Part shown: piece after piece, positions 1 to 64,000 of the stretch
How the letters are laid out: every line of letters starts with the position of its first letter
How positions within the stretch are numbered: position 1 is the first letter of the stretch
Virus record (IMG/VR): IMGVR_UViG_2609459792_000007
DNA: 64,000 nt
Strand: one strand, 5' to 3'
From: a virus
Lineage: Duplodnaviria > Heunggongvirae > Uroviricota > Caudoviricetes
Translations under genes and position numbers: made by a program
The notes under the pieces: model-generated
Database searches by the model: none
Seen by the model: the letters and a program-made list of their open reading frames with translations, nothing else
What the model was told of the DNA's origin: nothing

Positions 1-1
1 T

Positions 2-133
2 GGAATGATTCTTCATCACCAGATCGACCGCCTTAGTTGTCGTGCTTATTACGGCGGGATGTATCAGAAACATACGACGCATCACTTGCGTCACAGAGAC
101 TTGCTCAAGGGAGATGAGACGTGTCTGAGTTAG
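2..133 (+). CDS. C-terminal fragment of upstream gene, possibly tail assembly protein K-like
   Basis: Frame 2 is open from the window edge to TAG at 131-133; position immediately upstream of gpI-like and gpJ-like genes matches lambda K-I-J synteny. No motif recognised in the 44-aa fragment. Confidence 0.3.
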   Translation, partial: GMILHHQIDRLSCRAYYGGMYQKHTTHHLRHRDLLKGDETCLS

Positions 134-711
134 TTCATGTGCAGCTTGGCGGCCCTATGGCCAAACATTTTGGCCGCCACTGGCATCTAAAGGTGCGCAA
201 TACAAAACAGGCTCTGGATTTAATTGAGGCCAACAAGCCAGGGTTTAAAGCATGGATGAAGCGCAACATCAAAACCTATGACAGATACCACATCCAGATC
301 ACCAATAAACAGGGCCACAAGTGGTCTGTGGACGAGAGTGAATATCAGATGATGGGGCAGTCTGACAATATTGCAAAAATCCGCATTACCCCTGTTCCGC
401 GAGGAAGTGGTGGATCTGCTTTTGGATGGTTTCAGACGGTTGTTGGAGCAGTATTAATGGTTGCCTCGATATGGGTGCCCGCTCTTGCGCCTCTCGGTTT
501 GTCACTGATGATGGGCGGTATAGCGCAAATCATATCTCCGCAAGCCACTAACGAAAGTGTGAGGCAGGCGGATAACTCGAACTCTTATTACTTTGATGGA
601 CCTCAAAACACAACAAACCAGGGGAACCCTGTACAGCTTATCTATGGCGAGGAAATTTTAGTTGGCTCACAGGTCGTGAGTTCTTCTATCACCATCGACC
701 AGCTTATGTAA
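121..711 (+). CDS. tail assembly protein I-like
   Basis: 196 aa; C-terminal segment NSYYFDGPQNTTNQGNPVQLIYGEEILVGSQVVSS parallels lambda gpI (..NTYFSSLDNMVAQGNVLPVLYGEMRVGSRVVSQ..) as recalled; hydrophobic Gly/Ala-rich middle; directly upstream of J-like gene. Confidence 0.75.
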   Translation: MSELVHVQLGGPMAKHFGRHWHLKVRNTKQALDLIEANKPGFKAWMKRNIKTYDRYHIQITNKQGHKWSVDESEYQMMGQSDNIAKIRITPVPRGSGGSAFGWFQTVVGAVLMVASIWVPALAPLGLSLMMGGIAQIISPQATNESVRQADNSNSYYFDGPQNTTNQGNPVQLIYGEEILVGSQVVSSSITIDQLM

Positions 712-722
712 TCAAGGATTTT

Positions 723-3700
723 TTGGACATGGAACAGTTCAAGAAGAAAAAATTACCGCTTCTTATTGCCGGTGCTGGTGGCAAGAAAAGTAAAAGCTCC
801 AGCCGTACCCCGGTTGAAGCTGATGATACTGTCAATTCTCGTGCTATGGCAGCCATCCTCGACCTTCTTGGCGAGGGGGTTATCGGTGGCCTGGTAAATG
901 GCGCAAAGTCGATCTTCATCGACGATTTACCGATCTTGAATGAAGATGGCTCTTCCAACTTCAGCGGTATTACATGGGATTTTCGTGACGGCTCACAAGA
1001 CCAGACGCCAATGGCTGGTTTTGATTTTGTTGAAACGCCTAAGTCCGTAAATATTCAGCTTAAAAAAACACACGACGTTACGGTTTCAATCGATAACGAT
1101 GAAGCTGATCGCGTTCGTGTCATCATGAAATTCCCCTCTTTACGTAGCGTTGATAAAAGCTCTGGCGATACAAATGGCACTACGGTGAAGTACAAATTCC
1201 AGATCGCCAACGGAGACGCAACATTTTCTGATGTAGTGGCAGAAGGTGAGAAAAGCGTTGATATCACGCTAACGGCAAAGAAAACAGGCGTGTATTACCG
1301 TAGCTATGAGCTGAAACTACCTAAGCCTGGTCGTGCATACAAGGTTAGGGTGATTCGTCTTACAGATGATAACAGTAGCCAGTACCTCTACAACGACACA
1401 TGGGTTGATTCCATAGGTGAGATTGTCGACACGCCAATGAACTACCCTAACTCTGCTCTTGTTGGCTTGAAGGTCAATTCAGAGCAGTTTGGTAGCACAA
1501 TGCCTTCCCGTTCGTATTTGGTGCGCGGTATCAAAATCCGAGTACCGTCAAACTACAACGAATACACCAATACTTATGTCGGCGTATGGGACGGTACTTT
1601 TAAGCTGTTGTCTTCTTCAAACCCTGCGTGGATTCTCTACGATTTGCTTACCAATACTCGGTATGGTCTTGGGCAATTTGTGTCGGAATCCATGATTGAC
1701 CTCGGCCAGCTCTACCAGATTGGTCGATATTGTGACGAAGAGGTCGATGATGGCTTTGGGGGTAAAGAGAAACGCTTTGCAATCAATACGCAGATCACCA
1801 GTCGACAAGACGCATACCGATTAATTCAGGATATTGCCGGTGCATTCCGCGGCATGGTGTTTTGGGCTGGTGGCATGGTTAACATCATGCAGGATAGCCC
1901 ATCAGATCCGGTAATGATGTTTACCAACTCCAACGTCAAAGATGGACTGTTTACCTATAAAGGTTCTGCGCGTAAAGATCGCCCATCCGTTGCGCTCGTA
2001 ACCTACAACAACAAGGAGGACGGTTATAAGCAAAATATCGAGTACGTTGAAGATCAGGACGCAATGCGCCGTTATGGTGAGCGTAAAACAGAAGTCGTAG
2101 CATTTGGATGTACAAGCCGAGGCCAGGCTCACCGAGTTGGTTTGTGGCTTTTGTATACCGCCAGAATGGAGTCGGATGTAATTACATTTACTGCCGGCTT
2201 AGACGCCTCATTTCTGATGCCCGGTGAAACCGTTCTGATTCAGAACAAATATCGTGCAGGTAAACGTAACTCCGGTCGAATTGTGGAGTTTACCAAAAAC
2301 AGCATCACTCTCGATGCGCCTGTGTCGTTAGCTAAAAGCGGCAGCTTTATTCGGATATTGAATCAGGAAGGCAAAATCGTTGAACGTGATGTTCTTGAAA
2401 CTGGCGAAAACATAACAAAGGTTACGTTTTCAAAAGCTCTGTCGTCAGCGGAAACGCCTGTTTTGAACGGTGTCTGGACAATTACAGAACCAGATCTCGA
2501 ACCTATGCGCGTTCGCATCGTTAACATCGCGCAGGGGGAAACGCCGGGTAGCTTTGACATCACCGCTGTTGAGAACAATCCGTCTAAATATGAGGCAATC
2601 GACAATGGTGCAACGCTTATCCCGCAGAATACGACGGTATTGGACCCGACTTACTCTAAGCCATCTAATTTGCAAATCACTGAAGGGACTTATCTCTCAA
2701 GCCCGGGCAACCTGTCAGTAAAACTGACTGCAACATGGGAAGGAAAATCTCCAGAGTATTGGATCAGTTGGCGACGTTCTGATGAAAACAATGTATCGAA
2801 CTGGCAATCGGCGCGTGTAACCGAAGAGCAATACGAAATCGTTAATGTCGCGGAGAATGGACGCTACGACTTCCAACTGTATGCGGTTTCATTCAACGGT
2901 AAAAAAACAGAGATTATCAGTACCGTTTATCAGGTGTTGGGCACAATGACACCGCCGGATGCCCCAACGTCATTAACGGCCGTTGGAGACTATCGTAATG
3001 TGATACTGAATTGGGTTAATCCAGATTCGGTAGACCTTGATCACATTAATGTTTACGCATCCCAGACCAACAATCTGGATACGGCGAAACTGATCGCAGA
3101 GTCTGCAAGCACCACCTTTACACATGCTGGTCTTGGGGATAGCGAAACGTGGTATTACTGGGTTCGAGCATCGAACAAGCGAGGTATGTTAAGCCCTCCG
3201 AACTCAAACTTGGGTACAGAGGCGACAACTCGCGATGTACTGTCGTTCCTGGCTGGCAAAATTACATCTTCCGAGCTTGGTCAGGCTCTGCTTGAGGACA
3301 TCAACAGTAAAGCCTCTCAAGAAGCAGTTGACGAGTTAAATGAGCATATCAACCAGAGCGTCGAATCTTTGGAGGGGTCGGTAAACGACGTTAAGGAAGA
3401 TATAGCTGAATTAGATAAGCAGTTCAGCGATAACCTCGCGGGTTTTGAAATAAAATTCAACGAGCGTAGCGATGCTTTGGAGAACGCACAAACCGAGCTT
3501 AAAGGTGAGGTTTCGGCAACGATCGACAAGGTCAATGAAGCGTTTGAAAAAATTGATGCTACTGATGCTGCAATTGTTGAAATCGAAAACACCGTATCTG
3601 AACACGATAAAGCTCTCGCTAATACAGTCGAGGCAATAAAGGCTGCAAGAGACGAAGCGGCGGCTCTTATTGCTAAGGAAAGCGAGGCTCGTGTAGAAGG

Positions 3701-5453
3701 TGATGCCGCAAACGCTAAACAACTGGAAGTGTTGCAGTCGACGGTAGAGGAAAGTTCCGCAGCTGTTGAAGAAATGAAAAAGACGGTTGCAGAGGTCGAT
3801 CGTGCCAGTGCAGAACTGACTACGAACATTGAGGCGTTAGCCAAAACAAATATTGACCTGGCTCTTCGTCAAGATGAAGACCAGCACAAGCAGATGGTCA
3901 ATAACGCGAAGATCGCAACAACACAGAAAACCTTTGCTGATGATATGTCTGCAATGGCCACGAAGGTTGAGGAAATTCGCGTAGAAATTGGCGAAGACAT
4001 TAAGGCCAGTATTCTGGAAGAGTCCACCGCTCGTGCCGATGGCGATGAAGCGTTGGCAAAGCGTGTCACTCAGCTGCAATCTAAGTTTGAAGGAGATATC
4101 AGCGCGGCGATTAGTACAGAACAGGAGGCTCGTACATCTGCCGATGAAGCTTTGACGAAACAAATAACTCAGCTTGAGTCGAAAGTAAGCAACGATATTG
4201 TCGCAGCCATTAAGGAAGAGCAAGAAGCCCGAGCAACGGAAGATTCGGCTCTGGCAAGCCAGATCACCCAACTTCAGGCAAAAGTTGATGATGATATTTC
4301 TGCTGCAATACGCAGTGAGCAGGAGGCGCGTGCGAGCGGAGACTCTGCGTTAGCTAAACAAATAAACCAGCTTCAAGCAAAGGTTGACGGTGATATATCC
4401 GCCGCCATCACTCAGGAGCAGGAGGCCAGAGCAAGTGCTGACGAGGCGCTCTCACGAGAAATTAACAGCCTGCGGGCGCAGACCGGAACTGACATTGCCG
4501 CAGCCGTTGCTGTAGAGACAAAGGCAAGGACTGACGCCGATAGTGCATTGTCCAGCCAGATTACATCTCTTACAGCAAAAGCTAATGATCTCGAGGCGTC
4601 TCTTGCCAAAGAAACAACGGCTCGTGCAGATGGCGATACCGCTTTAACAAAAGAGGTTTCAAGTTTAAAAGCACAGACTGCGAAAGATATTAGTGCGGCC
4701 GTTGCAGTGGAAACGCAGGCTCGAACTGATGCTGACTCGGCGCTATCGTCTCAGATCACCAAGCTGACCTCTCAATACAAAGAGGATATTAAAGCGGCTG
4801 TAGCAACCGAAACGAAAACGCGTACAGAGCAAGATGCGGCACTGGCGACTCAAATCACAAACTTAGAGTCTCAAACAGCAGCCAACATTTCTGCGGCGGT
4901 CACAACTGAAACGACAGCGAGAACGCAGGCAGATAATGCACTAAGTGGGCGAATCGATACTCTGAAAGCAGAGGTGGATGGAAATACCGCGACAATTCAA
5001 CAGCAGGCAACAGCCATTGCTGATACCAACAAAAAAGTCTCAACCGCGTGGACGTTGAAAATGGAGACTTCAACGAGCGGAGGGCAGAAGTATGTTGCCG
5101 GTATTGCGCTTGGTATCGACACCACCGGTCTTTCTCAGTTTTTGGTGCAGGCGGACAGATTTGGTTTGGTCAACTCTGTTAACGGGAAGATCACCACGCC
5201 ATTTGTTATCGAAAACAGTATCGCCTATATGAATGGTGCGTATATCAAGGATGGCACAATCACCAATGCAAAAGTAGGCGATCTGCAATCTACCAATTTT
5301 GTTAGCGGTAGATCTGGATGGCGGTTCGGCAAAAATGGAACGCTTGAGATCAACGGTAATAGCGGCGGCAATGGGCGACTGGTCATAAATGGTCAGCGGA
5401 TTGACGTTTATGACGATAACAACGTCCTACGAGTAAGAATTGGCCTTCTGTGA
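723..5453 (+). CDS. host specificity protein J-like central tail fibre
   Basis: 1576 aa; N-terminal third carries lambda gpJ-like motifs (NPAWILYDLLTNTRYGLG, FRGMVFWAGGMV); central Ala/Glu-rich tandem repeat stalk; follows I-like gene. Confidence 0.85.
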   Translation: MDMEQFKKKKLPLLIAGAGGKKSKSSSRTPVEADDTVNSRAMAAILDLLGEGVIGGLVNGAKSIFIDDLPILNEDGSSNFSGITWDFRDGSQDQTPMAGFDFVETPKSVNIQLKKTHDVTVSIDNDEADRVRVIMKFPSLRSVDKSSGDTNGTTVKYKFQIANGDATFSDVVAEGEKSVDITLTAKKTGVYYRSYELKLPKPGRAYKVRVIRLTDDNSSQYLYNDTWVDSIGEIVDTPMNYPNSALVGLKVNSEQFGSTMPSRSYLVRGIKIRVPSNYNEYTNTYVGVWDGTFKLLSSSNPAWILYDLLTNTRYGLGQFVSESMIDLGQLYQIGRYCDEEVDDGFGGKEKRFAINTQITSRQDAYRLIQDIAGAFRGMVFWAGGMVNIMQDSPSDPVMMFTNSNVKDGLFTYKGSARKDRPSVALVTYNNKEDGYKQNIEYVEDQDAMRRYGERKTEVVAFGCTSRGQAHRVGLWLLYTARMESDVITFTAGLDASFLMPGETVLIQNKYRAGKRNSGRIVEFTKNSITLDAPVSLAKSGSFIRILNQEGKIVERDVLETGENITKVTFSKALSSAETPVLNGVWTITEPDLEPMRVRIVNIAQGETPGSFDITAVENNPSKYEAIDNGATLIPQNTTVLDPTYSKPSNLQITEGTYLSSPGNLSVKLTATWEGKSPEYWISWRRSDENNVSNWQSARVTEEQYEIVNVAENGRYDFQLYAVSFNGKKTEIISTVYQVLGTMTPPDAPTSLTAVGDYRNVILNWVNPDSVDLDHINVYASQTNNLDTAKLIAESASTTFTHAGLGDSETWYYWVRASNKRGMLSPPNSNLGTEATTRDVLSFLAGKITSSELGQALLEDINSKASQEAVDELNEHINQSVESLEGSVNDVKEDIAELDKQFSDNLAGFEIKFNERSDALENAQTELKGEVSATIDKVNEAFEKIDATDAAIVEIENTVSEHDKALANTVEAIKAARDEAAALIAKESEARVEGDAANAKQLEVLQSTVEESSAAVEEMKKTVAEVDRASAELTTNIEALAKTNIDLALRQDEDQHKQMVNNAKIATTQKTFADDMSAMATKVEEIRVEIGEDIKASILEESTARADGDEALAKRVTQLQSKFEGDISAAISTEQEARTSADEALTKQITQLESKVSNDIVAAIKEEQEARATEDSALASQITQLQAKVDDDISAAIRSEQEARASGDSALAKQINQLQAKVDGDISAAITQEQEARASADEALSREINSLRAQTGTDIAAAVAVETKARTDADSALSSQITSLTAKANDLEASLAKETTARADGDTALTKEVSSLKAQTAKDISAAVAVETQARTDADSALSSQITKLTSQYKEDIKAAVATETKTRTEQDAALATQITNLESQTAANISAAVTTETTARTQADNALSGRIDTLKAEVDGNTATIQQQATAIADTNKKVSTAWTLKMETSTSGGQKYVAGIALGIDTTGLSQFLVQADRFGLVNSVNGKITTPFVIENSIAYMNGAYIKDGTITNAKVGDLQSTNFVSGRSGWRFGKNGTLEINGNSGGNGRLVINGQRIDVYDDNNVLRVRIGLL
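4000..4990 (+). repeat. tandem coding repeats of about 93 bp (about 31 aa) inside the J-like gene
   Basis: About 12-14 consecutive units of the form DISAAI..EQEAR..AD.AL..QIT.L.AKV in the translation; predicted coiled coil. Boundaries approximate. Confidence 0.7.
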
Positions 5454-5546
5454 TGGTAGAAAAAAATATTTATATCGGTAAAAATAAGTAGGTACTTACT
5501 TAATGGTGGGCAAGGATAGCCCACCAAATCAAGGAGCATATTCAAC

Positions 5547-8500
5547 ATGTGGTACAGGGAAGGTACTATCACATTTACACAGGGTAGTAATACTCTGGTT
5601 GGGGTTGGGACAGCCTGGAACGTAACAGCTAATGGTGTGTTGCCGGGGATGATCGTCATTGGCCCCGACAATAAGCTGTATGAGATCAAGCGCGTAACAA
5701 GCGATACGAACATTGTTCTCTCAGAACCTTATACCGGTGAAACTCAGTCTGAAGTTCCGTGCCGAATCATTACTACCTATGAAGGCGACTTAACACAGTT
5801 TAGCGCGCGCTTTACCGCGCTAATGTCGCGTATGTCGGCTGATTCCAAGTCCATGCGTAGTTGGTTGACTGCTCTGGATGAGGTGACAATCGAGCGTGAA
5901 GACGGTACAGAAGTGACCGTTAAGCCGCTGATGCAGATCGTCAACGAGCACAACGAAAACGTTGAGTGGTATAAAAATAACACTGACGCGATTGATGCCG
6001 CTGGTGACAAAGCTCGTGAGGCGGCGGCCAGTGCTGCCGCAGCAGCAGAAAGCGCCAATACCGCTGGAGAAAAAGCATCTCAAGCGTCTCAAAGTGCATC
6101 CGCTGCGGCATCCTCACAAAGTGCCGCAAGTGCGAGTGCAACTGCTGCGAAAAAATCTGAAACGAACGCAGAATCAGCATATCTATCGGCAGCAGAATCA
6201 GCGTCTGTAGCGTCGACCAAAGCATCGGAGGCAGCAACATCTGCGTCCAGTGCCTCTGCATCTAAGGATGCAGCCAAAGCATCAGAGACTAACGCTTCAT
6301 CGAGTGCAAACGCGGCTGCATCATTTGCAACAGAAGCTGAAAATTCGTCTAAGGCAGCAAAAGCGTCAGAGACAAACGCAAAAGCATCTGAAACGGCAGC
6401 CGGGCAGAGTGCATCGTCTGCAAACAGTTCGAAATCTGCGGCAGAAGCGTCAGCAAGCGCAGCCTCAGCAAGTGCGGATAGTGCTTCATCAAGTGCAACT
6501 GCGGCAGGAAAATCTGCGGAAAGCGCGTCGTCATCAGCGACAACAGCTACCGCAAAAGCGACTGAGGCGACGAATCAGGCTACAGCTGCTAAAAATTCAG
6601 CATCGGCAGCAAAATCCTCTGAAACAAATGCAAAGGCTTCTGAAGATAATGCCGCTTCCTCTAAAGAGGCAGCTGCTGAATCTGCAAGTTCTGCGTCTGC
6701 ATCAGCCACCTCGGCATCTGCTTCAAAAGATGAGGCGACCAAGCAGGCATCAGCTGCGAAGGGGAGTGCTTCAACGGCATCCACGAAAGCAACAGAGGCG
6801 GCAGGTAGTGCGACGGCTGCATCTCAGAGCAAAGCTGCTGCTGAATCCGCTGCGACCCGTGCAGAAGCTGCCGCTGATCGTGCTGAAGAGATCGCCGGTG
6901 CAGTTGCGATGGAAGACGCAAGCCTTACCACCAAAGGTGTTGTGAAACTTAGCAGTGCTGTCGATAGCACCAGTGAATCGCTGGCCGCAACGCCAAAGGC
7001 AGTTAAAGCAGTCAATGACAATGCGAACAGCAGGGTGCCATCTAACCGAAAAATTAACGGGAAAGCACTGACTGCGGATATCACATTAACGCCGAAAGAT
7101 ATTGGTACTTTAAATTCAATAACGATGTCTTTCTCTGGCGGGGCCGGGTGGTTCAAACTGGCTACTGTTACAATGCCACAAGCGAGTTCCATCGTTTACA
7201 TCGCATTGATTGGTGGCGCTGGTTACAACGTCGGCTCCCCACATCAGGCAGGCATTTCAGAACTGGTTCTACGAGCAGGCAATGGAAACCCCAAAGGGAT
7301 TACAGGTGCTTTGTGGAAGCGTACAGCTGTCGGATTAACGAATTTCGCCTGGATCAACACATCCGGCGATACATATGATATTTACGTTGAAATTGGCAAT
7401 TATGCGACGAGTGTAAATATCCATTGGGATTGTACTGCAAATGCGTCAGTTTCTATTTATACATCGCCAACATATTCAGCGAGTAAGCCTTCCAGCGTTA
7501 CCGATGGTGTTGTTTATACGTTGTATAGCACACATCAGAAACCGACGCCGTTAGATATTGGAGCACTGCCAACAACCGGAGGAACAGTTTCAGGTCCGTT
7601 GTCTGTTACTGGTGGGATCACCGGAACATTAAATGGTAATGCAAGTACAGCAACGAAATTGCAGACGGCAAGATCTATCGGTGGAGTTGTTTTCGACGGT
7701 TCTGCAAATATTAACCTTCCAGGTGTAAACACTACGGGTAATCAGAACACCACTGGTAATGCTGCAACTGCTACAAAACTTCAGACGGCACGCACAATTG
7801 GCGGGGTAGCATTTGATGGCAGTGTCAATATCGACCTGCCGGGCGTGAATAAAGCAGGCAATCAGAGCACTACCGGCAATGCTGCAACCGCTACAAAACT
7901 ACAGACAGCGCGTACAATCAACGGTGTTAAGTTTGATGGTTCTGCGGACATAACGCTGACTCCTGCGAACCTTGACGTATACAGCAAAAGCGAAATAGAC
8001 AATAAAAAAGGGATGAGAAAATACACTTTTTCAGCGCCTGCAAATGCAGTAAGCGGTAAGTGGTATCCTATAGTCTTTCGCCGATCTGGAGGCAGTACCG
8101 ATGAATTAGCCTCACGAGTTGTGATAACTACTTATTCCTCAGCTGGCGGATACGCCATGAATAATTGTGAATTTAATGGGTTTGTTATGCCTGGCGGTTG
8201 GTCTGATCGCGGTTCATATGCGGCTGGTTTTTTCTCAATATATTCTACTGCTGAGCGAGCTATACACTCGATTATTTCAAGTGTGAAAGATGACGATTTG
8301 TGTAGTGTATTTTACGTTGAAGCCAGAGCATTCCCTATCAAGATATTTGCTGAGGAGGGCTTGAACGTAATTGTTCCAACGGCTGATTATGCAGTTGGTC
8401 AAACCACTTATAAGTGGGGGGCAACTGATCCTTTATCAGAAAGTACGAATGCACAGATAATTTTGGACTTTAAAAATGGACGAGGTTATTACTGTTCACA

Positions 8501-9704
8501 TCCATTTATTTCAAGTCTTTCAGGAAATGCTGCTACAGCAACGAAATTGCAGACTGCAAGAACTATCGGCGGCGTGGCCTTCGATGGATCTGCGAACATA
8601 AATTTGCCTGGTGTAAACACGGCAGGTAATCAGAATACAACGGGCAACGCGGCTACTGCTACGAAGTTGCAAACAGCGAGAAACATCAATGGTGTTAAGT
8701 TTGATGGCTCAGGCGATATCAACATTAATACATTGGTATCTCGTGGCCGAGTTACGGCGTTAAGCGGCTCTACTCAAGGCACTGCTGGCATTCAAATGTA
8801 CGAGGCGTACAACAATAGTTATCCGACCACGTATGGCAACGTATTGCACATGAAAGGTGCGAGTGCTGCTGGTGAGGGCGAGTTGCTTATTGGCTGGAGT
8901 GGTACGAGCGGTGCACATGCGCCGGTTTTCATTCGCTCCCGAAGAGATACCACTGATGCGGCATGGTCAGCGTGGGCGCAGGTATATACCGCTAAGGATT
9001 CAATCCCTGGTGTGAATACAACCGGTAATCAGAACACTACTGGTAATGCCGCAACCGCCACAAAATTGCAGACAGCAAGGAAAATTGCTGGTGTGGCGTT
9101 TGATGGCTCTGCCGATATTACTTTGACTGCGGCTAACCTTAATGCTTACACGAAAACAGAGGTAACAAACCTTCTAAGTTCCTATGCAAGCAGATCATCA
9201 CTGACAGGCTATAGTGGCAACCTGGATATTATTGCTGAAACACTGGTTGTCAAATCAGGCGGTAGTGGAGGGTTTGCTATATGGGATATTGGCACAACTA
9301 CTAGCGGTGCCAATATGTACATTGATCCAAACCCAGGTATCAATACAGTTTGGCGTTCAACATCTTCAAGGCGCTATAAAAAGGATATTGAAACATTACA
9401 AGATCGATATGCTGATGAACTTTTGTCATTAAGACCTGTTTGGTATCGTTCAATTTGTCGAGGTGACCGAAAGGATTGGGGGTATTACGGCCTTATTGCT
9501 GAAGAGGTTGGTGAGATTGCCCCGCAATATGTCCATTGGCGTGAACCAACAAATAATGATTCTCCAGAAGATATTTCCTCCAATGGTATGGTCGCTGAAG
9601 GAGTGATGTATGAACGTTTGGTTGTACCACTCATTCATCATATTCAGCAATTGACCAAAAGGGTTGAGGAGCTTGAAAAGAAGTTAAATTCACCTAAAGA
9701 ATAA
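5547..9704 (+). CDS. side tail fibre protein (Stf-like N-terminus, repeat shaft, C-terminal intramolecular chaperone-like domain)
   Basis: 1385 aa; Ala/Ser-rich region ending ..GSASTASTKATEAAGSA..SQSKAAAESAA..KGVVKLSSAVDSTSESLAATPKAVKAV resembles lambda Stf N-terminus as recalled; five or more copies of NAATATKLQTAR..GV.FDGS..I.LPGVNT.GNQNTTG; C-terminal about 130 aa resemble the self-cleaving chaperone domains of tailspikes and L-shaped fibres. Confidence 0.8.
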   Translation: MWYREGTITFTQGSNTLVGVGTAWNVTANGVLPGMIVIGPDNKLYEIKRVTSDTNIVLSEPYTGETQSEVPCRIITTYEGDLTQFSARFTALMSRMSADSKSMRSWLTALDEVTIEREDGTEVTVKPLMQIVNEHNENVEWYKNNTDAIDAAGDKAREAAASAAAAAESANTAGEKASQASQSASAAASSQSAASASATAAKKSETNAESAYLSAAESASVASTKASEAATSASSASASKDAAKASETNASSSANAAASFATEAENSSKAAKASETNAKASETAAGQSASSANSSKSAAEASASAASASADSASSSATAAGKSAESASSSATTATAKATEATNQATAAKNSASAAKSSETNAKASEDNAASSKEAAAESASSASASATSASASKDEATKQASAAKGSASTASTKATEAAGSATAASQSKAAAESAATRAEAAADRAEEIAGAVAMEDASLTTKGVVKLSSAVDSTSESLAATPKAVKAVNDNANSRVPSNRKINGKALTADITLTPKDIGTLNSITMSFSGGAGWFKLATVTMPQASSIVYIALIGGAGYNVGSPHQAGISELVLRAGNGNPKGITGALWKRTAVGLTNFAWINTSGDTYDIYVEIGNYATSVNIHWDCTANASVSIYTSPTYSASKPSSVTDGVVYTLYSTHQKPTPLDIGALPTTGGTVSGPLSVTGGITGTLNGNASTATKLQTARSIGGVVFDGSANINLPGVNTTGNQNTTGNAATATKLQTARTIGGVAFDGSVNIDLPGVNKAGNQSTTGNAATATKLQTARTINGVKFDGSADITLTPANLDVYSKSEIDNKKGMRKYTFSAPANAVSGKWYPIVFRRSGGSTDELASRVVITTYSSAGGYAMNNCEFNGFVMPGGWSDRGSYAAGFFSIYSTAERAIHSIISSVKDDDLCSVFYVEARAFPIKIFAEEGLNVIVPTADYAVGQTTYKWGATDPLSESTNAQIILDFKNGRGYYCSHPFISSLSGNAATATKLQTARTIGGVAFDGSANINLPGVNTAGNQNTTGNAATATKLQTARNINGVKFDGSGDININTLVSRGRVTALSGSTQGTAGIQMYEAYNNSYPTTYGNVLHMKGASAAGEGELLIGWSGTSGAHAPVFIRSRRDTTDAAWSAWAQVYTAKDSIPGVNTTGNQNTTGNAATATKLQTARKIAGVAFDGSADITLTAANLNAYTKTEVTNLLSSYASRSSLTGYSGNLDIIAETLVVKSGGSGGFAIWDIGTTTSGANMYIDPNPGINTVWRSTSSRRYKKDIETLQDRYADELLSLRPVWYRSICRGDRKDWGYYGLIAEEVGEIAPQYVHWREPTNNDSPEDISSNGMVAEGVMYERLVVPLIHHIQQLTKRVEELEKKLNSPKE

Positions 9705-9716
9705 ACAACTTCAATC

Positions 9717-9739
9717 GGGGCTGGAACTAAACCAGCCCC
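9717..9739 (+). terminator. hairpin downstream of tail fibre gene
   Basis: GGGGCTGG-AACTAAA-CCAGCCCC; weak U-tract follows. Confidence 0.4.
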
Positions 9740-9764
9740 TGCTTAAAAGTATAAGGATATATTT

Positions 9765-10019
9765 ATGAGCTATGGTGCACAGGTTTGGTCGCCATCAAGA
9801 CAGGAGATGGTCGATGCGTTGGCCCCTGTTTATTACCTCGATTATTTTACTCCCTCTGGTTCTGGAAGTAGAACATATGAGGTTGAGGCGGGATTGGGAA
9901 TCGACTATTACATAATGGACGTAACCAATGGGAAATACACAAGTCTTACGGTTTCTGGAAATACCATTTCATGGTCTGGAGCTAGTGGCAATTTAAACAT
10001 ATTGGTTTTTCAAAAATAA
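9765..10019 (+). CDS. hypothetical protein
   Basis: 84-aa ORF after the tail fibre gene; AT-rich; no motif recognised. Confidence 0.45.
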   Translation: MSYGAQVWSPSRQEMVDALAPVYYLDYFTPSGSGSRTYEVEAGLGIDYYIMDVTNGKYTSLTVSGNTISWSGASGNLNILVFQK

Positions 10020-10627
10020 TGTACGGAAGCAAGATATATCGATCTGACGGGAAGGTCTGGATGTCTCCTTCTTTGTCTCCTATCGTTTTTCAGAGAAAGC
10101 AGGTTGTTTCTTTGTCTGGCGGGACAGAGTTTAACACCCAAATATCTCCAGATCGTTCACCGATGATTTTTGTTGCCTATTCGAAAGCTGTTTCATTAAT
10201 AGCCAACAGAATAGTGCGTAACAACCAGGTGATTTACAGTTTCGGAGGTCAGGGTAGCGACTCTAGTGCCACGATATACGTATTTTCGAAAGGTATAGCC
10301 AAAAAAGAAACTTGGGGCATGAGTTTTTTCAATGCGCGAGGAGAGGAGATCTATAATACGGCAAATATCCCACTTTCATTTACCTTTCTTAATAATACGG
10401 AGTGGAACAGTTCTGGAGGGCATGTTTTTGATTACCCGCCAGCGATAATCCCAACATATGCAAATGTGTTCGCGGTTCCAGTACCGGGCGGGGCCATGAC
10501 AATGGTTTATGGATATGCGGCATATGGAAATACTGTTAGTTCCATATTCGTAAACCAACTTAATGGCGGCCATAGTTTTAGCGTAAATGGCAGAGTACCG
10601 GTAATAAATAGAAATCTGTATAACTGA
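10019..10627 (+). CDS. hypothetical protein
   Basis: 202-aa ORF, start overlaps previous stop; no motif recognised. Confidence 0.5.
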   Translation: MYGSKIYRSDGKVWMSPSLSPIVFQRKQVVSLSGGTEFNTQISPDRSPMIFVAYSKAVSLIANRIVRNNQVIYSFGGQGSDSSATIYVFSKGIAKKETWGMSFFNARGEEIYNTANIPLSFTFLNNTEWNSSGGHVFDYPPAIIPTYANVFAVPVPGGAMTMVYGYAAYGNTVSSIFVNQLNGGHSFSVNGRVPVINRNLYN

Positions 10628-10637
10628 TGAGTAAACG

Positions 10638-10868
10638 ATGAAAAGATTATTTCTAACAATAGCTGTTGTTCTCTCTCTTACTGGCTGTCAGAAATTGCCG
10701 ACACCCATATGTTATGGTGAGGCTATCATTGGTGGACAGGAGACAGTCATACCTATATATGCTGTTAAAAAGGTTAACGGCTATACCTTATACAAAGCGG
10801 GTAGCATCTATAACTGGCGATGGGTTGGAGTAGGTGCTTTCTCATCAGTGCGTTGCAATGCTGAATGA
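10638..10868 (+). CDS. small lipoprotein
   Basis: 76 aa; N-terminus MKRLFLTIAVVLSLTGCQ is a signal peptide with lipobox L-T-G-C. Confidence 0.55.
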   Translation: MKRLFLTIAVVLSLTGCQKLPTPICYGEAIIGGQETVIPIYAVKKVNGYTLYKAGSIYNWRWVGVGAFSSVRCNAE

Positions 10869-10937
10869 TAAGTAAGTACACACCTACAACAAAAGGGTGA
10901 AATGTGATATAAATCCGCCATCCCGATTTGACTTTTC

Positions 10938-11273
10938 ATGGAGGAAAACATGTCGAACGAGATGGCGGGCGTTACAACAGAGCAAGTTGAGCGTATTGCC
11001 GCGATCGTTGCTCGGGAGGTTGTTGGCAAATTAGGTAAAGAGCTACGTGAAGAAATTGGCCAGGAGGTCAATGATCAGCTGAAAACCTACTTTGGTGATA
11101 TGACCCCGGCGCAACATAGTATTCAACACTCCAATCTGGACAAACTCCTTAACCGGTTAGATTCCATCTCCAGTGGGTTCTTTGGCGGCATTGTTTCTAA
11201 AATAACGTCGTTCATTATTACCGCACTGCTTTTGGGGTTAGCCGCGTATGGCGTAAAAAATGGACTGCAATAA
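10938..11273 (+). CDS. hypothetical membrane protein (holin candidate by position)
   Basis: 111 aa with one C-terminal hydrophobic helix (ITSFIITALLLGLAAYGV); sits at the head of the putative lysis cassette. Confidence 0.4.
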   Translation: MEENMSNEMAGVTTEQVERIAAIVAREVVGKLGKELREEIGQEVNDQLKTYFGDMTPAQHSIQHSNLDKLLNRLDSISSGFFGGIVSKITSFIITALLLGLAAYGVKNGLQ

Positions 11274-11286
11274 CAGGAGATCAAGG

Positions 11287-11979
11287 ATGAAGACTCCGAG
11301 AGGCATTCGTAATAATAACCCCGGTAATCTTGATAAAGGATCACCGTGGCAAGGTCTGGTTGCGAATCCAGACGAACCGCGTTTTTGCACGTTTAAAGAC
11401 CCTGTTTGGGGGATTCGTGCGCTGGCGGTGACTCTAATTACCTACCACGACAAACGTCGCGCAAAAGACGGCTCAAGTATCGATACCATTCGTGAAGTTA
11501 TTGAACGTTGGGCACCGCCGAATGAAAACAACACTGACGCCTACATTAATGAGGTGTCTAAAGCCGTTGGTGTAACCGCAGACATGATCATCGATCTGCA
11601 TGATTACGACATCCTTCGACCTTTGGTTGAGGCAATCATTCGCCACGAGAATGGCCGGGGTCCGCTAAAAACGCTGAACACCTGGTATGCGGCAGAAGTT
11701 ATTGAGGAAGGTCTGCGTCGAGCTGGCGTTGTTAAGCCGGTGAAAACCGTGAAGGCTGTTCCTGTAACTAAAGAAACAGCAGGCGCAACTGTTACAGCAG
11801 GTATTGGTCTGGCGCAACTGGCCGATGTTATGCCGCAGGTTTCCGCTGCTATGGATAAGGCACAAGGCCATATCTCTAGCGGGGATACAGTACGCATCAT
11901 CTTCGGTATTGCCACTATTGTTGTGGCCGGATTCATTGCCTGGTCGCAGGTAAGAAAACACCAGAAAGGGATGGTCTAA
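11287..11979 (+). CDS. hypothetical protein, endolysin candidate by position only
   Basis: ORF-track start is 11260; ATG at 11287 (MKTPRGIRNNNPGN..) has an AGGAG RBS and avoids overlap. C-terminal hydrophobic helix. Lies between holin-like gene and Rz/Rz1-like pair; catalytic family not recognised. Confidence 0.4.
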   Translation: MKTPRGIRNNNPGNLDKGSPWQGLVANPDEPRFCTFKDPVWGIRALAVTLITYHDKRRAKDGSSIDTIREVIERWAPPNENNTDAYINEVSKAVGVTADMIIDLHDYDILRPLVEAIIRHENGRGPLKTLNTWYAAEVIEEGLRRAGVVKPVKTVKAVPVTKETAGATVTAGIGLAQLADVMPQVSAAMDKAQGHISSGDTVRIIFGIATIVVAGFIAWSQVRKHQKGMV

Positions 11980-11980
11980 T

Positions 11981-12232
11981 ATGCTAGGCAGCCTGATGAC
12001 AAAGCTAAAAGTTGCTTTGATTACGCTGGCTGCCGTTCTTTTCGTTCTGGTCGGCGCTTACACGATGGGCGGGAATGCAGCACGACGAGCAATGGAAGAG
12101 AAGGCAAAACAGGAAGACAGAAAACGACTTCAAAGCACAGTGGACGTCAAAAATGAAACACTTGATGAGTTACGGCGCAAGGATGCTTCTTCTGTTCATC
12201 ATGAGTTGCACAATAAGTGGTTGCGTGATTAA
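11981..12232 (+). CDS. Rz-like i-spanin (short)
   Basis: 83 aa; N-terminal TM helix (LKVALITLAAVLFVLVGAY) then charged helical region; overlaps an out-of-frame lipoprotein ORF. Confidence 0.45.
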   Translation: MLGSLMTKLKVALITLAAVLFVLVGAYTMGGNAARRAMEEKAKQEDRKRLQSTVDVKNETLDELRRKDASSVHHELHNKWLRD

Positions 12233-12383
12233 GCCTCAACCCGCTGGTGTGCTTTTCTGCGATGCGGCTACACCGCTATACATCAGCCGTGATGATCTCA
12301 TGACCGAAGAGACTGAAAGAGAGGTGCTTTTTCACAATATGATAGGGGAGCGATTGTGTGGATGGGGCAGAAAAGTACCATAA
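12153..12383 (+). CDS. Rz1-like o-spanin lipoprotein
   Basis: Internal Met of the 12075..12383 ORF gives MKHLMSYGARMLLLFIMSCTISGC (signal peptide plus lipobox I-S-G-C); starts inside and extends beyond the Rz-like gene in another frame. Confidence 0.5.
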   Translation: MKHLMSYGARMLLLFIMSCTISGCVIKPQPAGVLFCDAATPLYISRDDLMTEETEREVLFHNMIGERLCGWGRKVP

Positions 12384-12560
12384 CAGAAGAGGAGTTTTCT
12401 AACATAAAATTTGCATATTATTAGAGCACAAGGTAGATTTGGCACATGGATGTCAAGTAAATCATCCCTTGCATTAATGCTGCGACGCATACTCGTAGCC
12501 TCTAAACCCTGACAAGGGTCGCCGCTATGACATTAAGTTAATACCGGCTAAGGTGGACAC

Positions 12561-12944
12561 ATGCTGAACGAAAAACGTTCTATACAAACAATTCGCGATT
12601 GCACGAGTGTTATCGCAACTCATGTGCTGAATAAGCGCAAACTTGAGGTGCGTAAACTTAACAACGATGCGACTGCGCCAAAAGACACTCGCTTCATCGT
12701 AACTTTCAAAGACGATGTTGAGAATGCTGGTGCCAGTGTAAAACCGTTGGCTGAAGCGATTTTCCTGAACGATCGTGTTCGTTTCATTGTGAAGCCAGCA
12801 AAACAATACCCTGAATTAGCACGGTTTAGTGACCAATTCTCTGAAATTATTGAGAGTGCAATTCGCCGCTTTCTTAATACTCATGGTAGCATTGTCAGCA
12901 ATACAACTGCTGATGGTACTGCTCTAAGATGGCACCTACACTAG
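12561..12944 (+). CDS. hypothetical protein
   Basis: 127-aa ORF; no motif recognised. Confidence 0.45.
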   Translation: MLNEKRSIQTIRDCTSVIATHVLNKRKLEVRKLNNDATAPKDTRFIVTFKDDVENAGASVKPLAEAIFLNDRVRFIVKPAKQYPELARFSDQFSEIIESAIRRFLNTHGSIVSNTTADGTALRWHLH

Positions 12945-13681
12945 AACGCACATACTCTAAAAATCTTTATGAGTTTCCTCACCGTGGGGAAACTCGCGTT
13001 TCACGTTTTGGCTACCTCATCAACGAAGCATCGCTTTTCAAAATATCTGAAATAACCATTATCGAGCCTGATGATGATATCTGTCTGTATATCCTGATGG
13101 AGAAAGTTGGAGCACGAGATCAGGGTGAACTGATGGACTTCATTCTGGACAGAGGCGAAGATGGAATGTCTGATTCGGACATTATTCAAGCAATTCTGCG
13201 TTCCGACATGCTCGATCAGAGCAGAAACACGATAGCAGGCAGAATTGCATTGCGTGAATACACATTCATCGAGGATGGGGTAGAGATTGACTGCTATCAG
13301 ATTGCAGGTGTTGAAACAGAAAGAGCAATAAGGCAAAGGGGACTGTGCAACCTCACGTATCGCTTCCTCCTTCATTGGTACGAACATCTTGTCTGTGATT
13401 ACAATCAGACCATTCCTGGCGCAAAAATCTGGGCCGGTCCATTAATGCGAACAGGTGATGTAAGAATTTACAACGCAAAAACTGAGACGTTCGAGGATGT
13501 GTTAGGCGAATATGGGATGGGAAAAGAAACCGGCTTTTTGCCGTGGAACAGAGGATTGTTACTTGATCCAGAATTAAGCTCTTGGTTTCCAAATAAGGTG
13601 CAAGTTAACGTTGAGAAATTTATCGTACTTATCATCTCCCGCAAAACAAGAACCCCAGTTGGTTTATATCTAAAAGATTAA
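12929..13681 (+). CDS. hypothetical protein
   Basis: 250-aa ORF; no motif recognised. Confidence 0.5.
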   Translation: MAPTLERTYSKNLYEFPHRGETRVSRFGYLINEASLFKISEITIIEPDDDICLYILMEKVGARDQGELMDFILDRGEDGMSDSDIIQAILRSDMLDQSRNTIAGRIALREYTFIEDGVEIDCYQIAGVETERAIRQRGLCNLTYRFLLHWYEHLVCDYNQTIPGAKIWAGPLMRTGDVRIYNAKTETFEDVLGEYGMGKETGFLPWNRGLLLDPELSSWFPNKVQVNVEKFIVLIISRKTRTPVGLYLKD

Positions 13682-13686
13682 CAATT

Positions 13687-13710
13687 AGGCGACTTCTGTC
13701 GCCTTTTTTG
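13687..13710 (+). terminator. rho-independent terminator
   Basis: AGGCGAC-TTCT-GTCGCCT followed by TTTTTTG. Confidence 0.75.
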
Positions 13711-13857
13711 TTAACAGCCATTGATTCTCGCCTAAAAATTCTAAGGCAGCACCTACCATTTAACCTTTACACAGCAGCCGTAGGCATTTAGGCTATATCA
13801 CATATAAGAAAACAAGTTGTTTCAGACAATAATAATAGACGCAAAGGGAACTCTCCA

Positions 13858-14526
13858 ATGACCAAGATCTTTGTGGTTGGCGGCACAAAGGGCGGGCCTG
13901 GCAAATCCACCGTTGCCCAGCAAATTGCCGTTTGCCTGAAAGTCAAAAAGAAGAAGAAGGTTTATATCACTGATATAGATATTCAGCGCACGACAACAAG
14001 CTGGTGTGAAGACCGTCGACAGAACGAAGACCTTGAGCTGATTCCTTTTGCATACGTTCAGGATGACATCATTAAGCACCTAAAATCGCTTCAGGGTAGA
14101 GCTGAGTTTGTAGTGGTAGATGCTGGTGGCTTTGACTCCGAAATTCAGCGACAAGCGATGCTGATGGCCGACGTTATCATTATCCCGCTTCGTCCTAAGC
14201 GTCGTGATTTGAAATCTCTGCGTGACATCGATCCTATTATCGACAATGTTCGTAATGTAAACGATAAAGTGAAGGTCCGCGCGGTCATGAACCAGTGCCC
14301 GGCTTTGCCATCACAAGTGTCTCGCATTCTGGCGGCTAAAGAGATTGTCGAGACGTTTGGCATCGAGTCTGCGCCAGTCAATCTATATAACCGCAACGTC
14401 TACGATGATGCGGAAGAGTCAGGTCGTTCTATCTTTGAAATGACCGGTAGCGAGCGCGACAAAAAGGCGGAAGCCGAGTTTGAAGAATTTGTAGATTATC
14501 TGTTGAGTCTGGAGGAAGAAGAATAA
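13858..14526 (+). CDS. parA: ParA-family partition ATPase (small, type Ib-like)
   Basis: 222 aa; deviant Walker A VVGGTKGGPGKST at the N-terminus, no N-terminal HTH extension; followed by a small basic protein gene. Confidence 0.8.
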   Translation: MTKIFVVGGTKGGPGKSTVAQQIAVCLKVKKKKKVYITDIDIQRTTTSWCEDRRQNEDLELIPFAYVQDDIIKHLKSLQGRAEFVVVDAGGFDSEIQRQAMLMADVIIIPLRPKRRDLKSLRDIDPIIDNVRNVNDKVKVRAVMNQCPALPSQVSRILAAKEIVETFGIESAPVNLYNRNVYDDAEESGRSIFEMTGSERDKKAEAEFEEFVDYLLSLEEEE

Positions 14527-14885
14527 TGTCCATGAAAATGGGTGACCTAGCAAAGCGCAAAGAGCCTGATGCACCGGCTAAGAACACAACTCCTTTGCGC
14601 CAACCAGTCAGACCACAAGGACGCCCGACTCGTGGCAAAGAGAAAATTAAAAGCCGCACTATGTCACTGGAAGACGAATACTTCGAGCTTCTGGAAATGA
14701 TGAAGTTTATCCCTCGTTTCGAGAAGTTCACCCGCTCTGATGTGATTCGTGCTGCTATTTTCCATCTGGCAGAGAAGTCACCGCAGGAAATCGAGGACAT
14801 CGTGAAACTTAACGAGGCGATCACCGCTGCCGATGTCACGATGCGTACCGATGAAATCAAACGAGAGTTGATGAAGAAAGGTTAA
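14526..14885 (+). CDS. small ParB/ParG-like centromere-binding protein (putative)
   Basis: 119 aa; basic N-terminal tail and a ribbon-helix-helix-like segment; start overlaps parA stop (ATGA-type coupling). Confidence 0.5.
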   Translation: MSMKMGDLAKRKEPDAPAKNTTPLRQPVRPQGRPTRGKEKIKSRTMSLEDEYFELLEMMKFIPRFEKFTRSDVIRAAIFHLAEKSPQEIEDIVKLNEAITAADVTMRTDEIKRELMKKG

Positions 14886-14890
14886 AAATC

Positions 14891-14921
14891 ATGCATTGGC
14901 GCGTACATTGCGCCAATGCAT
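14891..14921 (-). terminator. terminator hairpin for the minus-strand GIY-YIG gene
   Basis: 12-bp stem (ATGCATTGGCGC / GCGCCAATGCAT) with 7-nt loop; the A-run upstream on + gives a U-tract for the minus-strand transcript. Confidence 0.5.
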
Positions 14922-14937
14922 AACTACAGTGTCAGCT

Positions 14938-15705
14938 TTATGCCGCGCTAACACTATGTTCAGTCCTAACCACCCCAACCTTCACAAAAGGGCTACCGTA
15001 GCTTGGTGGCTTCTTGATTAATTTGCCTACATACAGTTTTCTAATATGCTCATCGGCTATTCTGCCAACAAATTCATATCGTTTTGTGTCGGGGCCAAGA
15101 GCTATATCCCTTGTAAAGTACTGCTGAGAACCGGCTTTGACCCAGCATTCAATCTGATAAACTTCCATTATTAGCCCACCATATGTAGCGTAGGCATATT
15201 TGAGATTCTCGTCTCTTGGAACCTTTGCCCATACGCCACGCGTAGCTTCATATAATGCCAGAGCGGACATTCCTGATTTGTAGGTGCTGTTTAGCAGGAA
15301 GGCAAGACCGGCGTGCTCAGGAGCAATTTCAGTTTCCTCTTGCAGCACTAAGTGATGGTAGGCGTCCAGTGATATTCTGCCCATCATGGAACCACTTCCT
15401 CGAACCTTATTCGTAAGCTCTCCGACCCCCATAAGGTCGATGCATGTCGCCTCAACAAGTTTGGCTGTGGTTTCATCCATACCATGACGAAGAATATCTA
15501 TGCCTAATTTTTTATTAGCCAAAAGTTCTTTGATCCGCATGGATTTGGGAGAGTCATCGGGATACTTGATGTGATCGAGACAACGAGTCGATTTGCCTTT
15601 TCCTATGTAAAACGGTCTTTTCATCTTGTCTTCTGTATCATAGAGACAGTAAACATAGTATTTAGCCTTATCCAAGGATCTCGCGTATACCGATAAATCG
15701 TCCAT
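14938..15705 (-). CDS. GIY-YIG domain endonuclease with uncharacterised C-terminal domain
   Basis: 255 aa; N-terminus YYVYCLYD..PFYIGKGKSTRCLDH fits the GIY-YIG motif; one of only three minus-strand genes in the window. Confidence 0.7.
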   Translation of the reverse strand: MDDLSVYARSLDKAKYYVYCLYDTEDKMKRPFYIGKGKSTRCLDHIKYPDDSPKSMRIKELLANKKLGIDILRHGMDETTAKLVEATCIDLMGVGELTNKVRGSGSMMGRISLDAYHHLVLQEETEIAPEHAGLAFLLNSTYKSGMSALALYEATRGVWAKVPRDENLKYAYATYGGLIMEVYQIECWVKAGSQQYFTRDIALGPDTKRYEFVGRIADEHIRKLYVGKLIKKPPSYGSPFVKVGVVRTEHSVSAA

Positions 15706-15816
15706 TATTGCATCTCTTAGCTACTGACTAATGCGTTCTATTTTACACATAAGTTTTTAATCAATTTAACAGGCTCAAAGTGTAGAGCTTCTGGGCGTCT
15801 AAGACGACAAGTTATG

Positions 15817-15871
15817 CCTGCTTCTGTATATATAAATAATAAGTAACTTATTAAATATATACGGAAGCAGG
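15817..15871. repeat. long AT-looped hairpin element, copy A
   Basis: CCTGCTTCTGTATATAT..ATATATACGGAAGCAGG, 17-bp arms with one G-T pair; near-identical copy at 62065-62123; followed by T-rich tract. Confidence 0.7.
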
Positions 15872-15978
15872 TCTTTTAAAAGACACCACCAGAACAACTC
15901 CCTTCCGTTTCCACTTCCAAAAACTGCCACCAGTCGCTATCATCCGCTCATTGTGATAAGTAAGTAACTACCTACCAG

Positions 15979-16728
15979 GTGAGCCACATGAGCCAAATCT
16001 TTTTCGATACCATCGACAACGACCAGTACGACTTCATGACAGAGTGGAATACCGCTGTTATGGACAAGTGGGTCGCTGAAAACATTGGTTTGTCGCGCTG
16101 TAAAGACGAGGCTGAACTCTTCGAGACGAAGTGGTTTGATTACCGCGACATGCATCCTCTCATGGCCACCTGTCTTTTTACGGAGGCATACAAACGTCAG
16201 TACTCAAATATCATGCTGACGCACGGTCGCGAACACTTTGAAACAGCTCCGTTCACCACCGGGTTAAAACGCCTGCCTTATCAGGAGTTGTCGACTGCCA
16301 ATAAAACGTCGCTATGGAAAGCACGCCAGTTTGCGGATCGCTATTGCTGCTCATACGACTATTTTATCTCCACCGTTCTTTCCGCAGCTGCACGACGGCT
16401 GTGGGACAAGCTGCCGCGCCCACAGCATTTATGGCAGCCAGAGCTGGTTGAGATATTCGAAGAGAAATTAGCCAGACGCGCAACAACCCGTCTGGATGAC
16501 TCTCTGGTTAGTTTTAAGCATATGGGAGACATGCAGTTCAACCCGATTCAGGAAAGCTATTTTGAGTGGATTCTGGAGCGTTTACGCGCCATCCCCCGCA
16601 GCAAGCGCATACGCGCAATTTTCTCCGCTATCTGGCTAATGGAAATCGTTCCAGAGCGCCTTATTTCCGCCCACTTTCCAGAAGAACTGGAAGAAGCACG
16701 GCGGTTTATTGATCCCCTATCTAATTAA
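15979..16728 (+). CDS. hypothetical protein (first gene of the replication block)
   Basis: 249-aa ORF; no motif recognised. Confidence 0.5.
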   Translation: MSHMSQIFFDTIDNDQYDFMTEWNTAVMDKWVAENIGLSRCKDEAELFETKWFDYRDMHPLMATCLFTEAYKRQYSNIMLTHGREHFETAPFTTGLKRLPYQELSTANKTSLWKARQFADRYCCSYDYFISTVLSAAARRLWDKLPRPQHLWQPELVEIFEEKLARRATTRLDDSLVSFKHMGDMQFNPIQESYFEWILERLRAIPRSKRIRAIFSAIWLMEIVPERLISAHFPEELEEARRFIDPLSN

Positions 16729-16771
16729 CTAATACTAGAAAACAATTTGTTTAAAAAACAAAGGAAAGCAC

Positions 16772-18112
16772 ATGACCGAACTTTGCCATACAGGACGCGG
16801 GCTGTCCGAAGAGTTTGATGAAGATTTCCAGAACAGACTGACGGCATATTTTTGTCGTGATCACGAGTTTCTTACTCGTGCGGGAGATCTGGTTGTGCCT
16901 AGCCAATTTGCCAATGCGGCCAATGCCATATTGGTTAATATGGTTTCGGGCTATTACCGTATGTACAAGAGCGCGCCCTCTTCATCTGCAATTCTGGATA
17001 TGCTTAAGCGTGCGAAACGCGATAAGACTATCCGTGAGGAACTATTCGCCGATGTTGTTGCTGCGTTTAAGCGCATCCTTGCAGAAAAATTGTCCGATAC
17101 CTCGTACATGGTTGACCAGGTATCAACCTTCGCAAAAAGCGTAGCGTTTGATGATGCTCTGATTAAGGCTGCTGAACTGAAAGAGAAAGGCGACTTTCAG
17201 GGGGCGATGGCAATCATGGCCAAGGTTCAGCAGATTGGATCGAACGAAGCGACCGGAATCTATGACTACTACACCTCCGCAAGTGAGCGATTGAAAGCGC
17301 GTGAATATGAGGCTTCAGAGGAGTATGTGCCAAACAGCATTACAACTGGACTCCCTCTGCTCGATAGGTTGCTGTACCAAAAAGGCTGGGCGAAGCGTGA
17401 AATGGTGCTCTTCATGGGGTTCGCTAAATCCGGTAAATCGACCGCAATGGGTGAGTTTTCCATAAACGCAACGCTTGCTGGCTACAATGTTCTGTATCTC
17501 TCGCTGGAGGTTCACACCAACATTTTGTCCGACCGTTTTGATGCAAGATTGTCGGAGACGGAAATGTCCAAGTTGGTGGAACGGCGCGATGAAGTTCATC
17601 GTAAGTTGGCAGAGTTGGGAGCCTCTAAGGGGATTGGTAGTTTGTGGGTTGTTGAGCGTCCGTCAGGAAGTATGTCACCGGCAGATCTGGACCGTATGCT
17701 TAACAGCATGAAAGCCAACGGCATGGTGCCTGACATGGTTGTTGTCGACTACGCAGATTTGATGCGTGCCAGTTATGACCTTCGTGATGATCGCGCCAAC
17801 ATTCGTAGTATCTACACCGATTTACGTGCTCTTTATGACAAGCATAACGTTGCTGGTATCACGGCGTCGCAAACAAACCGTGAAGGTGGCGCGTCAGAAG
17901 TTGCCACAATGATGCACGCTGCCGACAACATCGAAAAAGTACGTATTGCTGACCTGGTAATAACGATCAACAAAACCGAAGAAGAAGAAGCGAAAGGAGA
18001 GGCTCGTCTCTACTTTGCTGGTTCGCGTAACCAGCAGGGAGGGATCAGCATTCGCGTTAAACAAAACCTCGAACAAATGCGCTTCATTGAGCGGATCTTA
18101 GACGTTACCTAA
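16772..18112 (+). CDS. DnaB-like replicative helicase
   Basis: 446 aa; C-terminal RecA-fold with Walker A GFAKSGKST and Walker B-like VVVDYADLM; conserved start context AAAGGAAAGCACATG. Confidence 0.7.
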   Translation: MTELCHTGRGLSEEFDEDFQNRLTAYFCRDHEFLTRAGDLVVPSQFANAANAILVNMVSGYYRMYKSAPSSSAILDMLKRAKRDKTIREELFADVVAAFKRILAEKLSDTSYMVDQVSTFAKSVAFDDALIKAAELKEKGDFQGAMAIMAKVQQIGSNEATGIYDYYTSASERLKAREYEASEEYVPNSITTGLPLLDRLLYQKGWAKREMVLFMGFAKSGKSTAMGEFSINATLAGYNVLYLSLEVHTNILSDRFDARLSETEMSKLVERRDEVHRKLAELGASKGIGSLWVVERPSGSMSPADLDRMLNSMKANGMVPDMVVVDYADLMRASYDLRDDRANIRSIYTDLRALYDKHNVAGITASQTNREGGASEVATMMHAADNIEKVRIADLVITINKTEEEEAKGEARLYFAGSRNQQGGISIRVKQNLEQMRFIERILDVT

Positions 18113-18193
18113 AAAATAAGCGTGGAGAACACCTCCACGCTTGATTCATTGGTGAAACAACTTTTCTTTTGCCAAACCACAAAAGAAAAACAC

Positions 18194-19375
18194 ATGAGCC
18201 TTTATGTTATATCAACATTTAGGTTGGTCACAATATTGCCTGTTAAAAGTGGAATTATCGTGAGCGAGCTGAAAGAGCTAATTACCGAATTAGATTTTGA
18301 ACAATGGTTGGACACTGAAGGTATCGTTTATCGACGTGGAGGCGTGAGTGCTCGCGGTCGTGAAGTGAATATCAAGGAGTGTCCGGTATGCGGCAGCTCC
18401 AACTGGAAGGTATATTTCAATCTGACCAGTGGCGTCGGCAAATGCTTTGCTGGTGATCATCCCGAAGAGATTCAGTTCAATAAGCTGGTCTTCCTCAAGC
18501 ACTACAGCGGTAAATCACGACGACAGTTCGAGGAATATGTGCAGAACGCTCTTCTTTCCCAGGGGTGGGCACCAAAGAAAGAAGAGCTAGTGCTTGCAAG
18601 CACAGTCGAGTTAGAGGGGCCAGTTGCACTCCCTCGTCATTACGAGCTTCCTATAGATGGCCGTCTTCCAGACTATCTGGTTGAACGAAACATATCACCT
18701 GAAATGGCAAAGTATTTTGACCTACGATACTGCGTCGAAGGCAAGCACGCTTATGTAGATCCGTATACAGATCAGGTAAAAGGGCAGATATTCGATATGC
18801 GAGTACTGATACCGGTTTACGATCTGGATGGGGTAATGAAGACATTTCAGGGACGAGACATTACCGGTACAGCAGAACGCCGCTACCTCTTTCCTATGCA
18901 GCTTCCAGCTTCAGGTAAATTTCTCTACAACGGCCATAATGCAGTCGGCAAACAGACTGTAGTTGTCTGTGAGGGTGCGTTCGATGTTATGGGGGTCAAA
19001 CGAGCTATTTTCGACGAAGAAACATTACGTGATTACGTGGAGCCAATAGGAACGTTCGGGATGCATCTATCTGGTAACACCACTCAGGATGCAGAAGATC
19101 AGTTAGGCGCGTTCCTGACGCTCAAGGCGCGTGGGTTACGTAATGTGATCATGATGTGGGATAGTGAAAAGCAAGCTATACGCAACACTATGGCCGCAGC
19201 CAGGCGACTGACCAGTATCGGTCTTAATGTCAAAGTTGCGTGTTTGGGTGAGGAAGGACTCGACCCGGGCGGTGCAACGCCAGAACAAATTATCAAAGCC
19301 TATTATCGGGCAAAACCGTATACCAAACAGTTGGAGTTGCAAAGCAAGGTTTTGGGCATTAAGGCGCTATCGTAA
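18194..19375 (+). CDS. DNA primase (zinc-binding, TOPRIM)
   Basis: Start moved from ORF-track 18122 to the ATG at 18194 preceded by AAAAGAAAAACACATG; CPVCGSS..C..H zinc-binding segment; TOPRIM-like VVCEGAFDVMG and MMWDSE. Confidence 0.6.
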   Translation: MSLYVISTFRLVTILPVKSGIIVSELKELITELDFEQWLDTEGIVYRRGGVSARGREVNIKECPVCGSSNWKVYFNLTSGVGKCFAGDHPEEIQFNKLVFLKHYSGKSRRQFEEYVQNALLSQGWAPKKEELVLASTVELEGPVALPRHYELPIDGRLPDYLVERNISPEMAKYFDLRYCVEGKHAYVDPYTDQVKGQIFDMRVLIPVYDLDGVMKTFQGRDITGTAERRYLFPMQLPASGKFLYNGHNAVGKQTVVVCEGAFDVMGVKRAIFDEETLRDYVEPIGTFGMHLSGNTTQDAEDQLGAFLTLKARGLRNVIMMWDSEKQAIRNTMAAARRLTSIGLNVKVACLGEEGLDPGGATPEQIIKAYYRAKPYTKQLELQSKVLGIKALS

Positions 19376-19450
19376 CAAGTGCCGCTAAAATAAGTAGATG
19401 ATTACTTATCTTTCTGTAAGAATACTTTCATCTGTTAGCTAGGAGTTGGT

Positions 19451-20233
19451 ATGAAAGACGAAATTCACAAATTAGCCTGCGACATCATTGATAAAACTGG
19501 TTTAGAAATCAGCGAGAGCAATCGACTAGACATCATTGAAAAAGCGGTAAAAACAGCAATGGATCATATCGCCACTCGTTTGGTTGAGATCCCGCTACCA
19601 GGGCTACCTTATCTGAAAGTTGAGTTACACGTATGGGGTGAACCTTCTTGTGCACGGCGTTCTGCATTAGTTGTTTTTATTAGCAAAGAAAACCCGCTCA
19701 GTCTTAAAGTGCAGGTTGGTGCATGGATGGATGGCAAAGTGATCTACACAAATACCGTTTTTTGTGCGCCAAACGACAGTATTATTGAAGAGGCTATTCA
19801 GGAATCACTTCTAACTATGCATAGCTTAGTTTTGCTGGAAGACAAGCAAAACTACGAAGAGTACTTACGGTCGATAAAAGGTGAGAGAACATTGTCACTT
19901 AGAGCCGATTTCGTTACCCCGACAAACCTGTTGGAAGTCTTGCTTAATAAAGGGGCTAATGATGCCGTAAATGTAATCAGAGAGAGTGAGTATGCGTCTC
20001 TTTGCGACATGTGCAAAAGCCAGTTGGATCTGGTGCATATCGTTATTGATGCTGGGAAGGCATGTGATGGCGTAATGGCGGAATTTGCTGGGAAGATGGT
20101 CAGGATTGCTAACGAATTACCGATGATAGAGCAAGAGGCTAAATCATACGCCACCAATCATGTCACAGAGCTTCTTGTCCCCTATCGCTTAGAAAGCAAT
20201 CAGCGCAAGATGATTAGCTGGGGAAGTTGGTAA
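19451..20233 (+). CDS. hypothetical protein
   Basis: 260-aa ORF; no motif recognised. Confidence 0.5.
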   Translation: MKDEIHKLACDIIDKTGLEISESNRLDIIEKAVKTAMDHIATRLVEIPLPGLPYLKVELHVWGEPSCARRSALVVFISKENPLSLKVQVGAWMDGKVIYTNTVFCAPNDSIIEEAIQESLLTMHSLVLLEDKQNYEEYLRSIKGERTLSLRADFVTPTNLLEVLLNKGANDAVNVIRESEYASLCDMCKSQLDLVHIVIDAGKACDGVMAEFAGKMVRIANELPMIEQEAKSYATNHVTELLVPYRLESNQRKMISWGSW

Positions 20234-20289
20234 TCTCTCCGCGCGTCGTTTTTTTACGCAAACAATGATAGGTAAGTACAAGATTATTT

Positions 20290-20772
20290 ATGGCGATAGT
20301 TGTGAAAGCTGATTTGTCAAAAATCCCCTCTATTTCAGGAAATAATGGTTATTCACTTCGTTGTGAGGAAGTAAAGATAAACGGTGAGTCGGCATATTGC
20401 AGTTACTCCGTTTGCCAGCACACCATTCTTGCCTTCAAAGAAAACCGTCTTCCTCGAACTTCTTTCCAGTCGTGCGCAACCGCTATTAAAGCAGGCAAAT
20501 GCAAGGCGTTAAAAATGATGGTTGAAGAGATTCGTAAAGGAGAATCTCTGTATTTCGAAGATATGACCGCACTCATTAAGGAGGTTGAAGAACGGAATAA
20601 ACAAGCCAGAACTATAAAACGAAAACGTGACAGTGTAACGATTAATAGCATGGTTAAGAAGAGCGCCACATCACAAACAGCGATCACTGACGTGTATGCG
20701 GCGTTGCTTGAAGAAACAACAAAAGAAACACATGAGCAAATCGATCAACATATGGAGGCAAAACAACAATGA
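20290..20772 (+). CDS. hypothetical protein
   Basis: 160-aa ORF with several Cys; no motif recognised. Confidence 0.45.
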   Translation: MAIVVKADLSKIPSISGNNGYSLRCEEVKINGESAYCSYSVCQHTILAFKENRLPRTSFQSCATAIKAGKCKALKMMVEEIRKGESLYFEDMTALIKEVEERNKQARTIKRKRDSVTINSMVKKSATSQTAITDVYAALLEETTKETHEQIDQHMEAKQQ

Positions 20773-22091
20773 AAAAGTTGATCGCACTTAAGCATAAGCT
20801 GGACGAAATGAAAGCTATGGGAACCAATGCAAAAAAAGAGGCATTGGCCAACATGGATGACTTTGAACAAAGCATGGTTTCATTGATGCTCAACCCTTTC
20901 ATCCGTTTTGGGGTAAAGAAATACAAAGTGGCAGAGCCGCTTAGTGAGTCCGTCCCAAGTGACGAAAAAGCCATTGATGTACTGAATAAGCTGGCCTCTC
21001 GCGAGCTGACGGGGAACGCAGCAATAGTTGCTGTTGAGTCTATCGTAGCGTCAATGTGCGCCGATGGGCAGGACGTGTTCCGTCGTTTCCTCTTAAAAGA
21101 CCCGAAAGCAGGTGTTGGGATTAGCCTATGCAACAAGGTTTTTGAGAATCCCATTCCGAAATTCGAGGTGCAGCTGGCGTCACCGTATAAAGAAAAAGGC
21201 GACAAATACCCCTTCAAGCCAAATCCTAAAGCAAAATGGCCGATGATTGGCAGTCTTAAGCTCGATGGTTTGCGAGTAATTTGCGAGGTTATTGTTGACG
21301 AGGAAGAGGTTAACTTCCTTTCTCGTACTGGTAATCCAATCACGTCTCTCGATCACCTAAAGCCAGCAATGCTCGAATTAGGCAAACTTTCAGGCCACAA
21401 ACACATCTTCTTCGATGGTGAAGGAACAGCCGGTTCATTTAACCAGTCCGTATCTGCATTGCGCAAAAAGAACGTGCAGGCAATTGGCGCTATTTATCAT
21501 GTTTTCGACTTCTTCCTACCGGAATGGCGGGCACAGGCTAAATCCAAAGAGTATGCAAAGACAGGTATGAAGCTGAAAGAGCGCCTGGCTATGCTGGTGG
21601 CGTTGTTCAAAAACGATCGCAGTGAAGGCTACGGACAAGACATTCACCTGCATCCGTTCTATATCATCCATAGCCACGAAGATTTCATCGAACGCTTTAT
21701 GAAACGCCTGGACGATAACGAAGAAGGGGAGATGGGCAAAGATCCGAACTCTGTTTACGAGTTTAAACGTACCCGCAGCTGGTGGAAGTTAAAAGACGAA
21801 GATTCAGAAGATGGTGAAATTATCGACTTTGAGCCGGGCGACCCGGACTCTGGTTTTGCCAACACACTTGGAAAAATTGTTATTCGTCTTGAAAACGGCG
21901 TCATCGTTCGTGCGAGCGGCATTAAGCATAAATATCTGGACGAGATCTGGAACAACAAAGAGAAGTACCGTGGTCGTATTGTTGAGGTTCATTGTCACGA
22001 GAAAACGCCGGATGGCAGCTTACGCCACCCACGACTGAAATGGCCGCGTTGCTTACGCGATACAGAAGATCGAATCGGAGATAAAGAATGA
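20769..22091 (+). CDS. ATP-dependent DNA ligase
   Basis: 440 aa; adenylation motif SLKLDGLRV (KxDG). Confidence 0.7.
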   Translation: MKKLIALKHKLDEMKAMGTNAKKEALANMDDFEQSMVSLMLNPFIRFGVKKYKVAEPLSESVPSDEKAIDVLNKLASRELTGNAAIVAVESIVASMCADGQDVFRRFLLKDPKAGVGISLCNKVFENPIPKFEVQLASPYKEKGDKYPFKPNPKAKWPMIGSLKLDGLRVICEVIVDEEEVNFLSRTGNPITSLDHLKPAMLELGKLSGHKHIFFDGEGTAGSFNQSVSALRKKNVQAIGAIYHVFDFFLPEWRAQAKSKEYAKTGMKLKERLAMLVALFKNDRSEGYGQDIHLHPFYIIHSHEDFIERFMKRLDDNEEGEMGKDPNSVYEFKRTRSWWKLKDEDSEDGEIIDFEPGDPDSGFANTLGKIVIRLENGVIVRASGIKHKYLDEIWNNKEKYRGRIVEVHCHEKTPDGSLRHPRLKWPRCLRDTEDRIGDKE

Positions 22092-22267
22092 TGCTCGGCT
22101 GGATGATTGCATTTTTAGCGGTTGGTTTTTTAATCGGTATTGTGGTGATGTCCAGTTGCATCAATGACTACATTAAAAGCGGTGTTATAGAACGACGCGG
22201 TCGTATTTATCGCATTGTAGAAATAACCCACACAGTGAAGGAGATTAAGGATGATCGTATTAAGTAA
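22088..22267 (+). CDS. small membrane protein (59 aa, below ORF-track cutoff)
   Basis: Read from sequence: MMLGWMIAFLAVGFLIGIVVMSS..GRIYRIVEITH; one TM helix then a basic tail; paralogous pattern to the two small genes that follow. Confidence 0.4.
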   Translation: MMLGWMIAFLAVGFLIGIVVMSSCINDYIKSGVIERRGRIYRIVEITHTVKEIKDDRIK

Positions 22268-22466
22268 GCGGGAGAAGGAAACGCTTCATGAAATCAGTAA
22301 GTGGCCGGAGTTCCCTGAGTACTGGAAGCCTAAAACGCGGGCTAAGTTAGAGCGGTTAGGGTTGGTTGCAAACGTTTCTGAAACGTGGTGTTCGGCCAAC
22401 TACCAGTTAACTGATAAAGGGAAAGTATTGCTACAGCAATTAGTAGAATCAGGAGCGTTAAAATGA
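22251..22466 (+). CDS. hypothetical protein
   Basis: 71-aa ORF; no motif recognised. Confidence 0.4.
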   Translation: MIVLSKREKETLHEISKWPEFPEYWKPKTRAKLERLGLVANVSETWCSANYQLTDKGKVLLQQLVESGALK

Positions 22467-22615
22467 TTCCATACATCTCATTAGCTTTTATGGGTGGCTT
22501 CCTTATTGGCTTCGGCATCTGTCGTGATTTAATTAAGCAGGAACTTAAAACCAAAACACTGTGCATCGGAAAGCGTGTGTATCGGGTAGTTCATGAAACA
22601 AAGGTTAGAAAATGA
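22463..22615 (+). CDS. small membrane protein (50 aa, below ORF-track cutoff)
   Basis: Read from sequence: MIPYISLAFMGGFLIGFGICRD..GKRVYRVVHETK; TM helix plus basic tail. Confidence 0.4.
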   Translation: MIPYISLAFMGGFLIGFGICRDLIKQELKTKTLCIGKRVYRVVHETKVRK

Positions 22616-22902
22616 GCAATTTAACTTCTTGGGACTGGTGGTTGGTCACCTATTTCTTAGCGGCTGGAGTAGCATTCGCCTTTTACGTAGGTCAGTTAGT
22701 CGTAAAACTGTTGCTGATTAAATTTGCTAGTCATAAACGTATCGATGATGGTCTGTGGCGTCTTGGCACCTTGGTGGAAACTCGCTACGGGCAACTTAAG
22801 GAGAACGAAACCATTACTATCCAAGCGAAACGATTCACTGCCACCATCACAAGAACACCTAGTCGTAGAGTGGCCTTGATCAAAAAAGTCACAACCGAAT
22901 AA
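22612..22902 (+). CDS. small membrane protein
   Basis: 96 aa; N-terminal TM helix (WWLVTYFLAAGVAFAFYVG), then ..LGTLVETRYG.. Confidence 0.45.
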   Translation: MSNLTSWDWWLVTYFLAAGVAFAFYVGQLVVKLLLIKFASHKRIDDGLWRLGTLVETRYGQLKENETITIQAKRFTATITRTPSRRVALIKKVTTE

Positions 22903-23681
22903 AAATACAATGATAAGTATTTACTTACTTATCTTATATGTATAAGATGACTTTGTTTTCGTTGAGACGCGACTGTTTGAACTTAAATACAAGTGCAAAC
23001 GAAGAAGTCTATCTGGCAGTAGCCTAATAAGCCAAACACCAGCGAGGTCAGTTTCCAGCCTCGTTACCGAAATGGGACACACTGAGCGAGTGTGATTGCA
23101 GAACGCAGGAGGGAACATTCATGTTCCCTCCGATGAAGTAACAGAATGGGCGGTTGGTATATTTTCAACTCCATATGACTCCCGGATTCTTAGCCACTGA
23201 CCGCCCATTCTGTTACGTCATTTTGTTCAATTATGTCGTTTATACTGGGTTAAAAAGCGGCGACGTAGCCCGGCTGGTATGGTCAGCCAGCACACAACGT
23301 TGAGGCCATTACATTTTTATCAATTCTAAGGTTCTATTCACAGAGATACCGGCGAGCGTTGATATGTAACATGTTGGGCAAACATTCAATCGGAGTAGTG
23401 GCCTCAACGTTGTGAAAATAGGATAGTTGTGTAGGTTTAACCACTGTTGCCATTGGTACCTGTTTTCACAACAAATGATTCCATACATCACATTGTATAA
23501 ATTACAAAGTAGGTGCTGTCCTCAGAAACATCATCTACTTAAATAATTTGCCTTCTACTATTGAGCGAAGTCGAAAGCGTCTGGCACTAACGAAAAGTGC
23601 AAGTAGCGGTGCGTTTCCTGGCAGAAACTAACACCGCCGCGATTGGCACTGTTGAGTAATAAATACTGGCAGTGCTGAATT

Positions 23682-23756
23682 GATGGTGTAGCTCAGCGGT
23701 AGAGCAGTTGGCTGTTAACCAACTGGTCGGTGGTTCGAATCCACCCACCATCGCCA
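23682..23756 (+). tRNA. tRNA-Asn (GTT)
   Basis: Cloverleaf read by hand: acceptor GATGGTG/CACCATC, D-arm GCTC-AGCGGTA-GAGC, anticodon loop CTGTTAA, T-arm GGTGG-TTCGAAT-CCACC, CCA encoded. Confidence 0.85.
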
Positions 23757-23761
23757 ATTTA

Positions 23762-23848
23762 GGGGAGTTAGTCCGTAGAGGTAGCGGGGTAGACTGTAAA
23801 TCTACTGTCATGGAGACTCGGGTGGTTCGACTCCATCACTCCCCACCA
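23762..23848 (+). tRNA. tRNA-Tyr (GTA), long variable arm
   Basis: Acceptor GGGGAGT/ACTCCCC, anticodon stem-loop GTAGA-CTGTAAA-TCTAC, long variable arm, TTCGA T-loop, CCA encoded; D-arm pairing atypical. Confidence 0.7.
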
Positions 23849-23852
23849 AATT

Positions 23853-23928
23853 GCCGGTTTAGCTCAGTTGGTAGAGCGCCTGCCTTGTAAGCAGGATGTC
23901 AGCGGTTCGAGTCCGTTAACCGGCACCA
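23853..23928 (+). tRNA. tRNA-Thr (TGT)
   Basis: Acceptor GCCGGTT/AACCGGC, D-arm GCTC-AGTTGGTA-GAGC, anticodon loop CTTGTAA, T-loop TTCGAGT, CCA encoded. Confidence 0.85.
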
Positions 23929-24142
23929 ATACAACGATAAGATCATTACGGTTAATCGTCGTTCATGTGCACAATGACTGGTCGAAAGGTAGTGATCTTA
24001 CCGTTGTGGTGGATTCGCAGACTGATGCGATAGCTTTCTTGGATGTTAGGGAAATGCGGCCGCAAATCTTCCCTTTCGCGAGCGGTGATCGTCCGTAGTC
24101 CTAATTGGCTGCACCGTATGCCGGAGATTCAGTACCGGCCAC

Positions 24143-24229
24143 CACAACGGCCGGAGAGTAGGGAGCATGGTGCTCAAGCGGTCTTGAAAACCGTCCCATT
24201 GCGCAAGCGATGATGGTTCGATTCCATTA
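24143..24229 (+). tRNA. tRNA-Ser (TGA), class II
   Basis: Acceptor GGAGAGT/ACTCTCC, anticodon stem-loop GCGGT-CTTGAAA-ACCGT, long variable arm, T-loop TTCGATT, CCA encoded; D-arm atypical. Confidence 0.65.
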
Positions 24230-24396
24230 CTCTCCGCCAGACACAGCGTTGAGCGGTTTGGCCTTTTAATCAACTCGATTAAGACTCCGCTAACATAAAC
24301 CAGACCGCTCAACGCTGTGATAGACAATTACGGCAGACGTTCTTAACCATAGCTTGCTAACATCCTAGCAACACTTTTTTTCAGCGCAAAATTCAA

Positions 24397-24418
24397 AGGG
24401 GCTTCGGCCCCTTTTTTG
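24397..24418 (+). terminator. rho-independent terminator after the tRNA cluster
   Basis: AGGGGC-TTCG-GCCCCT followed by TTTTTT. Confidence 0.8.
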
Positions 24419-24460
24419 CAACTGAAAGAGTCAAGTCTACGAACTTTGTAGGGAGAAATA

Positions 24461-24811
24461 ATGACCAGCAAAGAGAACACACCACTAAAAGTCACCCCTG
24501 AACACATTGAACAACTCATTCAAAGTGAACATTATTTCACTGCATATGATGCCAGCCACGGGGATAACTTCATCTCTGTTTACAATTCAAAAACAGATAT
24601 CGACAAAGGTCATGAGTCGTTAAAACTCTTAACGTTCTGCGTTATGGTTCTCAAAAATGGATATACCGTAACGGGAAAATCTGCGTGCGTAAGACCAGAA
24701 ATCTTCAACTTTGATGTTGGTCGTGAGTACGCTCGAAAAGATGCTATCGATCAAATCTGGCCCCTGGAAGGCTATCTCCTGAAGCAAAAGTGGCATGAGG
24801 CAAAGCAATGA
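24461..24811 (+). CDS. hypothetical protein
   Basis: 116-aa ORF; no motif recognised with confidence. Confidence 0.5.
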   Translation: MTSKENTPLKVTPEHIEQLIQSEHYFTAYDASHGDNFISVYNSKTDIDKGHESLKLLTFCVMVLKNGYTVTGKSACVRPEIFNFDVGREYARKDAIDQIWPLEGYLLKQKWHEAKQ

Positions 24812-25053
24812 CGATCACTATCTACGGACGAGATAACTGCTCATACTGCAAACGTGCGGTCGAGCTGGCGAAGCAACTAAAGGGACATGGCTACGGTGAT
24901 TATGAGTACATAGACATCACCACTGCCGGTATCGACAAGAAAAAACTAAGTGAAATTGTTGGTAAACCGGTAGAGACTATCCCCCAAGTACTGATCGATG
25001 GTCAACCGATTGGCGGATACACAGAACTGGCTGCATACGTCAGCACCCTCTGA
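24808..25053 (+). CDS. glutaredoxin (Grx1/NrdC-like)
   Basis: 81 aa; CSYC active site; GKPVETIPQVLIDGQPIGGYTELAAYV closely parallels E. coli Grx1 (GKPVETVPQIFIDQQHIGGYTDFAAWV) as recalled. Confidence 0.85.
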   Translation: MTITIYGRDNCSYCKRAVELAKQLKGHGYGDYEYIDITTAGIDKKKLSEIVGKPVETIPQVLIDGQPIGGYTELAAYVSTL

Positions 25054-25057
25054 TTTT

Positions 25058-25083
25058 AACGGCTCACAGGAGCCGTTTTTATT
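25058..25083 (+). terminator. rho-independent terminator
   Basis: AACGGCTC-ACAG-GAGCCGTT followed by TTTATT. Confidence 0.7.
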
Positions 25084-25133
25084 ACCACCAAACTCACTCC
25101 CATTTCCCTTAAAATTCAAAAAACAACGTCAAA

Positions 25134-25164
25134 ATGATTCCATACCTACTATGTATGGAATCAT
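25134..25164. promoter_or_regulatory. perfect 12-bp inverted repeat upstream of the recombinase gene
   Basis: ATGATTCCATAC-CTACTAT-GTATGGAATCAT; half-site ATGATTCCATAC also at 22463 and 23478; 17-mer ATGTATGGAATCATTAG recurs at 31181-31197. Confidence 0.5.
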
Positions 25165-25263
25165 TAGTGAAAATGAGTTACTTTTACTCTTGATCCTATA
25201 AGAATCTATGCCTAATATACTGTTTACTTATACAGTGAATCGGCGTAACTCGGTGATTGTCAT

Positions 25264-26367
25264 ATGAAAAATAGCTTTGACAGAGCACGCGCTGCGGAGA
25301 ACACCTCAAAAGAGGCGATTGAGTATCTCGAAAGAGCATCTCAAATGCAGGCCGTTATGATCTCGCAGGTTAGCATTGATATGAGATTCTCGGACGCATT
25401 CATGTTATTCACTCGCTTATCTCTGCTGATAACCAGACGTCGGCCAGAGATCGCTGTTCATTGTATTTTGATACATGTTTTGCCGCACATTGCCGATGTA
25501 AAAGTAAGTGACATTAATAGGTTCATGGTGAACCAGCTGGTCAACCCACTAATACTGGATGGCAAAATTGTTATGGGCCGCCGCGTTTTCTCTCTGATGA
25601 AACAGTTCCTTAGCTGGTGCGCCTTCCAGGGGATGATAGACGTGTCACCGTTAAACGATATGTCACTAAACAAAGTTGCCGGTGGCGCAAAGCCCACACC
25701 TCGCGAGCGGAAGCTGACCGACGCAGAGGTATGGGTGTTCTGGAATATATGGGACTACTTCAATGTGTGCGCTGGTACAAAATGGGCGGCCAGGCTGTGT
25801 CTTGTATCAGCAAGACGACCTGACGAAGTACTGCGGGCTAAAAAAAGTGAGTTCAATCTTAAGCGTGGGGTTTGGAATCAAGGCAAGAGAAACAAGTCAG
25901 CACGTGAGCATTCGCTGCCTTTAAGCACATTAATGCGCACATGCATTGAAGAGTTGTTCGAATACGGTAAAGACAGCCAGTGGCTCGTGCCTTCGAATAA
26001 AAAAATCGGGAAAGACCTTCCTATGTCTAAAGTGGCAATAGCCCAGGCATTACGTCGTATTCTGGAACGACCAGAACTGATGGAGCTTGAGCCATTTACA
26101 CCCCGAGATTTGCGCCGTACTGCGCGTAGTTACTTCCCAGCATTAGGCATAAGCCAGGAGGTATCACGCAAAATCATGAACCACAGTCTTGAGGGGATAG
26201 ATCGGGTCTACGACCGGCACGATTATATGGACGAGATGCGAGACGCCTTAGAAAGTTTCTCGACGTACATCGCATCAATCGTAGAGCAACCGGATTTAGA
26301 CGAAATTGACCACAAATTCAAGGGAGATCGTCTATCAACAGAGCTTATTCGTGTAAATTTTTCATAG
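25264..26367 (+). CDS. tyrosine recombinase / integrase (P4-family catalytic domain, atypical N-terminus)
   Basis: 367 aa; C-terminal catalytic residues in RDLRRTARSYF and NHSLEGIDRVYDRHDY; N-terminal about 60 aa do not resemble the usual arm-binding domain. Confidence 0.75.
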   Translation: MKNSFDRARAAENTSKEAIEYLERASQMQAVMISQVSIDMRFSDAFMLFTRLSLLITRRRPEIAVHCILIHVLPHIADVKVSDINRFMVNQLVNPLILDGKIVMGRRVFSLMKQFLSWCAFQGMIDVSPLNDMSLNKVAGGAKPTPRERKLTDAEVWVFWNIWDYFNVCAGTKWAARLCLVSARRPDEVLRAKKSEFNLKRGVWNQGKRNKSAREHSLPLSTLMRTCIEELFEYGKDSQWLVPSNKKIGKDLPMSKVAIAQALRRILERPELMELEPFTPRDLRRTARSYFPALGISQEVSRKIMNHSLEGIDRVYDRHDYMDEMRDALESFSTYIASIVEQPDLDEIDHKFKGDRLSTELIRVNFS

Positions 26368-26748
26368 AGACTTTATGGCCTCAACAACCTTTTGTGATGC
26401 GCCTTTCTCTTTACCGAATCGCTCGTTATACGCAGCAAGAACCTGTTTTTCGTCCTCGTTAAGAGGAGCGGTGCCTTCTTTGTATAAAAATGCTGCGAGT
26501 TCAGGTTGGCGTTCTTCCAGCACCATCATCATAAGACGACTTGGTTCAATACCCAGCGCCAGCGCCAGCGGACGAACCTTATCGATAGGCAAAGGAATTT
26601 TGCCACTTTTAATTAAAGAAAGGTTGTTGGCATTTTTATAACCAATAAGTCTGGCTATTTGGGCCTGACTCATAGGTGAGGATTCAATCAGCCCTGCGAT
26701 AAAAGCAGCATAGCGACTTTCTATAAATTCAATCTTGTTGTCAGACAT
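26362..26748 (-). CDS. HTH (XRE/CI-like) transcriptional repressor
   Basis: 128 aa; helix-turn-helix QAQIARLIGYKNANNLSLIKSG; no S24 peptidase domain; divergent from the downstream + genes across an AT-rich intergenic region. Confidence 0.65.
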   Translation of the reverse strand: MSDNKIEFIESRYAAFIAGLIESSPMSQAQIARLIGYKNANNLSLIKSGKIPLPIDKVRPLALALGIEPSRLMMMVLEERQPELAAFLYKEGTAPLNEDEKQVLAAYNERFGKEKGASQKVVEAIKSL

Positions 26749-26999
26749 TGTTACAACCTTTGCGCGTTTAATTCTCTCTGGTAAGTGCTTACCGATATTA
26801 CATCAAAGGTTAGGGTTGTAAAGCTATTATCATTTTTTTCGGCAGGCACTTGTAAGACCGAGCAAAGGTCCATGCATGGAGAAAAACTAGCCCAAAATAG
26901 GTAAGAAAATTAACTTGCATCTGATATAGATGTATTCAGTATTGATACAAATTTTAGTAGTATTCCTTACCATAGTATAAGTTAGAATGGATTGATTGA

Positions 27000-27212
27000 A
27001 TGAAAACCACTATTTCCAGCCTAATCGCTCTTGAGATCGGACACGTACAGAAATTAGCTGATGAGTGTGTAGCTGACATCCTCACCGATCTACCGAATGA
27101 GCAGATTCAGGTTGGTGTGAATGACACAACTGGCTTTATATTCGAACTTAACAACAAACGCTTCACGCTTCTCAATACCGGCTCCGGGTCTTTAGCCGTC
27201 AGAATCTGTTAA
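27000..27212 (+). CDS. hypothetical protein
   Basis: 70-aa ORF divergent from the repressor gene; no motif recognised. Confidence 0.4.
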   Translation: MKTTISSLIALEIGHVQKLADECVADILTDLPNEQIQVGVNDTTGFIFELNNKRFTLLNTGSGSLAVRIC

Positions 27213-27310
27213 CCCCTCTTCTCCCTGCGCGAATGGCTTAGTTCCCTGTTCGCGCAGTGCTACATTAAACACACTAGTAAATAATTTGTTTTCATAACAA
27301 AGGATTAGCC

Positions 27311-29419
27311 ATGTCTAAAAAACGTTCCATCAAAGAGGTTCAGGACTTCCGTGACAGTGTAAAACGAGTAGTCGCTCTCCTTTCAGGTAAAAACATCCCT
27401 GTTGCAGAACGAGGGGACGACGCTTATGTACGCTATAACGATGATGGAGAGCCAATTCTCGTAAACATCCCATCAATCCCGGATAACGCAACACCGGCAT
27501 TGATGAATGCTGTGCGCGGATTTCTCGATCATGAGGTTGCTCACATTTTGTTTACCGATATTCGTGTGTCCAACAAAATGAGAGAAAAAGGACGCGTTCC
27601 TTCCTGGTCGCTATGGAATGCCTTAGAAGACGTGTTCATCGAGCGAAAAATGGGTCAGGTCTTTAACGGAACAAGACGTAATCTGATGGCAACTCAGCGC
27701 CTTATAATCGAAAAAGTCTTTAAACCAAAGGCTTCAGAGGCTATTGCTTATTGTGGCAAAGATCAGCGCGCGCTTTTTCTAAACTTCTTTCTCTGTCCGG
27801 TTGTAAGAGCCTGGGATGGCCAAGCACCGTTCGTAGATTTCATGGATGAATATTGGCCTGTCATTGAGAAACCAATTTCATTATTAAAAGAACATGGTAT
27901 CGATGTGGCCGTGCGTAACATGTCTTGCACCGAGGATTGTGTAAAGGTGGCTGCGACCATAGCTAAGATCCTCAAAGACACTGAAAGTGAAAGCAAAGGT
28001 AAGGAGTCAGCTCCGGGAAAAACTTCCGATCCTTCAGACGCTGACCAGACGGATGCCTCTGGAGAAAACAATGAAGACAACGAAGATCATGAGACACCCT
28101 CATCGTTAGATAATCACAAATCTATTAAATCAGAGTCACATAGTAAGCACAAACATGATAATAACGACAGTGATGATTCAGATAATCCTGAATCATCAGA
28201 AACAATATTCGATGATACAGAAAATGATAAAGCGGTATCAGATTCTGATGCTTCTGATAACGCGGCGTCAGAATCATTAACCGCTGACCACGAAAAAAGA
28301 AAAACGACAGAAGACGGCTCTTCAGACATTCCAACTCCGTCAAAAATGAGTCTGGAAGAGGCTTTAGAGGAGTTGGATAGCATGGAAGATGAAGTCGGAG
28401 GCATGACAGAAGATGCGCTATCCGAAACGATTAAAAGCGAGTTAACAGAAAGCTCGAAAAGCGAATACAGGCCATACAATCGCTCATACGACTTCATCGG
28501 CTCGATTGATCAGGCAGAAGCCCATATCAAACGGCTTATTAAAACATTCTCCGATATTGATTTAGGTGGATATCCAATCAGCCGTTATCGCATCGTTCCT
28601 GAAGGCAACCAACTCTTCGACAAATATATTGAAAAGCACCTTTCGTCAGGTGTTTCGTCGACGCTGGCAAAAGACCTGGAACGTGCAATAGCAAGCAGAA
28701 ACAGAGTTCAGTTTATACCTGGCCAGCGTCGGGGGCGCATTCATGGTTCAAGTATCTACAGATTAACAATGAATGATGATCGCGTGTTTCGTAAAAAAGA
28801 AGAATCTAAAGCCGTTAACGCCTGTGTTCAACAAGTGATTGATTTATCGGGTTCAATGAGTGGCGAAACGATAAAACTAGCTCTTGCAAGTGCATATACC
28901 ATCGCCGATGCACTTGATCGAATAAATGTTCCCAACATTATCACCGGCTTCACTACATTTGGCAGTCATATGGCAGCAGGAGAACTTAAGGCTATCAAAT
29001 ATGAGTTCTCTCGCTTTGAATCTTTAATGCTACCTATCATCAAAAATTGGAATGAAAAAGCAAATTCTCGCGAAGTTCGCTCACGTATGGGGTGCGTAGG
29101 CTACACATTCCCACTTCTTAATAACGTGGATGGTGAAAGCATAGCCAGCCTTGCATCGTTATTTTCCGGTCGCTTGGAGGACAGGAAGATCATGCTTGTT
29201 CTGAGCGATGGCGCGCCGTGGGCTGTTGGGAGAGGTTTTGACGCCCATTTGCGTTCGGTTACGAAGCAAATTGAAACGCAGACTGACATTGATTTGATGG
29301 CAATTGGCATCATGACTGATGCACCGGAGAGATTTTACGCAAATCATGCCCTGGTAACTAGTGTTGATAGTCTTGGTTCATCTGTAGTTACTGAACTATC
29401 TCGTATCATTTTGAAGTAA
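27311..29419 (+). CDS. CobT-like protein with C-terminal von Willebrand factor A domain
   Basis: 702 aa; long acidic Asp/Ser/Glu-rich linker; vWA MIDAS-like motif VIDLSGSMSG near the C-terminus. Confidence 0.65.
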   Translation: MSKKRSIKEVQDFRDSVKRVVALLSGKNIPVAERGDDAYVRYNDDGEPILVNIPSIPDNATPALMNAVRGFLDHEVAHILFTDIRVSNKMREKGRVPSWSLWNALEDVFIERKMGQVFNGTRRNLMATQRLIIEKVFKPKASEAIAYCGKDQRALFLNFFLCPVVRAWDGQAPFVDFMDEYWPVIEKPISLLKEHGIDVAVRNMSCTEDCVKVAATIAKILKDTESESKGKESAPGKTSDPSDADQTDASGENNEDNEDHETPSSLDNHKSIKSESHSKHKHDNNDSDDSDNPESSETIFDDTENDKAVSDSDASDNAASESLTADHEKRKTTEDGSSDIPTPSKMSLEEALEELDSMEDEVGGMTEDALSETIKSELTESSKSEYRPYNRSYDFIGSIDQAEAHIKRLIKTFSDIDLGGYPISRYRIVPEGNQLFDKYIEKHLSSGVSSTLAKDLERAIASRNRVQFIPGQRRGRIHGSSIYRLTMNDDRVFRKKEESKAVNACVQQVIDLSGSMSGETIKLALASAYTIADALDRINVPNIITGFTTFGSHMAAGELKAIKYEFSRFESLMLPIIKNWNEKANSREVRSRMGCVGYTFPLLNNVDGESIASLASLFSGRLEDRKIMLVLSDGAPWAVGRGFDAHLRSVTKQIETQTDIDLMAIGIMTDAPERFYANHALVTSVDSLGSSVVTELSRIILK

Positions 29420-29514
29420 TTAAAACAGCCTTAATGATAAGTAACTACTTACCATAGTTAATGGTATATTTATATAAGAACTTGAACGCTCATTAGAGAA
29501 CAAAGGAAAAGCGC

Positions 29515-30750
29515 ATGACTACTACTGCACTGCAAAATGATAAAAATCCTTCTGATTACCTTGTTTGCAAGTGGTGCGGCAAATCATTTCACTATTTTAA
29601 GTCCCATGTAGCCAATGGTAATTGCGAGGGCATTCCTGAGTCAGTAAAAGATGCCGATCCTGACACCGTACTGAAAATGTACACAACGCAGTTTCCAGAT
29701 GAACCAACGCTATCGAAAAAGGCACTTGATGCAATTCAAGCTAAACGTGCCGAGCAAAAAAGCGAAATGGCGAAATCTTCTGGCTTGACCAGTAGCCCAG
29801 GCTACACAGGCACAGTTGAGTACAAGACAGATCTGGTCGCAGCTCACGAACTGCTAAACGTAACGGTGGAAGAACTCGGAACAAAACGTGGGACGCCGCT
29901 CATGGTTAGCGTCAACGTCAATACGCCGTATCCAGAGTTCGTTCCAGAAGTGAAGAAGGGCTACGTATATGGCGACTTCGAACTTATCAAAGATATTTTC
30001 ATGATGCTTGAACTTGGCATACCTGGCTATTTGTGGGGTCATGCAGGAACAGGCAAATCGTCATTGCCTACACAGCTATGTGCTTTGCTCAATCGTCCGT
30101 TGATCCGTGCCCAACATACAGCATCAATGGAAGAGGCACATGTTACGGGGCAAATTCTGGCGCGTGATGGCTCTACGTATTTCGAGCCTGGCTTGCTTGC
30201 GCTCGCAATGAAGCATGGCTGGGTTTACCTCGCGGATGAATACGACTTTGCGTTTCCACAAATTCTTGGCGTGTATCAGCCAGTGCTGGAAGGTGAGGCG
30301 TTGGTCATCAAAGAGGCAACTCCAGAATGGCGTCGCATTACTCCGCATGAACGGTTTGCTTTCATTGGCACTGGCAACACAAACGGTTCTGGTGATGAAA
30401 CCGGCTTGTACCAGGGTACAAACATCCAGAACGCCGCGAACTTTTCACGTTTTGGCATCGTTTCGAATGTGAAATACATGAGCAAAGAGGCAGAGATCAA
30501 CATGTTGATAAATGCCGGTATCGTGGATGAATACGCAGAAAAGATGGTTAAGTTTGCCGGTATCGTTCGCGATGGATACGAAGAACACCTTATCAGTCAG
30601 CCAATTGGCCCTCGTGAACTTTTGTTGTCGGCCAAGATTGGAATGATGCGAGGCGACTTTGTGACAGGTATTGAGCGTTCTTTCATTAACAAACTCCCTT
30701 CAGCTTCTGCACAAGCGGCTCGTGAAGTTGTTCAAAAAATATTTGGTTAA
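29515..30750 (+). CDS. CobS/MoxR-like AAA+ ATPase
   Basis: 411 aa; Walker A GHAGTGKSS, Walker B VYLADEYD; N-terminal Cys/His cluster (CKWCGKSFHYFKSH..C); immediately downstream of the vWA partner. Confidence 0.7.
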   Translation: MTTTALQNDKNPSDYLVCKWCGKSFHYFKSHVANGNCEGIPESVKDADPDTVLKMYTTQFPDEPTLSKKALDAIQAKRAEQKSEMAKSSGLTSSPGYTGTVEYKTDLVAAHELLNVTVEELGTKRGTPLMVSVNVNTPYPEFVPEVKKGYVYGDFELIKDIFMMLELGIPGYLWGHAGTGKSSLPTQLCALLNRPLIRAQHTASMEEAHVTGQILARDGSTYFEPGLLALAMKHGWVYLADEYDFAFPQILGVYQPVLEGEALVIKEATPEWRRITPHERFAFIGTGNTNGSGDETGLYQGTNIQNAANFSRFGIVSNVKYMSKEAEINMLINAGIVDEYAEKMVKFAGIVRDGYEEHLISQPIGPRELLLSAKIGMMRGDFVTGIERSFINKLPSASAQAAREVVQKIFG

Positions 30751-30802
30751 TCGTGCGTAAAGGATGTTTCGGCTCTCTTATCGCTGCTTCTGAAACTGGT
30801 AA

Positions 30803-30829
30803 GGCTTGTCTGGTGTGTCCAGACAAGCC
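30803..30829. promoter_or_regulatory. perfect hairpin in the cobS-dnaE intergenic region
   Basis: GGCTTGTCTGG-TGTGT-CCAGACAAGCC (11-bp stem); no U-tract. Confidence 0.4.
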
Positions 30830-30929
30830 CGATTGTCACCAATCAGCAAAAGAAGTTGCGATTTCGATGCATGGGAAGTTCGTAGGCTTCCCCAATGACA
30901 AAATCAAAAAACCAGAAAGGTAAAAACAC

Positions 30930-33900
30930 ATGAAGGCACTGATGGTTCGAACTGACTTCTCACTTGGGGAGTCGGCTCTAAAAGCAGAAAACGCGGTGAA
31001 GATTGCCAGAGAAGCTGGCTACACCGCTGTAATTTCAGCAGATAGCATGAATATTGCGAGCGTTATTCCACTACAACGTGCCGCTGGTGACGACATGGCG
31101 GTTATTTGTGGTGTGAAACTAAACATTGTTGATGATCCCACATACGAGCACCGGGCTAAACTTGCTAAAGAATCTATGAGATGTATGGAATCATTAGAGC
31201 GGGGACGTAACTACTCGTTTACCGCTCTAATTAAAAATGAGCAAGGATATCGCGACATCTGCGAACTAATGACGGCGGCCAACACACGAGAACAGTTCTA
31301 CTTTGTACCGCGTCTCTCGCTCGAACAGTTGGTTTCTACATATGCCAAAGGCAACATCATCCTGCTTACTTCCGACATCGGTAGCGTGTTCCAACGCAAC
31401 GATTTTGCAAAAATCATAAGCACACTGATTACAGCGGGTGGAAAAGACAACTTCTATAGTGTGGTTTATCCGCACCCTACCCCATTCTACGACCAGATTA
31501 ACGTCCGGGCGATGAAAGTCGCCAGCGCATTGAAAATAGAGCCAGTGGCGTTCTATCCCGCTTATTACGAATCGATCGACGATGCAGACATTAAAGACAT
31601 TGCGCACATGGTTACGAACAACATAAAAATCGACCAGCCGCATCGTCTGCGTATCCCCCACCAGCGAGATAACGCCGTCAATGGTCGCCGCCATCTCCTT
31701 GAGGCGCTTAAAGCCTTCTCCGTTCGCATGGATGTGCCGGTAACAGCTGCAATGGCCTCAACAACGCAGGACTCCATTATCGAAGCCTGTACATGGCGCT
31801 GGCATGAATTGCCACCAGCACTGCCCAAGATGGCAGACGACGAGCCTGCAACGCTGATGAAACTGGCTGTTGCAGGGCTGCGCAAACGTCTTACCACAAA
31901 AGAGTTTGGCTACACACCACCGGCTTCTGAGAACAGGGTTTATGTTGAGCGACTTAAGTACGAAATGGACACGCTTACTCGCCTGGGATTTTGTGGTTAC
32001 TTCCTGATGGTACGCGATCTGATGAATCACAGCCGTGAAACTGGCATTCCTGTCGGGCCTGGTCGTGGTTCCTCTGCCGGTTCTCTGGTGGCGTGGTGCA
32101 TAGGCATAACCAACGTCGACCCAATCCGTCACGGTCTTCTGTTTGAGCGTTTCATCAACCCTGAGCGTCTCGACTTGCCGGATGCGGACTTGGACTTCAG
32201 CCAGGCACGTCGCCATGAGGTGATCGAGTATCTGAATGAACGCTACGGCGAAGATTACGTTGCAGGCATTCCGAACTTCACCTACCTGGGCGCAGCCTCT
32301 GCACTACGTGATACCGCTCGTATTTATGGTGTGGAGTCCGCAGATATGGCGGTATCAAAAGAACTGAAGAACGCTGAGGATGATAGCCTTCCATTGGAAG
32401 AACTGCGCGAACAACTGGCAAGTCTCGACAAATACGCAACAAAATATCCTGATGCATTCAATGCAGCCTGCAAGTTACAAAGCCTTATGCGTGGCTTTGG
32501 TAGACATGCGGCAGGGATGATCGTAGCAGGTGTTCCTCTGACAGAACGTACACCGGTTGAGCGCCGTGGTGACGCGCGTTGTATCGCATTTGACAAGCGT
32601 TACTGCGAGGCTATGGGCCTAATTAAGCTGGACGTGCTTGGCCTGGCAACTCTCGATTTGCTCGATAGTGCAAAACGCTACATAAAAGAGAACACAGGTG
32701 AAGATATCAATCTTGATGCCATTTCTCTTGAAGATCGCAAGGTGCTGGATGGTTTTGCTGCTGGGTACACTCAAGGTGTTTTCCAGCTTGAATCAGGCCC
32801 AATGCGCAAGCTGCTTAAAGATTTAGGTGGTGGAATTGAGCCAATGAGCTTTAAAACGGTCGTCGCTACAACTGCGCTCTTCCGGCCGGGGCCAATTCAA
32901 TCAGGCATGTTGGATGACTATGTTTCTGTCGCCAAAGGCTTTATGACGCCGGAATCATTACACCCCGTTCTTGATGAACTTACCGCGGAAACAAATGGCG
33001 TGATTCTCTATCAGGAACAGACGATGAACGCGACTCGATTGCTTGCCGGCTTCACAATGGCTGAAGCTGACGCTGTGCGTTCCGCAATCGGTAAGAAGAA
33101 CATGGAAAAAATGAAGAGCATGGGCGAGAAGTTCATCGTTCAGGCTCAAGCTGGCTGGATAGACGTTGAGCTGGAAGATGGCACTACACAGCGCATTCAC
33201 CGTGCGGAACATTTTAAATGCGAAGACGGAACTCTGAAAACTGTCGAAGAGGCACTTGAGCACGGCGCAAAACTACCTATAAACGCAGTACGCGTTACAG
33301 CGTCACATCCAGGGCTATCAGAGATGAAAGCGAAGGAGATCTGGACCGCATTCGAAAAGAATGGTGCCTACCAGTTCAACAAATCACACTCTGTTGCTTA
33401 CTCCTTAATCAGCTATCAATCTATGTGGTTGAAAACTCATTATCCCGCAGAGTTTTTCGCTGCTGCTCTCACTATTCTTGGCGAAGATAAACACCAGGGG
33501 CTGGTTAAAGATGCGCTGACCTATGGTATTCGCGTATTGCCACCAGACGTTAACGTGTCATCTAACCGAATTGAGATCCGCACGCTTGAAGATGGCAGCC
33601 AGGTGCTGTATGCGCCCTTCTCTGCTGTGAAGGGGTGTTCTGAGAATGGCTGCCAGGCCATCATGAGAGCGCGAGAAAAGGTTGGTGGCAAATTCGAGTC
33701 ACTTGCGCAATTCGAAGAAGCTGTCGAGAAACGTGCCTGTAATAGTCGAGTGCGCGAATCGCTGCAAAAAGTAGGGGCGTTTGCATCCATCGAGCCAGGT
33801 AGTCTGCCAGCAACTGATCCAGAGCGCCTCCGCGACCAGGCAGAATTGATGGGAAACCTTGTCATAGACGCAGTTAAAGCCTCACGTCCGTTTGAGATGA

Positions 33901-34448
33901 ACCCCAAACGATCGGCTGAAATTAACGCACTCATGACACGGATGGCGGCTGAAATGGGCTTAGGTGATGAACTAATCCGCCCCAGCATTGGTATTAAGCC
34001 GAAAATCATGATCATTCTGGACAATGCAAACGGCAATGATGCTCGAACCGGTTACTTCATGGAGAACGGATACGACGATTTTAAGGCCAAGCTGTTGACG
34101 GCTGGAGATTTGCGCATGGGCGATCTCTATGTCACAGGCGTTTGCAAAAAGGTGAAAGACAAAGAAAAGGACTACACCAAAGACGAGATCGGCCAGTTCA
34201 CCGACTTTATGCGTGAAGAGATCAATCTGGTACGTCCGACCTATGTGCTGACGTGTGGCAGTCGGGCAACGGCATTGTTTAACAACAAAAACAAGCCATC
34301 CGATTTAGTCGGTAGGAAGGAGTATCTTCCAGACCTTGACGTTACAGTCTTTTACGGGTTTAACCCCAACATTCTTTACTTCAGACCTGAAGAGGGAGAA
34401 CGACTAGAAGCGATATTAGCCGACGTAGCAGAAACTATTAAGTCGTGA
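30930..34448 (+). CDS. dnaE: DNA polymerase III alpha-like (DnaE-type, N-terminal PHP domain)
   Basis: 1172 aa; polymerase core segment GFCGYFLMVRDLMNHSRETGIPVGPGRGSSAGSLVAWCIGITNVDPI and downstream DnaE-like blocks. Confidence 0.8.
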   Translation: MKALMVRTDFSLGESALKAENAVKIAREAGYTAVISADSMNIASVIPLQRAAGDDMAVICGVKLNIVDDPTYEHRAKLAKESMRCMESLERGRNYSFTALIKNEQGYRDICELMTAANTREQFYFVPRLSLEQLVSTYAKGNIILLTSDIGSVFQRNDFAKIISTLITAGGKDNFYSVVYPHPTPFYDQINVRAMKVASALKIEPVAFYPAYYESIDDADIKDIAHMVTNNIKIDQPHRLRIPHQRDNAVNGRRHLLEALKAFSVRMDVPVTAAMASTTQDSIIEACTWRWHELPPALPKMADDEPATLMKLAVAGLRKRLTTKEFGYTPPASENRVYVERLKYEMDTLTRLGFCGYFLMVRDLMNHSRETGIPVGPGRGSSAGSLVAWCIGITNVDPIRHGLLFERFINPERLDLPDADLDFSQARRHEVIEYLNERYGEDYVAGIPNFTYLGAASALRDTARIYGVESADMAVSKELKNAEDDSLPLEELREQLASLDKYATKYPDAFNAACKLQSLMRGFGRHAAGMIVAGVPLTERTPVERRGDARCIAFDKRYCEAMGLIKLDVLGLATLDLLDSAKRYIKENTGEDINLDAISLEDRKVLDGFAAGYTQGVFQLESGPMRKLLKDLGGGIEPMSFKTVVATTALFRPGPIQSGMLDDYVSVAKGFMTPESLHPVLDELTAETNGVILYQEQTMNATRLLAGFTMAEADAVRSAIGKKNMEKMKSMGEKFIVQAQAGWIDVELEDGTTQRIHRAEHFKCEDGTLKTVEEALEHGAKLPINAVRVTASHPGLSEMKAKEIWTAFEKNGAYQFNKSHSVAYSLISYQSMWLKTHYPAEFFAAALTILGEDKHQGLVKDALTYGIRVLPPDVNVSSNRIEIRTLEDGSQVLYAPFSAVKGCSENGCQAIMRAREKVGGKFESLAQFEEAVEKRACNSRVRESLQKVGAFASIEPGSLPATDPERLRDQAELMGNLVIDAVKASRPFEMNPKRSAEINALMTRMAAEMGLGDELIRPSIGIKPKIMIILDNANGNDARTGYFMENGYDDFKAKLLTAGDLRMGDLYVTGVCKKVKDKEKDYTKDEIGQFTDFMREEINLVRPTYVLTCGSRATALFNNKNKPSDLVGRKEYLPDLDVTVFYGFNPNILYFRPEEGERLEAILADVAETIKS

Positions 34449-34456
34449 TCCAATAA

Positions 34457-34484
34457 ACATGGCCTCTATGGCCATGTTTTCTCT
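34457..34484 (+). terminator. rho-independent terminator
   Basis: ACATGGCC-TCTAT-GGCCATGT followed by TTTCTCTT. Confidence 0.65.
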
Positions 34485-34573
34485 TATCCCCTCATATCCC
34501 CTATCCTCGAACTCCTTGCCTTATCATCACAATGATATAATCAATATAAGATGATAAGTAAAAAGGAAAGCAC

Positions 34574-35005
34574 ATGATCACCGATATTTACGAGAAAATA
34601 ATGTCTGATCTCGAGTTTGACCGAGACAATCTGGAGGAAGTCTGGCGTAGACAACCCCGCCTTTTAATGGAGTATGGCTCAAAACTCGCTCATGCAGAAA
34701 GAAGTGTCGCAGAGGCAAAACTTAACCTTGAAGCTGTTGAAGCAAAGCTATACGACACAGAGCGTAAGAACTTGAGTATGAACGGCATTAAGTTCAACGA
34801 GTCTGTACTGGACGCTAAGGTTAAAACGAACCCACAGTATCTATCTAAACGGCAGAAGTTGGATGAAGCACGGCACATCGCAGACATATACAAACATGCT
34901 GTCGCCGCCTTCACGCATCGCCGAGACATGATCGTTCAGGCGTCGAAGATGGCCATCGTTGAATTAGAGCGATTAGGCTCTGAACGCTTTATTACTCCCC
35001 GTTGA
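34574..35005 (+). CDS. hypothetical protein, possibly UvsY-like recombination mediator
   Basis: 143 aa, helical; weak resemblance to T4 UvsY as recalled (shared KV.T..QY segment and similar spacing); sits beside gp32-like SSB and RecA-like genes. Confidence 0.35.
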   Translation: MITDIYEKIMSDLEFDRDNLEEVWRRQPRLLMEYGSKLAHAERSVAEAKLNLEAVEAKLYDTERKNLSMNGIKFNESVLDAKVKTNPQYLSKRQKLDEARHIADIYKHAVAAFTHRRDMIVQASKMAIVELERLGSERFITPR

Positions 35006-35122
35006 TTTTTGATAGATAATAAGTAAGTACTGATCTATCATTTAACAGCTCGAAAGAGCCACGAATGAACGAAAGCCCAACGCGCATAGCGCCATCGGCC
35101 AAATCACAACAAGGAGAAACAC

Positions 35123-36151
35123 ATGTCTAAGACATTACTTGATTTGCTTAACAAAACTCGTGAAGACATTGCTGCCAAACGTGGTAACAACGTTGATCTG
35201 ACTCGCTTAAAAGACGGCGTCAACTATATCCGCATCTTCCCGAATAAAGACGACCCAAACGGTAAGTTCTTCCAGACTTTCGGTATGCACTACGTTAAGT
35301 ATCAGAACGAGGAAGGTAAAGAAGCAACCAACGCTTATATTTGTGAGCAACATACTCACGGTCGCGCTTGTCAGCTATGCGAAATGGTTATGGAAGGTCG
35401 CGCTCGTCACAAGGGTAACAAAGCAATGGAAGAACGCATCGGTCAAATGCGTGCCACTCCTCGCTACCTGGTCAACGGCATTCTTTCTGCTCGTGAGGAT
35501 TTCGCAGATGCTGAGAAATGCCAGTTAATCGAGCTACCGTCTACTGTATTCGATGATATCTGCAAAGCAATCACCGAAGACATCGCTGATGATATCGGTA
35601 ATCCACTGAGCAAAGAGGAAGGCTACGCATTCCTGATTAAACGTACTGGCTCTGGTCGCGATACCAAATATGACGTCTCGCCTAAGCGTAAAGTCTACAA
35701 AGGCGATATCGAAGATAAATTCTGGAACACCCAGCATGATCTGATCGCATACGCAAATCAGGCTGATGAAACTCGTCTTCTGTCGACAGTTCGCACTATG
35801 GGTCGTCTGATTGGCATCGCTGCACCAACTGCCGCAGCATCTGCACCAGCAATTTCCTCAACCGCGAAAACATCGGCTGCGGCACTACCTGGATTTGGCT
35901 CTGTCACTGGTCATACGGAGGGTGCGACTGCTGTAGCAACCGCTCACACCCCAGCTTCTGAACCAACCAGTCTGGTTGATGAAGAAATCCTCCGTGCCGT
36001 TGAAACTGAATTTAAACCAGAAGCAAGTTCCGCTGCCGTTGCCGTATCAGTCAAAGAGTCTGAAGCAGTCGCAGCGACATCTGTAGCAACCGCATCTGCG
36101 ACGGAAGATGAAGGTCTGGATGACCTACTGAGAGAGCTGGACTCTCTGTAA
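35123..36151 (+). CDS. single-stranded DNA-binding protein, T4 gp32-like
   Basis: 342 aa; Cys-X3-His-X5-Cys-X2-Cys zinc motif (CEQHTHGRACQLC); IRIFPNKDDPNGKFF parallels gp32 IRFLPSKNDEQAPFA as recalled; acidic C-terminal tail. Confidence 0.7.
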   Translation: MSKTLLDLLNKTREDIAAKRGNNVDLTRLKDGVNYIRIFPNKDDPNGKFFQTFGMHYVKYQNEEGKEATNAYICEQHTHGRACQLCEMVMEGRARHKGNKAMEERIGQMRATPRYLVNGILSAREDFADAEKCQLIELPSTVFDDICKAITEDIADDIGNPLSKEEGYAFLIKRTGSGRDTKYDVSPKRKVYKGDIEDKFWNTQHDLIAYANQADETRLLSTVRTMGRLIGIAAPTAAASAPAISSTAKTSAAALPGFGSVTGHTEGATAVATAHTPASEPTSLVDEEILRAVETEFKPEASSAAVAVSVKESEAVAATSVATASATEDEGLDDLLRELDSL

Positions 36152-36211
36152 TCCCATTACGTGACCAGTAAGGCGTCTACGGACGCCTTACTTTTTGGAA
36201 GGAATGTACCG

Positions 36212-37156
36212 GTGATTTATCTCTTCGTAGATGGCAATAGCCTGGGTTATTACCACCAACAATCTGACAAATTGCACAACGGCGAAATGGAAGTACAGGC
36301 TGCTTTCGGCTTTGTTAAGAACGTCCGTCGTTATGCCTCCATCCTCCATGCCCGACCTATGATTCTTTGGGATGGATTTAGTGACAAGCGTCGCGACTTT
36401 TACCCGGACTACAAAGCAAATCGCGACGACGATCCTGATATGAAAAAGATGAAGGAAGGCTTTGCTGTCCAGAAGCCATACATCCTCAAAATGATGACCG
36501 CGCTTGGTGTTAACCAAATCATTGCAAAAGATGCAGAAGCGGATGATCTGGCCGGGCTGCTGGTATCCCGCATGGCACCGCAGCCAACCGTTGAACACAT
36601 CTATCTGTTAACAGGCGATAGCGACTGGCTTCAGTTAGTTCGTGAAAACGTAAGCTGGGTAAGCCTGCGTGAAGACGCCAAAAACAAGCAGGTTAATTTT
36701 GAGCAATTTGCGGAGCTGACAGGATTCGCCACGCCTCGCGCATTTTTGGAAGCAAAAGCATTACAAGGCGATAACTCGGACAACATTAGCGGTGTTGGAG
36801 GCATTGGTGCTGGCGGTGCGAAAGAGCTGCTGCATGAATGGGGAAGTGTCGCAACGATGGTACGCGGCATCAACGACGGCTCAATCGTGGTTAATAAAGG
36901 GCGTCATAAGACCGCCTTCAACAAACTAGCGAAGAATGCCTTCAACGAGAAAACAGGCTGTCGAATGCTCGAAGCGTTCAAGAGAAACATCACGCTAATG
37001 AACCTGATTGAGACGAAGTTTCCGCCTACCGAAATCGAAACAATCAAAGGCAATCGTGACGTGAAAGCATTCGAGCAACTGTGCTACGAGCTGAATTTCC
37101 GTTCGTTCCTTGAAGACCTTGAAGTGTTTGTTCTTCCATTCGAAAGGTATTGCTAA
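36212..37156 (+). CDS. 5'-3' exonuclease / flap endonuclease
   Basis: PIN-like N-terminus VIYLFVDGNSLG and H3TH motif LQGDNSDNISGVGGIG. Start placed at GTG 36212 (RBS GGAAGGA) because the ORF-track start 36161 overlaps the upstream terminator hairpin. Confidence 0.75.
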   Translation: MIYLFVDGNSLGYYHQQSDKLHNGEMEVQAAFGFVKNVRRYASILHARPMILWDGFSDKRRDFYPDYKANRDDDPDMKKMKEGFAVQKPYILKMMTALGVNQIIAKDAEADDLAGLLVSRMAPQPTVEHIYLLTGDSDWLQLVRENVSWVSLREDAKNKQVNFEQFAELTGFATPRAFLEAKALQGDNSDNISGVGGIGAGGAKELLHEWGSVATMVRGINDGSIVVNKGRHKTAFNKLAKNAFNEKTGCRMLEAFKRNITLMNLIETKFPPTEIETIKGNRDVKAFEQLCYELNFRSFLEDLEVFVLPFERYC

Positions 37157-37422
37157 TGCTTAAATCGATTATTAATGGCGCTACAACCACCCCTACCCAA
37201 CTGGCAAAAGAGATTGTCTTTTATCACGGTGAGTACGCTGTCATCGCACTGCCGTCAATTCTAGGCGCTGCCGGAATGAAAGCGACAGATCGCGAGTTTG
37301 GATTAGTCAGCGAGCAGGTCGTAAAAATCCTCGCTCGTGTATCCAGACTCCTTAACCACGATGCGATTGTATTCGACGAATCCGCCGCTTTAAAACGAAT
37401 CAACGAAACAAAAGGAGCCTGA
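37150..37422 (+). CDS. hypothetical protein
   Basis: 90-aa ORF; no motif recognised. Confidence 0.4.
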   Translation: MLMLKSIINGATTTPTQLAKEIVFYHGEYAVIALPSILGAAGMKATDREFGLVSEQVVKILARVSRLLNHDAIVFDESAALKRINETKGA

Positions 37423-37424
37423 TC

Positions 37425-38498
37425 ATGGCAAAAGGAAAATCCGCACTGGCACTTGCTCTGAAAAAGAAAATCGGTAGCAACGACGAAATTCAGAAAGTAA
37501 CTCATTGGATTGACACAGGCTTTCCTCCGTTAAACAAAGCTATTTCCGGTCGTTACGATGGCGGTTTCCCATGTGGTCGTATCGTAGAAGTATTCGGGCC
37601 GCCAAGCGCGGGGAAAACCTTTTTGGCAACAGCAGCAATGATCTCCGCTCAGAAACAAGATGGTCTGGCGGTATTCCTCGATCATGAGAACAGTTTTGAC
37701 GTTGGCCTGGCGGTAGCCAATGGCTTGAATGCAGATGAGGATGACGGTCAGTGGGTATACAAGCAGCCAGATACCTTCGAAGACTCTGTAGAGTTGATCG
37801 GCACAATACTTAAATTGGTACGTGATGAAGAGCTTATCCCTGAATCAGCACCTATCTGTATCGTGGCTGACTCACTTGCGTCTATGGTTCCGAACTCCAA
37901 AGCCGAGAAGTTCGAAAAGATGGCTGAAGGCACTGCTAAAGACAAAGATCAGCTAAACATGAACGACAATACGGCGCTTGCTCGTGCGACGAGCGCAAAC
38001 TTCCCCACTCTGGCTTTGTGGGCACGCAAATATAACGCCTGCATTATTTTCTTGAATCAGGTTCGCACAAAAATCGGTGTAATGTTTGGCGACCCTACGA
38101 CGTCGCCAGGCGGCGATTCACCGAAGTTTTACGCTTCTGTGCGCATCCGTCTCGGTGCATCGGTGATGAAGGATGGTAAAGAGAAGATCGGTCAGGACGT
38201 AGGCGCAGAGTGCATCAAAAACAAAGTTGCACCACCGTATGGCAAGTGCACCTGGAAATTCTACTTCGATCCTACTCGTGGCCTCGACGTTATCGAATCG
38301 CTCGTCGAGTACATGCTGGAAGAAGGATACCTGCCAAAGAACGCCAGCGGTCGAGTAGAAATTGGTGACAAGAAATACACCAAATCACAGATCGTCGAGA
38401 TGTATCGGGAGAAGCCACTAGCTGAAATCATTGCGGCTTTACAGGCAATCGACGACCGGAGATCAAAAGACAATCCCACCGAGTCAGTAGAAGAGTAA
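37425..38498 (+). CDS. RecA-like recombinase
   Basis: 357 aa; Walker A GPPSAGKTF; IVADSLASMVP and FLNQVRTKIGVMFGDPTTSPGG..KFYASVRIRL parallel bacterial RecA blocks as recalled. Confidence 0.8.
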   Translation: MAKGKSALALALKKKIGSNDEIQKVTHWIDTGFPPLNKAISGRYDGGFPCGRIVEVFGPPSAGKTFLATAAMISAQKQDGLAVFLDHENSFDVGLAVANGLNADEDDGQWVYKQPDTFEDSVELIGTILKLVRDEELIPESAPICIVADSLASMVPNSKAEKFEKMAEGTAKDKDQLNMNDNTALARATSANFPTLALWARKYNACIIFLNQVRTKIGVMFGDPTTSPGGDSPKFYASVRIRLGASVMKDGKEKIGQDVGAECIKNKVAPPYGKCTWKFYFDPTRGLDVIESLVEYMLEEGYLPKNASGRVEIGDKKYTKSQIVEMYREKPLAEIIAALQAIDDRRSKDNPTESVEE

Positions 38499-38513
38499 AC
38501 ACAAGGCGTCCAC

Positions 38514-38539
38514 AGGACGCCTTTTTTATCTCTTGAAAA
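38514..38539 (+). terminator. rho-independent terminator
   Basis: AGGCGTCC-ACAG-GGACGCCT followed by TTTTTT. Confidence 0.8.
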
Positions 38540-38590
38540 TATATAAGTACTTACTTATCATTTTCACATAACAACCACATAGGAAAACAC

Positions 38591-38791
38591 ATGATCAAAA
38601 TCTATCTATTGGCAGTAGCCACAGGCCTTTCAGTGGCTCTCATCTACGGATTACTGGTTCCGTCGCTGATTTCTGCAAAGAGTGATTTGGCCGTCATGCT
38701 TGGAGTTATTGTTGGTTTTGGCGCTCCAGTAATCGGTCTTATTGGTGGTCGTAAGTTTATTAACTCATTAATCAAAGCAAAGGGGAAATAA
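38591..38791 (+). CDS. small integral membrane protein
   Basis: 66 aa with two hydrophobic helices; immediately upstream of the SPFH lipoprotein gene. Confidence 0.5.
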   Translation: MIKIYLLAVATGLSVALIYGLLVPSLISAKSDLAVMLGVIVGFGAPVIGLIGGRKFINSLIKAKGK

Positions 38792-38794
38792 GTA

Positions 38795-39625
38795 ATGAAG
38801 AAAGGTTTACTTGCAGTTGCTCTGGCGGCTATTTGCACAATGGGTCTTACTGGCTGTGATCGCGTAGAGCCTGGATACGTTGGCATCAAAGTAAACAAAT
38901 TAGGTGAAGACAAAGGGATTGGTGAAGTGGTTGGCGTTGGTCGCCAATGGACAGGTCTTAACACCGAACTTTACGTATTCCCGACCTTCAAACAAATGAA
39001 GACCTACGACGAGCCGTTCACATTCCAGATGAGTGACGGTACTGCTATTGGTCACAAAATTGGCGTTGCGTATCTGGTTAATCGTGACAAGGTAACGACG
39101 GTGTTCCAGACCTATCGCAAAGGCGTAGACGATATCACCGAATCAGATCTGCGTCAGAAAATTGCCGACTCTCTAAACCGTTTGGCCAGCCGTATGACCA
39201 CTGACTCATTTATCGACGGTGGTAAGGCACAATTGTTGGACAACGCACTGAAAGATATTCAGAAAGAGATGTCTCCGGTTGGTATTGAGGTACTGAGCCT
39301 GTCATGGGTTGGAAAGCCTGATTACCCAAAAACCGTCATTGAATCTATCAACGCCAAAGTAACGGCTAACCAGCGTACTCTGCAACGTCAGCAGGAAGTC
39401 GAACAGCGTAAAGCTGAGGCGAATATGCTGCGTGAACAGGCTAATGGTGAAGCTGATGCTATCCGTGCTCGTGCGCAAGCAGAAGCAGACGCCATTCGTC
39501 TGCGCGGTGAAGCTCTGCGTCAAAACCCGAACGTTATGGAACTGGAAGCCATCAATAAATGGAATGGCCAGTTACCGCAGTACATGACTCAAGGGGCTAA
39601 CACTCCTTTCATTACAGTGAAATAA
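38795..39625 (+). CDS. SPFH/band-7 domain lipoprotein
   Basis: 276 aa; signal peptide with lipobox L-T-G-C; central band-7-like region and C-terminal Ala/Glu/Arg-rich coiled coil. Confidence 0.6.
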   Translation: MKKGLLAVALAAICTMGLTGCDRVEPGYVGIKVNKLGEDKGIGEVVGVGRQWTGLNTELYVFPTFKQMKTYDEPFTFQMSDGTAIGHKIGVAYLVNRDKVTTVFQTYRKGVDDITESDLRQKIADSLNRLASRMTTDSFIDGGKAQLLDNALKDIQKEMSPVGIEVLSLSWVGKPDYPKTVIESINAKVTANQRTLQRQQEVEQRKAEANMLREQANGEADAIRARAQAEADAIRLRGEALRQNPNVMELEAINKWNGQLPQYMTQGANTPFITVK

Positions 39626-39643
39626 CTCTCTTTAAGAAGATCA

Positions 39644-39669
39644 GGCGTCCAGTTGGACGCCGTTTTATT
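39644..39669 (+). terminator. rho-independent terminator
   Basis: GGCGTCC-AGTT-GGACGCC followed by GTTTTATT. Confidence 0.8.
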
Positions 39670-39720
39670 CTCGTTATTATCACATACAAGAAAACAATTT
39701 GTTAAAAGGTAAAGTTAATT

Positions 39721-40545
39721 ATGCCCAACCACATTACAAACGAAATCCGAGTCATAGGTGGTACAAATAAACAACGCTTAGATTTCATACGTGCCATAAC
39801 TAACAAAAAAGGTCTAATTGACTTTAATACCATTTGCAGACGTCCGAAAAGTATAGAAATGGAAGAAAACAATCATATCAGGCGCATGGCCTCTGCAATG
39901 GCGGGCGAAACAGTTTACGACTACATGTTCGGTGAATTAAAGACTCCAGAACAGGTCGAATTAGCTATGCGTGAATCTGGAATGACACGCAAGGAAATTC
40001 GCAAAATCAAAGAGCAGGCTCTTATGCGGCTTGAGAATTATCGTCGCTATGGCTATTACTCATGGTTTGACTGGTCGCGAGCTAATTGGGGAACAAAATG
40101 GAATGCCTACAACATCGAAATGCCCGTAAAACGTATCCCTACACGTATTAAGTACGGCCATAATTTCCGCCATACACACATTCGAGCATATGCAAAACGA
40201 ATCTATAAAAAACGTCTTGCAAGACATGCCGCAACTGGTGGTGAGTTGGTGATTCGCTTTGAAACAGCCTGGTCTATGCCAAAACCAATTTATCAAGCGA
40301 TGGCTAGAAAGTTCCCGCACCTTGAGTTTGTAATACGTTATGCAGACGAAGACTTCGGCAATAACTGCGGATTCATTTTACTTCGCAACGGCAAATGGGA
40401 ATATGACTACATTGCACCGGCGAATAACGAACAATCGTCAGAAGAAAAAATCAAATGGCGCAAGTTCGCCTTTGAGTTATGTTGTCCTGGTATCACTCCA
40501 CAAGAATACGGTCTAAATGAAGAATACGAATACGCCGGATATTAA
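39721..40545 (+). CDS. hypothetical protein, possibly DUF1281/Api92-like
   Basis: 274 aa; N-terminal HITNEIRV and SRANWGTKWNAY resemble a motif pair I associate with DUF1281-type plasmid/phage proteins; recollection only. Confidence 0.4.
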   Translation: MPNHITNEIRVIGGTNKQRLDFIRAITNKKGLIDFNTICRRPKSIEMEENNHIRRMASAMAGETVYDYMFGELKTPEQVELAMRESGMTRKEIRKIKEQALMRLENYRRYGYYSWFDWSRANWGTKWNAYNIEMPVKRIPTRIKYGHNFRHTHIRAYAKRIYKKRLARHAATGGELVIRFETAWSMPKPIYQAMARKFPHLEFVIRYADEDFGNNCGFILLRNGKWEYDYIAPANNEQSSEEKIKWRKFAFELCCPGITPQEYGLNEEYEYAGY

Positions 40546-40578
40546 AGAATTGTCATTTGGCTTTACGCTCGAAGCATA

Positions 40579-41331
40579 GTGGTTAAGAAGATGAAAAGAA
40601 AAATTGAAGAACCAAAAACGACACTTAATAAACATGGGGAAAAAATTCAAACACACCCAGCGTTCGGTCTTGTGAAAACAAGCCGTGTTAGCACGACTGG
40701 CATTCGTCTATTTGATTCAGAACTGGAACATAGAGACTATATTGAAATAGGCGTTTACGAGGCTGAACTGTCCTTAGACAATGAACGAACCCGGCCACAA
40801 AGGAGTAGCAATAGACGGCCTTTAGTTGAAATTAGACTTAGCCAGGCACAATGGGCTGCTATGGTTAGCAGTTTTGGTGTGGGCGAAGGTGTGCCATGCA
40901 CTATTTCATATAAAACCATTGGCGACTCAATTAGAGTTCATGATATTGCCGAGCAAAAAAGTATTCGGCAAAAATTCAACGATCAAATAAAGGCAGCTAC
41001 GAATAGTGAGATTGATCGACTTAATCAGCAAGTTTCAGAGCTAGGTGAGCTTGTGAAAAAAGGAAGAGCTGGAAAACGTGACCTTGAAGAACTATATAGA
41101 AAACTTGCATCTGCTGTAGCTAACCTTCCTGAAAATCTGTGCTTTGCTACCGAATTAATGCAGGAGCAAATGGATGAAATTGTCTCATCTGGAAAGGCGG
41201 AGATTGAGGCGTATGTTGCAGGCACTGTTATGCGTAAAGGGTTAGCAGCATTAGGCACAGAATCATGCATTAACGATGATCCTACTGTCTCTATCACCAA
41301 AATGGAAAGCGGTAAAGAATTACTGCCATAA
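40579..41331 (+). CDS. hypothetical protein
   Basis: 250-aa ORF; no motif recognised. Confidence 0.5.
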   Translation: MVKKMKRKIEEPKTTLNKHGEKIQTHPAFGLVKTSRVSTTGIRLFDSELEHRDYIEIGVYEAELSLDNERTRPQRSSNRRPLVEIRLSQAQWAAMVSSFGVGEGVPCTISYKTIGDSIRVHDIAEQKSIRQKFNDQIKAATNSEIDRLNQQVSELGELVKKGRAGKRDLEELYRKLASAVANLPENLCFATELMQEQMDEIVSSGKAEIEAYVAGTVMRKGLAALGTESCINDDPTVSITKMESGKELLP

Positions 41332-41351
41332 ATGCATCTGAGGTACTGACA

Positions 41352-41741
41352 ATGCTTTTAATTCAACCTGGTTTCGGTTTAAAGATAAAAAAAGGGCATA
41401 TGTTTGGTGAGCGAGATTCCAAACGAAAAATTCTGTCTATTCGATTACCATTTATCACCATTCATTGGTTAAACAGAGAGTCAACCGATTATTGGTATAA
41501 ATGCGCAAGAGCAGCATTTAACGACCCTGACTGGTTTGTAGAAAATCACCACGCGGTTCGTCAGGCAAAAAGAAAGGCTAATACGACATATATGAAGGCA
41601 TATCAGGATGCCTGGGAAGAACATCGTGGCCGATACCAAAAAAACATTGAAAAACTTGAATCAGAAAATATGGACCTAAGAAGAAAACTCGGTGAAGCAC
41701 GTCGAGACATCGAAGCATATAAACGTCTTGTATCGGAGTGA
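41352..41741 (+). CDS. hypothetical protein
   Basis: 129-aa ORF; basic, C-terminal coiled coil. Confidence 0.45.
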   Translation: MLLIQPGFGLKIKKGHMFGERDSKRKILSIRLPFITIHWLNRESTDYWYKCARAAFNDPDWFVENHHAVRQAKRKANTTYMKAYQDAWEEHRGRYQKNIEKLESENMDLRRKLGEARRDIEAYKRLVSE

Positions 41742-41904
41742 ATATGACTTTACGTTGTTTTTTCAAAGGGCATAGTTTTTCACTATACAGAAACAGAAAT
41801 AATAATGGGGCATTCTACATATGTAGTAAATGTGGGAGGACAAAATATCTTCCAGATGTCAAATTTGAAGGTCCTTAAATGTTTGCATTAAATGGGCAAT
41901 ACAG

Positions 41905-42321
41905 ATGATCACAACAGACTTTTCTAAATTAAGTGATTTTGAAATTAACAGACGAGTATGTGAGGCTTTAGATATGGAGGAGTATTTCTTCATACCTGAT
42001 GACGAAGCAAATTTCGATTCGGAGATCCCCACTGACGAAAGAGGTCCTGTTTGGCAGACGTCAAAAAGGGATATTAATGGCTTCCGTGCTTCAAACGGAA
42101 ATTGCTTCAATCCTTGCAACAACCCGGCGGACGCAAAGCCTATTATCGTAGAGAACAGAATTGGCATTATTCCTGCGCCAGAAAATGGATTATGGAAGGC
42201 TGCGCATAGAAAGATTGGTAACGATAATACTCCATACCATATGACTCAAAATGTAAATCCACTCCGCGCCGCCATGATTGTCTTTCTGATGATGAAAGAA
42301 AGTGAGAGTTGTACCGATTAA
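41905..42321 (+). CDS. hypothetical protein
   Basis: 138-aa ORF; no motif recognised. Confidence 0.45.
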   Translation: MITTDFSKLSDFEINRRVCEALDMEEYFFIPDDEANFDSEIPTDERGPVWQTSKRDINGFRASNGNCFNPCNNPADAKPIIVENRIGIIPAPENGLWKAAHRKIGNDNTPYHMTQNVNPLRAAMIVFLMMKESESCTD

Positions 42322-42620
42322 TGAATATATACGATTTTTTTAAAAAACCTAACACATGTGTCAGAAAAGGGTATAGACCGTCAGTCATCGATTGCTGGTC
42401 GCTATCAGCAAATAATCTCAACAATGTATTCAAAATGCATTGGGAGTTTCTTTGTGAAGCGCGCGGCGTTCTCGACATGACAGTCAGAGAAGCAATTATC
42501 TGGATTCTTTGGTTTCCGGTAAGAACATTTATGACTCTGACGTACCCATTTATCTTCTGGATTTGGGGAACCGTCCTTTATTTCATATTAAAAGGAGAAG
42601 TAAAACATGGCAGCAATTAA
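42309..42620 (+). CDS. hypothetical membrane protein
   Basis: 103-aa ORF with Trp/Phe-rich hydrophobic segments. Confidence 0.4.
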   Translation: MYRLMNIYDFFKKPNTCVRKGYRPSVIDCWSLSANNLNNVFKMHWEFLCEARGVLDMTVREAIIWILWFPVRTFMTLTYPFIFWIWGTVLYFILKGEVKHGSN

Positions 42621-43032
42621 GAAACTCTACGATGCCGCAAACGCGGCTCTGGATGTTATTGATGATGAAGTATCAAAAGGCTTTCCTGAACCTGATTGGG
42701 CGCATCAACTACGAAATGCTATCGCCGAAATGAATCCACCAGATCCGACCACCGACGAGACAGACTGGCAGCGATTTATCCGTATGTACGCTCAGGAAAT
42801 AGGTCCAACGCCAACGGCAGAGCAAGCAATGCTGCTGAAATACTTCAAAGAGGCGGGAGAGGATTTACCAATTGATGACTCAGCATATTGGTTCCACTGC
42901 GCATGGCGTAAGTATGACGTGATATTCACACAAGGCATGGGGAGCAAAGATATGGTTGTGTGGCATCTACTCCATATAGACACAGCCGTTGACAGAGTCA
43001 TTGAACAGTTTTTCCCTAAACAAGAAGATTGA
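42607..43032 (+). CDS. hypothetical protein
   Basis: 141-aa ORF; no motif recognised. Confidence 0.45.
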   Translation: MAAIKKLYDAANAALDVIDDEVSKGFPEPDWAHQLRNAIAEMNPPDPTTDETDWQRFIRMYAQEIGPTPTAEQAMLLKYFKEAGEDLPIDDSAYWFHCAWRKYDVIFTQGMGSKDMVVWHLLHIDTAVDRVIEQFFPKQED

Positions 43033-43087
43033 TCGCCTATTCATAACTAACAAAATAAGTAAACACTAACCACAAAAGGAAAAACAC

Positions 43088-43363
43088 ATGAGAGTTTTAG
43101 TTCGAATCGTTACCAGCACTGTCTATGACGTGTTTCCGCTTTTTATGGTCAAAGCCGATGGTCTTAACGACGAAGAAACTGACGCGCTGATCCAGCGTAT
43201 TCTCGTTGAATATACAGGTCATGACGCTGATTCAGTGATGGTTGATGATGATGGTGTTTGTTGGCATAACGGCAACTGTTGGTACGTAGAAGAGACTCAA
43301 CAAATCAGTGATGAAGATGCCGCACATCTTGAGCGTATTTTAAGCATCAGCACTTTTGAGTGA
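43088..43363 (+). CDS. hypothetical protein
   Basis: 91-aa ORF; conserved start context AAAAGGAAAAACACATG. Confidence 0.5.
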   Translation: MRVLVRIVTSTVYDVFPLFMVKADGLNDEETDALIQRILVEYTGHDADSVMVDDDGVCWHNGNCWYVEETQQISDEDAAHLERILSISTFE

Positions 43364-43402
43364 GTTTACAGTAAAATTTATATAAGTTAGTATCTACCTA
43401 TC

Positions 43403-43582
43403 ATGAAGATTTTTATTGAATACTTGTTACTCATCGTGTCAATAGCTTTTGTCATCGACTGCATTTTCACTGGTGTCATTCGTAAAGTCTTTTCCCCGGT
43501 GAACGACGTAGTCATAAACGCTTTGGCTATCGTGCTCGTATTTAATTCAGCATTTGATGTAATCAAAGAGGTGGCAGCATGA
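43403..43582 (+). CDS. small membrane protein (59 aa, below ORF-track cutoff)
   Basis: Read from sequence: MKIFIEYLLLIVSIAFVIDCIFTGV..; two hydrophobic helices; stop overlaps the next start (ATGA). Confidence 0.35.
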   Translation: MKIFIEYLLLIVSIAFVIDCIFTGVIRKVFSPVNDVVINALAIVLVFNSAFDVIKEVAA

Positions 43583-43914
43583 AGGCCATCCCATTTGCGC
43601 TGTTGTTCCTTTCTTCGATCGTTGTGGCCGACACCACTGTTTATCAGTGTGAAATGTCTGTAGCCGACGTTAAGAATGGCGCTCTTACCGACGTCATAAA
43701 AGCACCATATGGAGCGATGGTCGTAGACAGCGGCGACCAGTTCTATGTTGTGCGTGACGATCGAGTGTTGTCATCCCCATATCTCACAAATCGTAATGGC
43801 AAATTAACCGGCGTCGGAGAAGACCACTTCGTATACAACAAATACAAGGGCTTCTATGGCGTTCACGCTTCTCAGCAAAGCTACCTTTTCGATGACTGCA
43901 AGGAGGTTGGATAA
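43579..43914 (+). CDS. hypothetical secreted protein
   Basis: 111 aa; N-terminal signal-peptide-like MKAIPFALLFLSSIVVA. Confidence 0.45.
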   Translation: MKAIPFALLFLSSIVVADTTVYQCEMSVADVKNGALTDVIKAPYGAMVVDSGDQFYVVRDDRVLSSPYLTNRNGKLTGVGEDHFVYNKYKGFYGVHASQQSYLFDDCKEVG

Positions 43915-44126
43915 TGGCATTAACACTGGCAGGTCTGGAAATCGAGAAAACAAGCGGCTACTGGCGTGCTAAGGGTTTCAAGCAGCCTGGCATTCTTGAG
44001 CGTCTGGAACGTGAAGATGGGTATATCGTCCACCAGCGGCGTGAATGGCGTATGTACGATCCAGAAACAGGAAAACTGACTACAAAAGCCGGAACACTTT
44101 GGGGTCTGTTGAAGAAAATACACTAA
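43914..44126 (+). CDS. hypothetical protein
   Basis: 70-aa ORF; no motif recognised. Confidence 0.4.
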   Translation: MALTLAGLEIEKTSGYWRAKGFKQPGILERLEREDGYIVHQRREWRMYDPETGKLTTKAGTLWGLLKKIH

Positions 44127-44133
44127 TAGCACC

Positions 44134-44616
44134 AACCACTGCGGTGAGTAGTCTACTCACCGCATTCGTATCCAGCTCATTATCCACTGTAGTCAGTAAC
44201 AAAACCTTCCTACATATCTGCTAACCACTGTAGCGAGTAGACAGCCTTTCATTCGCATCAAACAACCACTATGGTGAGTATTGGAGTGAGATGTCCAGCG
44301 GGTATCCACTATGGTGAGTAAGCCTTTGCTGTTTTCAGTGGATATCCACTCGCCACAGTGGATACGCTCAAAGATGAGGGCGACAACAACCACTATAGAC
44401 AGTAAATTTTCCAAGATACCCAGTGACCACTAACCTCGCAGCCCTTGTTTCATCAGTGTTAGTGATCACTAACATTTAATTCAGTATTTGCATTCTACTG
44501 CCTACAGTGGTTATCAACAGATAACGATACTCACTATAGTGGATAGCGAATTACAGATATAAGTAAGGCTCACTACAGTGGATAGTGAGTCTTACTACTA
44601 ACTACAGTGGTTGGGC
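44134..44616. repeat. iteron array downstream of repA (incA-like)
   Basis: About 10 copies of a 9-bp core CCACTRTAG in both orientations, e.g. AACCACTGCGGTGAGTA, ATCCACTGTAGTCAGTA, CACTATAGTGGATAG, AACTACAGTGGTTGG. Confidence 0.8.
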
Positions 44617-45671
44617 TATTTGCGAGTCTTTGCCTTGCGCAACTCTTCGAGAAGCGCCAGTTCTTCTTTACTCAACATGACCATTTTGCCTTCTTTTTCG
44701 TCAGGCACAACGTCGATAATGTCATCTTGATTCTCATCTGGGAGGCTATATTCCGTCTCATCATTATCGATTTTTGTTGATATTTGTGCCTGGCGTAACT
44801 TTGGCCGCCTATAGTGGATGACGAAGTAGACCGAGTTTCCGCGCTTAACTTCCGTGTAATCGAGATATCCTATCTCTCGCAGCTGTTCCATAGCCTTTCT
44901 TACCGTCGCATTCTGAGTAATAGTGCGACTTGTCAGATTAAGTCTGGCGCGTAAACGGGCTAGTGATATTGGTGCCGGATCAGGCGGCAAACTTTCAATA
45001 AAAGTATAAAGCGCCTGAGCGGATTCTTTTCTTGAGAGTTCGTTTATAGCCCGGAGTTGCAGAAGAACCTTTTTGTCGAACTGGTAGAGTTCGAAAATCT
45101 TGGGATCTGCTTTCAGTTCGACCGTATCGTGCTTGACACTATATTTTGCCGTTTGCACAAGATGCGTTACGTAAAACTCATCAGAGCCTTTGCTACGGAA
45201 CGAGATGGTATTTGTGGCAATACGGCTTAGCGAACTGTCCAGGCGTTTGCGTAACTTCGCTGATGACCTGGCGGTCGGAATGCCACACAGCCTTACAAAC
45301 TCAACGAACGGCAACGTGACAGTATCGCCAACGACCTTGTGTTTGGCAAACGCGTGGATTATTCCCACCCACGTTTTAAAGTCGTTATCCATATCAAGCC
45401 GAAGGCCAGAGATCCTTATGTCTTCGTACCCTTCGGCTTTTGCCAGAGACAGCTGTTTGAGTTCAGCAGAGGCATCCATAGAGACCATTTGCCCCTTTCT
45501 TCCTCTGGATGTCGATTTCAGCGTCGGAACGAAGAGGCCCAGACGCATCAAAGCAACAGGCTGAACAGTGTTATTAGTGTTAGGAACCAACGTAACAACT
45601 TCGCCTGTCTTTTTATCTGTTTCTGAAAATGCTTCAACGATCGCTATGTTTTTATTGCCGTTTTCGCTCAT
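44616..45671 (-). CDS. repA: plasmid replication initiator RepA (P1 RepA-like)
   Basis: 351 aa; [49 protein letters not shown] and [12 protein letters not shown] parallel P1 RepA as recalled; flanked on both sides by iterons. Confidence 0.85.
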
Positions 45672-45715
45672 TCCAAATGTCTCTTGTTATTCGACGGCTT
45701 TGGTGGCCTTTGCTG

Positions 45716-46330
45716 ATTACAGTGGATAGTAGCACTCATCACAGCGGTTATCCTACCGTCTATAGTGGTTTTTCTCCTCTCTATAGTGGTTGCTTTGCTC
45801 CCTATAGTGGATTGTTCGCTCTCTATAGTGGATATCGATCATGTCTGAAGGCAGATGGCACAACGGTTTGAGGTGGGCGGGGATCTTATTGGGTCTTTAT
45901 GGGTCTCTTTGGTTCTCTTTGTGATCTGAATTACTGGATCGGGCCTGTGGATAAAAATCAGAGAATTTCAAGAACAGGTAACTCTACTCTTCTGTGGATA
46001 TTTAAGGACATAAGAATCATGACTAAGAGTAGAGTTTAAAATATATCTATGTATATCAGTATGTTAATGAAGAATTAAGTCATTAAGTTATCCATAAAAG
46101 ACAATGTGCTCTACTCTCTACAGTGGATATATACAGCTCTCCAGAGTGGTTGTTTTACTCTTCATAGCGGTTATTCAGCTCTCTACAGAGGTTTCTTTGC
46201 TCTCCATAGTGGATGGCAACACCCTTTCAGACCAGTAACCGCAACGGCTAGAGGCGATCGGGGATCTCTTTGGATCTTCTATTTGATCTTACTTGGGATC
46301 TCTTATTTGGATCTATCCAGTGGATAACTG
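45716..46330. other. iteron-type replication origin upstream of repA (iterons, DnaA boxes, GATC cluster, AT-rich tract)
   Basis: About 11 iterons (CTCTATAGTGGTT-type) at roughly 20-bp spacing in two groups (45716-45836, 46119-46215); DnaA box TGTGGATAA at 45946-45954 and near-consensus at 45994-46002 and 46319-46327; six GATC within 46257-46313; AT-rich 46020-46100. Confidence 0.8.
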
Positions 46331-46414
46331 GGATAAGTAAAACAGGCAAATGCAGATTAAGGTATGCCTAATGAGTTATCGTAGCATCGGCCAATAACTA
46401 CTGAAAAAACGATT

Positions 46415-47059
46415 ATGGATCTAAAACGCACGCGCTGGGTTCGTCGTCTTGAGGACGGCTCCTACACTATCGAATCAAATTCCAACCTGAATAAGCAGAA
46501 GTTACTTTGTGATATCTGCGGTATAGCGGCGAAGTGCCCGATCTACGAAACCAGAATTAAACTTGATAAGGCTGGTGTGAACTTTCATTTGAATAGTTGT
46601 ATCAGGTACGTTCCATTGCTCGCATTTCGTAAACCGATCATCGGATTGGATGCGCCCTACTTCAACACACTCCGTTCAGGGGTAACGTGGCGAGATCGTT
46701 TATCACCAGACAAGCTGATTTGCCTCGTATCCGCAGACACAGGGAAAATCATCCGTTTTGGGAAAGTAGACAAGGTTTACTCAGGCCCAGTTGACGAGAT
46801 GTTGCGGAAACACAGCCGGTTTAATCACCTCTGCATGGGTGGTGAGAAAATCGAGAAGGTTGAAGAAGTGATCCGCAAATCCTACGGACACTTCCTGACC
46901 AAAGATAGCCTGCTCACTGCAATCTACATCAGACATGTAAAACGTGAGTTCGACCTTGAATACCATAGCGAAGAAGAACTGAACCTTGTCGATCCACGTC
47001 CTAAAGCTGGCGTCATAAGCATAAATGCAGCGCGTAAAAAGCCCACTGACGCGCTGTAA
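46415..47059 (+). CDS. hypothetical protein
   Basis: 214-aa ORF; no motif recognised. Confidence 0.5.
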   Translation: MDLKRTRWVRRLEDGSYTIESNSNLNKQKLLCDICGIAAKCPIYETRIKLDKAGVNFHLNSCIRYVPLLAFRKPIIGLDAPYFNTLRSGVTWRDRLSPDKLICLVSADTGKIIRFGKVDKVYSGPVDEMLRKHSRFNHLCMGGEKIEKVEEVIRKSYGHFLTKDSLLTAIYIRHVKREFDLEYHSEEELNLVDPRPKAGVISINAARKKPTDAL

Positions 47060-47313
47060 CCCTCCAGATCGTATATTGGCGTAGATAGAATCTACGCCCC
47101 CTCAAAATAGCTCTCATAGCGTTCTACAGTGATCCTGTCTTATTTTTAGTCATACAGACAAGCAAAGTTGCGCCACGATAAATAGGTATATACTTACTTA
47201 TAAATTTTGTATATTAAGGCGCTCGTTTCATTCCTAACATACCGTTATGCATAGTTGTTTACCTCCTCATTGCTCTTAGAATTTGTATCAAAATAACCAC
47301 AAAGGAAAAACAC

Positions 47314-48399
47314 ATGACTTTGCCATACGGCGTCATTTCTGACTGCCACTACCACAAATGGGATGCGTTCTCCACGACGAACGCTGAGGGGCTTAACTCC
47401 AGACTTGAAATACAGTTGGAAGCAACGAAAGAAGCAGCCATCGCCATGAAGAAGGCCGGTTGTAAGTACATGTTGGTTGCCGGTGATACATTTCACGTCC
47501 GAGGAACTGTGTCCCCTTCTGTTTTGCATTACGTAACTGAAACGTACAAGTGGATTATCAACGAGCTTGATCTGACAGTAGTAATGCTGGCCGGTAATCA
47601 CGATCTTGAAACCAACGATTCAGTATATAGCGCCAACGCAGCAGCATCGCTGAGTTCTATCGGCGTGGTAATCGTATGTGGCAAGCGCCCACACTCAATA
47701 AAAATTGGTGATGTGACTGTCCACCTGATTAGCTGGCGTAACAATCATGCGGAGCTTATCAGCGATCTGAAAGCATTACGTAAGAGCGTAGAAGGTGATA
47801 ATCATGACGTTGTTATCCATACATCCATTAACAAAGCCATTCCAACAATGCCTGACGTCGGTATCGATGCGCAGGAGTTAAAGGATATCGGCTTTCGTCT
47901 CGTGCTTAGTGGGCATTACCACAACCACAAAGAGGTCATTCCTGGAGTTATCAGTGTCGGTGCACTGACTCATCAAAATTGGGGAGATGTTGGATCTCTG
48001 GCTGGCTACATGATCGTAAACCCGGACGGCAGTTTCAGTCACTACGAAACCAGTGCGCCTAAATTCATTAACCTGGAAGATGATGTTGCTGATGACCAAA
48101 TTCGCGGCAACTACGTGCGTTTCCGCGCCTTAATTGAGAACGATGAAGAAGGCATTAAGTACCAGAACATCCTCAAAACAATGGGTGCAAAAGGTGTCGT
48201 GTGCAACTTCATCCGTAAGTCATCAATGATGGAAGGTACAGCCAGCACAACTGAAACCAGCAAAATCGATAGCCTTGGAGAGTCGGTATCTGCTTATTGC
48301 AAGATTGTCCACGATACTGACGGCGGATTTGATCTGAGCAAATTGGATATTTTGTGTCAGGAAATCCTCACCGAAGCGGAGAGTTCGGAGGCTGTGTGA
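47314..48399 (+). CDS. SbcD/Mre11-like nuclease (T4 gp47-like)
   Basis: 361 aa; metallophosphoesterase motifs VAGDTFH and LAGNHD; followed by SbcC-like ATPase gene. Confidence 0.75.
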   Translation: MTLPYGVISDCHYHKWDAFSTTNAEGLNSRLEIQLEATKEAAIAMKKAGCKYMLVAGDTFHVRGTVSPSVLHYVTETYKWIINELDLTVVMLAGNHDLETNDSVYSANAAASLSSIGVVIVCGKRPHSIKIGDVTVHLISWRNNHAELISDLKALRKSVEGDNHDVVIHTSINKAIPTMPDVGIDAQELKDIGFRLVLSGHYHNHKEVIPGVISVGALTHQNWGDVGSLAGYMIVNPDGSFSHYETSAPKFINLEDDVADDQIRGNYVRFRALIENDEEGIKYQNILKTMGAKGVVCNFIRKSSMMEGTASTTETSKIDSLGESVSAYCKIVHDTDGGFDLSKLDILCQEILTEAESSEAV

Positions 48400-48628
48400 A
48401 GCAAAGTCGTTATGGGAGCTTTCGAGACTTTGCCATCACGATGAAAAGACTTGAACGAGGCCAGACGGTGATTTTTCACAAGCCCTCCCCGCCACAAGGA
48501 AATCCCGTAGCGTTTTATCTTGGAAGGTTAACAAGAAAAGGCGTATTGAGGCGCAGATCCTTCCCGGCGCATACGGAGTTCAGATTGAAAGAAGGCCAAA
48601 AGCTAACACACGGTATCAGAGGTGTTAT

Positions 48629-50545
48629 ATGAAGTTTTTAAAGCTCCAGGTTGAGAATTTTATGGCTATCGCCAGCGCGGAGGTCGAGTTAGATCAGCGT
48701 GGTTTAGTGCTTATTCAGGGTGTTAATAGTGATGATAGTTCCGCATCAAGTAATGGCTCTGGAAAGTCAACTCTAATGAATAGCCTGATGTGGTGTCTTT
48801 ATGGCGAAACAGCTCATGGTGTGAAGGGTGACGATGTGTTGTCTACCGACCATGAAAAGAACTGTCGTGTTGCAGTAACCATCGAGGATGAAGGCAAGAG
48901 ATACGCAATCATTCGTCACCGTAAACACAAAGAGTTCAAAAATCGTCTTATCGTTCGTGGTGAAGATGGCGATATGACGAAAGGCAAAGATGCGCTGACG
49001 CAGGAGTTCGTCGAGCGTCTGATCGGTGCATCTAAAGAGGTTTTCATGGCTTCCATCTATGCGAGCCAAGAAGCTATGCCAGATTTACCTGGAATGTCCG
49101 ACAAAAACCTCAAAACCATCGTAGAAGAAGCCGCTGGCGTTGACAGACTGACACGCGCCTACGCTATTGCTCGTGAGCGAGCTAATGCAGCTGCCGCACG
49201 TATGGATGTGGTTAAAACCAAATTGGAGTCGACAATCTCGACCATTGAGGCAACACAGTCAGAAATTGAGTCAGCGAAAGCCTCCTCTGAATCATGGGAG
49301 CAAGAGCGTTCTAAACGTTATGACGATGCCCTGGCTGGGCTGGCCAGTGCCGAAGTTGAGTTAACGGAAGTTGAACTTGAGATCCGCACTCTTCCCGAAC
49401 AGATACGTGATACCGAGAAGGCAATCGAAAGTGAGCGCAAAAAGTTAGCCTCAAAAGAAGAACATGACGCCAAGTTGCTCAAAGTTCGTGGTGCGATAAC
49501 TGATATTCGGGCAAGCATCAAAGCTACAGAAAATAGTCAGGCTGATGCAATGAACCGCGCGCGTAATTTTAAGACCAAAGCAGAAGAGGTTGGTACTAAA
49601 GTGGGATCACCATGCCCTACTTGTGGCAAAGCCTACTGCGAAGAAGATCTATCAACGGTGAAGGAGAGTTTCATTGAACAAGCACGTCAGGAAATTGGTC
49701 AGGCGAAGACACTTGCAGAGGCAATGGCTAAACACAAAACGAATCTTGAGAAAGCGTTAAGCATTGAGTCTGCCCTTGTTAAAACGACACCTGATGTAAC
49801 GGCTATCATTGCCCGGATTGAAGAGCTTACGAAACAACTCTCATCTTTGCGTCATCGTGAGAAGGAGGTTGTTGCTATTGAGTCTCTTGTGACTCGTGCT
49901 CGTACTGAGGTCGATCGTATATCAAAAGAGATTAATCCGTTTATTGCTCTTATCGCCAGACACGAAGATAACTTGGTATCCAGTAAGTCTACCTTCAAGT
50001 CCTTAAAAGATGAGTTGAAGGCTATTCAGGAACAAACGTTGCTATTGGAAAAAGCTCGTCAGGTCTACTCTCCTGCCGGGGTGCGTTCTCATATTTTGAC
50101 GTCTGTTACGCCTTTCCTGAATACACGCACTGCCGAGTATCTCAATACGTTGTCTGACGGGAATATTACTGCTGAGTGGTCGACGATGGATGTCACTAAA
50201 AAAGGTGAGTATCGCGACAAATTCAACATTAGTGTGCAGAAGAAAGGTTCAAGTAAGTCGTTCCAGACCCTCTCTGGTGGTGAGAAGCGGAAGGTTCGCA
50301 TTGCGTGTTCTTTGGCATTGCAGGATCTGGTTAGTAACCGGGCGAGTAAAAACATCGATTTGTTTATCGGCGACGAAATTGACGATGCACTCGATACAGC
50401 CGGTCTTGAACGCCTCATGGGTATTCTGGAGTCCAAAGCTCGCGAGCGAGGTACTGTGCTGATTATCTCCCATAAAGAGATGAAGTCATGGTTCCGGGAA
50501 ACTATTACGCTGGAAGTTAAAGAGGGGCGCAGCTATGTCGTTTAA
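48629..50545 (+). CDS. SbcC/Rad50-like ATPase (T4 gp46-like)
   Basis: 638 aa; Walker A NGSGKST, long coiled coil with CPTCGKAYC zinc-hook-like motif, ABC signature LSGGEKRKV and Walker B LFIGDEID. Confidence 0.8.
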   Translation: MKFLKLQVENFMAIASAEVELDQRGLVLIQGVNSDDSSASSNGSGKSTLMNSLMWCLYGETAHGVKGDDVLSTDHEKNCRVAVTIEDEGKRYAIIRHRKHKEFKNRLIVRGEDGDMTKGKDALTQEFVERLIGASKEVFMASIYASQEAMPDLPGMSDKNLKTIVEEAAGVDRLTRAYAIARERANAAAARMDVVKTKLESTISTIEATQSEIESAKASSESWEQERSKRYDDALAGLASAEVELTEVELEIRTLPEQIRDTEKAIESERKKLASKEEHDAKLLKVRGAITDIRASIKATENSQADAMNRARNFKTKAEEVGTKVGSPCPTCGKAYCEEDLSTVKESFIEQARQEIGQAKTLAEAMAKHKTNLEKALSIESALVKTTPDVTAIIARIEELTKQLSSLRHREKEVVAIESLVTRARTEVDRISKEINPFIALIARHEDNLVSSKSTFKSLKDELKAIQEQTLLLEKARQVYSPAGVRSHILTSVTPFLNTRTAEYLNTLSDGNITAEWSTMDVTKKGEYRDKFNISVQKKGSSKSFQTLSGGEKRKVRIACSLALQDLVSNRASKNIDLFIGDEIDDALDTAGLERLMGILESKARERGTVLIISHKEMKSWFRETITLEVKEGRSYVV

Positions 50546-51278
50546 ATTAAGCCGCTCGCAGTTTTTGCAGGTATTTGCAGTGATGCAGTCGATAAAACTG
50601 ATCAATGGGCATACTTCCAATGGTGCGGCTCCACGTATTCTGTGGGGCAGCAACAATATTGACGGAGTACAATTCGCCGCGTTGCTTGGTCTAATATCCG
50701 AGACGCCATTGATGCAAAGTTTGAAATCACTACCACCTGGATGTATTGCGCCGATCCTGATTAATCCTTTTGTTGAGGGGGGATATCTTCCCAACGTCGG
50801 GCCTGGGTTTATTGCATCCCATGAAACTGAAGATCTTAACATTAATAGCGAAGGGTTCTTTGGGGGAATGGGTGCGCATCACTGTATGGCTTTCACGAAC
50901 CTTATTCGACTTGCCAATAAGCGGGTGGATAGTTTGGCATCGCCAGGTGATGCTTTTACTGGTTTCCTTATCCAAAGGAGGGATAAAAAGTACAGTGCGG
51001 ACAAACTACAGTTTGTTGGTAAGTATGGAGAAATGGTAGAAATCGAACTTCAGCTCCCTCATGTTTTAGCAAACGATAGTGCAGACAGTCGGAGGCTATT
51101 GGGCATCATGCGTCATTTCATAGCAAGTGGTGTTAAACATGCCGCAGATAAACGTGTCACGCAGGAAAATGAGTATTCAGACTTTGCAAACTATCCCCAA
51201 CCAACGTTGCAAACGGCAATAGTAGCCAATTCGTTGGAGGCGAGATTATTGGAAAACCCTATATGGGGAACATGGTAA
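50535..51278 (+). CDS. hypothetical protein
   Basis: 247-aa ORF; no motif recognised. Confidence 0.5.
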   Translation: MSFKLSRSQFLQVFAVMQSIKLINGHTSNGAAPRILWGSNNIDGVQFAALLGLISETPLMQSLKSLPPGCIAPILINPFVEGGYLPNVGPGFIASHETEDLNINSEGFFGGMGAHHCMAFTNLIRLANKRVDSLASPGDAFTGFLIQRRDKKYSADKLQFVGKYGEMVEIELQLPHVLANDSADSRRLLGIMRHFIASGVKHAADKRVTQENEYSDFANYPQPTLQTAIVANSLEARLLENPIWGTW

Positions 51279-51287
51279 GGAGACTAT

Positions 51288-51857
51288 ATGAGTAAAAAAA
51301 TCAGCGTAGTTGGTGTTGATCCCTCAATGAGCAACTTTGGGCTTGCTGTGGGCACTTTAGACCTTGAGACGGACGAACTTGAGATTCACGGCCTTACTCT
51401 TGTTGAGACTAAAGCGGGGAGTAACAAAAAGACCGTTCGTGTGAACAGTGACGATCTGCGCCGCGCCAGTGAAATATGGCGTGTTGCGAAGCCAATCATT
51501 GATAAGGCAAATATGGTTTTTTGTGAGCTACCGGTTGGGAGCCAAAACTCTCGTTCGCAGACGTCTTACGGTATTTGTATCGGTGTACTTGCGTGTGTGG
51601 ATAAGCCATTGATCCAGGTTACTCCAAACGAAATCAAGCATTTTGTCGGCAATAAACTTACTACATCGAAAGAAGAGATTATCCAGTGGGCTACGAAAAA
51701 ACACCCTAAAGCACCGTGGCTGCGTCGTAAGCAATCTGGACAGGATGTTCTCGTGAACAAAAACGAACATTTGGCTGATGCGGTGGCTGCCATCCATACC
51801 GGTATGCAAACAGATCAGTTCCGCCAGGTGCGCGATGTTCTTAAGTCTCTCATTTGA
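51288..51857 (+). CDS. RuvC-like Holliday junction resolvase (putative)
   Basis: 189 aa; VVGVDPSMSNFGLAV parallels RuvC ILGIDPG..TGYGV; acidic FCELP; C-terminal EHLADAVAAIHTG parallels RuvC DAADALAIAITH. Confidence 0.55.
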   Translation: MSKKISVVGVDPSMSNFGLAVGTLDLETDELEIHGLTLVETKAGSNKKTVRVNSDDLRRASEIWRVAKPIIDKANMVFCELPVGSQNSRSQTSYGICIGVLACVDKPLIQVTPNEIKHFVGNKLTTSKEEIIQWATKKHPKAPWLRRKQSGQDVLVNKNEHLADAVAAIHTGMQTDQFRQVRDVLKSLI

Positions 51858-51891
51858 TTTCATTGATAGGTAAGTGCTTATCTATTAACAT

Positions 51892-51922
51892 GGGCCACTA
51901 TATTTAGTGGCCCTCTTTATTT
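51892..51922 (+). terminator. terminator-like hairpin upstream of nrdA
   Basis: GGGCCACT-ATATTT-AGTGGCCC followed by TCTTTATTT. Confidence 0.55.
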
Positions 51923-51930
51923 GGTGATAC

Positions 51931-54246
51931 ATGATAAGCATCGTAAAACGTAACGGCCAAACAGAGCCGTTATCCGAAGAAAAATACAACCGCGTCGTAA
52001 TGTATGGCGTAGAAGGCATTCGTGGTGTAAGCGCATCCGCTGTAGCAATGGGAGCTGCGGCCAGCATTTTTGATGGGATTACCACCAGCCAGTTGCATGA
52101 GGCTTTGGTTAAATCTGCCGCTGATTTGATCTCACCAGAAGCACCAAATTACTCACAGGTGGCTGCCCGCCTGAACATTTTTAAAATCCGCAAAGATGCC
52201 TTCGGTCGTTACGACTATCCGAACTTCTACCAACACATTGTCAAGAACGTTAACAAGGGCGTTTATGACAAGGATTTGCTGACACATTATTCGTTTGAAG
52301 AGATCGAAGAACTCGGCAATTACATTAAGCCGAAACGTGACGATCTTTTTGGCTATGCAGCTACGGTGCAGTTGCAAAGCAAATACCTCGTTCAAAACCG
52401 TGTTACTGGTGAGATTCATGAGGGGCCGCAACATATCTATATGCTGGTAGGCATGTGTCTGTTCCAGAATTGGGAAGACGACTGCGCTGGCAAAACACGT
52501 ATGGAGATGGTCAAAGGTTTCTATGACGTTACAAGTACGTTCAAACTGTCTCTGCCCACACCAATCATGGCCGGCGTCCGTACTCCAACCCGTCAGTTCT
52601 CCAGTTGTGTGCTGATTGAGTCTGGCGATAGTCTGAAAGGGATTAGTGCAGCTTCAGCCGCAATTATCGACTACGTTTCACGTCGTGCTGGAATTGGTAT
52701 TGGTTTTGGCCGTATCCGTGCGCTGGGCAGCGAGATCCGCAATGGTGAAGCCACCCATACTGGAGTTATTCCATTCCTGAAGCATTTCCAGACGGCTGTT
52801 AAATCTTGTTCGCAAGGTGGTGTTCGTGGTGGCGCAGCAACAGCGTTTTACCCGATCTGGCATCTTGAAGTTGAAAGTCTGCTGGTGGTGAAAAATAACC
52901 GTGGTATTGATGAAAACCGCGTTCGCCATCTTGATTACGGCGTCATGAGTAACCGTCTAATGTACCGTCGACTCGTCAGAAGCGAGAACATCACTCTGTT
53001 CAGCCCGCATGATGTGCCTGATATGTACGAAGCCTTCTTCACAGACCAGGAGCTGTTTGAAAAGCTGTACCATAAATACGAAGCCGATGATTCAATTCGC
53101 AAGAAGTCAGTACCTGCCATTGAGCTGTTCTCATCTCTGATGCAGGAACGAGCGTCCACGGGCCGAATTTATATTGCGAACGTCGATCATATTAACGAGC
53201 ATGGCGCTTTCATTCCTGCTCTTGCACCTGTTCGCCAGTCAAACCTGTGCATGGAGATCACTCTACCCACTCGTCCACTGGCATTTACCGACGACCCGAA
53301 CGGTGAGATCGCGCTATGCACTTTATCCGCTTTTAACCTCGGAGCCATCCGTTCACTGGAGTCTCTTAAAGAGGTGGCGTTCTATGCCGTTGCTGCACTG
53401 GATTCGTTACTGGATTATCAAGACTATCCGATGGAGGCAGCCGAAGTGCCTGCCAAAGCTCGTCGTAGCTTGGGAATTGGTGTAACCAACTTTGCTTATT
53501 ACCTGGCAAAGAATGGCGTTCGTTATTCTGATACCGCTGGCAATAAACTGGTGCATGAAACGTTCGAAGCTATCCAGTATTACCTTCTTGATGCCAGCTG
53601 CCGACTTGCTGAAGCAAAAGGTGAGTGTGACTGGTTTGAGCAGACCAAGTACGCAATTGGTCAGTTGCCGATCGACCATTACCGTTCTTCATTAGACGAA
53701 AGTGGCGAAACCAACTTTGAGTTAAAGATGCCGTGGGAAGAACTGCGTGAACGTATTGCAAAATACGGCCTTCGCAACTCCACACTGACGGCACAAATGC
53801 CATGCGAGACTTCCAGCCAGATCACTAATTCCACCAACGGCATCGAACCGCCTCGTGGACCGGTGTCGGTGAAATCTTCTAAGGACGGCATCGTTAAGAT
53901 GGTCGTGCCTGAGTTTGAAAAACTGAAGGAACAGTATGAATACCTGTGGGATATGCCGGACAACCGCGGCTATCTGACAAAGGTGGCGATCATCCAGAAG
54001 TTCTTTGACCAGGCTATTTCAGCCAATACCAACTATGACCCTTCTCGCTTTGAAGGCGATAAAGTCCCAATGATGACGCTACTGTCAGATTTGCTTCTCG
54101 CCTACAAGATGGGAGTTAAAACGCTTTACTACCACAACACCAGAGATGGGGCAGGAAAGCGTGATGACGACGAACCGCAGAATCCACTGACGCAAGCTGT
54201 AGCCGTCGAGCCAGAAGATGAGTGCGACGGAGCCTGCAAAATCTGA
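51931..54246 (+). CDS. nrdA: ribonucleoside-diphosphate reductase large subunit (class Ia)
   Basis: 771 aa; near-colinear with E. coli NrdA as recalled (KYLVQNRVTGEI, SCSQGGVRGGAAT, NLC.EI, C-terminal ..CDGACKI). Confidence 0.95.
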   Translation: MISIVKRNGQTEPLSEEKYNRVVMYGVEGIRGVSASAVAMGAAASIFDGITTSQLHEALVKSAADLISPEAPNYSQVAARLNIFKIRKDAFGRYDYPNFYQHIVKNVNKGVYDKDLLTHYSFEEIEELGNYIKPKRDDLFGYAATVQLQSKYLVQNRVTGEIHEGPQHIYMLVGMCLFQNWEDDCAGKTRMEMVKGFYDVTSTFKLSLPTPIMAGVRTPTRQFSSCVLIESGDSLKGISAASAAIIDYVSRRAGIGIGFGRIRALGSEIRNGEATHTGVIPFLKHFQTAVKSCSQGGVRGGAATAFYPIWHLEVESLLVVKNNRGIDENRVRHLDYGVMSNRLMYRRLVRSENITLFSPHDVPDMYEAFFTDQELFEKLYHKYEADDSIRKKSVPAIELFSSLMQERASTGRIYIANVDHINEHGAFIPALAPVRQSNLCMEITLPTRPLAFTDDPNGEIALCTLSAFNLGAIRSLESLKEVAFYAVAALDSLLDYQDYPMEAAEVPAKARRSLGIGVTNFAYYLAKNGVRYSDTAGNKLVHETFEAIQYYLLDASCRLAEAKGECDWFEQTKYAIGQLPIDHYRSSLDESGETNFELKMPWEELRERIAKYGLRNSTLTAQMPCETSSQITNSTNGIEPPRGPVSVKSSKDGIVKMVVPEFEKLKEQYEYLWDMPDNRGYLTKVAIIQKFFDQAISANTNYDPSRFEGDKVPMMTLLSDLLLAYKMGVKTLYYHNTRDGAGKRDDDEPQNPLTQAVAVEPEDECDGACKI

Positions 54247-54352
54247 CATATGGTGGGGGATATCCCCACCTTCTCTTTGATTTGTAAGCCTTGTTTAAAC
54301 ATATAAGATAACAACTTGTTTAAACGCACCAAAAAAGAAAAAGGAAAAACAC

Positions 54353-55495
54353 ATGTCATATTCAACGTTCCGTTTGGGTGCTAATGATGCAACCAAAGAG
54401 CCTATGTTCCTCGGACAATCTGTCAACGTGGCACGTTACGATCAGCAAAAATACCGTGATTTTGAAAAGTTGATTGAACGTCAATTGTCTTTCTTCTGGC
54501 GGCCGGAAGAAGTTGATATTTCGAGCGATCGTATCGACTTCAACACGAAGCTGCGGGACCACGAACGTCACATTTTTCTGAGCAATCTCCGTTATCAAAC
54601 GTTACTCGATTCAGTTCAGGGACGTAGCCCAAATGCAACGCTGCTGCCGCTTATCTCTATTCCTGAACTGGAAACGTGGGTTGAAACATGGTCTTTCTCT
54701 GAGACTATCCATAGCCGCAGCTACACCCACATTATTCGTGGCATGGTGGACGATCCGAGCATTGTTTTTGACGGTATTGTTACGGATGAAGAAATCATCA
54801 ACCGAGCGATCAGTATCTCTGCTGAATATGACAGGCTTTATGGGATGACCTGCGAGCGCCAGTCGTTAGGTGAGAAGGAGTTTGAACGTCTGTACGTAAA
54901 TGAATATGGCTGGGAGCCATACCCTTTGCACCGTCAGCTTTTCCGCACGTTGGTGTCCATTAATGCGCTTGAGGCGATCCGTTTCTATGTAAGTTTTGCA
55001 TGTACGTTTGCCTTTGGCGAACGGAAGTTGCTTGAGGGTAACACCAAAATTATGCGCTTTATTGCCCGTGATGAAGCTCTGCATTGCGAAGGAACTGAAC
55101 GCATGATCCGCTTCATGCGTACCGGTCGCGAAGGTTTATTGTGGAAAGAGATTGCTGCTGATGAAGAAAACGTCATTTACGACACCATGAAATCAGTCGC
55201 CGAACAAGAAATGAACTGGGCAGACTATCTCTTCAAAGACGGTTCGATGATTGGTTTAAACGCGGATATTCTCAAAACCTATGTAAAATACCGCACCAAT
55301 CTGGCTATGAATCGTCTTGGCCTGAAGGCTTTATTTCCAGAGGTTACCACCGATCCGCTGGTCTGGATGAACAAGTGGTTGTTAACCGACACACTGCAAA
55401 TTGCACCACAAGAGGCAGAGCAAAGCACATATCTGGTAGGTCAGATCGATTCTACCGTGGATAAGGCTTCTCTAAGCCAGTTTGCTGACCTGTAA
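54353..55495 (+). CDS. nrdB: ribonucleoside-diphosphate reductase small subunit (class Ia)
   Basis: 380 aa; near-colinear with E. coli NrdB as recalled ([59 protein letters not shown]). Confidence 0.95.
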
Positions 55496-55572
55496 ACCGA
55501 TACAAAGCATTATGTGGCCTGGCAACGCTGGGCCACAATGGATCACAAGAATTAAGAAGGAACAAAACTAGC

Positions 55573-56442
55573 ATGAACTTTACCAAACTGACTGACCACC
55601 TGAAACTTGCCACCGATCGACTCATTGGATTTAAGCCAGAACCATATGAGTTGCATGAAGGTCATGGTGTAGCTACTGAAAGTATTTACAAGATGGTCGA
55701 TCAGTTTCATGAACTCTTCCAGCATCCGAGACGCGTTATGCCGACACCAGAGCTGCTTCGTCTCCGTGCAAGCCTGATTCATGAAGAAGCTGTAGTGGAA
55801 GGTATTCCAGCCGCAATGAATGGGGATATTGAGCAACTGCTGGATGCAATGGCCGACTTTTTATACGTTGGTGTTGGTACGATGGTCGCCATCAAAGGTG
55901 GTATTTCTACCGGCATGACCTATTACACGCAGGAACAGAGCATTGATCGCTTTATGCAGACAATTTTTGTGCCTGGTAACACTGTTTTCGATGATATGGC
56001 AATGCCATTTCAGGAAGCTCGTGAGGCGTCATGTATGCTCGAAGAGCTGGCAGATAAACTTGAGAACAAGACTGTTAAGGATTCTGAGCTGATTCAGGAA
56101 CTGCGCCGTGTCATGAACAAAATCTATGTGGCGTGCATGATGACCTATCGACTGGCTGATTTCCTCGGTATCAATGTAGTCGAGCTGGTTGGCGAAATTC
56201 ATCGGTCTAACATGACAAAATTATGGCCTGCTGATGTTGAGGAACGTCGCCAGGCTGTGGCCAACTGCAAATACGACTCTTCAGATCTGGGATTCCGCCA
56301 TGCTGATGGCACCGATAAGATGATCGGTTTTCGAATTTCCGATGGAAAGATTCTGAAGTCTCCAACCTATAGTGATGTCGATTTATCCTCCTTTGTTGAG
56401 CAAGCTAAAGCCTCGGCAATGTACGGAATGATCAAAAAATAA
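55573..56442 (+). CDS. hypothetical protein, possibly all-alpha NTP pyrophosphohydrolase (MazG-like)
   Basis: 289 aa; acidic pattern LIHEEAVVEG..DIEQLLDAMADFLYV resembles MazG-type EExxE..ExxD spacing; weak. Confidence 0.3.
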   Translation: MNFTKLTDHLKLATDRLIGFKPEPYELHEGHGVATESIYKMVDQFHELFQHPRRVMPTPELLRLRASLIHEEAVVEGIPAAMNGDIEQLLDAMADFLYVGVGTMVAIKGGISTGMTYYTQEQSIDRFMQTIFVPGNTVFDDMAMPFQEAREASCMLEELADKLENKTVKDSELIQELRRVMNKIYVACMMTYRLADFLGINVVELVGEIHRSNMTKLWPADVEERRQAVANCKYDSSDLGFRHADGTDKMIGFRISDGKILKSPTYSDVDLSSFVEQAKASAMYGMIKK

Positions 56443-56510
56443 TTGTAGGTAGTTATCTATCTGTGTATATTGCGTTGGCGCGTTAAATTTCTGAAACAAC
56501 TATTCGTTTT

Positions 56511-56537
56511 TGGTGGCCTATGGCCACCATTTTTTTA
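56511..56537 (+). terminator. rho-independent terminator
   Basis: TGGTGGCC-TAT-GGCCACCA followed by TTTTTTTA. Confidence 0.75.
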
Positions 56538-56613
56538 TCTGTCTGGTCTTGTTCTCTCAATAAATGTAAACTCACGCAATGAATAAGTGGTTACTTATCT
56601 TTGTGAGGTTTTT

Positions 56614-57717
56614 GTGTCACTCCTTTTGAATCGTGAGCATACGAACGGTCAGGTAACAAACGCATCGTATGCAAAAGTTATTGAGACGGTGCTTAAAAGC
56701 GGCGTGCAGGCTGATGATCGCACAGGCACTGGTACTTTAAGCACCTGCTACGTTCCCTCTTACTACATGCTTACTGGTGGGACTGTGCCGCTTATTTCTG
56801 GAAAGGCGGTAAATCTTAAGCCACTGCTTGTCGAACTTGAGTGGTATCTGAAAGGCACGGGCAACATCCAATTTCTCAAGGATAACGGCGTTAAGATTTG
56901 GGATGCATGGGCCGATGAGAATGGCGATTTGGGGCCGGTTTACGGTAAGCAGTGGCGTCGATGGGAAGATACCCGCATCGTGAGCCATAGTGAATATCTG
57001 AGCAAGATCGATACTTTCCGTGAACGCGGGTACAAAGTCGAGGGATACCTGGGTATCAGTGAAGATCGCGTAGTGCTGTCCCGTGAAATCGATCAGCTAC
57101 AGCGTATTGTCGATACACTGCGCACGAACCCTACCGATCGTCGCATCATGCTTAACGCATGGAACGTAGGCGAGCTTGAGGATATGAAACTGCCACCTTG
57201 CCACTTTGTCTTCTCTTTGTGGAGTCGTGAGCTTGATTTTGAAACCCGTTTAACGATGGCAACTGACATTGGTCTTCAACACAGTCGCCTCGGTTATGAG
57301 TCTATCTACACCAAGATGCTATACGATCTGGAGATGGACGGCAGTGTTACTGAAACTGAACTGGATGAACTTGGAATCCCCAAACGCATCCTCAACTCCT
57401 GCCTCGTACAGCGTAGCGTAGACACTTTTGTTGGTATGCCATTCAATATTGCTGGCTATGGCATTCTCACTCATTTTCTCGCGAAGATTACGGGTCACAT
57501 GGCCGGTGCATTTGTGCATTTTGGCTTTGACGTGCATTTATACAATAACCACATGGAAAGTGTGTGTGAGCTAATGAAACGACAGGCTCCAGAGCATTCA
57601 GATCCGGTCGTTATTTTCCCTCATGAATGGTCTGAGCTGGATGATTTCAAATGGGACGATATTCTGATTCTTGGCTATGACCCTCTACCGTGGATCAAGG
57701 TTCCAGTGGCGGTGTGA
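56614..57717 (+). CDS. thyA: thymidylate synthase (ThyA family, with insertions)
   Basis: DRTGTGT, GDLGPVYGKQWRRW, catalytic LPPCH, RSVDTFVGMPFNIAGY. Start moved to GTG 56614 (RBS GAGG) because the ORF-track start 56587 lies inside the intergenic motif. Pyrimidine hydroxymethylase not excluded. Confidence 0.8.
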   Translation: MSLLLNREHTNGQVTNASYAKVIETVLKSGVQADDRTGTGTLSTCYVPSYYMLTGGTVPLISGKAVNLKPLLVELEWYLKGTGNIQFLKDNGVKIWDAWADENGDLGPVYGKQWRRWEDTRIVSHSEYLSKIDTFRERGYKVEGYLGISEDRVVLSREIDQLQRIVDTLRTNPTDRRIMLNAWNVGELEDMKLPPCHFVFSLWSRELDFETRLTMATDIGLQHSRLGYESIYTKMLYDLEMDGSVTETELDELGIPKRILNSCLVQRSVDTFVGMPFNIAGYGILTHFLAKITGHMAGAFVHFGFDVHLYNNHMESVCELMKRQAPEHSDPVVIFPHEWSELDDFKWDDILILGYDPLPWIKVPVAV

Positions 57718-57730
57718 TATGGCAAGAGGT

Positions 57731-58132
57731 ATGTATGTCTTATGCGAAATTGAAGGTGTGCTGGCAAATACAAGCCATCGTAAATCTGTATCTGACGCGG
57801 ATGCAGGCCAGCTCATTGCCGGTGATGAACTCATTTTCCCCACCAGCCGTATGTTGCGTGGTTTTGCTCGCTCAGGGGCTGAAGTGGTGCTTATCAGTAG
57901 CCGCTCTGAAACTCTTGAAGCGCCAACTAAACGATGGCTGAAAGATTTTGGCGTTGATTATGACTGGCTTCATCTCGTACCGAATGGCACCAGTTATGAG
58001 AAGCATATTAAGCGCACATTAGCGGAGCATAAAGGCGATCTGCTTATCGCTGCGCTGGTGCACGATCCTCGACTCCGTGCCGCTTTAGCCGACTCTCACC
58101 ATCGACCGGTCATCTATGAGGTGAGCAAATGA
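57731..58132 (+). CDS. hypothetical protein
   Basis: Start chosen at ATG 57731 (RBS AAGAGG) within the 57671..58132 ORF; no confident motif. Confidence 0.4.
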   Translation: MYVLCEIEGVLANTSHRKSVSDADAGQLIAGDELIFPTSRMLRGFARSGAEVVLISSRSETLEAPTKRWLKDFGVDYDWLHLVPNGTSYEKHIKRTLAEHKGDLLIAALVHDPRLRAALADSHHRPVIYEVSK

Positions 58133-58605
58133 AGATGATCGCTGCTGTTGGCCGTAACTATGAGATCGGCATAGCGAATGAACTCCCCTGGCGTTGTTCT
58201 ACCGATCTGAAGCTATTTAAGAGACTCACCAAAAACGCCACTGTCGTTATGGGGCGTAAAACGATGGAAAGTCTCAAACGCCCTCTTCCAGAGCGTCATA
58301 ACCTCGTTTTGACGCGCTCTCATGGCTTTGTACCAAATGGATTCTACCCTGCTGGTGTGGATGATGTGTTGCGATTACCAGAGCCTGTGTGGGTGATTGG
58401 CGGGGAACAAATTTACTCGCTATTCATGCCGCATGTTGAAGAGATTTGGCTCTCCCACATCGGCGTTGATGTGCCAAACGCTGATGCATTCTTCCCGGCA
58501 AGCATGATGCGTAACTTAGGCTTTGTGCCTGTTGAAACAGCTTATACCCAACGAGCCAGCGAGGAAGAGCCTGGCTTTTCGCAGATCGTATACAGAAGGT
58601 CGTAA
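58129..58605 (+). CDS. folA: dihydrofolate reductase
   Basis: 158 aa; MIAAVGRNYEIG..LPW..DLKLFKRLT..VVMGRKT..SL.RPLPERHN and VIGGEQIY parallel E. coli FolA as recalled. Confidence 0.85.
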   Translation: MKMIAAVGRNYEIGIANELPWRCSTDLKLFKRLTKNATVVMGRKTMESLKRPLPERHNLVLTRSHGFVPNGFYPAGVDDVLRLPEPVWVIGGEQIYSLFMPHVEEIWLSHIGVDVPNADAFFPASMMRNLGFVPVETAYTQRASEEEPGFSQIVYRRS

Positions 58606-59249
58606 TGGATTACCGGATTGGGATCACTGGTGCTCAGGGCAGTGGGAAAACAACCCTGGCTAAATATATCGACAAACATTACGGAATCCCTTACGTGGAT
58701 GCTGGTGTCGGAAGTTTGATGAGCCGCCTCGGTGTTCGAGTAGGTGAGTCTATGACTCTATATGAGCGGCTTCAGATTCAAATGGAAATAGCAAAGCATA
58801 TAGAGCTACTTACGCGTGGTGTTGAAGGCTTTGTTATCGATCGCACACCTGCTGATGTTATGGCCTACACGTTGGATTTGGTCGGCCATACCAATGAAGA
58901 TCGGTGTATTGAGTTAGCCCTCGATATCGAAAAGTTTTGCCACAAAACTGCTATTTCAAACTTTAACGCCATTGCTGGCTTACGCCCGGGAGTCGCTCTC
59001 TCCGAGCGAGATTACTTGCGTTCACAACGAGCATCATTAGACCGTCTGTATGTCGCTCGTATTGATGCGTTGATGTGCGGGGAACTGACAAAAATTCACC
59101 TACATCCGCAAAGGGGAGATCTGCAAACCTTCGTCGTTTCCAACCGATATCGCACAGTTGAAGCAAGAGCCAGATCAGTAATGAGAATGCTAGATAACGC
59201 AGTAGAAAAGATAGAAAACCGCTTCTGTGGCCGAGTGACCGTTCATTAG
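58605..59249 (+). CDS. P-loop NTPase, putative (deoxy)nucleotide kinase
   Basis: 214 aa; Walker A GITGAQGSGKTT at the N-terminus; located in the nucleotide-metabolism cluster. Confidence 0.5.
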   Translation: MDYRIGITGAQGSGKTTLAKYIDKHYGIPYVDAGVGSLMSRLGVRVGESMTLYERLQIQMEIAKHIELLTRGVEGFVIDRTPADVMAYTLDLVGHTNEDRCIELALDIEKFCHKTAISNFNAIAGLRPGVALSERDYLRSQRASLDRLYVARIDALMCGELTKIHLHPQRGDLQTFVVSNRYRTVEARARSVMRMLDNAVEKIENRFCGRVTVH

Positions 59250-59310
59250 AAATTGTTCGCCTCTTCGACATTGCAACAATAAAACTCTCAAAATGGGTTA
59301 AGGATAAAAA

Positions 59311-59730
59311 ATGTTTAGTGAAATGTTGCTTGAAGATGAACTGGATCGGAAAACAACAGAGGCTTTGATTCGTGTAGCGGACGAACATTCCCGGTCGCTT
59401 ATGACCGATCGAGAGGCTCGTCTGGCTATTCGTGCCATATTCGAAACTGCGCAGGGGCTTGTTGGCGCACAAGTAGGTGAAGCCATTAACATCGCCATGT
59501 CTCAGTTCAGTGAAGACAGTAAAAAGCCTCTGTTTCCTATGCATTTGATGCTGGCTGGTGGCACGGTGCTTTATATCTCTGTTTGTCTGGATAGCAACCA
59601 AATCAATATTCTCAACACTGCGTCAGGTAAGTGGAAAGATCCGATTGTCTGTGAAACCAGTGAAGAAACTTTGAAAAAAGCGGCTCAATTTGTACGTAGC
59701 GCACTACTTAAGGGCGCTAAGAAGTTGTAA
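59311..59730 (+). CDS. hypothetical protein
   Basis: 139-aa ORF; no motif recognised. Confidence 0.45.
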   Translation: MFSEMLLEDELDRKTTEALIRVADEHSRSLMTDREARLAIRAIFETAQGLVGAQVGEAINIAMSQFSEDSKKPLFPMHLMLAGGTVLYISVCLDSNQINILNTASGKWKDPIVCETSEETLKKAAQFVRSALLKGAKKL

Positions 59731-59739
59731 GGAGTTCTG

Positions 59740-60297
59740 ATGACAACGATTGTTGCAGGCATCGATATCGAGTCTACGGGACTGGATTTCCTTGCTGGTC
59801 ATAAAATTATTGAAATCGCAATTACCCGCTATGAACTGGAGACACAGAGACATATTGATAGTCTGGAGATGCGTTTTAACCCTCGCAGAAACATAGATCC
59901 GAAAGCTCAAGCCGTTCATGGCATTTCATTGGAACAGCTCGCAGCTGAACCTTTGTTGTCAAATCATGCCAGCGAAATTGGCGCTTATATGGGGGCATGT
60001 AGTGCGTGGATTGCTCATAACGGTGAAGCGTTTGATATACCATTTATTCGACACGAGTTTTCAGGGTATGGAGTAAGACTGCCAGATGTTCCTGTTATAG
60101 ATACTATGTTATCGGGATTGTGGGCCACAGAAGACGGTAAACGTCCCCGCCTTGAAGAGTTGGCCTTCTCTCTTGGCTTTATATACGATCATGCCAAAGC
60201 ACATAGCGCCTTATATGACACAAACTTAATGATGCAATGCTTCTTTAAGGCACGTAATAAGTACGGATTTTTTAAATTACCCTCTGAAATTGTGTAA
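59740..60297 (+). CDS. DnaQ-like 3'-5' exonuclease (DEDDh)
   Basis: 185 aa; Exo I GIDIESTGL, Exo II AHNGEAFDIPFI, C-terminal H..YD. Confidence 0.7.
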   Translation: MTTIVAGIDIESTGLDFLAGHKIIEIAITRYELETQRHIDSLEMRFNPRRNIDPKAQAVHGISLEQLAAEPLLSNHASEIGAYMGACSAWIAHNGEAFDIPFIRHEFSGYGVRLPDVPVIDTMLSGLWATEDGKRPRLEELAFSLGFIYDHAKAHSALYDTNLMMQCFFKARNKYGFFKLPSEIV

Positions 60298-60303
60298 AGC
60301 AAA

Positions 60304-60341
60304 AGCCTACTTTAAAGAGAGTTTAAAGTAGGCTTTCTTTT
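60304..60341 (+). terminator. rho-independent terminator
   Basis: AGCCTACTTTAAA-loop-TTTAAAGTAGGCT followed by TTCTTTT. Confidence 0.7.
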
Positions 60342-60457
60342 AAAGAACAGTCGCCTTTCAATCATTTCCTGCCTGTATTTAATACTTTTCCGCCTGATAG
60401 GTTTAGTCAAAATGTAGCCATCGAAACGCAAATGTAACCAAACAGAAGGAGACTTAC

Positions 60458-61267
60458 ATGAGTTCGGTTGAAAATGTAATGACAAATGATGATCTGGACG
60501 AACTGACAGCTATGTTGCAATCACTTGATGAACCGGTAAAAAAAGCTGCACAGGTTGAGAATACTGATGATATTGACGATCTGCTTCTAGGCCTCGATGC
60601 TGGCGTAGCCATGAGTTCTGATGATGTTGCCGAAGAACTGTTCAATGAAGAAAAAGCAGGTGATTTCAGCTCCGCTTTAAATGAGTTGGAGTTAGCGCAT
60701 GAGCCTATAAACGTAATTAACACTGAAAGTGGTGAAGCTGCCGAAAACGAGCCAGAACAATTGGGATTTATTGAGGTTGAAGATTGTGTTGAGGTTAATG
60801 ATGAATTAAAAGTTCAACAGTCAAATGATAGCAATACAAATAAAAAAGCTCGTACTGCAAGAGGTCCTCGTTTTACTTTAAGTGATAAAGATGATTCGTT
60901 TTTCAATAAAGCAGGCTTAGAAAAAGATATTTTCTTAGACGCTTACGAAAACGCGCCTGTCAAAGCAAAGGATAAGATATTAAACCTTCTTAATTGGTTT
61001 AGCGGAGGTCCAGATATTAGTGTTTACACGGTAATTTCCATGAGACACCTTCTCACAGAAAAGAAGGCTACAAGTAATAGTATTAAGATTGCTTTAATGA
61101 GCAATCCAGAAAAACCGTATCCGCTTAACACTGCGTCAACTCAGGCTGGGCAAATGATGGCTGTATTTCCAGCTACAGGAATTGCTGTTAGAGACGGTGG
61201 AAATCTAACATTGAACGAAGAATCACCGATCGTTAAGAAGTTTGTCGCGGAGTACACTATTGGATGA
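60458..61267 (+). CDS. hypothetical acidic protein
   Basis: 269 aa; highly acidic N-terminal half. Confidence 0.5.
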   Translation: MSSVENVMTNDDLDELTAMLQSLDEPVKKAAQVENTDDIDDLLLGLDAGVAMSSDDVAEELFNEEKAGDFSSALNELELAHEPINVINTESGEAAENEPEQLGFIEVEDCVEVNDELKVQQSNDSNTNKKARTARGPRFTLSDKDDSFFNKAGLEKDIFLDAYENAPVKAKDKILNLLNWFSGGPDISVYTVISMRHLLTEKKATSNSIKIALMSNPEKPYPLNTASTQAGQMMAVFPATGIAVRDGGNLTLNEESPIVKKFVAEYTIG

Positions 61268-61343
61268 CGTTCCCCTACTGAAAATAAAGCCCATAGAGAG
61301 CTTTATAGTGCTGGGTAAGCTAACCCATACCCAGCACCACAAA

Positions 61344-61389
61344 AACGCGTCAGAGAGCTTCTCGTTTGCATTTCTGGCGCGTTTTATTT
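61344..61389 (+). terminator. terminator-like hairpin
   Basis: AACGCGTCAGA..TCTGGCGCGTT (one mismatch) followed by TTATTTG. Confidence 0.5.
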
Positions 61390-61449
61390 GATTGCCAGAC
61401 ATAAAATCAAATGCAAAAATAGGTATTTACTTACCTATCGAGAAAGAAG

Positions 61450-62043
61450 ATGATTGCAGCCGAAAAAATCAAACAGCGAAAGCGCGACAACTCTCTTCGT
61501 GACCTCTGGAGAACACCTGATTGGCTGTTTTCTGCCATTCAACGTTATCTTGGAGTGACATTTGATGTTGACGTTGCCTGCAACAAGGACAATGCAAAGC
61601 TGCCTAATTTCATAGGCGTTGAGCGTGATGCTTTGAAATCTGAATGGGGACAGCCAGGTACAATTGCCTTCCTCAATCCACCCTACTCCAAAATCTCCCC
61701 CTGGATTGATGCGGCTATACGTGAGCAGGCTCGCGGAGTTACAACAGTGATGCTAATTCCTCAATCCCTAGATACAAAGTGGTATGAGCGTGCAACAGAG
61801 TGTGCGAATGAGACGATTATTCTGTCTGGTGGCCGCGTAGCGTTTGTCGAGCCTGACGTCAATCTGGGTCAGGTAGAAGTAAACATCAACCCAGGTGGCA
61901 GTATGCTCGTTGTTTTTCGAGGATTCTGTCAGGACGCTGGGCACTCTATAAGCAAGATCCCTTTGGACGTCATGAAAAGTCTGGGAGGGTATGATCCTGC
62001 GAATGTGATCAGGAAAAAAAGACCATCAAAGAAGGCTGCTTAG
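61450..62043 (+). CDS. dam: DNA N6-adenine methyltransferase (phage Dam-type)
   Basis: 197 aa; catalytic motif FLNPPYS; size and motif fit the small phage N6-adenine methyltransferase family; target specificity not determinable. Confidence 0.7.
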   Translation: MIAAEKIKQRKRDNSLRDLWRTPDWLFSAIQRYLGVTFDVDVACNKDNAKLPNFIGVERDALKSEWGQPGTIAFLNPPYSKISPWIDAAIREQARGVTTVMLIPQSLDTKWYERATECANETIILSGGRVAFVEPDVNLGQVEVNINPGGSMLVVFRGFCQDAGHSISKIPLDVMKSLGGYDPANVIRKKRPSKKAA

Positions 62044-62064
62044 TTTGTTCTGGCGTCTGTAATT

Positions 62065-62123
62065 AGCCTGCTTCTGTATATATAAATAACTACATATTAA
62101 TTATTAATATACGGAAGCAGGCT
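62065..62123. repeat. long AT-looped hairpin element, copy B
   Basis: AGCCTGCTTCTGTATATAT..ATATACGGAAGCAGGCT; shares flanking TTCTGGCGTCT with copy A at 15817-15871; followed by GTTTTGT. Confidence 0.7.
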
Positions 62124-62204
62124 GTTTTGTATCAGAGACTCCAGACCTGAACATCACTACAGAATCCACTAGAACCCCTTCCCAGACGCTTTAAAATCGA
62201 TTTT

Positions 62205-62459
62205 ATGAATCACTTTAAGGAAACTAACATGTCATACCCGACTAATGTCGTTGCGCTCGTAGAGAGCGATTTTCTGGCCCAGGCCCGTGAAATGATGAAA
62301 GATCGCGAGCAGGCTTTCAACTTGTACGAATGGGCAATTAAGTGCTTGCATCTTGGGGAGCATCGCGAACTTGTTGAACAGCTTTTAGGTGAGTTGATCA
62401 ACGAGGTGTTTGCCTTGAATGTTCAACTACATGGTCGAGAAAATAATCAATCGAAATGA
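62205..62459 (+). CDS. hypothetical protein
   Basis: 84-aa ORF; no motif recognised. Confidence 0.45.
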   Translation: MNHFKETNMSYPTNVVALVESDFLAQAREMMKDREQAFNLYEWAIKCLHLGEHRELVEQLLGELINEVFALNVQLHGRENNQSK

Positions 62460-63043
62460 TAGATAAGTACAAACTATTCATAAAGTGAATTGTAAGTGCT
62501 AAGATCTGATAGTTTCCAGTCGTAGACTGGAGACTCGACCTGATGGGTGGGGGTAAGCGTCACTGGCGTCAGGTTTAAAAAAGCTCACTACCAGCGTAGA
62601 ACCGGTGCCGTTTAGGTGTCGGGGAAGGGGGAACCAAAGTGAGCGGAGACAAGGGTCACTTTATGATTGTCGAGTCTGGGGTGTTTCGAGAGGTTGAATC
62701 CAGTACTCCCCTTCATAAAGTGTGGGAAGATCTCGGTTCTGGGGTGCTGTCATCCATAACTTCCCAAGTCTAAGCTGGCAGTAGACTTAGGCCATAACTT
62801 TTCAGGTTATGAAACGACCAGGTTGGTGAGGGATTTTTATACTCACCTCCCTGGGAGAGTATTACCTGAAAAGACAACCTCTCACTTCGTTCGAGGTGAA
62901 CTTCACTCACTTCGTTCGTTCAGTTCAGGTTTATAAAAACCTGTTCTGGGAAGTAATTTGTTTATTTTAATAATTATTAACACGCACGCGTGTGCGCACG
63001 CGCGAGGAAAAAAATCGGCGCGGCGCTTGATTCAGGAGTTTAT

Positions 63044-63634
63044 ATGACGACGAAGACACCAGCCCGATCGCAAGAAAAAACTCGCAAAAAAGCCAAAAAC
63101 AAAACTTCTCCCCGCACCAATTCCACAACGCCTGTCGTAGAGTTCAATCCCCAGCTTAAAACCGTGAAAATCTTCAGTGATGGCTCTTGCCTTAAAAATC
63201 CGGGTGGCCCGGGCGGTTACGGTATAGTTCTCCAGTATCGTGGTGAGGAACGCGAGTTCTCAGATGGTTTTCATAGCACCACCAATAACCGCATGGAGAT
63301 GATGGGGGCACTTATCGGGCTGGAGCGTTTGAAATATCCATGCAACGTTATTTTGCACTCTGATAGCCAGTATCTGAAAAACGGCATGACACTGTGGATG
63401 AAATGGTGGAAACGCAATGGATGGATGACTTCTGACAAAAAACCGGTAAAGAATGTTGATCTGTGGAAGCGTCTGGATGAGGCCGCAAGTCGACATAATG
63501 TTCGCTGGAAGTGGGTTAAAGGCCACGCCGGGCATCGTGAAAATGAAATATGTGATCGACTCGCGAAGATCGCAGCTTTTTCCGCAGCAGATATGCCTCA
63601 CAAGAAAGATATTGGTTTTGTTTATAACAAATAG
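63044..63634 (+). CDS. rnhA: ribonuclease HI
   Basis: [69 protein letters not shown] parallels E. coli RnhA as recalled; start placed at ATG 63044 (RBS CAGGAG) rather than ORF-track 62990, which lies in a GC palindrome. Confidence 0.85.
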
Positions 63635-63782
63635 TAAGTAAGTCTTTACCTATCATTTTAAATCATGTATCTTATCGGCGTCAGGATGACAATGTGTCGG
63701 TAAGACACAGTTCCAGGATGGAACGAGAAAGGCGGCTGGCAATCGCCAGCCGCAACTCTTTCTGACACTGGATGGAGTCCAC

Positions 63783-64000
63783 ATGGCACGTCAAACCTAT
63801 TTCACTTCTGCAACTAAACGTCCTCGTTCACTACGTCAAATTTTGGCCGAATTATTTAGCGGTCGTGTTCTGTCACGTCTTGATGAACTAGAGACTGCCG
63901 TTCGGTTGCTGAATGAACGTTTAGATAAGCAAGCGTCAGTTGTTGCGAACGTGGGGGCGATTGTTACCTCTGGTTCTTCACGCGAAGCGAAAAGTACACG
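63783..64000 (+). CDS. hypothetical protein, N-terminal fragment running off the window
   Basis: ATG at 63783 (MARQTYFTSATKRP..) open to the window edge; no motif recognised. Confidence 0.35.
   Translation, partial: MARQTYFTSATKRPRSLRQILAELFSGRVLSRLDELETAVRLLNERLDKQASVVANVGAIVTSGSSREAKST

What the first reader, a model, noticed from the sequence alone, without database searches (positions are those of the whole stretch)
23682..26748. tRNA cluster, recombinase with atypical N-terminus, and divergent repressor
Four tRNA genes are followed within about 1 kb by a tyrosine recombinase whose catalytic domain is P4-integrase-like but whose N-terminal region does not resemble an arm-binding domain, and by an oppositely oriented 128-aa HTH repressor. 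In a plasmid-borne element the recombinase may act as a multimer-resolution enzyme (Cre-like role) rather than an integrase, or the module may be a relic of an integrative ancestor. I found no direct repeat of a tRNA 3' end downstream that would mark an att site.
Basis: partly seen in the sequence, partly recalled or inferred. Interest (0 to 1): 0.6.

Follow-up and report, generated by a model that had tools for sequence, protein, structure and literature searches.

The report
Plasmid-resolving recombinase with its site
This phage-plasmid "integrase" has lost the domain needed for chromosomal integration and sits beside a conserved 33-bp palindrome that is almost certainly its target, so it most likely keeps the plasmid monomeric, as Cre/loxP does, under DNA-damage (SOS) control.

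Summary
One correction: the HTH gene is convergent with the recombinase, and the two 3' ends overlap by 6 bp.

The window is an SSU5/pHCM2-like phage-plasmid of E. coli, 97-98% identical to phage Cyrano.

- **Domains:** the recombinase has core-binding and catalytic domains of P4/IntSXT descent. Only about 40 helical residues stand where the arm-binding domain should be.
- **Candidate site (new):** a 13-7-13 palindrome, AATGATTCCATAC-CTACTAT-GTATGGAATCATT (25133-25165), lies about 100 bp upstream.
- **Conservation:** an equivalent site precedes the gene in 63 of 63 family loci from different species, including unrelated Pantoea and Rahnella megaplasmids. Its arms covary with the recombinase clade.
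- **Distribution:** 252 of 5,426 complete E. coli genomes carry one copy each. All copies are on plasmids and none is chromosomal.
- **Regulation:** a conserved LexA box (25218-25237) overlaps the promoter. Published Cyrano RNA-seq shows about 25-fold induction in macrophages.

The best reading is a Cre/loxP-like multimer-resolution module under SOS control. Three conserved solitary half-sites, all pointing toward the palindrome, remain unexplained. No step has been tested biochemically.

The parts
23682..23756 (+). tRNA-Asn (GTT)
   Evidence: ARAGORN and Rfam tRNA at 75.5 bits. Its 3' end (23756-23758) is a recurrent homology breakpoint with relatives.
23762..23848 (+). tRNA-Tyr (GTA)
   Evidence: ARAGORN and Rfam. 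It is absent from the 97% identical phage Cyrano.
23853..23928 (+). tRNA-Thr (TGT)
   Evidence: ARAGORN and Rfam. It is about 94% identical to the tRNA region of P1-like phages P7 and D6.
24153..24239 (+). tRNA-Ser (TGA)
   Evidence: ARAGORN. The Rfam hit to the long-arm tRNA model falls just below its gathering score.
24461..25053 (+). Cargo genes: a Gp49-family protein (24461-24811) and a GrxA-type glutaredoxin (24808-25053), followed by an intrinsic terminator at 25058-25077
   Evidence: Pfam PF13876 (E 3e-29) and PF00462 (E 1.5e-10). Terminator scan. This is part of the variable cargo that lies left of the palindrome in relatives.
25111..25123 (.). A/T-rich motif (AAAATTCAAAAAA; family consensus AGATTTnAAAAAA) at a fixed distance left of the palindrome. 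It may be an accessory or DNA-bending element.
   Evidence: Position-wise conservation across 82 non-redundant flanks of both clades, although the upstream genes are unrelated. Its function is not tested.
25133..25165 (.). Predicted core recombination site: 13-bp inverted arms AATGATTCCATAC / GTATGGAATCATT around the 7-bp asymmetric spacer CTACTAT
   Evidence: Found as inverted repeat I10. It is present upstream of the gene in 63 of 63 family loci and about 100 IMG/VR contigs. The arms covary with the recombinase clade. The site persists in backbones that lack the HTH, cobT and dnaE genes. There is one copy per plasmid and none on chromosomes. Its left edge is a recurrent identity breakpoint.
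25190..25237 (+). Putative recombinase promoter (-35 TTGATC 25190-25195; 17-bp spacer; -10 TAATAT 25213-25218), overlapped by the LexA box TACTGTTTACTTATACAGTG (25218-25237)
   Evidence: Read from the sequence. This is the only CTGT-N8-ACAG match in 64 kb, and it matches the 20-nt consensus at 16 of 20 positions. In relatives the CTG/CAG ends are kept while the centre varies; 108 of 167 loci carry a box. The hexamers score 8 of 12, below the threshold of the promoter scan. The Cyrano integrase transcript rises about 4.7 log2 in macrophages, in parallel with a UmuD-like gene that has a strong LexA box (18 of 20).
25264..26367 (+). Tyrosine recombinase, 367 aa: about 40 helical N-terminal residues, a core-binding domain and a catalytic domain. 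There is no arm-binding domain. Catalytic residues are R185, K211, R281 (in place of the usual His), R284, H307 and Y316.
26362..26748 (-). HTH protein, 128 aa, the putative lysogeny repressor. It is convergent with the recombinase, with a 6-bp overlap of the 3' ends.
   Evidence: Weak Pfam HTH_19, HTH_37 and HTH_3 hits and PHROG 8 'transcriptional regulator' (E 7e-12). The Cyrano orthologue CYRAN_45 is expressed 10-fold above the prophage background in lysogens (PMC9928086).
26780..26822 (-). HTH promoter (-35 TTTACA 26822-26817; -10 TAATAT 26800-26795) with the palindrome GGTAAGTGCTTACC (26780-26793) just downstream of the -10. The palindrome is probably the HTH protein's own operator and is unrelated to the 13-mer.
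   Evidence: Promoter scan. The palindrome is conserved in Cyrano, PhiR41_1, Klebsiella and Citrobacter relatives, with one arm changed (CTTACT) in Kluyvera, Yersinia and Buttiauxella. These HTH proteins are only 57-65% identical to the window's.
22462..22477 (+). Solitary half-site L1 (AATGATTCCATACATC), which overlaps the start codon of the 50-aa ORF 22463-22615
   Evidence: Exact 13-mer. It is syntenic in Klebsiella, Kluyvera and Citrobacter elements.
23474..23489 (+). Solitary half-site L2 (AATGATTCCATACATC), in the non-coding region upstream of the tRNA cluster
31180..31195 (-). Solitary half-site R2, inside dnaE at codons C-M-E-S-L
   Evidence: The DNA is conserved while the flanking codons vary, which points to a constraint at the DNA level. 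The junction is intact in 372 of 372 plasmid records.

Best explanation
The recombinase and the 33-bp palindrome about 100 bp upstream of it form a self-contained, single-site recombination module of the Cre/loxP kind. Two recombinase monomers bind the 13-bp arms. Two sites, one on each half of a plasmid dimer, synapse into a tetramer, and strands are exchanged across the 7-bp spacer, which returns the phage-plasmid to monomers for stable inheritance. The same reaction could circularise or resolve other head-to-tail forms of the genome.

The enzyme descends from P4/IntSXT-type integrases but has lost the arm-binding domain. It therefore does not need arm sites, Xis or a chromosomal attB, and the element does not integrate.

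In this Enterobacteriaceae lineage the gene is read from a promoter overlapped by a LexA box. Expression is therefore basal in lysogens and rises under SOS, when RecA-dependent dimer formation and prophage induction both increase. Because the site abuts the promoter region, the protein probably also autoregulates.

What is shown: the domain architecture, an intact catalytic set, the association of site and gene, the covariation of the arms, the plasmid-only distribution, and conservation of the LexA box. What is inferred: binding, strand exchange, resolution, LexA control and autoregulation.
For: 1. Architecture. Pfam finds only PF00589 plus a weak PF22022, and nothing for aa 1-70. The family profile aligns to lambda Int 71-342 from profile position 40. 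The AlphaFold model (pLDDT 85) has three short helices, then core-binding and catalytic domains. The best Foldseek matches are lambda Int structures (full-length and the 75-356 core-binding plus catalytic fragment), followed by XerA, XerH, Tn1549 Int and IntI. R185, K211, R284, H307 and Y316 are conserved.

2. Site. The palindrome has the canonical geometry of a tyrosine-recombinase core site.

3. Association. A 13-7-13 site lies 57-320 bp upstream of the gene in 63 of 63 family loci from different species.

4. Covariation. The arms are AATGATTCCATAC in the clade that is at least 56% identical, TGTGACTCCAGAC in the 45-53% clade, and a hybrid form in Chimaeribacter second copies.

5. Independence from the HTH gene. 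About 50 loci lack HTH, cobT, cobS, dnaE and ligase homologues within 10 kb but keep the site. The HTH gene has its own different palindrome.

6. No integration. 252 of 5,426 complete E. coli genomes carry the gene, at 255 places, all on plasmids. Each carrier has exactly one palindrome, and no chromosome has one.

7. Spacer orientation. The spacer consensus TTRRTAG occurs in either orientation relative to the gene in different lineages. That is expected if only the relative orientation of two copies matters.

8. Natural exchange. Sequence identity changes sharply at the left edge of the palindrome (L046: 79% left, 96.6% right; L074: 83-92% left, 77% right; PhiR41_1: unrelated cargo left, 96% right).

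9. SOS control. The LexA box is conserved with a variable centre. In LF82 RNA-seq the Cyrano integrase rises from log2 5.6 to 10.3 in macrophages, tracking the LexA-boxed UmuD-like gene, while the terminase and connector genes stay near 3-5.6 and the major capsid gene reaches about 7.5.

10. Method. Predicting a target as a palindrome next to a simple recombinase gene was validated experimentally in about half of tested cases for Cre-type enzymes (PMC10250229).
Against: - No biochemical or genetic test exists for this family. I found none in the searchable literature.
- The His of the HxxR motif is Arg (R281) in this family. I have not shown that this is compatible with full activity.
- LexA repression is unusual for a maintenance function and hints at a role tied to induction rather than to routine segregation.
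- Three conserved, polar solitary half-sites are not needed by a simple resolution model.
- A conserved A/T-rich flank motif suggests that the functional site is larger than a minimal lox-like core.
- The macrophage induction could have causes other than LexA.
- The host XerCD system could in principle already resolve dimers if a cer-like site exists elsewhere on the plasmid. I did not search for one.
Confidence: 0.62

Rival explanations
1. Phage-cycle recombinase. Its main job is not steady-state dimer resolution but a step in infection or induction. It could circularise terminally redundant virion DNA after injection (Cre's other role). Alternatively, when SOS-induced, it could fuse monomer circles into multimers that serve as packaging substrates.
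For: The promoter carries a LexA box. The transcript rises about 25-fold under macrophage stress in Cyrano. Cyrano virions are induced 39-fold by ciprofloxacin (PMC9928086). The gene sits in the immunity and early region, next to the putative repressor.
Against: The same recombinase-plus-site module is kept on non-phage megaplasmids of Pantoea, Rahnella and Erwinia that have no virion genes nearby and no LexA box. The ancestral and general function therefore cannot be phage-specific. The packaging mode and genome ends of this phage are unknown here. Phage SSU5 itself has no homologue.
Confidence: 0.15
2. A true integrase that inserts the element into a chromosomal site, a tRNA gene or other attB, in some hosts or conditions. 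The adjacent tRNA cluster would then be a trace of that history.
For: The catalytic and core-binding domains are related to P4/IntSXT integrases. Databases annotate the gene as 'site-specific integrase'. The arm shares an 8-nt stretch (GATTCCAT) with the T-arm region of the element's own tRNA-Ser, as read directly from the sequence (repeat family D1). This could be chance.
Against: There is no arm-binding domain. Published classification holds that domain essential for the mobility function of such integrases (PMC8138268). No chromosomal copy of the gene or of the palindrome exists in 5,426 complete E. coli genomes. No tRNA-derived repeats occur in the window. No Xis-like gene is adjacent. Wherever the replicon type is stated in the record title, the locus is on a plasmid.
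Confidence: 0.04
3. A platform for exchanging cargo. The palindrome would act as an integron-like or RMCE-like docking site through which the variable tRNA and moron region to its left is swapped between co-resident phage-plasmids. SOS would switch the exchange on, as it does for integron integrases.
For: The variable cargo abuts the left arm exactly in many lineages, and sequence identity jumps there. Like IntI, the recombinase lacks an arm-binding domain and has a LexA box. Solitary half-sites lie on the cargo side.
Against: Each plasmid has exactly one full site. The left ends of the variable segments fall at the 3' end of tRNA-Asn, at 23947 and at 24416-24421, not at the solitary site L2. 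The 7 nt after each solitary site share only ATC, and they do not match the palindrome spacer, so complete strand exchange is unlikely. No array of repeated cassette sites is present. Breakpoints at the site can equally arise from site-specific cointegration between two plasmids followed by homologous resolution elsewhere.
Confidence: 0.08
4. A regulatory DNA-binding role. The palindrome and the solitary 16-mers would be operators. The recombinase-like protein, or another factor, would bind them to control transcription or replication in the immunity and early region, and recombination would be secondary or lost.
For: The solitary sites are under DNA-level constraint and show strict polarity toward the palindrome. 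One overlaps a start codon and one lies just upstream of the tRNA cluster. His-to-Arg at the HxxR position. Tyrosine-recombinase folds are known to have been recruited as phage repressors, for example YopR and SroF, which appear among the weaker Foldseek hits.
Against: The Tyr nucleophile, both Arg residues, the Lys and the second His are conserved across the family. The 13-7-13 geometry with an asymmetric, conserved spacer is that of a strand-exchange site, not of an HTH-type operator. Most family members have the palindrome only and no solitary sites.
Confidence: 0.08

Closest known systems
Cre/loxP of phage-plasmid P1 (and Dre/rox of D6)
   Same: Both are two-domain 'simple' tyrosine recombinases encoded on a phage-plasmid. 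Both have a single palindromic site with 13-bp arms and an asymmetric spacer (loxP is 13-8-13; PMC10250229). From my own knowledge, loxP also lies a few hundred bp upstream of cre. No arm sites, Xis or chromosomal target are involved. The expected role is dimer resolution, as stated for Cre in PMC7969092.
   Different: It belongs to a different sequence lineage: Foldseek E is about 0.02-0.2 to Cre structures against 5e-7 to lambda Int, and phmmer finds no PDB match. The spacer is 7 bp, not 8. This lineage has a LexA box in the promoter, extra polar half-sites kilobases away and a conserved A/T-rich flank motif.
P4 / IntSXT-subgroup integrases (CP4-57, SXT, P4)
   Same: The core-binding domain (PF22022) and catalytic domain are homologous. 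The nearest outgroup proteins, 24-34% identical, all carry PF13356. NCBIfam PRK09692 aligns over aa 71-336. From my own knowledge, a 7-bp exchange region is typical of lambda/P4-type sites.
   Different: It lacks the N-terminal DUF4102/PF13356 arm-binding domain that defines the subgroup (PMC8138268). It scores 33.7 bits against the 434-bit cutoff. There are no integrated copies, no attB and no tRNA-derived repeats.
Integron integrase IntI / attI
   Same: Both are simple tyrosine recombinases. In both, the primary site lies directly beside the gene and borders a variable cargo region. From my own knowledge, intI promoters are LexA-controlled.
   Different: The site here is an ordinary double-stranded palindrome rather than a folded attC partner. 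There is one site per replicon and no cassette array. I did not test for the IntI-specific insertion, and the sequence relationship is remote (Foldseek E about 3e-4).
Rci / sfx shufflon recombinase of IncI plasmids
   Same: Both are plasmid-borne recombinases that sit phylogenetically among arm-binding integrases but do a non-integrative job (PMC8138268). From my own knowledge, sfx sites have a single conserved arm and a 7-bp spacer, which resembles the solitary half-sites here.
   Different: No inversions or deletions end at the solitary sites: the dnaE junction is intact in 372 of 372 records and the polarity is invariant. The solitary sites are not inside alternative gene segments.
XerCD at dif/cer, and the plasmid resolvases ResD/rfsF (F) and Rsd/crs (Salmonella virulence plasmid)
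   Same: The inferred function is the same: converting replicon multimers to monomers by tyrosine recombination at one site per replicon.
   Different: Xer is a host-encoded heterodimer that uses accessory proteins at plasmid sites, whereas this enzyme is element-encoded and presumably acts as a homotetramer. I did not compare sequences with ResD or Rsd. Those two names rest on my own knowledge.

Membership tests
P4 / IntSXT-type integrase | N-terminal DUF4102 (PF13356) arm-binding domain | tested here: not met
   Pfam gives no hit for aa 1-70. The precomputed Pfam sets of the 113 closest homologues lack PF13356, whereas the outgroup proteins P0114-P0120 carry it. The alignment shows the window protein missing the roughly 90-residue block. 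The model has three short helices there.
P4 / IntSXT-type integrase | Homologous core-binding (Phage_int_M) and catalytic domains | tested here: met
   PF00589 E 5e-10. PF22022 scores 22.7 bits, below its gathering score of 27, in the window protein but is called in many homologues. PRK09692 aligns to aa 71-336 but at only 33.7 bits against a 434-bit cutoff.
P4 / IntSXT-type integrase | Element found integrated next to a tRNA or other chromosomal gene, flanked by attL and attR repeats | tested here: not met
   There are 0 chromosomal places in 5,426 complete E. coli genomes and no tRNA-derived repeats in the window.
Active tyrosine recombinase (any) | Catalytic R-K-H-R-H/W pentad plus the Tyr nucleophile | tested here: inconclusive
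   R185, K211, R284, H307 and Y316 are conserved. The first His (of HxxR) is Arg281 in at least 90% of family members, while the outgroups have His. Activity was not measured.
Simple single-site resolution system (Cre/loxP kind) | Two-domain recombinase without an arm-binding domain | tested here: met
Simple single-site resolution system (Cre/loxP kind) | One palindromic core site (arms of about 13 bp, asymmetric 6-8-bp spacer) per replicon, linked to the gene | tested here: met
   The site is at 25133-25165. It is found in 63 of 63 family loci, and each carrier E. coli genome has exactly one.
Simple single-site resolution system (Cre/loxP kind) | The recombinase binds and recombines that site, and its loss causes multimers or instability | not testable with these tools
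   The only support is indirect: covariation of arms with recombinase clade and identity breakpoints at the site.
Cre-type recombinase (sequence family) | Recognisable sequence or close structural similarity to Cre | tested here: not met
   phmmer against PDB gives no hit. Foldseek E to Cre chains is 0.02-0.2, well behind lambda Int, Xer, Tn1549 Int and IntI.
LexA (SOS) regulon member | CTGT-N8-ACAG box overlapping the promoter and conserved in orthologues | tested here: met
   The box is at 25218-25237 and matches the consensus at 16 of 20 positions. It is the only such box in the window. It is conserved with a variable centre in E. coli, Klebsiella, Kluyvera, Yersinia and Citrobacter elements.
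LexA (SOS) regulon member | LexA binding, and derepression on DNA damage | tested here: inconclusive
   Published RNA-seq shows the Cyrano integrase up about 4.7 log2 in macrophages, in parallel with a LexA-boxed UmuD-like gene. No lexA(Ind-) or direct-binding data are available.
Shufflon / invertase system (Rci kind) | Inversions or deletions between repeated sites seen among natural copies | tested here: not met
   The orientation pattern of the solitary sites is invariant in about 80 loci. The dnaE junction is intact in 372 of 372 plasmids.

The most novel reading that the evidence does not exclude
In SSU5-like phage-plasmids of Enterobacteriaceae the recombinase may be more than a resolvase. 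Induced by SOS, it would also occupy three or four conserved single half-sites placed kilobases away on both sides of its core site, all pointing toward it. One is at a start codon, one is upstream of the tRNA cluster, and one is inside dnaE. Together they would form a higher-order, polar nucleoprotein arrangement that couples DNA damage to the lysis-lysogeny switch, to replication or to control of recombination. Such an arrangement has not been described for tyrosine recombinases. Read-through from the SOS promoter would at the same time be antisense to the convergent repressor gene.
Probability: 0.12. Interest if true: 0.75.

Novelty: new variant of a known kind. Interest (0 to 1): 0.45.

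Why it matters
SSU5/pHCM2/pMT1-like phage-plasmids are common. About 5% of complete E. coli genomes carry this module, and relatives occur in Klebsiella, Salmonella Typhi and Yersinia pestis. Some of these elements carry resistance genes. Their 'integrase' is a persistent core gene whose role has been left open.

Assigning it a specific 33-bp target and a non-integrative, SOS-linked role does three things.
- It corrects a misleading annotation.
- It explains why these elements are never found integrated.
- It marks a recombination point where cargo-bearing segments of different phage-plasmids appear to be exchanged.

It also gives an example of an arm-binding integrase lineage that reverted to a simple recombinase and then spread to unrelated megaplasmids.

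In practical terms, two natural arm specificities (AATGATTCCATAC and TGTGACTCCAGAC) with a 7-bp spacer would be candidate orthogonal lox-like tools, if the enzymes are active.

Tried and rejected
1. **Better upstream start or hidden arm-binding domain.** Rejected. The ORF is already maximal and the upstream region is non-coding.

2. **tRNA-derived att repeats.** None found.

3. **Integrated copies or a chromosomal attB in E. coli.** None found.

4. **The palindrome as the operator of the HTH repressor.** Rejected. The site persists in about 50 loci without the HTH gene, and the HTH gene has its own conserved palindrome, GGTAAGTGCTTACC.

5. **The palindrome as an intrinsic terminator of the upstream genes.** Rejected. 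No T-run follows it, and grx has its own terminator at 25058-25077.

6. **Cargo cassettes bounded by solitary site L2 and the palindrome.** Rejected. The left breakpoints fall at the tRNA-Asn 3' end, 23947 and 24416-24421.

7. **Solitary sites as endpoints of inversion or deletion.** Rejected for stable events. The polarity is invariant and the dnaE junction is intact in 372 of 372 plasmids.

8. **A fork trap around a terminus-located resolution site.** Unsupported. GC skew is uniformly positive because the genes are co-oriented, so it is uninformative. repA lies only about 18 kb from the palindrome, not opposite it.

9. **Co-varying half-sites in dnaE of the TGACTCCAGAC-type SSU5-like elements.** None found.

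10. **Literature describing the site sequences.** Only unrelated primer matches turned up.

11. **Defence-system models for the recombinase and neighbouring genes.** Nothing meaningful.

12. **PDB sequence search with the HTH protein.** No hits.

Full report
**What the window is.** The region 23000-27300 is 97-98% identical to Escherichia phage Cyrano and phage CMS-2020a, and to more than 160 E. coli plasmids of about 95-125 kb that are typed IncFIB and non-mobilizable. Relatives occur in Klebsiella, Salmonella, Enterobacter and Yersinia. The annotated gene order in these records is helicase, primase, ATP-dependent ligase, small ORFs, tRNAs, gp49, glutaredoxin, 'integrase', HTH, a small ORF, CobT-like, CobS-like, DnaE. 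This is an SSU5/pHCM2-like phage-plasmid. Cyrano is a siphovirus that is kept as a plasmid at about 5.5 copies per cell and is induced 39-fold by ciprofloxacin (PMC9928086).

**Check of the observation.** ARAGORN finds exactly the four tRNAs reported: Asn 23682-23756, Tyr 23762-23848, Thr 23853-23928 and Ser 24153-24239. Rfam agrees. The recombinase ORF is 25264-26367 (+, 367 aa) and the HTH ORF is 26362-26748 (-, 128 aa). The two genes are convergent and their 3' ends overlap by 6 bp. The HTH gene is divergent only from the downstream operon that starts at 27000. No repeat of 12 nt or more derived from any tRNA occurs elsewhere in the window, apart from one chance 12-mer.

**The recombinase lacks an arm-binding domain.**
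- Pfam finds Phage_integrase (aa 172-320, E 5e-10) and a sub-threshold Phage_int_M (aa 71-133). Nothing matches aa 1-70.
- NCBIfam PRK09692 aligns aa 71-336 to model positions 137-393, at 33.7 bits against a cutoff of 434.
- Homologues 42-99% identical are all about 340-395 aa. Their precomputed Pfam sets list PF22022 and PF00589 but never PF13356. The next relatives, 24-34% identical and 360-464 aa, all carry PF13356, the DUF4102 arm-binding domain of P4/IntSXT integrases.
- In the alignment the window protein lacks the roughly 90-residue N-terminal block of those outgroups.
- A profile of the family aligns to lambda Int residues 71-342 starting at profile position 40.
- The AlphaFold2 model (mean pLDDT 85) shows three short helices in aa 1-40, followed by the core-binding and catalytic domains. 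The best Foldseek PDB matches are lambda Int structures, both full-length and the 75-356 fragment (E about 5e-7), then XerA, Tn1549 Int, XerH and IntI. Cre is far weaker, at E 0.02 or worse.
- R185, K211, R284, H307 and Y316 are conserved. The His of HxxR is Arg281 in this family.
- The ORF already starts at the first start codon after a stop, so no longer N-terminus exists.

Published classification treats DUF4102 as the hallmark of the IntSXT subgroup and the arm-binding domain as essential for the mobility function (PMC8138268).

**A candidate cognate site.** The repeat search found a near-perfect palindrome at 25133-25165: AATGATTCCATAC-CTACTAT-GTATGGAATCATT. It has 13-bp arms and a 7-bp asymmetric spacer, and it ends 98 bp before the recombinase ATG. 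This is the geometry of a tyrosine-recombinase core site.
- Scanning IMG/VR for the arms with any spacer returned 101 contigs. The spacer differs by lineage: CTACTAT, TTGGTAG, CTATTAA, TTGTAAG, TATGTAA and others.
- A scan of one genome per species returned 64 loci that encode relatives. Of these, 63 belong to the family, and every one carries a 13-7-13 site 57-320 bp upstream of the gene. Only a 28%-identical outgroup on a Burkholderiaceae chromosome lacks it.
- The arms covary with the protein clade. They are AATGATTCCATAC where the protein is at least 56% identical. They are TGTGACTCCAGAC in the 45-53% clade (Pantoea, Rahnella, Erwinia, Xenorhabdus, Photorhabdus, Ewingella, Hafnia, Morganella). 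Second copies in Chimaeribacter carry a hybrid asymmetric form.
- About 50 of these loci are not SSU5-like at all. They have no HTH, CobT, CobS, DnaE or ligase homologue within 10 kb. In a 508-kb Pantoea replicon, for example, the gene sits between TonB-dependent receptor genes and pagP. The palindrome therefore travels with the recombinase and not with the HTH gene.
- The HTH gene has its own promoter (-35 TTTACA, -10 TAATAT) and its own palindrome, GGTAAGTGCTTACC (26780-26793). That palindrome is kept in the E. coli, Klebsiella and Citrobacter relatives. In Kluyvera, Yersinia and Buttiauxella one arm is changed to CTTACT.
- The spacer consensus TTRRTAG appears in either orientation relative to the gene in different lineages. 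It even differs between two otherwise identical contexts, PhiR41_1 and L047. So the site's orientation relative to its flanks is not constrained.

**No integration.** The module occurs in 252 of 5,426 complete E. coli genomes, at 255 places, all on plasmids and none on chromosomes. A 41-nt query centred on the palindrome finds exactly one site in each of the same 252 genomes and none on any chromosome. Where replicon type is stated in the species-representative loci, it is a plasmid or megaplasmid. Among 50,697 phage records only nine SSU5-like phage-plasmids have a full-length homologue. All other phage integrases match only from about residue 70 onward, at 34% identity or less.

**Evidence that the site is used in nature.** The left edge of the palindrome (25131-25133) is a recurrent breakpoint.
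- In PhiR41_1 the whole ligase-to-glutaredoxin segment is replaced by about 6.4 kb of unrelated cargo, and homology resumes at 25133.
- In L046 identity is 79% on the left and 96.6% on the right. In L074 it is 83-92% on the left and 77% on the right.
- Many E. coli plasmids match only from query position 13-14, which is the palindrome edge.

This fits site-specific cointegration between different phage-plasmids followed by resolution elsewhere. Selection on the site next to a freely variable region could contribute to the same pattern.

**SOS control.** Between the palindrome and the ATG lie TTGATC (25190-25195), a 17-bp spacer and TAATAT (25213-25218). This putative promoter is overlapped by TACTGTTTACTTATACAGTG (25218-25237), which matches the LexA consensus at 16 of 20 positions and is the only CTGT-N8-ACAG in the window. 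The hexamers are weak, at 8 of 12, below the threshold of the scan tool. Orthologous boxes keep the CTG/CAG ends while the centre varies, for example Klebsiella TACTGTATATAAACACAGTA and Yersinia TACTGTTCATGCATACAGTT. In all, 108 of 167 loci have a box. The roughly 60%-identity clade and the megaplasmid clade lack it.

The only other strong box in the Cyrano genome precedes a UmuD-like S24 peptidase gene. In the published LF82 RNA-seq the Cyrano integrase reads log2 5.6 in LB overnight culture, 7.9 and 6.1 in the two medium-only samples (B1, B6), and 8.9 and 10.3 in the two macrophage samples (MB1, MB6). The UmuD-like gene follows the same course (7.2, 9.7, 9.1, 11.3, 12.2). The terminase and connector genes stay near 3-5.6, and the major capsid gene reaches about 7.5. 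This is consistent with LexA control but does not prove it.

Because the recombinase and HTH genes converge without an intervening terminator, induced recombinase transcripts must run antisense into the 3' part of the HTH gene. The nearest weak candidate terminator is at 26588-26604. That is a possible link to prophage induction. It is an inference only.

**Unexplained: polar solitary half-sites.** The exact 13-mer occurs five times in the window: the two palindrome arms plus 22462 (+), 23474 (+) and 31183 (-). It occurs nowhere in the other 44 kb of the Cyrano genome.
- The solitary copies extend to AATGATTCCATACATC.
- They are syntenic in Klebsiella, Kluyvera and Citrobacter elements whose recombinase genes are only 71-75% identical at the DNA level.
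- The copy in dnaE encodes C-M-E-S-L, which is kept while the residues on both sides vary. This points to a constraint on the DNA.
- In about 80 loci every copy left of the palindrome is on the + strand and every copy right of it is on the - strand.
- They are absent from the TGACTCCAGAC clade.
- They are not cassette boundaries and not rearrangement endpoints.
- The 7 nt that follow each copy share only ATC and do not match the palindrome spacer.
- A fork-trap analogy gets no support: repA is only about 18 kb away and GC skew is uninformative.

**Conserved flanks.** A conserved A/T-rich motif (consensus AGATTTnAAAAAA; 25111-25123 in the window) lies at a fixed distance left of the palindrome. 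A TAnnnT-like element lies 16-21 nt to its right. Both are seen in both clades. The functional site may therefore be larger than the core, and the protein may autoregulate.

**Verdict.** This is a simple, single-site tyrosine recombination module of P4/IntSXT ancestry that most likely resolves plasmid multimers as Cre/loxP does. In this lineage it is wired to the SOS response. The kind is known. The lineage, the 7-bp-spacer site, the LexA control and the polar half-sites are variations that I did not find described. No step has been tested biochemically.

Noticed in passing
window 23133-23221, 23293-23414, 23926-24012, 24242-24319: Four long hairpins punctuate the tRNA region. Their stems are 20-24 bp and near-perfect, and their loops are 38-82 nt. 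Fold z-scores are -7.0, -6.0, -3.8 and -9.9. Two of them directly follow tRNA-Thr and tRNA-Ser. The arms of the second and fourth share CACARCGTTGAG. There is no Rfam match. They could be MITE-like inverted repeats, processing signals or terminators.
   Followed up: partly
window 23678-24262: The tRNA cluster is a shared mobile module. It is 92-94% identical to the tRNA regions of P1-like phages P7, D6 and Ro157c2YLVW, and about 79% identical to those of N4-like phages. tRNA content differs between near-identical relatives: Cyrano has Asn, Thr and Ser only, while the window adds Tyr and a 225-bp spacer. The 3' end of tRNA-Asn is a recurrent homology breakpoint.
   Followed up: partly
L176 10276-10295 (Cyrano record about 89275), upstream of CYRAN_98: The only other strong LexA box in the Cyrano genome (TACTGTATGTGTATACAGTA, 18 of 20) lies 36 nt upstream of a 130-aa S24-peptidase, UmuD-like gene. 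That gene is induced about 5 log2 in macrophages.
   Followed up: partly
window 27000-27212 (70-aa ORF, PHROG 2627): The small ORF transcribed divergently from the HTH gene has no known function. Its Cyrano orthologue CYRAN_46 shows the largest rise of the genes inspected (CYRAN_40-49) in macrophages, from log2 4.3 to 10.8. It may be the first early gene (Cro-like or antirepressor-like) of the switch.
   Followed up: no
L004 8001-8033 (PhiR41_1) compared with L047 and window 25146-25152: The 7-bp spacer of the palindrome is flipped (ATAGTAG instead of CTACTAT) in phage PhiR41_1. A contig with identical flanks has the usual orientation. Across lineages both orientations of TTAATAG/CTATTAA occur. 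The spacer has therefore inverted repeatedly, either by hairpin-loop inversion or through recombinase action.
   Followed up: partly
window 25870-25882 (-); L110, L111, L106 at +606 from the recombinase ATG: Inside the recombinase gene, at the conserved V-W-N-Q-G codons, the Kluyvera, Yersinia and Citrobacter lineages carry a further minus-strand copy, CTTGATTCCATACATC. In the window the same position is degenerate (CTTGATTCCAAAC). This may be a coincidence helped by the coding constraint.
   Followed up: partly
window 22088-22267 and 22463-22615: Two small predicted membrane proteins of 59 and 50 aa look like paralogues. Each has a hydrophobic N-terminus and an R-x-Y-R-(I/V)-V motif. The second starts exactly at solitary half-site L1.
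   Followed up: no
L177 4099-6438 (NZ_CP117972.1), roughly window 35-37 kb: A 779-aa protein annotated as a LAGLIDADG homing endonuclease sits among the replication genes of a close relative. It could be an intein-containing gene. I did not examine it.
   Followed up: no
phage SSU5 (JQ965645 / NC_018843): The name-giving phage SSU5 matches only window 23010-23424 of the 23000-27300 query at the DNA level. It has no full-length homologue of the recombinase in a protein-level search. The type phage therefore appears to lack this module.
   Followed up: partly

What the first reader, a model, noticed from the sequence alone, without database searches (positions are those of the whole stretch)
23929..24320. 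Unexplained 214-bp spacer inside the tRNA cluster and a long hairpin after tRNA-Ser
tRNA-Asn, -Tyr and -Thr are packed 4-5 bp apart, but tRNA-Ser is separated by 214 bp with no tRNA-like structure I can fold and a palindrome CCGGCC-N8-GGCCGG just before it. Directly after tRNA-Ser there is an 18-20-bp stem (ACAGCGTTGAGCGGTTTGG / CCAGACCGCTCAACGCTGT, 24232-24320) enclosing about 50 nt. These may be a degenerate tRNA, a small RNA, or processing signals.
Basis: seen in the sequence. Interest (0 to 1): 0.4.

Follow-up and report, generated by a model that had tools for sequence, protein, structure and literature searches.

The report
Overlooked tRNA-like RNA cassette in phages
The "spacer" in this phage-plasmid's tRNA cluster, and the hairpin after tRNA-Ser, are copies of a conserved, unannotated two-part RNA cassette (a long hairpin plus a tRNA-shaped domain with a hypervariable insert) that recurs in many unrelated phages, including P1, Shiga-toxin phages and, in degenerate form, lambda.

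Summary
Two numbers need correcting: the spacer is 224 bp (23929-24152), not 214, and the post-Ser hairpin loop is 38 nt.

The spacer is neither filler nor a canonical tRNA. It holds two modules:
- A 19-bp hairpin (23931-24007) whose base is ACAAC/GUUGU.
- A tRNA-like domain, TLD (24005-24146). It has a 7-bp acceptor-like stem, a 3-nt linker, a D-like hairpin, an 89-nt variable insert, and a T-like hairpin stacked on the acceptor 3' strand.

The post-Ser hairpin (24242-24319) is a solo copy of the first module. A third copy lies at 23293-23414.

The cassette occurs in at least 120 viral contigs, 207 sequenced phages and 68 bacterial species (Gamma- and Betaproteobacteria). All 70 tRNA genes within 600 nt lie on its strand. 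No Rfam 15 family matches it.

Compensatory changes and a strong G-U over A-C excess (64:5 in the TLD; 142 vs 14 G-U pairs in hairpins folded as sense vs antisense) show selection on RNA of this strand. The scaffold is nearly invariant, while the insert falls into 38 unrelated types.

Most likely it is matured with the tRNAs (RNase III on the stalk, RNase P at the TLD) into a stable tRNA-like RNA. That step is inferred, and the function is unknown. I found no prior description in the searchable literature.

The parts
23293..23414 (+). Hairpin ('stalk') module, copy 1, upstream of the tRNAs. Arms CACAACGTTGAGGCCATTAC / GTAGTGGCCTCAACGTTGTG.
   Evidence: repeat I3: 20 nt, 95% complementary. (20-bp stem in the minimum-energy fold, z = -4.3). 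It has the same CACAAC...GTTGTG base as the family.
23409..23472 (+). Short domain closed by GTTGTGAAAA / TTTTCACAAC, directly after hairpin copy 1. It sits where the tRNA-like domain would be and looks like a degenerate version of it.
   Evidence: Sequence. A helix at about this place (shifted by a few nt) is in the fold. Model R1 does not detect it, so this is my reading of the sequence.
23682..23928 (+). tRNA-Asn (23682-23756), tRNA-Tyr (23762-23848) and tRNA-Thr (23853-23928).
23931..24007 (+). Hairpin module, copy 2, which is the first part of the 'spacer'. Arms ACAACGATAAGATCATTAC (23931-23949) and GTAGTGATCTTACCGTTGT (23989-24007): 19 bp including 2 G-U pairs, with a 39-nt loop. Its last 3 nt here (4 nt in the family consensus) overlap the acceptor 5' strand of the tRNA-like domain.
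   Evidence: (repeat I2).
24005..24146 (+). tRNA-like domain (TLD). Acceptor-like stem UGUGGUG 24005-24011 pairs with CACCACA 24140-24146; in this copy it extends to 12 bp, 24001-24012 with 24139-24150. Linker GAU 24012-24014. D-like hairpin UCGCA-GACUGA-UGCGA 24015-24030. Variable insert 24031-24119. T-like hairpin GCCGG-AGAUUCAGUA-CCGGC 24120-24139.
   Evidence: Model R1 gives 84.3 bits, E = 2e-19, and this is the only hit in the window. The minimum-energy fold and RNAalifold recover the three helices.
24147..24152 (+). 6-nt trailer ACGGCC between the TLD and tRNA-Ser.
   Evidence: The trailers of other copies differ.
24153..24239 (+). tRNA-Ser(UGA), a class II tRNA.
   Evidence: Its best Rfam match is tRNA-Sec at 46.6 bits, just under the 47-bit cut-off; ARAGORN reads the anticodon as UGA.
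24242..24319 (+). Hairpin module, copy 3, a solo copy with no tRNA-like domain after it. Arms CACAGCGTTGAGCGGTTTGG / CCAGACCGCTCAACGCTGTG. Relative to D6 unit 2 (ACAACGTTGAG.../...CTCAACGTTGT) it carries a compensated A-U to G-C change in the base.
   Evidence: repeat I4; z = -8.8; D6 sequence.
24393..24417 (+). Intrinsic-terminator-like hairpin GGGGC-UUCG-GCCCC followed by a T run. It probably ends the tRNA/RNA operon. A weaker hairpin with a T run lies at about 24354-24381.
   Evidence: Read from the sequence. One search aligns 24393-24416 to the terminator hairpin of an sRNA model. The simple scan did not list it.

Best explanation
The 224-bp 'spacer' encodes a two-module noncoding RNA cassette that belongs to the same transcription unit as the tRNAs.

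Module 1 is a 17-23-bp hairpin, which I call a stalk. Its base is CACAAC/GUUGUG. Its inner stem sequence drifts by compensatory change, and its loop is hypervariable.

Module 2 is a tRNA-like domain (TLD). A 7-bp acceptor-like stem is continuous on its 3' strand with a 5-bp T-like stem, giving a 12-bp stack as in tRNA. A 3-nt linker leads to a D-like hairpin. A hypervariable insert of 31-162 nt sits where the anticodon and variable arms would be.

Proposed mechanism (inferred, not shown). The long precursor is cut by RNase III in the stalk. This frees the GUUGUG strand, which otherwise competes with the acceptor stem for a 4-nt overlap. RNase P then cuts at the 5' end of the acceptor-like stem. 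RNase P cleavage at tRNA-Ser, followed by 3' exonucleases, defines the 3' end. The product would be a stable RNA of about 140 nt whose conserved tRNA-shaped scaffold carries a lineage-specific insert and acts in trans.

The hairpins at 23293-23414 and 24242-24319 are further copies of module 1 that punctuate the same operon.

What is shown: the cassette exists, is conserved, is under RNA-level structural selection on this strand, and is linked to tRNA genes and phage operon leaders. What is inferred: the processing enzymes, the stability of the product, and any trans-acting role.
For: Recurrence
- The same architecture occurs in P7 and D6 (two tandem units between tRNA-Thr and tRNA-Ser), lambdoid and P22-like phages, 47-kb Klebsiella and E. 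coli phages (same strand as nearby tRNAs), 73-kb and other unrelated E. coli phages, and a Jedunavirus.
- A 25-nt pattern has 69 genome hits in about 65 species representatives, including Aeromonas, Marinobacterium, Janthinobacterium, Massilia and Gallionellaceae.
- A 36-nt probe of the scaffold hits 207 of 50,697 phage records.

Structure
- In 123 distinct TLD copies, 2005 of 2091 pair cells are Watson-Crick, 64 are G-U and only 5 are A-C. Twelve of the 17 pairs show double (compensated) changes.
- On a 60-sequence alignment, 95.5% of cells pair, and none of 500 shuffles reaches the observed covariation score.
- RNAalifold recovers the three helices independently.

Hairpin module
- 151 of 162 distinct upstream sequences form a duplex of at least 15 bp ending exactly at the TLD. 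Folded as mini-hairpins, 80 distinct stems have 17-23 bp, most often 19-20.
- There are 132 distinct 5' strands. Mean duplex energy is -26.1 kcal/mol against -17.4 for shuffled controls.
- The sense RNA has 142 G-U pairs against 14 for the antisense, and is the more stable strand in 77 of 80 stems, p = 2e-14.

Link to tRNAs
- In 194 distinct contexts, all 70 tRNA genes within 600 nt are on the element's strand and none is opposite.
- In Massilia a real tRNA-Gly sits inside the stalk position.
- 14 of 151 stalk loops keep a T-arm-like motif, against 1 and 0 in control stretches.

Evidence for a gene of its own
- In L046 a TTGACA-18-TACATT promoter match ends 12 nt before the acceptor stem.
- In L143 an intrinsic terminator starts 7 nt after the TLD.

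Phage context in distant taxa
- Terminase, gp3, RecT or Cro/CI-type genes lie next to the TLD.

Candidate precedents for the proposed processing
- RNase III processing sites in the lambda late transcript are the subject of Daniels et al. 1988 (title seen in the reference list of PMC7547250).
- Lambda has the stalk directly after tR'.
Against: - No expression or processing data were available for this replicon. RNase III and RNase P cleavage and RNA stability are inferences from geometry.
- The T-like loop has 9-10 nt (AGAUCAGCA), not the 7-nt UUCRANY T-loop. The tRNA covariance model does not score the domain.
- Only 11 of 123 copies have ACCA after the acceptor stem.
- The proposed D-loop/T-loop kissing pair (GCUG/CAGC) is 98% complementary but almost invariant, so covariation does not support it: 187 of 500 shuffles do as well. 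The Fisher test on the one varying position gives p = 0.045 on sequences that are not independent.
- The variable inserts are only weakly structured, with a median z of -0.7. They could be tolerated filler rather than a payload.
- Phage Cyrano does without the unit, so it is not needed for tRNA expression.
- The TLD copy sets were collected with a pattern in the 5' half. This limits the variation visible there and may inflate the apparent conservation.
Confidence: 0.55

Rival explanations
1. The cassette is purely cis-acting punctuation. The stalk and the tRNA-like fold exist only as cleavage or stability signals (RNase III, RNase P, exonuclease blocks) that separate tRNAs from each other and from downstream mRNA, or that set the 5' end and half-life of operon leaders. 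The excised pieces would have no function, and the variable insert would be neutral.
For: - The element sits in leaders and intergenic parts of major phage operons. Examples: after tR' in lambda and IME10; behind a promoter next to the CI-like repressor gene in Stx2 phages and L046; upstream of terminase genes; between tRNAs here.
- The variable inserts are weakly structured.
- Cyrano lacks the unit and keeps its tRNAs.
- The title of Daniels et al. 1988 shows that RNase III processing of the lambda late transcript occurs.
Against: - A mere cleavage signal would not need about 55 near-invariant scaffold nucleotides conserved between Gamma- and Betaproteobacterial phages.
- In L143 the TLD is followed at once by a terminator, so nothing downstream is being punctuated there.
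- Ordinary tRNAs already provide RNase P sites in this cluster.
Confidence: 0.25
2. The cassette is a DNA-level element. The conserved ends would be recombination linkers or the ends of a small mobile, MITE-like insertion bounded by direct ACAAC repeats. The hairpins would then be DNA inverted repeats.
For: - The unit is present or absent between close relatives. The empty site is Thr-ACACAATT-Ser in Cyrano, and the filled site is flanked by ATACAAC... and ...CACAACGG.
- Unit number varies: 0 in Cyrano, 1 here, 2 in D6 and P7.
- Conserved flanks with swapped centres (38 insert types) are what recombination at linkers would produce.
Against: - G-U versus A-C counts are strongly one-sided in both modules (64:5; 142 vs 14). 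A double-stranded DNA symmetry would not produce that.
- Co-orientation with tRNA genes is 70 to 0.
- No transposase or integrase travels with the element.
- CACAAC/GTTGTG does not fit the integron attC core RYYYAAC/GTTRRRY when the sequences are compared directly.
Confidence: 0.1
3. The cassette is a decaying tRNA pseudogene, or remnants left by rearrangements in the tRNA cluster, with no present function.
For: - The layout is tRNA-like.
- T-arm and CAT-anticodon-arm fragments occur in some stalk loops.
- A real tRNA occupies the stalk in Massilia, which points to a tRNA origin.
Against: - The scaffold is near-invariant across distant hosts while the centre is replaced.
- Compensatory changes keep the helices intact.
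- Some copies have their own promoter or terminator.
Confidence: 0.05

Closest known systems
Phage T4 small stable RNAs rnaC and rnaD (species 1 and 2 RNA) in the T4 tRNA cluster
   Same: They are 119- and 139-nt RNAs encoded head-to-tail with tRNA genes on the same strand, 1-6 nt apart. rnaC ends in a T-arm (CCGGGTTCGAATCCCGG) plus an acceptor-like 3' strand, and rnaD ends in CCA. To my knowledge their function is still unknown.
   Different: There is no detectable homology: model R1 finds nothing at rnaC or rnaD even with filters off. T4 has no CACAAC/GUUGUG stalk and no conserved-scaffold/variable-insert arrangement. T4 rnaC has a canonical 7-nt T-loop, whereas the TLD has a 9-nt loop.
Phage P1 region between trnT and tciA, annotated as minus-strand ORFs plp and upl
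   Same: It is the orthologous position in the C1-controlled ban operon (promoters P1ban/P2ban, then trnA, trnT ... tciABC, trnI, ban). P1 carries TLDs on the + strand at 69,813-69,923 (69.9 bits, E = 4e-17) and 70,074-70,206 (39.6 bits).
   Different: The P1 record describes this DNA as two hypothetical proteins on the opposite strand ('putative lipoprotein', 'unknown'), not as RNA. The insert sequences differ from the one in this window, and P1 has no tRNA-Ser there.
RNase III processing stalks, such as the stems flanking 16S and 23S rRNA and the RNase III sites in the phage lambda late transcript (Daniels et al. 1988, Virology 167:568)
   Same: They are long duplexes of about 20 bp formed by sequences flanking an embedded RNA. 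Here the stems are 17-23 bp, most often 19-20, and in Massilia the stalk encloses a real tRNA. Lambda has the stalk at 44,788-44,860, right after tR'.
   Different: Cleavage was not tested. I could only see the title of the 1988 paper, so I do not know whether its mapped sites fall in this hairpin.
RNase P-processed tRNA-like elements (for example mascRNA from MALAT1, the tRNA-like domain of tmRNA, engineered 'tRNA scaffolds')
   Same: A 7-bp stem is continuous with a 5-bp stem (a 12-bp stack), a D-like hairpin follows a short linker, and foreign RNA sits in place of the anticodon arm.
   Different: The element matches no Rfam tRNA-clan model. Its T-like loop is atypical and it mostly lacks an encoded CCA. 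ARAGORN finds no tmRNA.
GOLLD and ROOL RNAs
   Same: They are phage or prophage-associated structured RNAs of unknown function, often next to tRNA genes. As far as I recall, some carry a tRNA inside a variable region.
   Different: They are 500-800 nt, belong to different lineages and are curated in Rfam. They do not match here. The present element is about 220 nt and has a tRNA-shaped core.
Prophage sRNAs of the Q-holin region (PasA, PasC, PasD, STnc100, AgvB, AsxR)
   Same: They occupy the same genomic neighbourhood in lambdoid prophages, just upstream of the holin/lysozyme genes.
   Different: They are Hfq-type sRNAs of about 84 nt that end in an intrinsic terminator. The families that are in Rfam (STnc100, AgvB, AsxR) do not hit the element in the window or in 20 loci. 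Probes for the scaffold sequence find nothing in the one supplementary file of that paper held as text.

Membership tests
Canonical tRNA | A cloverleaf recognised by tRNA finders (ARAGORN, Rfam RF00005) | tested here: not met
   There is no call inside 23929-24152 by ARAGORN or by Rfam at E<=10.
Canonical tRNA | A 7-bp acceptor stem continuous with a 5-bp T stem, with a D arm after a short linker | tested here: met
   The layout is UGUGGUG/CACCACA, then GCCGG/CCGGC with no nucleotide between them on the 3' strand, linker AAU in 119 of 123 copies, and a D-like hairpin with a 5-bp stem and 6-nt loop.
Canonical tRNA | An anticodon arm and a 7-nt UUCRANY T-loop | tested here: not met
   The anticodon region is replaced by 31-162 nt falling into 38 unrelated types. 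The T-like loop is AGAUCAGCA or a variant, 8-13 nt long.
tmRNA | A tRNA-like domain plus a tag reading frame, detectable by ARAGORN or Rfam | tested here: not met
   ARAGORN finds no tmRNA. The only weak beta_tmRNA hit (17 bits against an 84-bit cut-off) lies elsewhere, at 22976-23078.
Any curated Rfam 15 family (including YrlA/Y RNA, GOLLD, ROOL, STnc100, AgvB, AsxR, C4) | A covariance-model match | tested here: not met
   Nothing overlaps the spacer or the hairpins at E<=10 in the window. No family covers the element at gathering score in 20 diverse loci.
T4 rnaC/rnaD-type stable RNAs of phage tRNA clusters | Encoded within a phage tRNA cluster, on the same strand, abutting tRNA genes | tested here: met
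   In the window the unit starts 3 nt after tRNA-Thr and ends 6 nt before tRNA-Ser. All 70 nearby tRNAs are co-oriented. The T4 layout is shown.
T4 rnaC/rnaD-type stable RNAs of phage tRNA clusters | Sequence or structure homology to rnaC or rnaD | tested here: not met
   Model R1 with filters off gives no hit at T4 rnaC or rnaD.
T4 rnaC/rnaD-type stable RNAs of phage tRNA clusters | Accumulates as a discrete stable RNA processed from the tRNA precursor | not testable with these tools
   This needs Northern blots or RNA-seq.
RNase III substrate (processing stalk) | A duplex of roughly two helical turns (about 20 bp) that tolerates sequence change | tested here: met
   The stems are 17-23 bp, most often 19-20. 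There are 49 distinct inner 10-mers among 80 stems and 132 distinct 5' strands.
RNase III substrate (processing stalk) | Cleavage by RNase III | not testable with these tools
   The only lead is the title of Daniels et al. 1988 on RNase III sites in the lambda late RNA. The positions were not available.
RNase P substrate | A 12-bp acceptor/T stack with a 3' RCCA | tested here: inconclusive
   The 12-bp stack is present in all parsed copies. ACCA follows the stem in only 11 of 123 copies; the first tail base is A in 69 and C in 38.
Intrinsic terminator | A GC-rich hairpin directly followed by a U run | tested here: not met
   The three stalk hairpins are followed by GGTGGATT, AAAATAGG and ATAGACAA. 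The scan lists only the D-like hairpin, at chance level: 1 found against 1.7 expected.
Integron attC-like or MITE-like DNA element | R''/R' cores RYYYAAC / GTTRRRY, or terminal inverted repeats with a transposase or integrase partner; no strand preference at the RNA level | tested here: not met
   CACAAC/GTTGTG does not fit the attC cores on direct comparison. No recombinase is a consistent neighbour. The strand asymmetry of G-U pairs argues for RNA.

The most novel reading that the evidence does not exclude
This is a previously unrecognised, widespread class of phage RNA genes. A near-universal tRNA-shaped scaffold, matured by the host's tRNA and rRNA processing enzymes, displays a hypervariable RNA 'payload' that acts in trans, for example as a decoy for tRNA-targeting defences or as a regulator. 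On this reading phages invented the 'tRNA scaffold' trick long before RNA engineers did, and P1, Stx phages and relatives of lambda and P22 all carry it.
Probability: 0.35. Interest if true: 0.85.

Novelty: new variant of a known kind. Interest (0 to 1): 0.68.

Why it matters
If the reading is right, four things follow.

1. **A gap in reference annotations.** A conserved structured RNA has been missed in some of the best-studied phages. In P1 the same DNA is annotated as antisense ORFs plp and upl. Lambda keeps a degenerate copy in its late leader. Stx2 phages carry one next to their CI-like repressor gene. The window's copy is unannotated in all 141 complete E. coli genomes that carry it.

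2. **A handle on an old question.** What phage tRNA clusters encode besides tRNAs has been open since the T4 species 1 and 2 RNAs. These hosts are genetically tractable, so the question becomes directly testable.

3. **Clues to a partner and a specificity.** Scaffold conservation across Gamma- and Betaproteobacterial phages points to a conserved cellular partner. The 38 or more unrelated inserts point to diversifying or modular function.

4. **A natural tool.** The cassette may be a ready-made RNA expression and processing unit.

Tried and rejected
- **Relaxed tRNA and tmRNA search of the spacer.** ARAGORN and the Rfam tRNA clan at E<=10 found nothing.
- **Known RNA families.** No Rfam 15 family covers the element, in the window or in 20 loci.
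- **Pas, AgvB, AsxR and STnc100 prophage sRNAs.** They share the neighbourhood in lambdoid phages but are terminator-ended Hfq sRNAs. No sequence match was found.
- **Homology to T4 rnaC/rnaD.** None was found.
Rejected. It is made of the T-stem 3' strand and the start of tRNA-Ser, and other copies do not conserve it.
- **Stalk hairpins as terminators.** Rejected, because no U run follows them.
- **A small protein in the spacer.** Only spurious ORFs overlap the tRNAs, and the variable centre rules out a conserved peptide.
- **Extended antisense target of the insert in E. coli.** The 95-nt insert region matches only P1/D6-type plasmids and no chromosomal site. Short seed matches could not be assessed.
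- **D-loop/T-loop kissing pair.** It is complementary but invariant, so covariation cannot confirm it.
- **A conserved protein partner encoded nearby.** Neighbourhoods differ completely between lineages.
- **Prior description in the literature.** Seven full-text searches found none. The P1 genome paper and Daniels et al. 1988 are not held in the library.
- **My first regex parse of the copies.** It failed and was replaced by an anchored parse.
Full report
**1. What the window is**

The region matches P1/P7/D6-type phage-plasmids. The best matches are Escherichia phage CMS-2020a (98.7%) and Cyrano. About 60 E. coli and E. albertii plasmids, most of about 110 kb, carry the spacer at 99-100% identity.

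In P1 and P7 the orthologous tRNA genes lie in the C1-repressed ban operon. The upstream genes differ in this window, so I infer a similar arrangement here rather than having shown it.

**2. Checking the observation**

ARAGORN and Rfam place the four tRNAs as follows, all on the + strand:

| tRNA | Coordinates |
|---|---|
| tRNA-Asn | 23682-23756 |
| tRNA-Tyr | 23762-23848 |
| tRNA-Thr | 23853-23928 |
| tRNA-Ser(UGA) | 24153-24239 |

- The spacer is 224 bp (23929-24152), not 214.
- No tRNA, tmRNA or Rfam family is found in it, even at E<=10.
- The post-Ser inverted repeat is 24242-24261 / 24300-24319, with 38 nt between the arms. It folds at -41.2 kcal/mol, z = -8.8.
- The four longest local inverted repeats of the whole 64-kb window all lie in 23133-24319, so this is not chance.

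**3. What relatives show**

The number of units between tRNA-Thr and tRNA-Ser varies:
- Cyrano has Thr-ACACAATT-Ser, an empty site with no tRNA-Tyr.
- This window has one unit.
- D6 and P7 have 468 and 446 bp, which resolve into two tandem units.

The 3' 162 bp of the spacer is 97.5% identical in P7 and D6. It is also 75-90% identical, mainly at its two ends, in unrelated Klebsiella and Escherichia phages of 46-50 kb and about 73 kb. In all of them the element is intergenic, and it shares the strand of any nearby tRNA.

**4. Anatomy**

Reading the copies side by side gives two modules.

*Module 1: a hairpin, or 'stalk'.*
- The consensus is CACAAC(A)GGUAAGAGCAYUG ... loop ... CAGUGCUCUUUCCGUUGUG.
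- The inner stem is replaced by fully complementary alternatives in different copies. Examples:
  - window: ACAACGAUAAGAUCAUUAC / GUAGUGAUCUUACCGUUGU
  - D6 unit 2: ACAACGUUGAGAACACUGG / CCAGUGUUCUCAACGUUGU
  - L018: ACUGUAACGACGCU / AGCGUCGUUACAGU
- The loop is 5-177 nt by the duplex analysis and is hypervariable.

*Module 2: a tRNA-like domain (TLD).*
- UGUGGUG pairs with CACCACA (7 bp; two further pairs form in about two-thirds of copies).
- A 3-nt linker, AAU, follows.
- Then comes the hairpin GCGCA-GGCUGA-UGCGC.
- A hypervariable insert follows.
- The hairpin GCCGG-AGAUCAGCA-CCGGC runs directly into the acceptor 3' strand.

In the window, module 1 is 23931-24007 and the TLD is 24005-24146; the sub-coordinates are listed under 'parts'.

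The minimum-energy fold of the TLD and an RNAalifold run on five copies both recover the three helices. A covariance model built from 60 copies scores the window copy at 84.3 bits (E = 2e-19) and finds no second TLD in the window.

**5.

The hairpin after tRNA-Ser (CACAGCGUUGAGCGGUUUGG / CCAGACCGCUCAACGCUGUG) is a paralogue of module 1. Its base carries a compensated A-U to G-C change, and no TLD follows it.

A third copy lies at 23293-23414 (CACAACGUUGAGGCCAUUAC / GUAGUGGCCUCAACGUUGUG). It is followed by a short domain closed by GUUGUGAAAA / UUUUCACAAC.

Terminator-like hairpins follow at about 24354-24381 and 24398-24417.

The 1.5-kb ORF-free stretch 22903-24460 therefore reads as one RNA operon: stalk, tRNA-Asn, tRNA-Tyr, tRNA-Thr, stalk + TLD, tRNA-Ser, stalk, terminators.

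**6. Evidence that RNA of this strand is the selected form**

*TLD.*
- In 123 distinct copies, 2091 pair cells comprise 2005 Watson-Crick, 64 G-U, 5 A-C and 17 other. Twelve of the 17 pairs show double changes somewhere.
- On the 60-sequence alignment, 95.5% of cells pair. Four pairs (11 cells) are compensated. None of 500 shuffles reaches the covariation score, and slid registers pair at 28-59%.

*Stalk.*
- 151 of 162 distinct upstream sequences form a duplex of at least 15 bp that ends exactly at the TLD.
- There are 132 distinct 5' strands, and mean duplex energy is -26.1 against -17.4 kcal/mol for shuffled controls.
- In 80 distinct stems (17-23 bp, most often 19-20), the sense RNA has 142 G-U pairs against 14 for the antisense. 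The sense strand is more stable in 77 of 80, p = 2e-14.

*Orientation.* All 70 tRNA genes within 600 nt of 194 distinct copies are co-oriented with the element.

*Caveat.* The copies were collected with a sequence pattern in the 5' half of the TLD. This suppresses visible variation there.

**7. Distribution**

- It gives 69 hits in about 65 GTDB species representatives. These include Enterobacterales, Aeromonas, Marinobacterium, Oxalobacteraceae (Janthinobacterium, Massilia, Undibacterium), Gallionellaceae and a few MAGs of other phyla, which may be contamination. One hit is a probable chance match in Thalassotalea, and one is a CRISPR spacer.
- A 36-nt scaffold probe hits 207 of 50,697 phage records. 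These include Klebsiella, Escherichia, Pseudomonas, Stenotrophomonas and Aeromonas phages, lambdoid HK633 and HK629, Stx2-converting phages and P1.
- In distant taxa the neighbours are terminase, gp3, RecT, a dATP/dGTP diphosphohydrolase-like gene or Cro/CI-type genes, so the setting is prophage.
- The scaffold is near-invariant across all of these. The insert is 31-162 nt long and falls into 38 clusters below 60% identity among 123 copies.
- The window's insert type is shared with D6/P7, a Jedunavirus and a Pantoea prophage. In complete E. coli genomes it occurs only on plasmids, in 141 of 5426 genomes, and is never annotated.

**8. Context classes**

1. Inside or beside tRNA clusters, as here.
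2. Directly after the late terminator tR' in lambdoid and P22-like phages (IME10). Lambda itself has the stalk at 44,788-44,860 and a degenerate TLD that keeps a compensated closing helix, GUUGUGCUG / CAGCACAAC.
3. Behind a promoter next to the CI-like repressor gene in Stx2 phages and in L046. There a TTGACA-18-TACATT match ends 12 nt before the acceptor stem.
4. Upstream of terminase genes.
5. As a unit followed at once by an intrinsic terminator, in L143.

Classes 3 and 5 argue that the TLD can be a gene in its own right.

**9. Origin**

- In Massilia a genuine tRNA-Gly sits where the stalk loop is, flanked by CACAGC / GCUGUG.
- 14 of 151 stalk loops retain a T-arm-like motif, against 1 and 0 in control stretches. 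In 12 of the 14 it sits mostly 15-21 nt upstream of the TLD, just inside the stalk's 3' strand.
- Some loops hold a fragment resembling a CAT-anticodon arm.

The stalk therefore looks like a tRNA with leader-trailer pairing whose tRNA has been lost or replaced. The cassette as a whole looks like a derivative of phage tRNA operons.

**10. Mechanism**

Three points are shown:
- The stalk has the size of an RNase III substrate.
- The TLD has the 7+5-bp stack and elbow-side hairpins of an RNase P substrate.
- The stalk's last 4 nt in the family consensus (3 nt in the window's own copy) are also the first nucleotides of the acceptor strand, so the two helices compete.

From this I infer an ordered maturation. 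RNase III opens the stalk. The acceptor stem then forms. RNase P trims the 5' end. RNase P cleavage at tRNA-Ser, plus exonucleases, trims the 3' end. A stable tRNA-shaped RNA carrying the insert is released.

RNase III processing of the lambda late transcript is documented by title only (Daniels et al. 1988, cited in PMC7547250).

The D-loop GCUG(A) and the T-loop (U)CAGC are complementary in 98% of cells, which would give a tRNA-like elbow. They hardly vary, however, so covariation cannot confirm the pairing.

The function of the released RNA is unknown. A conserved scaffold with a diversifying insert suggests a conserved cellular partner and a variable specificity. I give 0.55 to 'processed trans-acting tRNA-like RNA', 0.25 to 'cis-acting punctuation only', 0.10 to a DNA-level role and 0.05 to a pseudogene.

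**11. Comparison with what is known**

- The nearest analogues are the T4 species 1 and 2 RNAs. They occupy the same position and rnaC has a tRNA-like 3' end, but there is no homology.
- P1 carries true homologues that are annotated as antisense ORFs plp and upl.
- No Rfam family matches.
- The Pas, AgvB, AsxR and STnc100 sRNAs of the same prophage region are different molecules.
- Eight literature searches, seven of which ran, found no description. Older subscription papers could not be read, so I cannot exclude a prior mention.

**12. Verdict**

It exposes an unannotated, well-supported structured RNA family whose processing and function remain to be tested.

Noticed in passing
window 23133-23221: There is another long hairpin here (22-nt arms, 95% complementary, ATGAAGTAACAGAATGGGCGGT / ACCGCCCATTCTGTTACGTCAT). 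It is the longest local inverted repeat of the window and lies upstream of the first stalk. It does not have the CACAAC/GTTGTG base and remains unexplained.
   Followed up: no
window 23003-23095: The sequence CTGGCAGTAGCCTAATAAGCCAAACACCAGCGAGGTC... resembles a stretch that recurs upstream of the cassette in many other phages, where it reads ...CTGGCAGTAGCCTAACGGCTAAACACCAGTGAGGTC.... A weak beta_tmRNA hit overlaps it (22976-23078, 17 bits, E = 0.012). It may be a further conserved RNA module of the same operon.
   Followed up: no
L203 (phage P1 NC_005856) 69,813-69,923 and 70,074-70,206: P1 carries tRNA-like domains on the + strand (69.9 and 39.6 bits). They lie under the annotated minus-strand ORFs plp ('putative lipoprotein') and upl, which may be mis-annotations. 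Cyrano likewise annotates a minus-strand CDS across its tRNA-Thr and tRNA-Ser genes.
   Followed up: partly
L150 (Undibacterium sp.) about 936-960: The conserved 5' part of the tRNA-like domain occurs as a spacer inside an array of GTTCACTGCCGCACAGGCAGCTTAGAAA repeats, which I read as a type I-F CRISPR array. A host therefore targets this conserved phage sequence.
   Followed up: no
L046 8018-8260 and L204 (Stx2a phage WGPS2) about 2495-2640: In Stx2-type prophages the tRNA-like domain lies just downstream of the CI-like repressor gene. It sits behind a TTGACA-18-TACATT promoter match flanked by a 17-bp palindrome, and it is followed by CGCTCTTTTTA, which resembles a boxA. That places it where an early-left operon leader would be.
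   Followed up: partly
L132 (Massilia) 4484-4670; L148 3702-3881: In Massilia a real tRNA-Gly occupies the stalk position directly 5' of the tRNA-like domain, and a tRNA-Pro follows it. In L148 the variable insert itself contains a tRNA-like sequence with D-arm and T-arm motifs.
   Followed up: partly
L200 (phage lambda NC_001416) 44,788-44,946: Lambda's late leader has the stalk hairpin immediately after tR', followed by a degenerate domain closed by GTTGTGCTG / CAGCACAAC. The annotated orf-64 (44,621-44,815) overlaps the start of the hairpin.
   Followed up: partly
window 24153-24239: tRNA-Ser(UGA) scores best against the Rfam tRNA-Sec model (46.6 bits, cut-off 47). This is a class II tRNA artefact, since ARAGORN reads the anticodon as UGA. 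The D6 record notes that tRNAscan-SE could not call the amino acid.
   Followed up: no
window 24055-24062: The variable insert of this copy and of its Jedunavirus relative shares a hairpin whose loop holds the self-complementary GCGGCCGC. The stem differs but is compensated (GGGAA.../...UUCCC versus AGCGA.../...UCGCU). This could allow loop-loop dimerisation.
   Followed up: no

What the first reader, a model, noticed from the sequence alone, without database searches (positions are those of the whole stretch)
25134..25167. Exact 17-mer shared between the recombinase upstream palindrome and the dnaE coding region
ATGTATGGAATCATTAG occurs at 25151-25167 (inside the palindrome ATGATTCCATAC-N7-GTATGGAATCAT) and again at 31181-31197 within dnaE; the half-site ATGATTCCATAC also begins two small ORFs at 22463 and 23478. 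A 17-bp exact repeat is unlikely by chance in 64 kb. It may be a binding site for the recombinase or repressor, or a trace of recombination between these loci.
Basis: seen in the sequence. Interest (0 to 1): 0.45.

Follow-up and report, generated by a model that had tools for sequence, protein, structure and literature searches.

The report
Recombinase target palindrome with scattered half-sites
The repeated 17-mer is one arm of the 13-7-13 bp palindrome that a phage-plasmid's tyrosine recombinase most likely cuts and rejoins. Single extra copies of that arm are kept letter-for-letter inside dnaE and at two other places in related elements, which hints at a second, still unexplained job for the recombinase.

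Summary
ATGATTCCATAC occurs five times exactly in the window and nowhere else, even with one mismatch. The window is an SSU5/pHCM2-type phage-plasmid.

The palindrome at 25133-25165 (13-bp arms, 7-bp spacer) is very probably the crossover site of the adjacent tyrosine recombinase. In 63 of 63 homologous recombinase loci from many Enterobacterales, a 12-7-12 palindrome lies 45-290 bp upstream of the gene. The arms fall into two classes that track the recombinase clade (TGATTCCATAC or TGACTCCAGAC). The spacer varies between lineages. The module often travels without the neighbouring repressor gene or any phage gene.

The dnaE copy (D), the copy at the start of a 50-aa ORF (A) and an intergenic copy upstream of tRNA-Asn (B) are isolated arms with a conserved ATC extension. 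They sit at syntenic positions from E. coli to Klebsiella, Salmonella and Yersinia elements. In dnaE the motif is the longest invariant run among 67 distinct sequences, although that protein loop varies in distant relatives. So the constraint is on the DNA.

These copies are not traces of recombination. I read them as accessory recombinase-binding sites; their role was not resolved. The recombinase promoter carries a conserved LexA box.

The parts
25133..25165 (.). Site C/C': palindrome AATGATTCCATAC-CTACTAT-GTATGGAATCATT (13-bp arms, asymmetric AT-rich 7-bp spacer). Inferred crossover (lox-like) site of the adjacent recombinase.
   Evidence: The arms are invariant and the spacer is lineage-specific. 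A homologous palindrome lies upstream of 63 of 63 recombinase homologues.
25264..26367 (+). Tyrosine recombinase ('integrase'), 367 aa, with core-binding and catalytic domains and no arm-binding N-domain.
   Evidence: PF00589. The fold is nearest Tn1549 Int(82-397) and lambda Int(75-356). R185, K211, R284, H307 and Y316 are conserved, and the first His of HxxR is Arg281.
25190..25235 (+). Putative recombinase promoter (-35 TTGATC 25190-25195, -10 TAATAT 25213-25218), followed directly by the LexA-type box CTGTTTACTTATACAG (25220-25235).
   Evidence: Sequence. This is the only CTGT-N8-ACAG in the window. It is conserved in the E. coli, Salmonella, Klebsiella and Kluyvera phage-plasmid lineages and absent from class-2 loci. 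The consensus promoter scan did not list this promoter.
22463..22477 (+). Site A: isolated arm plus ATC (ATGATTCCATACATC). It coincides with codons 1-5 (MIPYI) of a 50-aa hydrophobic ORF and overlaps the stop of the 71-aa ORF upstream.
   Evidence: It is syntenic in SSU5, pJN2-26 and L095. It is the longest invariant run in an 800-bp alignment of 13 distinct sequences.
23475..23489 (+). Site B: isolated arm plus ATC, intergenic, 207 bp upstream of tRNA-Asn.
   Evidence: It is the only block conserved in all 10 lineages aligned.
31180..31194 (-). Site D: isolated arm plus ATC on the minus strand, inside dnaE (codons for C-M-E-S).
   Evidence: It is present in 80 of 80 IMG/VR relatives. It is the longest invariant run in dnaE nt 1-900 among 67 distinct sequences. 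The peptide is not conserved in distant DnaE.
25870..25881 (-). Site I remnant: TTGATTCCAAAC inside the recombinase gene (V-W-N-Q). It is an intact TTGATTCCATACATC in the Salmonella, Klebsiella, Yersinia and Kluyvera lineages and has decayed in this window's lineage.
26362..26748 (-). HTH 'repressor' gene, convergent with the recombinase gene and overlapping it by 6 bp. It is a neighbour and not the binder of the motif.
   Evidence: It is absent from most loci that keep recombinase plus palindrome.

Best explanation
The window is an SSU5/pHCM2-type phage-plasmid. The palindrome at 25133-25165 is the target site of the tyrosine recombinase encoded 100 bp downstream. One monomer binds each 13-bp arm, and strand exchange occurs in the asymmetric 7-bp spacer. 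This most likely resolves plasmid multimers, and possibly interconverts monomers and multimers when the SOS response induces the gene (inferred).

The 17-mer in dnaE is not a recombination scar. It is one of three isolated copies of the arm (four in relatives), each extended by ATC to the consensus (A/T)TGATTCCATACATC. They have been kept by selection on the DNA itself. I infer that each binds a single recombinase monomer and acts as an accessory (regulatory or architectural) site and not as a crossover site. The extra ATC could compensate for the lack of a cooperative partner arm.

Copies to the left of the palindrome (A, B) are on the plus strand and copies to the right (I, D) are on the minus strand, so all of them point toward the palindrome.

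Shown here: the anatomy, the conservation, the covariation with the recombinase clade, and the independence from the repressor gene. Inferred: binding, catalysis, and the role of the isolated copies.
For: (1) 63 of 63 loci with a recombinase homologue (45-86% identity; Kluyvera, Yersinia pestis, Chimaeribacter, Pantoea, Rahnella, Erwinia, Xenorhabdus, Morganella and others) have a 12-7-12 inverted repeat with at most 2 mismatches, 45-290 bp upstream of the gene.
(2) The arms track the recombinase clade. Recombinases at least 56% identical to the window's have TGATTCCATAC. Those 45-53% identical have TGACTCCAGAC, changed symmetrically in both arms, and intermediates exist in L118 and L145.
(3) The arms are invariant while the spacer differs by lineage: CTACTAT, CTATTAA, TTGGTAG, TTGTAAG, CTATAAA, TCCTTAG, TTATATA.
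(4) In more than 50 loci the recombinase-plus-palindrome module occurs without the HTH gene or any phage-plasmid gene.
(5) The protein has the two-domain tyrosine-recombinase fold and keeps the nucleophile Tyr and the Arg/Lys/His residues.
(6) In E. coli the palindrome is found only on plasmids: 252 genomes, 0 chromosomal places. None of 210 PLSDB relatives lacks the recombinase-HTH module. Forms without it appear only as the phage isolate SSU5 and one viral metagenome contig.
(7) The isolated copies are syntenic and conserved in SSU5, pJN2-26, Kluyvera, Y. pestis pMT1-type and L090.
(8) D is a 14-nt invariant island where only 12.7% of third codon positions are invariant. The encoded CMES is replaced by unrelated residues in distant DnaE. 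B is the only conserved block of its intergenic region.
(9) In lineage L092 the arms, B and I all keep TGATTCCATAC, while A has drifted at synonymous sites although its peptide is kept. The copies therefore follow the arm sequence and not each other.
(10) Precedent: Tn5401 carries single extra TnpI-binding motifs near each transposon end in addition to its res site, and TnpI binding regulates expression (PMC7157771).
Against: No binding or recombination was measured. The first His of the HxxR motif is Arg in this family, so activity is assumed and not shown.

The isolated copies conserve A11 and C13 (ATC), whereas the palindrome has variable spacer bases at those positions. A different or additional reader of the isolated copies therefore cannot be excluded.

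Phage-plasmids with class-2 arms (Xenorhabdus, Morganella) have no isolated copies, so the copies are dispensable for the basic system. SSU5 and L047 keep A, B and D without the recombinase, but their deletion is recent.

The orientation pattern rests on only four independent sites (p about 0.125). I found no positional logic tying the copies to promoters.
Confidence: 0.6

Rival explanations
1. RNA-level element. The plus-strand RNA of A and B (AUGAUUCCAUACAUC) is complementary to the plus-strand RNA of D and I (GAUGUAUGGAAUCA). The dnaE or recombinase mRNA, or the palindrome hairpin, would pair with the translation start of the 50-aa hydrophobic ORF, in the manner of a type I toxin-antitoxin.
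For: A covers the start codon of a small hydrophobic peptide. A and D give a perfect 19-nt duplex in the window. The palindrome folds as a 13-bp hairpin. Three of the four kinds of single variant seen (SSU5 B, L028 A, L026/L058 D) would keep G-U pairs.
Against: B is not an ORF start in other lineages. In L092, A has drifted while B and I still match the arms. There is no compensatory covariation, and the sequence is fixed and equals the recombinase arm. There is no Rfam match. The wobble count is not significant.
Confidence: 0.12
2. Dispersed operators of the neighbouring HTH repressor, comparable to the asymmetric C1 operators scattered over phage P1.
For: The HTH gene lies next to the recombinase gene in all phage-plasmid lineages. 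The motif is asymmetric and scattered.
Against: The palindrome persists with the recombinase alone in more than 50 loci that lack the HTH gene. Arms of 12-13 bp with 19-bp centre spacing fit recombinase sites better than an HTH dimer. The HTH protein is only 57-66% identical in lineages whose arms are identical.
Confidence: 0.06
3. The isolated copies are functional one-armed crossover sites, like the sfx sites of the Rci shufflon (12-bp conserved arm plus 7-bp spacer). They would allow programmed inversion or excision between A/B and I/D.
For: The 12+7 geometry is the same. In the window, A and D share exactly arm plus 7 bp (ATCTCAT) in inverted orientation.
Against: The A and D 'spacers' differ in most other lineages: SSU5 has ATCCTAT against ATCCTCC, and L024 has ATCTCAT against ATCCCTT. 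An A x D inversion would truncate dnaE after codon 84. All 80 relatives have an intact DnaE N-terminus in the standard arrangement. No second-arm remnant is present.
Confidence: 0.05
4. A polar array tied to replication. The sites would face a lytic origin or a terminus at the palindrome, like Ter sites around dif, with the bound protein acting as an orientation-dependent barrier or loading signal.
For: All left copies are on the plus strand and all right copies on the minus strand. The array sits in the middle of the replication-gene cluster (helicase, primase, ligase, dnaE).
Against: There are only four independent sites. GC skew shows no switch near 25 kb. No Tus-like protein was identified. 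I know of no precedent for a tyrosine recombinase acting as a fork barrier.
Confidence: 0.08
5. Chance repeats, or a scar of past recombination between the recombinase locus and dnaE.
For: A 12-17-mer shared by two loci could in principle be copied by illegitimate recombination.
Against: Shuffles predict 0.03 copies. The copies lie in three different reading frames and strands with no flanking homology. They are conserved at syntenic positions over 77-100% identity. dnaE mosaic breakpoints lie near 32285, 32755, 33350 and 34080, not at 31183.
Confidence: 0.02

Closest known systems
Cre/loxP of phage-plasmid P1, and other 'simple' tyrosine recombinase-site pairs (Dre/rox, Vika/vox; PMC10250229)
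   Same: A recombinase gene lies next to a palindromic site with about 13-bp arms and an asymmetric spacer. It sits on a plasmid prophage. No arm-type sites or arm-binding domain are present. The presumed role is multimer resolution.
   Different: There is no sequence relationship to Cre (no PDB hit by sequence). The fold is nearer lambda Int and Tn1549 Int, and by sequence it is an offshoot of P4-type integrases. The spacer is 7 bp, not 8. There is a LexA box at the promoter, and there are extra isolated arms elsewhere in the genome.
TnpI and its res (irs) site of Tn5401/Tn4430
   Same: A tyrosine recombinase whose binding motif forms an inverted-repeat core next to its gene. The motif also occurs as single copies far away, in opposite orientations on the two sides (the Tn5401 ends), with regulatory roles (PMC7157771).
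   Different: There is no transposase or transposon ends here. No direct-repeat accessory motifs adjoin the core. The remote copies lie 0.7-6 kb away, inside coding sequences.
Rci/sfx shufflon of IncI plasmids (geometry recalled from memory)
   Same: One conserved 12-bp arm plus a 7-bp spacer.
   Different: Spacers are not conserved between partners, no inversion isoforms were seen, and an inversion would destroy dnaE.
XerCD/dif with polar KOPS and Ter sites around it (from memory)
   Same: A resolution site is flanked by oriented sequence elements that point toward it.
   Different: Here the oriented element is the recombinase arm itself. There are only 3-4 copies, and no translocase or Tus analogue was found.
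Integron integrase IntI (LexA-controlled promoter; from memory)
   Same: A tyrosine recombinase gene with a LexA box at its promoter, next to a hot spot of variable cargo genes.
   Different: There are no attC-type folded sites or cassette array. The site is a simple palindrome.

Membership tests
Tyrosine recombinase superfamily (PF00589) | Catalytic domain with the R-K-H-R-H/W-Y residues | tested here: met
   PF00589 E=5e-10. R185, K211, R284, H307 and Y316 align with P4-type integrases. The first His is Arg281, invariant in the family and also seen in P0119.
Simple recombinase plus lox-like site (functional class of Cre/loxP) | Inverted 11-15-bp arms around an asymmetric 6-8-bp spacer, next to the recombinase gene | tested here: met
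   The site is 13-7-13 at 25133-25165, 100 bp upstream of the gene. The same arrangement is found in 63 of 63 homologous loci.
Simple recombinase plus lox-like site (functional class of Cre/loxP) | Site specificity co-evolves with the recombinase | tested here: met
   There are two arm classes, separated by recombinase identity (at least 56% against 45-53%), with symmetric changes in both arms.
Simple recombinase plus lox-like site (functional class of Cre/loxP) | The recombinase alone recombines two sites | not testable with these tools
   This needs an in vivo or in vitro recombination assay.
Cre family proper (sequence family) | Detectable sequence homology to Cre, and an 8-bp spacer | tested here: not met
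   No PDB chain matches at E<=1 by sequence. Cre ranks about 40th by fold, at E=0.017. The spacer is 7 bp.
P4-type phage integrases | N-terminal arm-binding domain (PF13356) and integration into a chromosomal (tRNA) attB | tested here: not met
   No PF13356 is present, although distant homologues P0114-P0120 have it. There are 0 chromosomal places among 5426 E. coli genomes.
TnpI-type resolution site (Tn4430/Tn5401) | Core inverted repeat plus adjacent direct-repeat accessory motifs, within a Tn3-family transposon | tested here: not met
   There are no further arm copies within 700 bp of the palindrome, and no transposase. Only the 'remote single motif' trait is shared.
Rci/sfx shufflon | Inverted one-armed sites with identical spacers, and inversion isoforms | tested here: not met
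   Spacers differ between A and D in most lineages. All 80 relatives are collinear.
Repressor operator set (P1 C1-like) | The motif co-occurs with the repressor gene | tested here: not met
   The palindrome persists without the HTH gene in more than 50 loci.
LexA regulon member | A CTGT-N8-ACAG box overlapping the promoter, conserved in relatives | tested here: met
   The box is at 25220-25235, 2 nt after the -10. A strict box is present in 8 distinct upstream regions of phage-plasmid lineages, and a relaxed box in 2 more. LexA binding itself was not tested.

The most novel reading that the evidence does not exclude
The isolated arms form a recombinase-read array written into coding sequences: dnaE, the recombinase gene itself and a small ORF start. 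The copies converge on the resolution site from both sides. On SOS induction of the recombinase, the array would couple site-specific recombination to replication or gene expression. For example, it could act as a split pseudo-site that sequesters the palindrome in monomers, as orientation-dependent roadblocks, or as nicking sites that start lytic replication. No such use of isolated core-type half-sites kilobases away from a tyrosine recombinase site is described in the literature I could search.
Probability: 0.2. Interest if true: 0.75.

Novelty: new variant of a known kind. Interest (0 to 1): 0.55.

Why it matters
SSU5/pHCM2/pMT1-type phage-plasmids are common in clinical Enterobacterales: 252 of 5426 complete E. 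coli genomes carry this palindrome. They also carry resistance and virulence cargo.

This work gives a precise, testable target site (13-7-13, natural spacer variants, two arm classes) for a widespread and uncharacterised recombinase family. The family also sits on Pantoea, Rahnella and Erwinia megaplasmids. That is useful for understanding plasmid stability, and possibly as a new orthogonal recombination tool.

The conserved isolated arms are a clear case of selection on DNA overriding synonymous drift inside an essential polymerase gene. They mark an unexplained layer of control that may be linked to SOS induction.

Tried and rejected
- Literature search for the arm sequences found only unrelated primers.
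- PDB sequence search with the recombinase found nothing.
- An Rfam scan of 22-32 kb found only tRNAs.
- GC skew gave no origin or terminus signal.
- The consensus promoter scan gave nothing at the sites. Looking by eye for a common -10 downstream of the isolated copies was inconsistent across lineages.
- Mosaic-breakpoint mapping in 32 close relatives placed no breakpoint at A, B or D. This rejects the idea that the sites are anchors for modular exchange.
- The SSU5/L047 loss of recombinase plus HTH is a 2.2-kb deletion that is not bounded by the motif.
- In class-2 lineages the I-site position matches the arms at only 7-10 of 11 bases, and 5 of those are forced by the conserved W and Q codons. 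I judged this not significant.
- An exact 15-mer scan of IMG/VR mixed SSU5-like contigs with chance hits and was uninformative.
- An early dnaE conservation count selected sequences by the motif. It was redone with BLAST-defined regions.

Full report
**The observation**

The sequence is as described. ATGTATGGAATCATTAG is at 25151-25167 and 31181-31197. ATGATTCCATAC-CTACTAT-GTATGGAATCAT is at 25134-25164. The 12-mer is exact at 22463(+), 23475(+), 25134(+), 25153(-) and 31183(-). No copy has one mismatch, and the next best copies have two mismatches, at about the chance level. Shuffles predict 0.03 copies of the 17-mer at up to 2 mismatches and 0.29 of the 12-mer at up to 1.

I name the copies as follows:
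- A: 22463, at the start codon of a 50-aa ORF.
- B: 23475, intergenic, 207 bp before tRNA-Asn.
- C/C': the palindrome.
- D: 31180-31194, on the minus strand, inside dnaE.

A and D share 19 nt.

**What the element is**

The window is 96-98% identical to Escherichia phage Cyrano and to CMS-2020a-type plasmids, and about 77% identical to Salmonella phage SSU5. It is therefore an SSU5/pHCM2-type phage-plasmid.

The gene order is helicase, primase, ligase, small ORFs (A), B, tRNAs, cargo, palindrome, integrase, a convergent HTH 'repressor', CobT-like, AAA ATPase, then dnaE (D). A complete 112-kb relative, pYLPD4a, contains the 12-mer only at these five places.

**The palindrome is the recombinase's site**

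The 367-aa protein is a tyrosine recombinase (PF00589). Its predicted fold (pLDDT 81) is nearest the core-binding plus catalytic domains of Tn1549 Int and lambda Int. It has no arm-binding domain. R185, K211, R284, H307 and Y316 are conserved. The first His of HxxR is Arg281.

Homologues run down to about 45% identity and then merge into P4-type integrases. I fetched 65 loci from one genome per species. In all 63 loci with a true homologue, the best 12-7-12 inverted repeat within 500 bp upstream has at most 2 mismatches and lies 45-290 bp from the gene.

Two arm classes exist:
- (A/G)TGATTCCATAC, with recombinases at least 56% identical to the window's.
- (G/A/C)TGACTCCAGAC, with recombinases 45-53% identical.

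The two differences between the classes are mirrored in both arms, and intermediate states exist (L118, L145).

Within the window's class the arms never vary, including an AA just outside them that makes the arms 13 bp. The 7-bp spacer does vary between lineages: CTACTAT, CTATTAA, TTGGTAG, TTGTAAG, CTATAAA, TCCTTAG, TTATATA.

Most class-2 loci, and the Chimaeribacter class-1 loci, carry the recombinase and palindrome with no HTH gene and no phage-plasmid gene. Many of them are on Pantoea, Rahnella or Erwinia megaplasmids. The only constant partner of the palindrome is therefore the recombinase.

In E. coli the palindrome is on plasmids only: 252 genomes, with no chromosomal place. None of 210 PLSDB relatives lacks the recombinase-HTH module. 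Forms without it are the phage isolate SSU5 and one viral contig, and they arose by a recent 2.2-kb deletion.

Together this supports a plasmid-borne, self-contained recombinase-and-site pair. Multimer resolution is its most likely task, as Cre/loxP does for P1 (PMC7969092; target sites next to recombinase genes, PMC10250229). Neither arm sequence appears in the searchable literature.

**The isolated copies**

SSU5 keeps ATGATTCCATACATC at syntenic A and D while the flanks are heavily substituted, and keeps B with one change. All 80 IMG/VR relatives found through DnaE have D: 78 exact and 2 with one change. Those whose flank reaches far enough also have A and B.

Klebsiella phage pJN2-26 has six copies. 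The sixth, I, is TTGATTCCATACAT on the minus strand inside the recombinase gene, encoding D-V-W-N-Q. Site I is intact in the Salmonella, Klebsiella, Kluyvera, Y. pestis and L092 lineages. It has decayed to TTGATTCCAAAC at 25870 in the window.

I chose regions by BLAST, not by the motif, and measured conservation:
- D is the longest invariant run (14 nt, 31182-31195) in the first 900 nt of dnaE among 67 distinct sequences that are 77-100% identical.
- A is the longest run in its 800-bp region.
- Only 12.7% of third codon positions are invariant in that stretch of dnaE.
- The encoded C-M-E-S is replaced by unrelated residues in distant DnaE proteins (L092 GEEVPVY, L094 EELLPIV).
- B is the only block conserved in all ten lineages aligned.

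The three coding copies use different frames and strands. The constraint is therefore on the nucleic acid and not on the proteins.

A logo of 70 distinct contexts gives (A/T)TGATTCCATAC followed by A (100%), T (91%), C (92%). The palindrome arms are followed by variable spacer bases, except for a T at the second position.

**Which reader?**

In L092 the arms, B and I all read TGATTCCATAC. A has drifted at synonymous sites although its peptide (M)IPYIL is kept. The copies therefore track the arm and not one another. That favours the recombinase over RNA-RNA pairing between sense copies (A, B) and antisense copies (I, D).

Phage-plasmids with class-2 arms (Xenorhabdus, Morganella) have no isolated copies of their own arm. 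The isolated copies are therefore an add-on in the clade that also has a LexA box at the recombinase promoter.

Each lineage that has isolated copies keeps at least B on the left, and I and/or D on the right. Left copies are on the plus strand and right copies on the minus strand. With four independent sites this pattern is only suggestive (p about 0.125).

**What the isolated copies are not**

They are not recombination scars. They have no flanking homology, they sit at conserved syntenic positions, and the mosaic breakpoints in dnaE lie near 32285, 32755, 33350 and 34080 and not at D.

They are not shufflon-type crossover sites. The 7 bp after the arm differ between A and D in most lineages, no rearranged isoform occurs among the relatives, and an inversion would cut dnaE after codon 84.

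**Most likely mechanism**

I conclude that the palindrome is the crossover site, with confidence about 0.85. The isolated copies are probably single-monomer recombinase-binding sites kept for an accessory role, with confidence about 0.55. Whether that role is regulatory, architectural or replication-linked is open.

The ATC extension may raise affinity where no partner arm gives cooperativity (inference). The nearest precedent is Tn5401. Its TnpI motif forms the res core and also occurs once near each transposon end, and TnpI binding modulates expression (PMC7157771).

**Context worth noting**

The recombinase promoter consists of TTGATC, a 17-nt spacer and TAATAT. It is followed at once by CTGTTTACTTATACAG, the only CTGT-N8-ACAG in the window. 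The box is conserved across phage-plasmid lineages.

The recombinase gene runs into the convergent HTH gene and overlaps it by 6 bp. SOS-induced transcription of the recombinase gene would therefore be antisense to the putative repressor gene.

Immediately left of the palindrome, close relatives with near-identical right flanks carry unrelated sequence. These left flanks share only a loose AGAWTTnAAAAAA element about 10-25 bp from the arm. That side is a cargo hot spot.

**Verdict**

This is a real, non-random feature. Its core is an undescribed member of a well-known kind, a simple tyrosine recombinase with a lox-like site. The conserved isolated arms inside coding sequences are an unusual variant whose function still needs experiments.

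Noticed in passing
window 25190-25237: A LexA-type box (CTGTTTACTTATACAG, 25220-25235) lies directly after the -10 of the recombinase promoter. It is the only such box in 64 kb. It is conserved in the E. coli, Salmonella, Klebsiella and Kluyvera phage-plasmid lineages and absent from Pantoea/Rahnella-type loci.
   Followed up: partly
window 25264-26748: The recombinase gene (+) and the HTH 'repressor' gene (-) converge and overlap by 6 bp. SOS-driven recombinase transcription would be antisense to the repressor gene, which could form an induction switch.
   Followed up: no
window 15816-15872 and 62066-62123: There are two copies of a roughly 57-bp hairpin-type inverted repeat (arms CCTGCTTCYGTATATAT). 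That gives four arm matches against 0.26 expected. The function is unknown; it could be an operator, a partition site or a terminator.
   Followed up: partly
window 43074, 47301, 54339 (also 16760, 34562): The translation-start string AAAGGAAAAACACATGA (or AAAGGAAAGCACATGA) recurs at several gene starts. The same string appears in distant relatives L090 and L092.
   Followed up: no
window 22903-23681: This is a 780-bp non-coding stretch before tRNA-Asn. It has two long-range inverted repeats (23138/23200 and 23293/23399) and a weak tRNA/tmRNA-like Rfam hit at 22976-23078. These may be decayed tRNA genes or a structured RNA.
   Followed up: no
window 25100-25132 and the homologous left flanks in L001, L010, L014, L020, L022, L029: The sequence left of the palindrome is unrelated among otherwise near-identical relatives, so this is a cargo hot spot. 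The exception is a loose AGAWTTnAAAAAA element about 10-25 bp from the arm, which could be an accessory or bending site.
   Followed up: partly
L003 (SSU5) and L047, compared with 210 PLSDB plasmids: Relatives lacking the recombinase-HTH module appear only as a phage isolate and a viral metagenome contig, never among plasmid records. This is consistent with the module being needed for the plasmid (lysogenic) state.
   Followed up: partly
L094 14481-16802; L086 10498-12837: LAGLIDADG homing-endonuclease domains are inserted in, or lie next to, replication-cluster genes in some relatives: the AAA ATPase in a Xenorhabdus element, and a free-standing gene in pYLPD4a.
   Followed up: no
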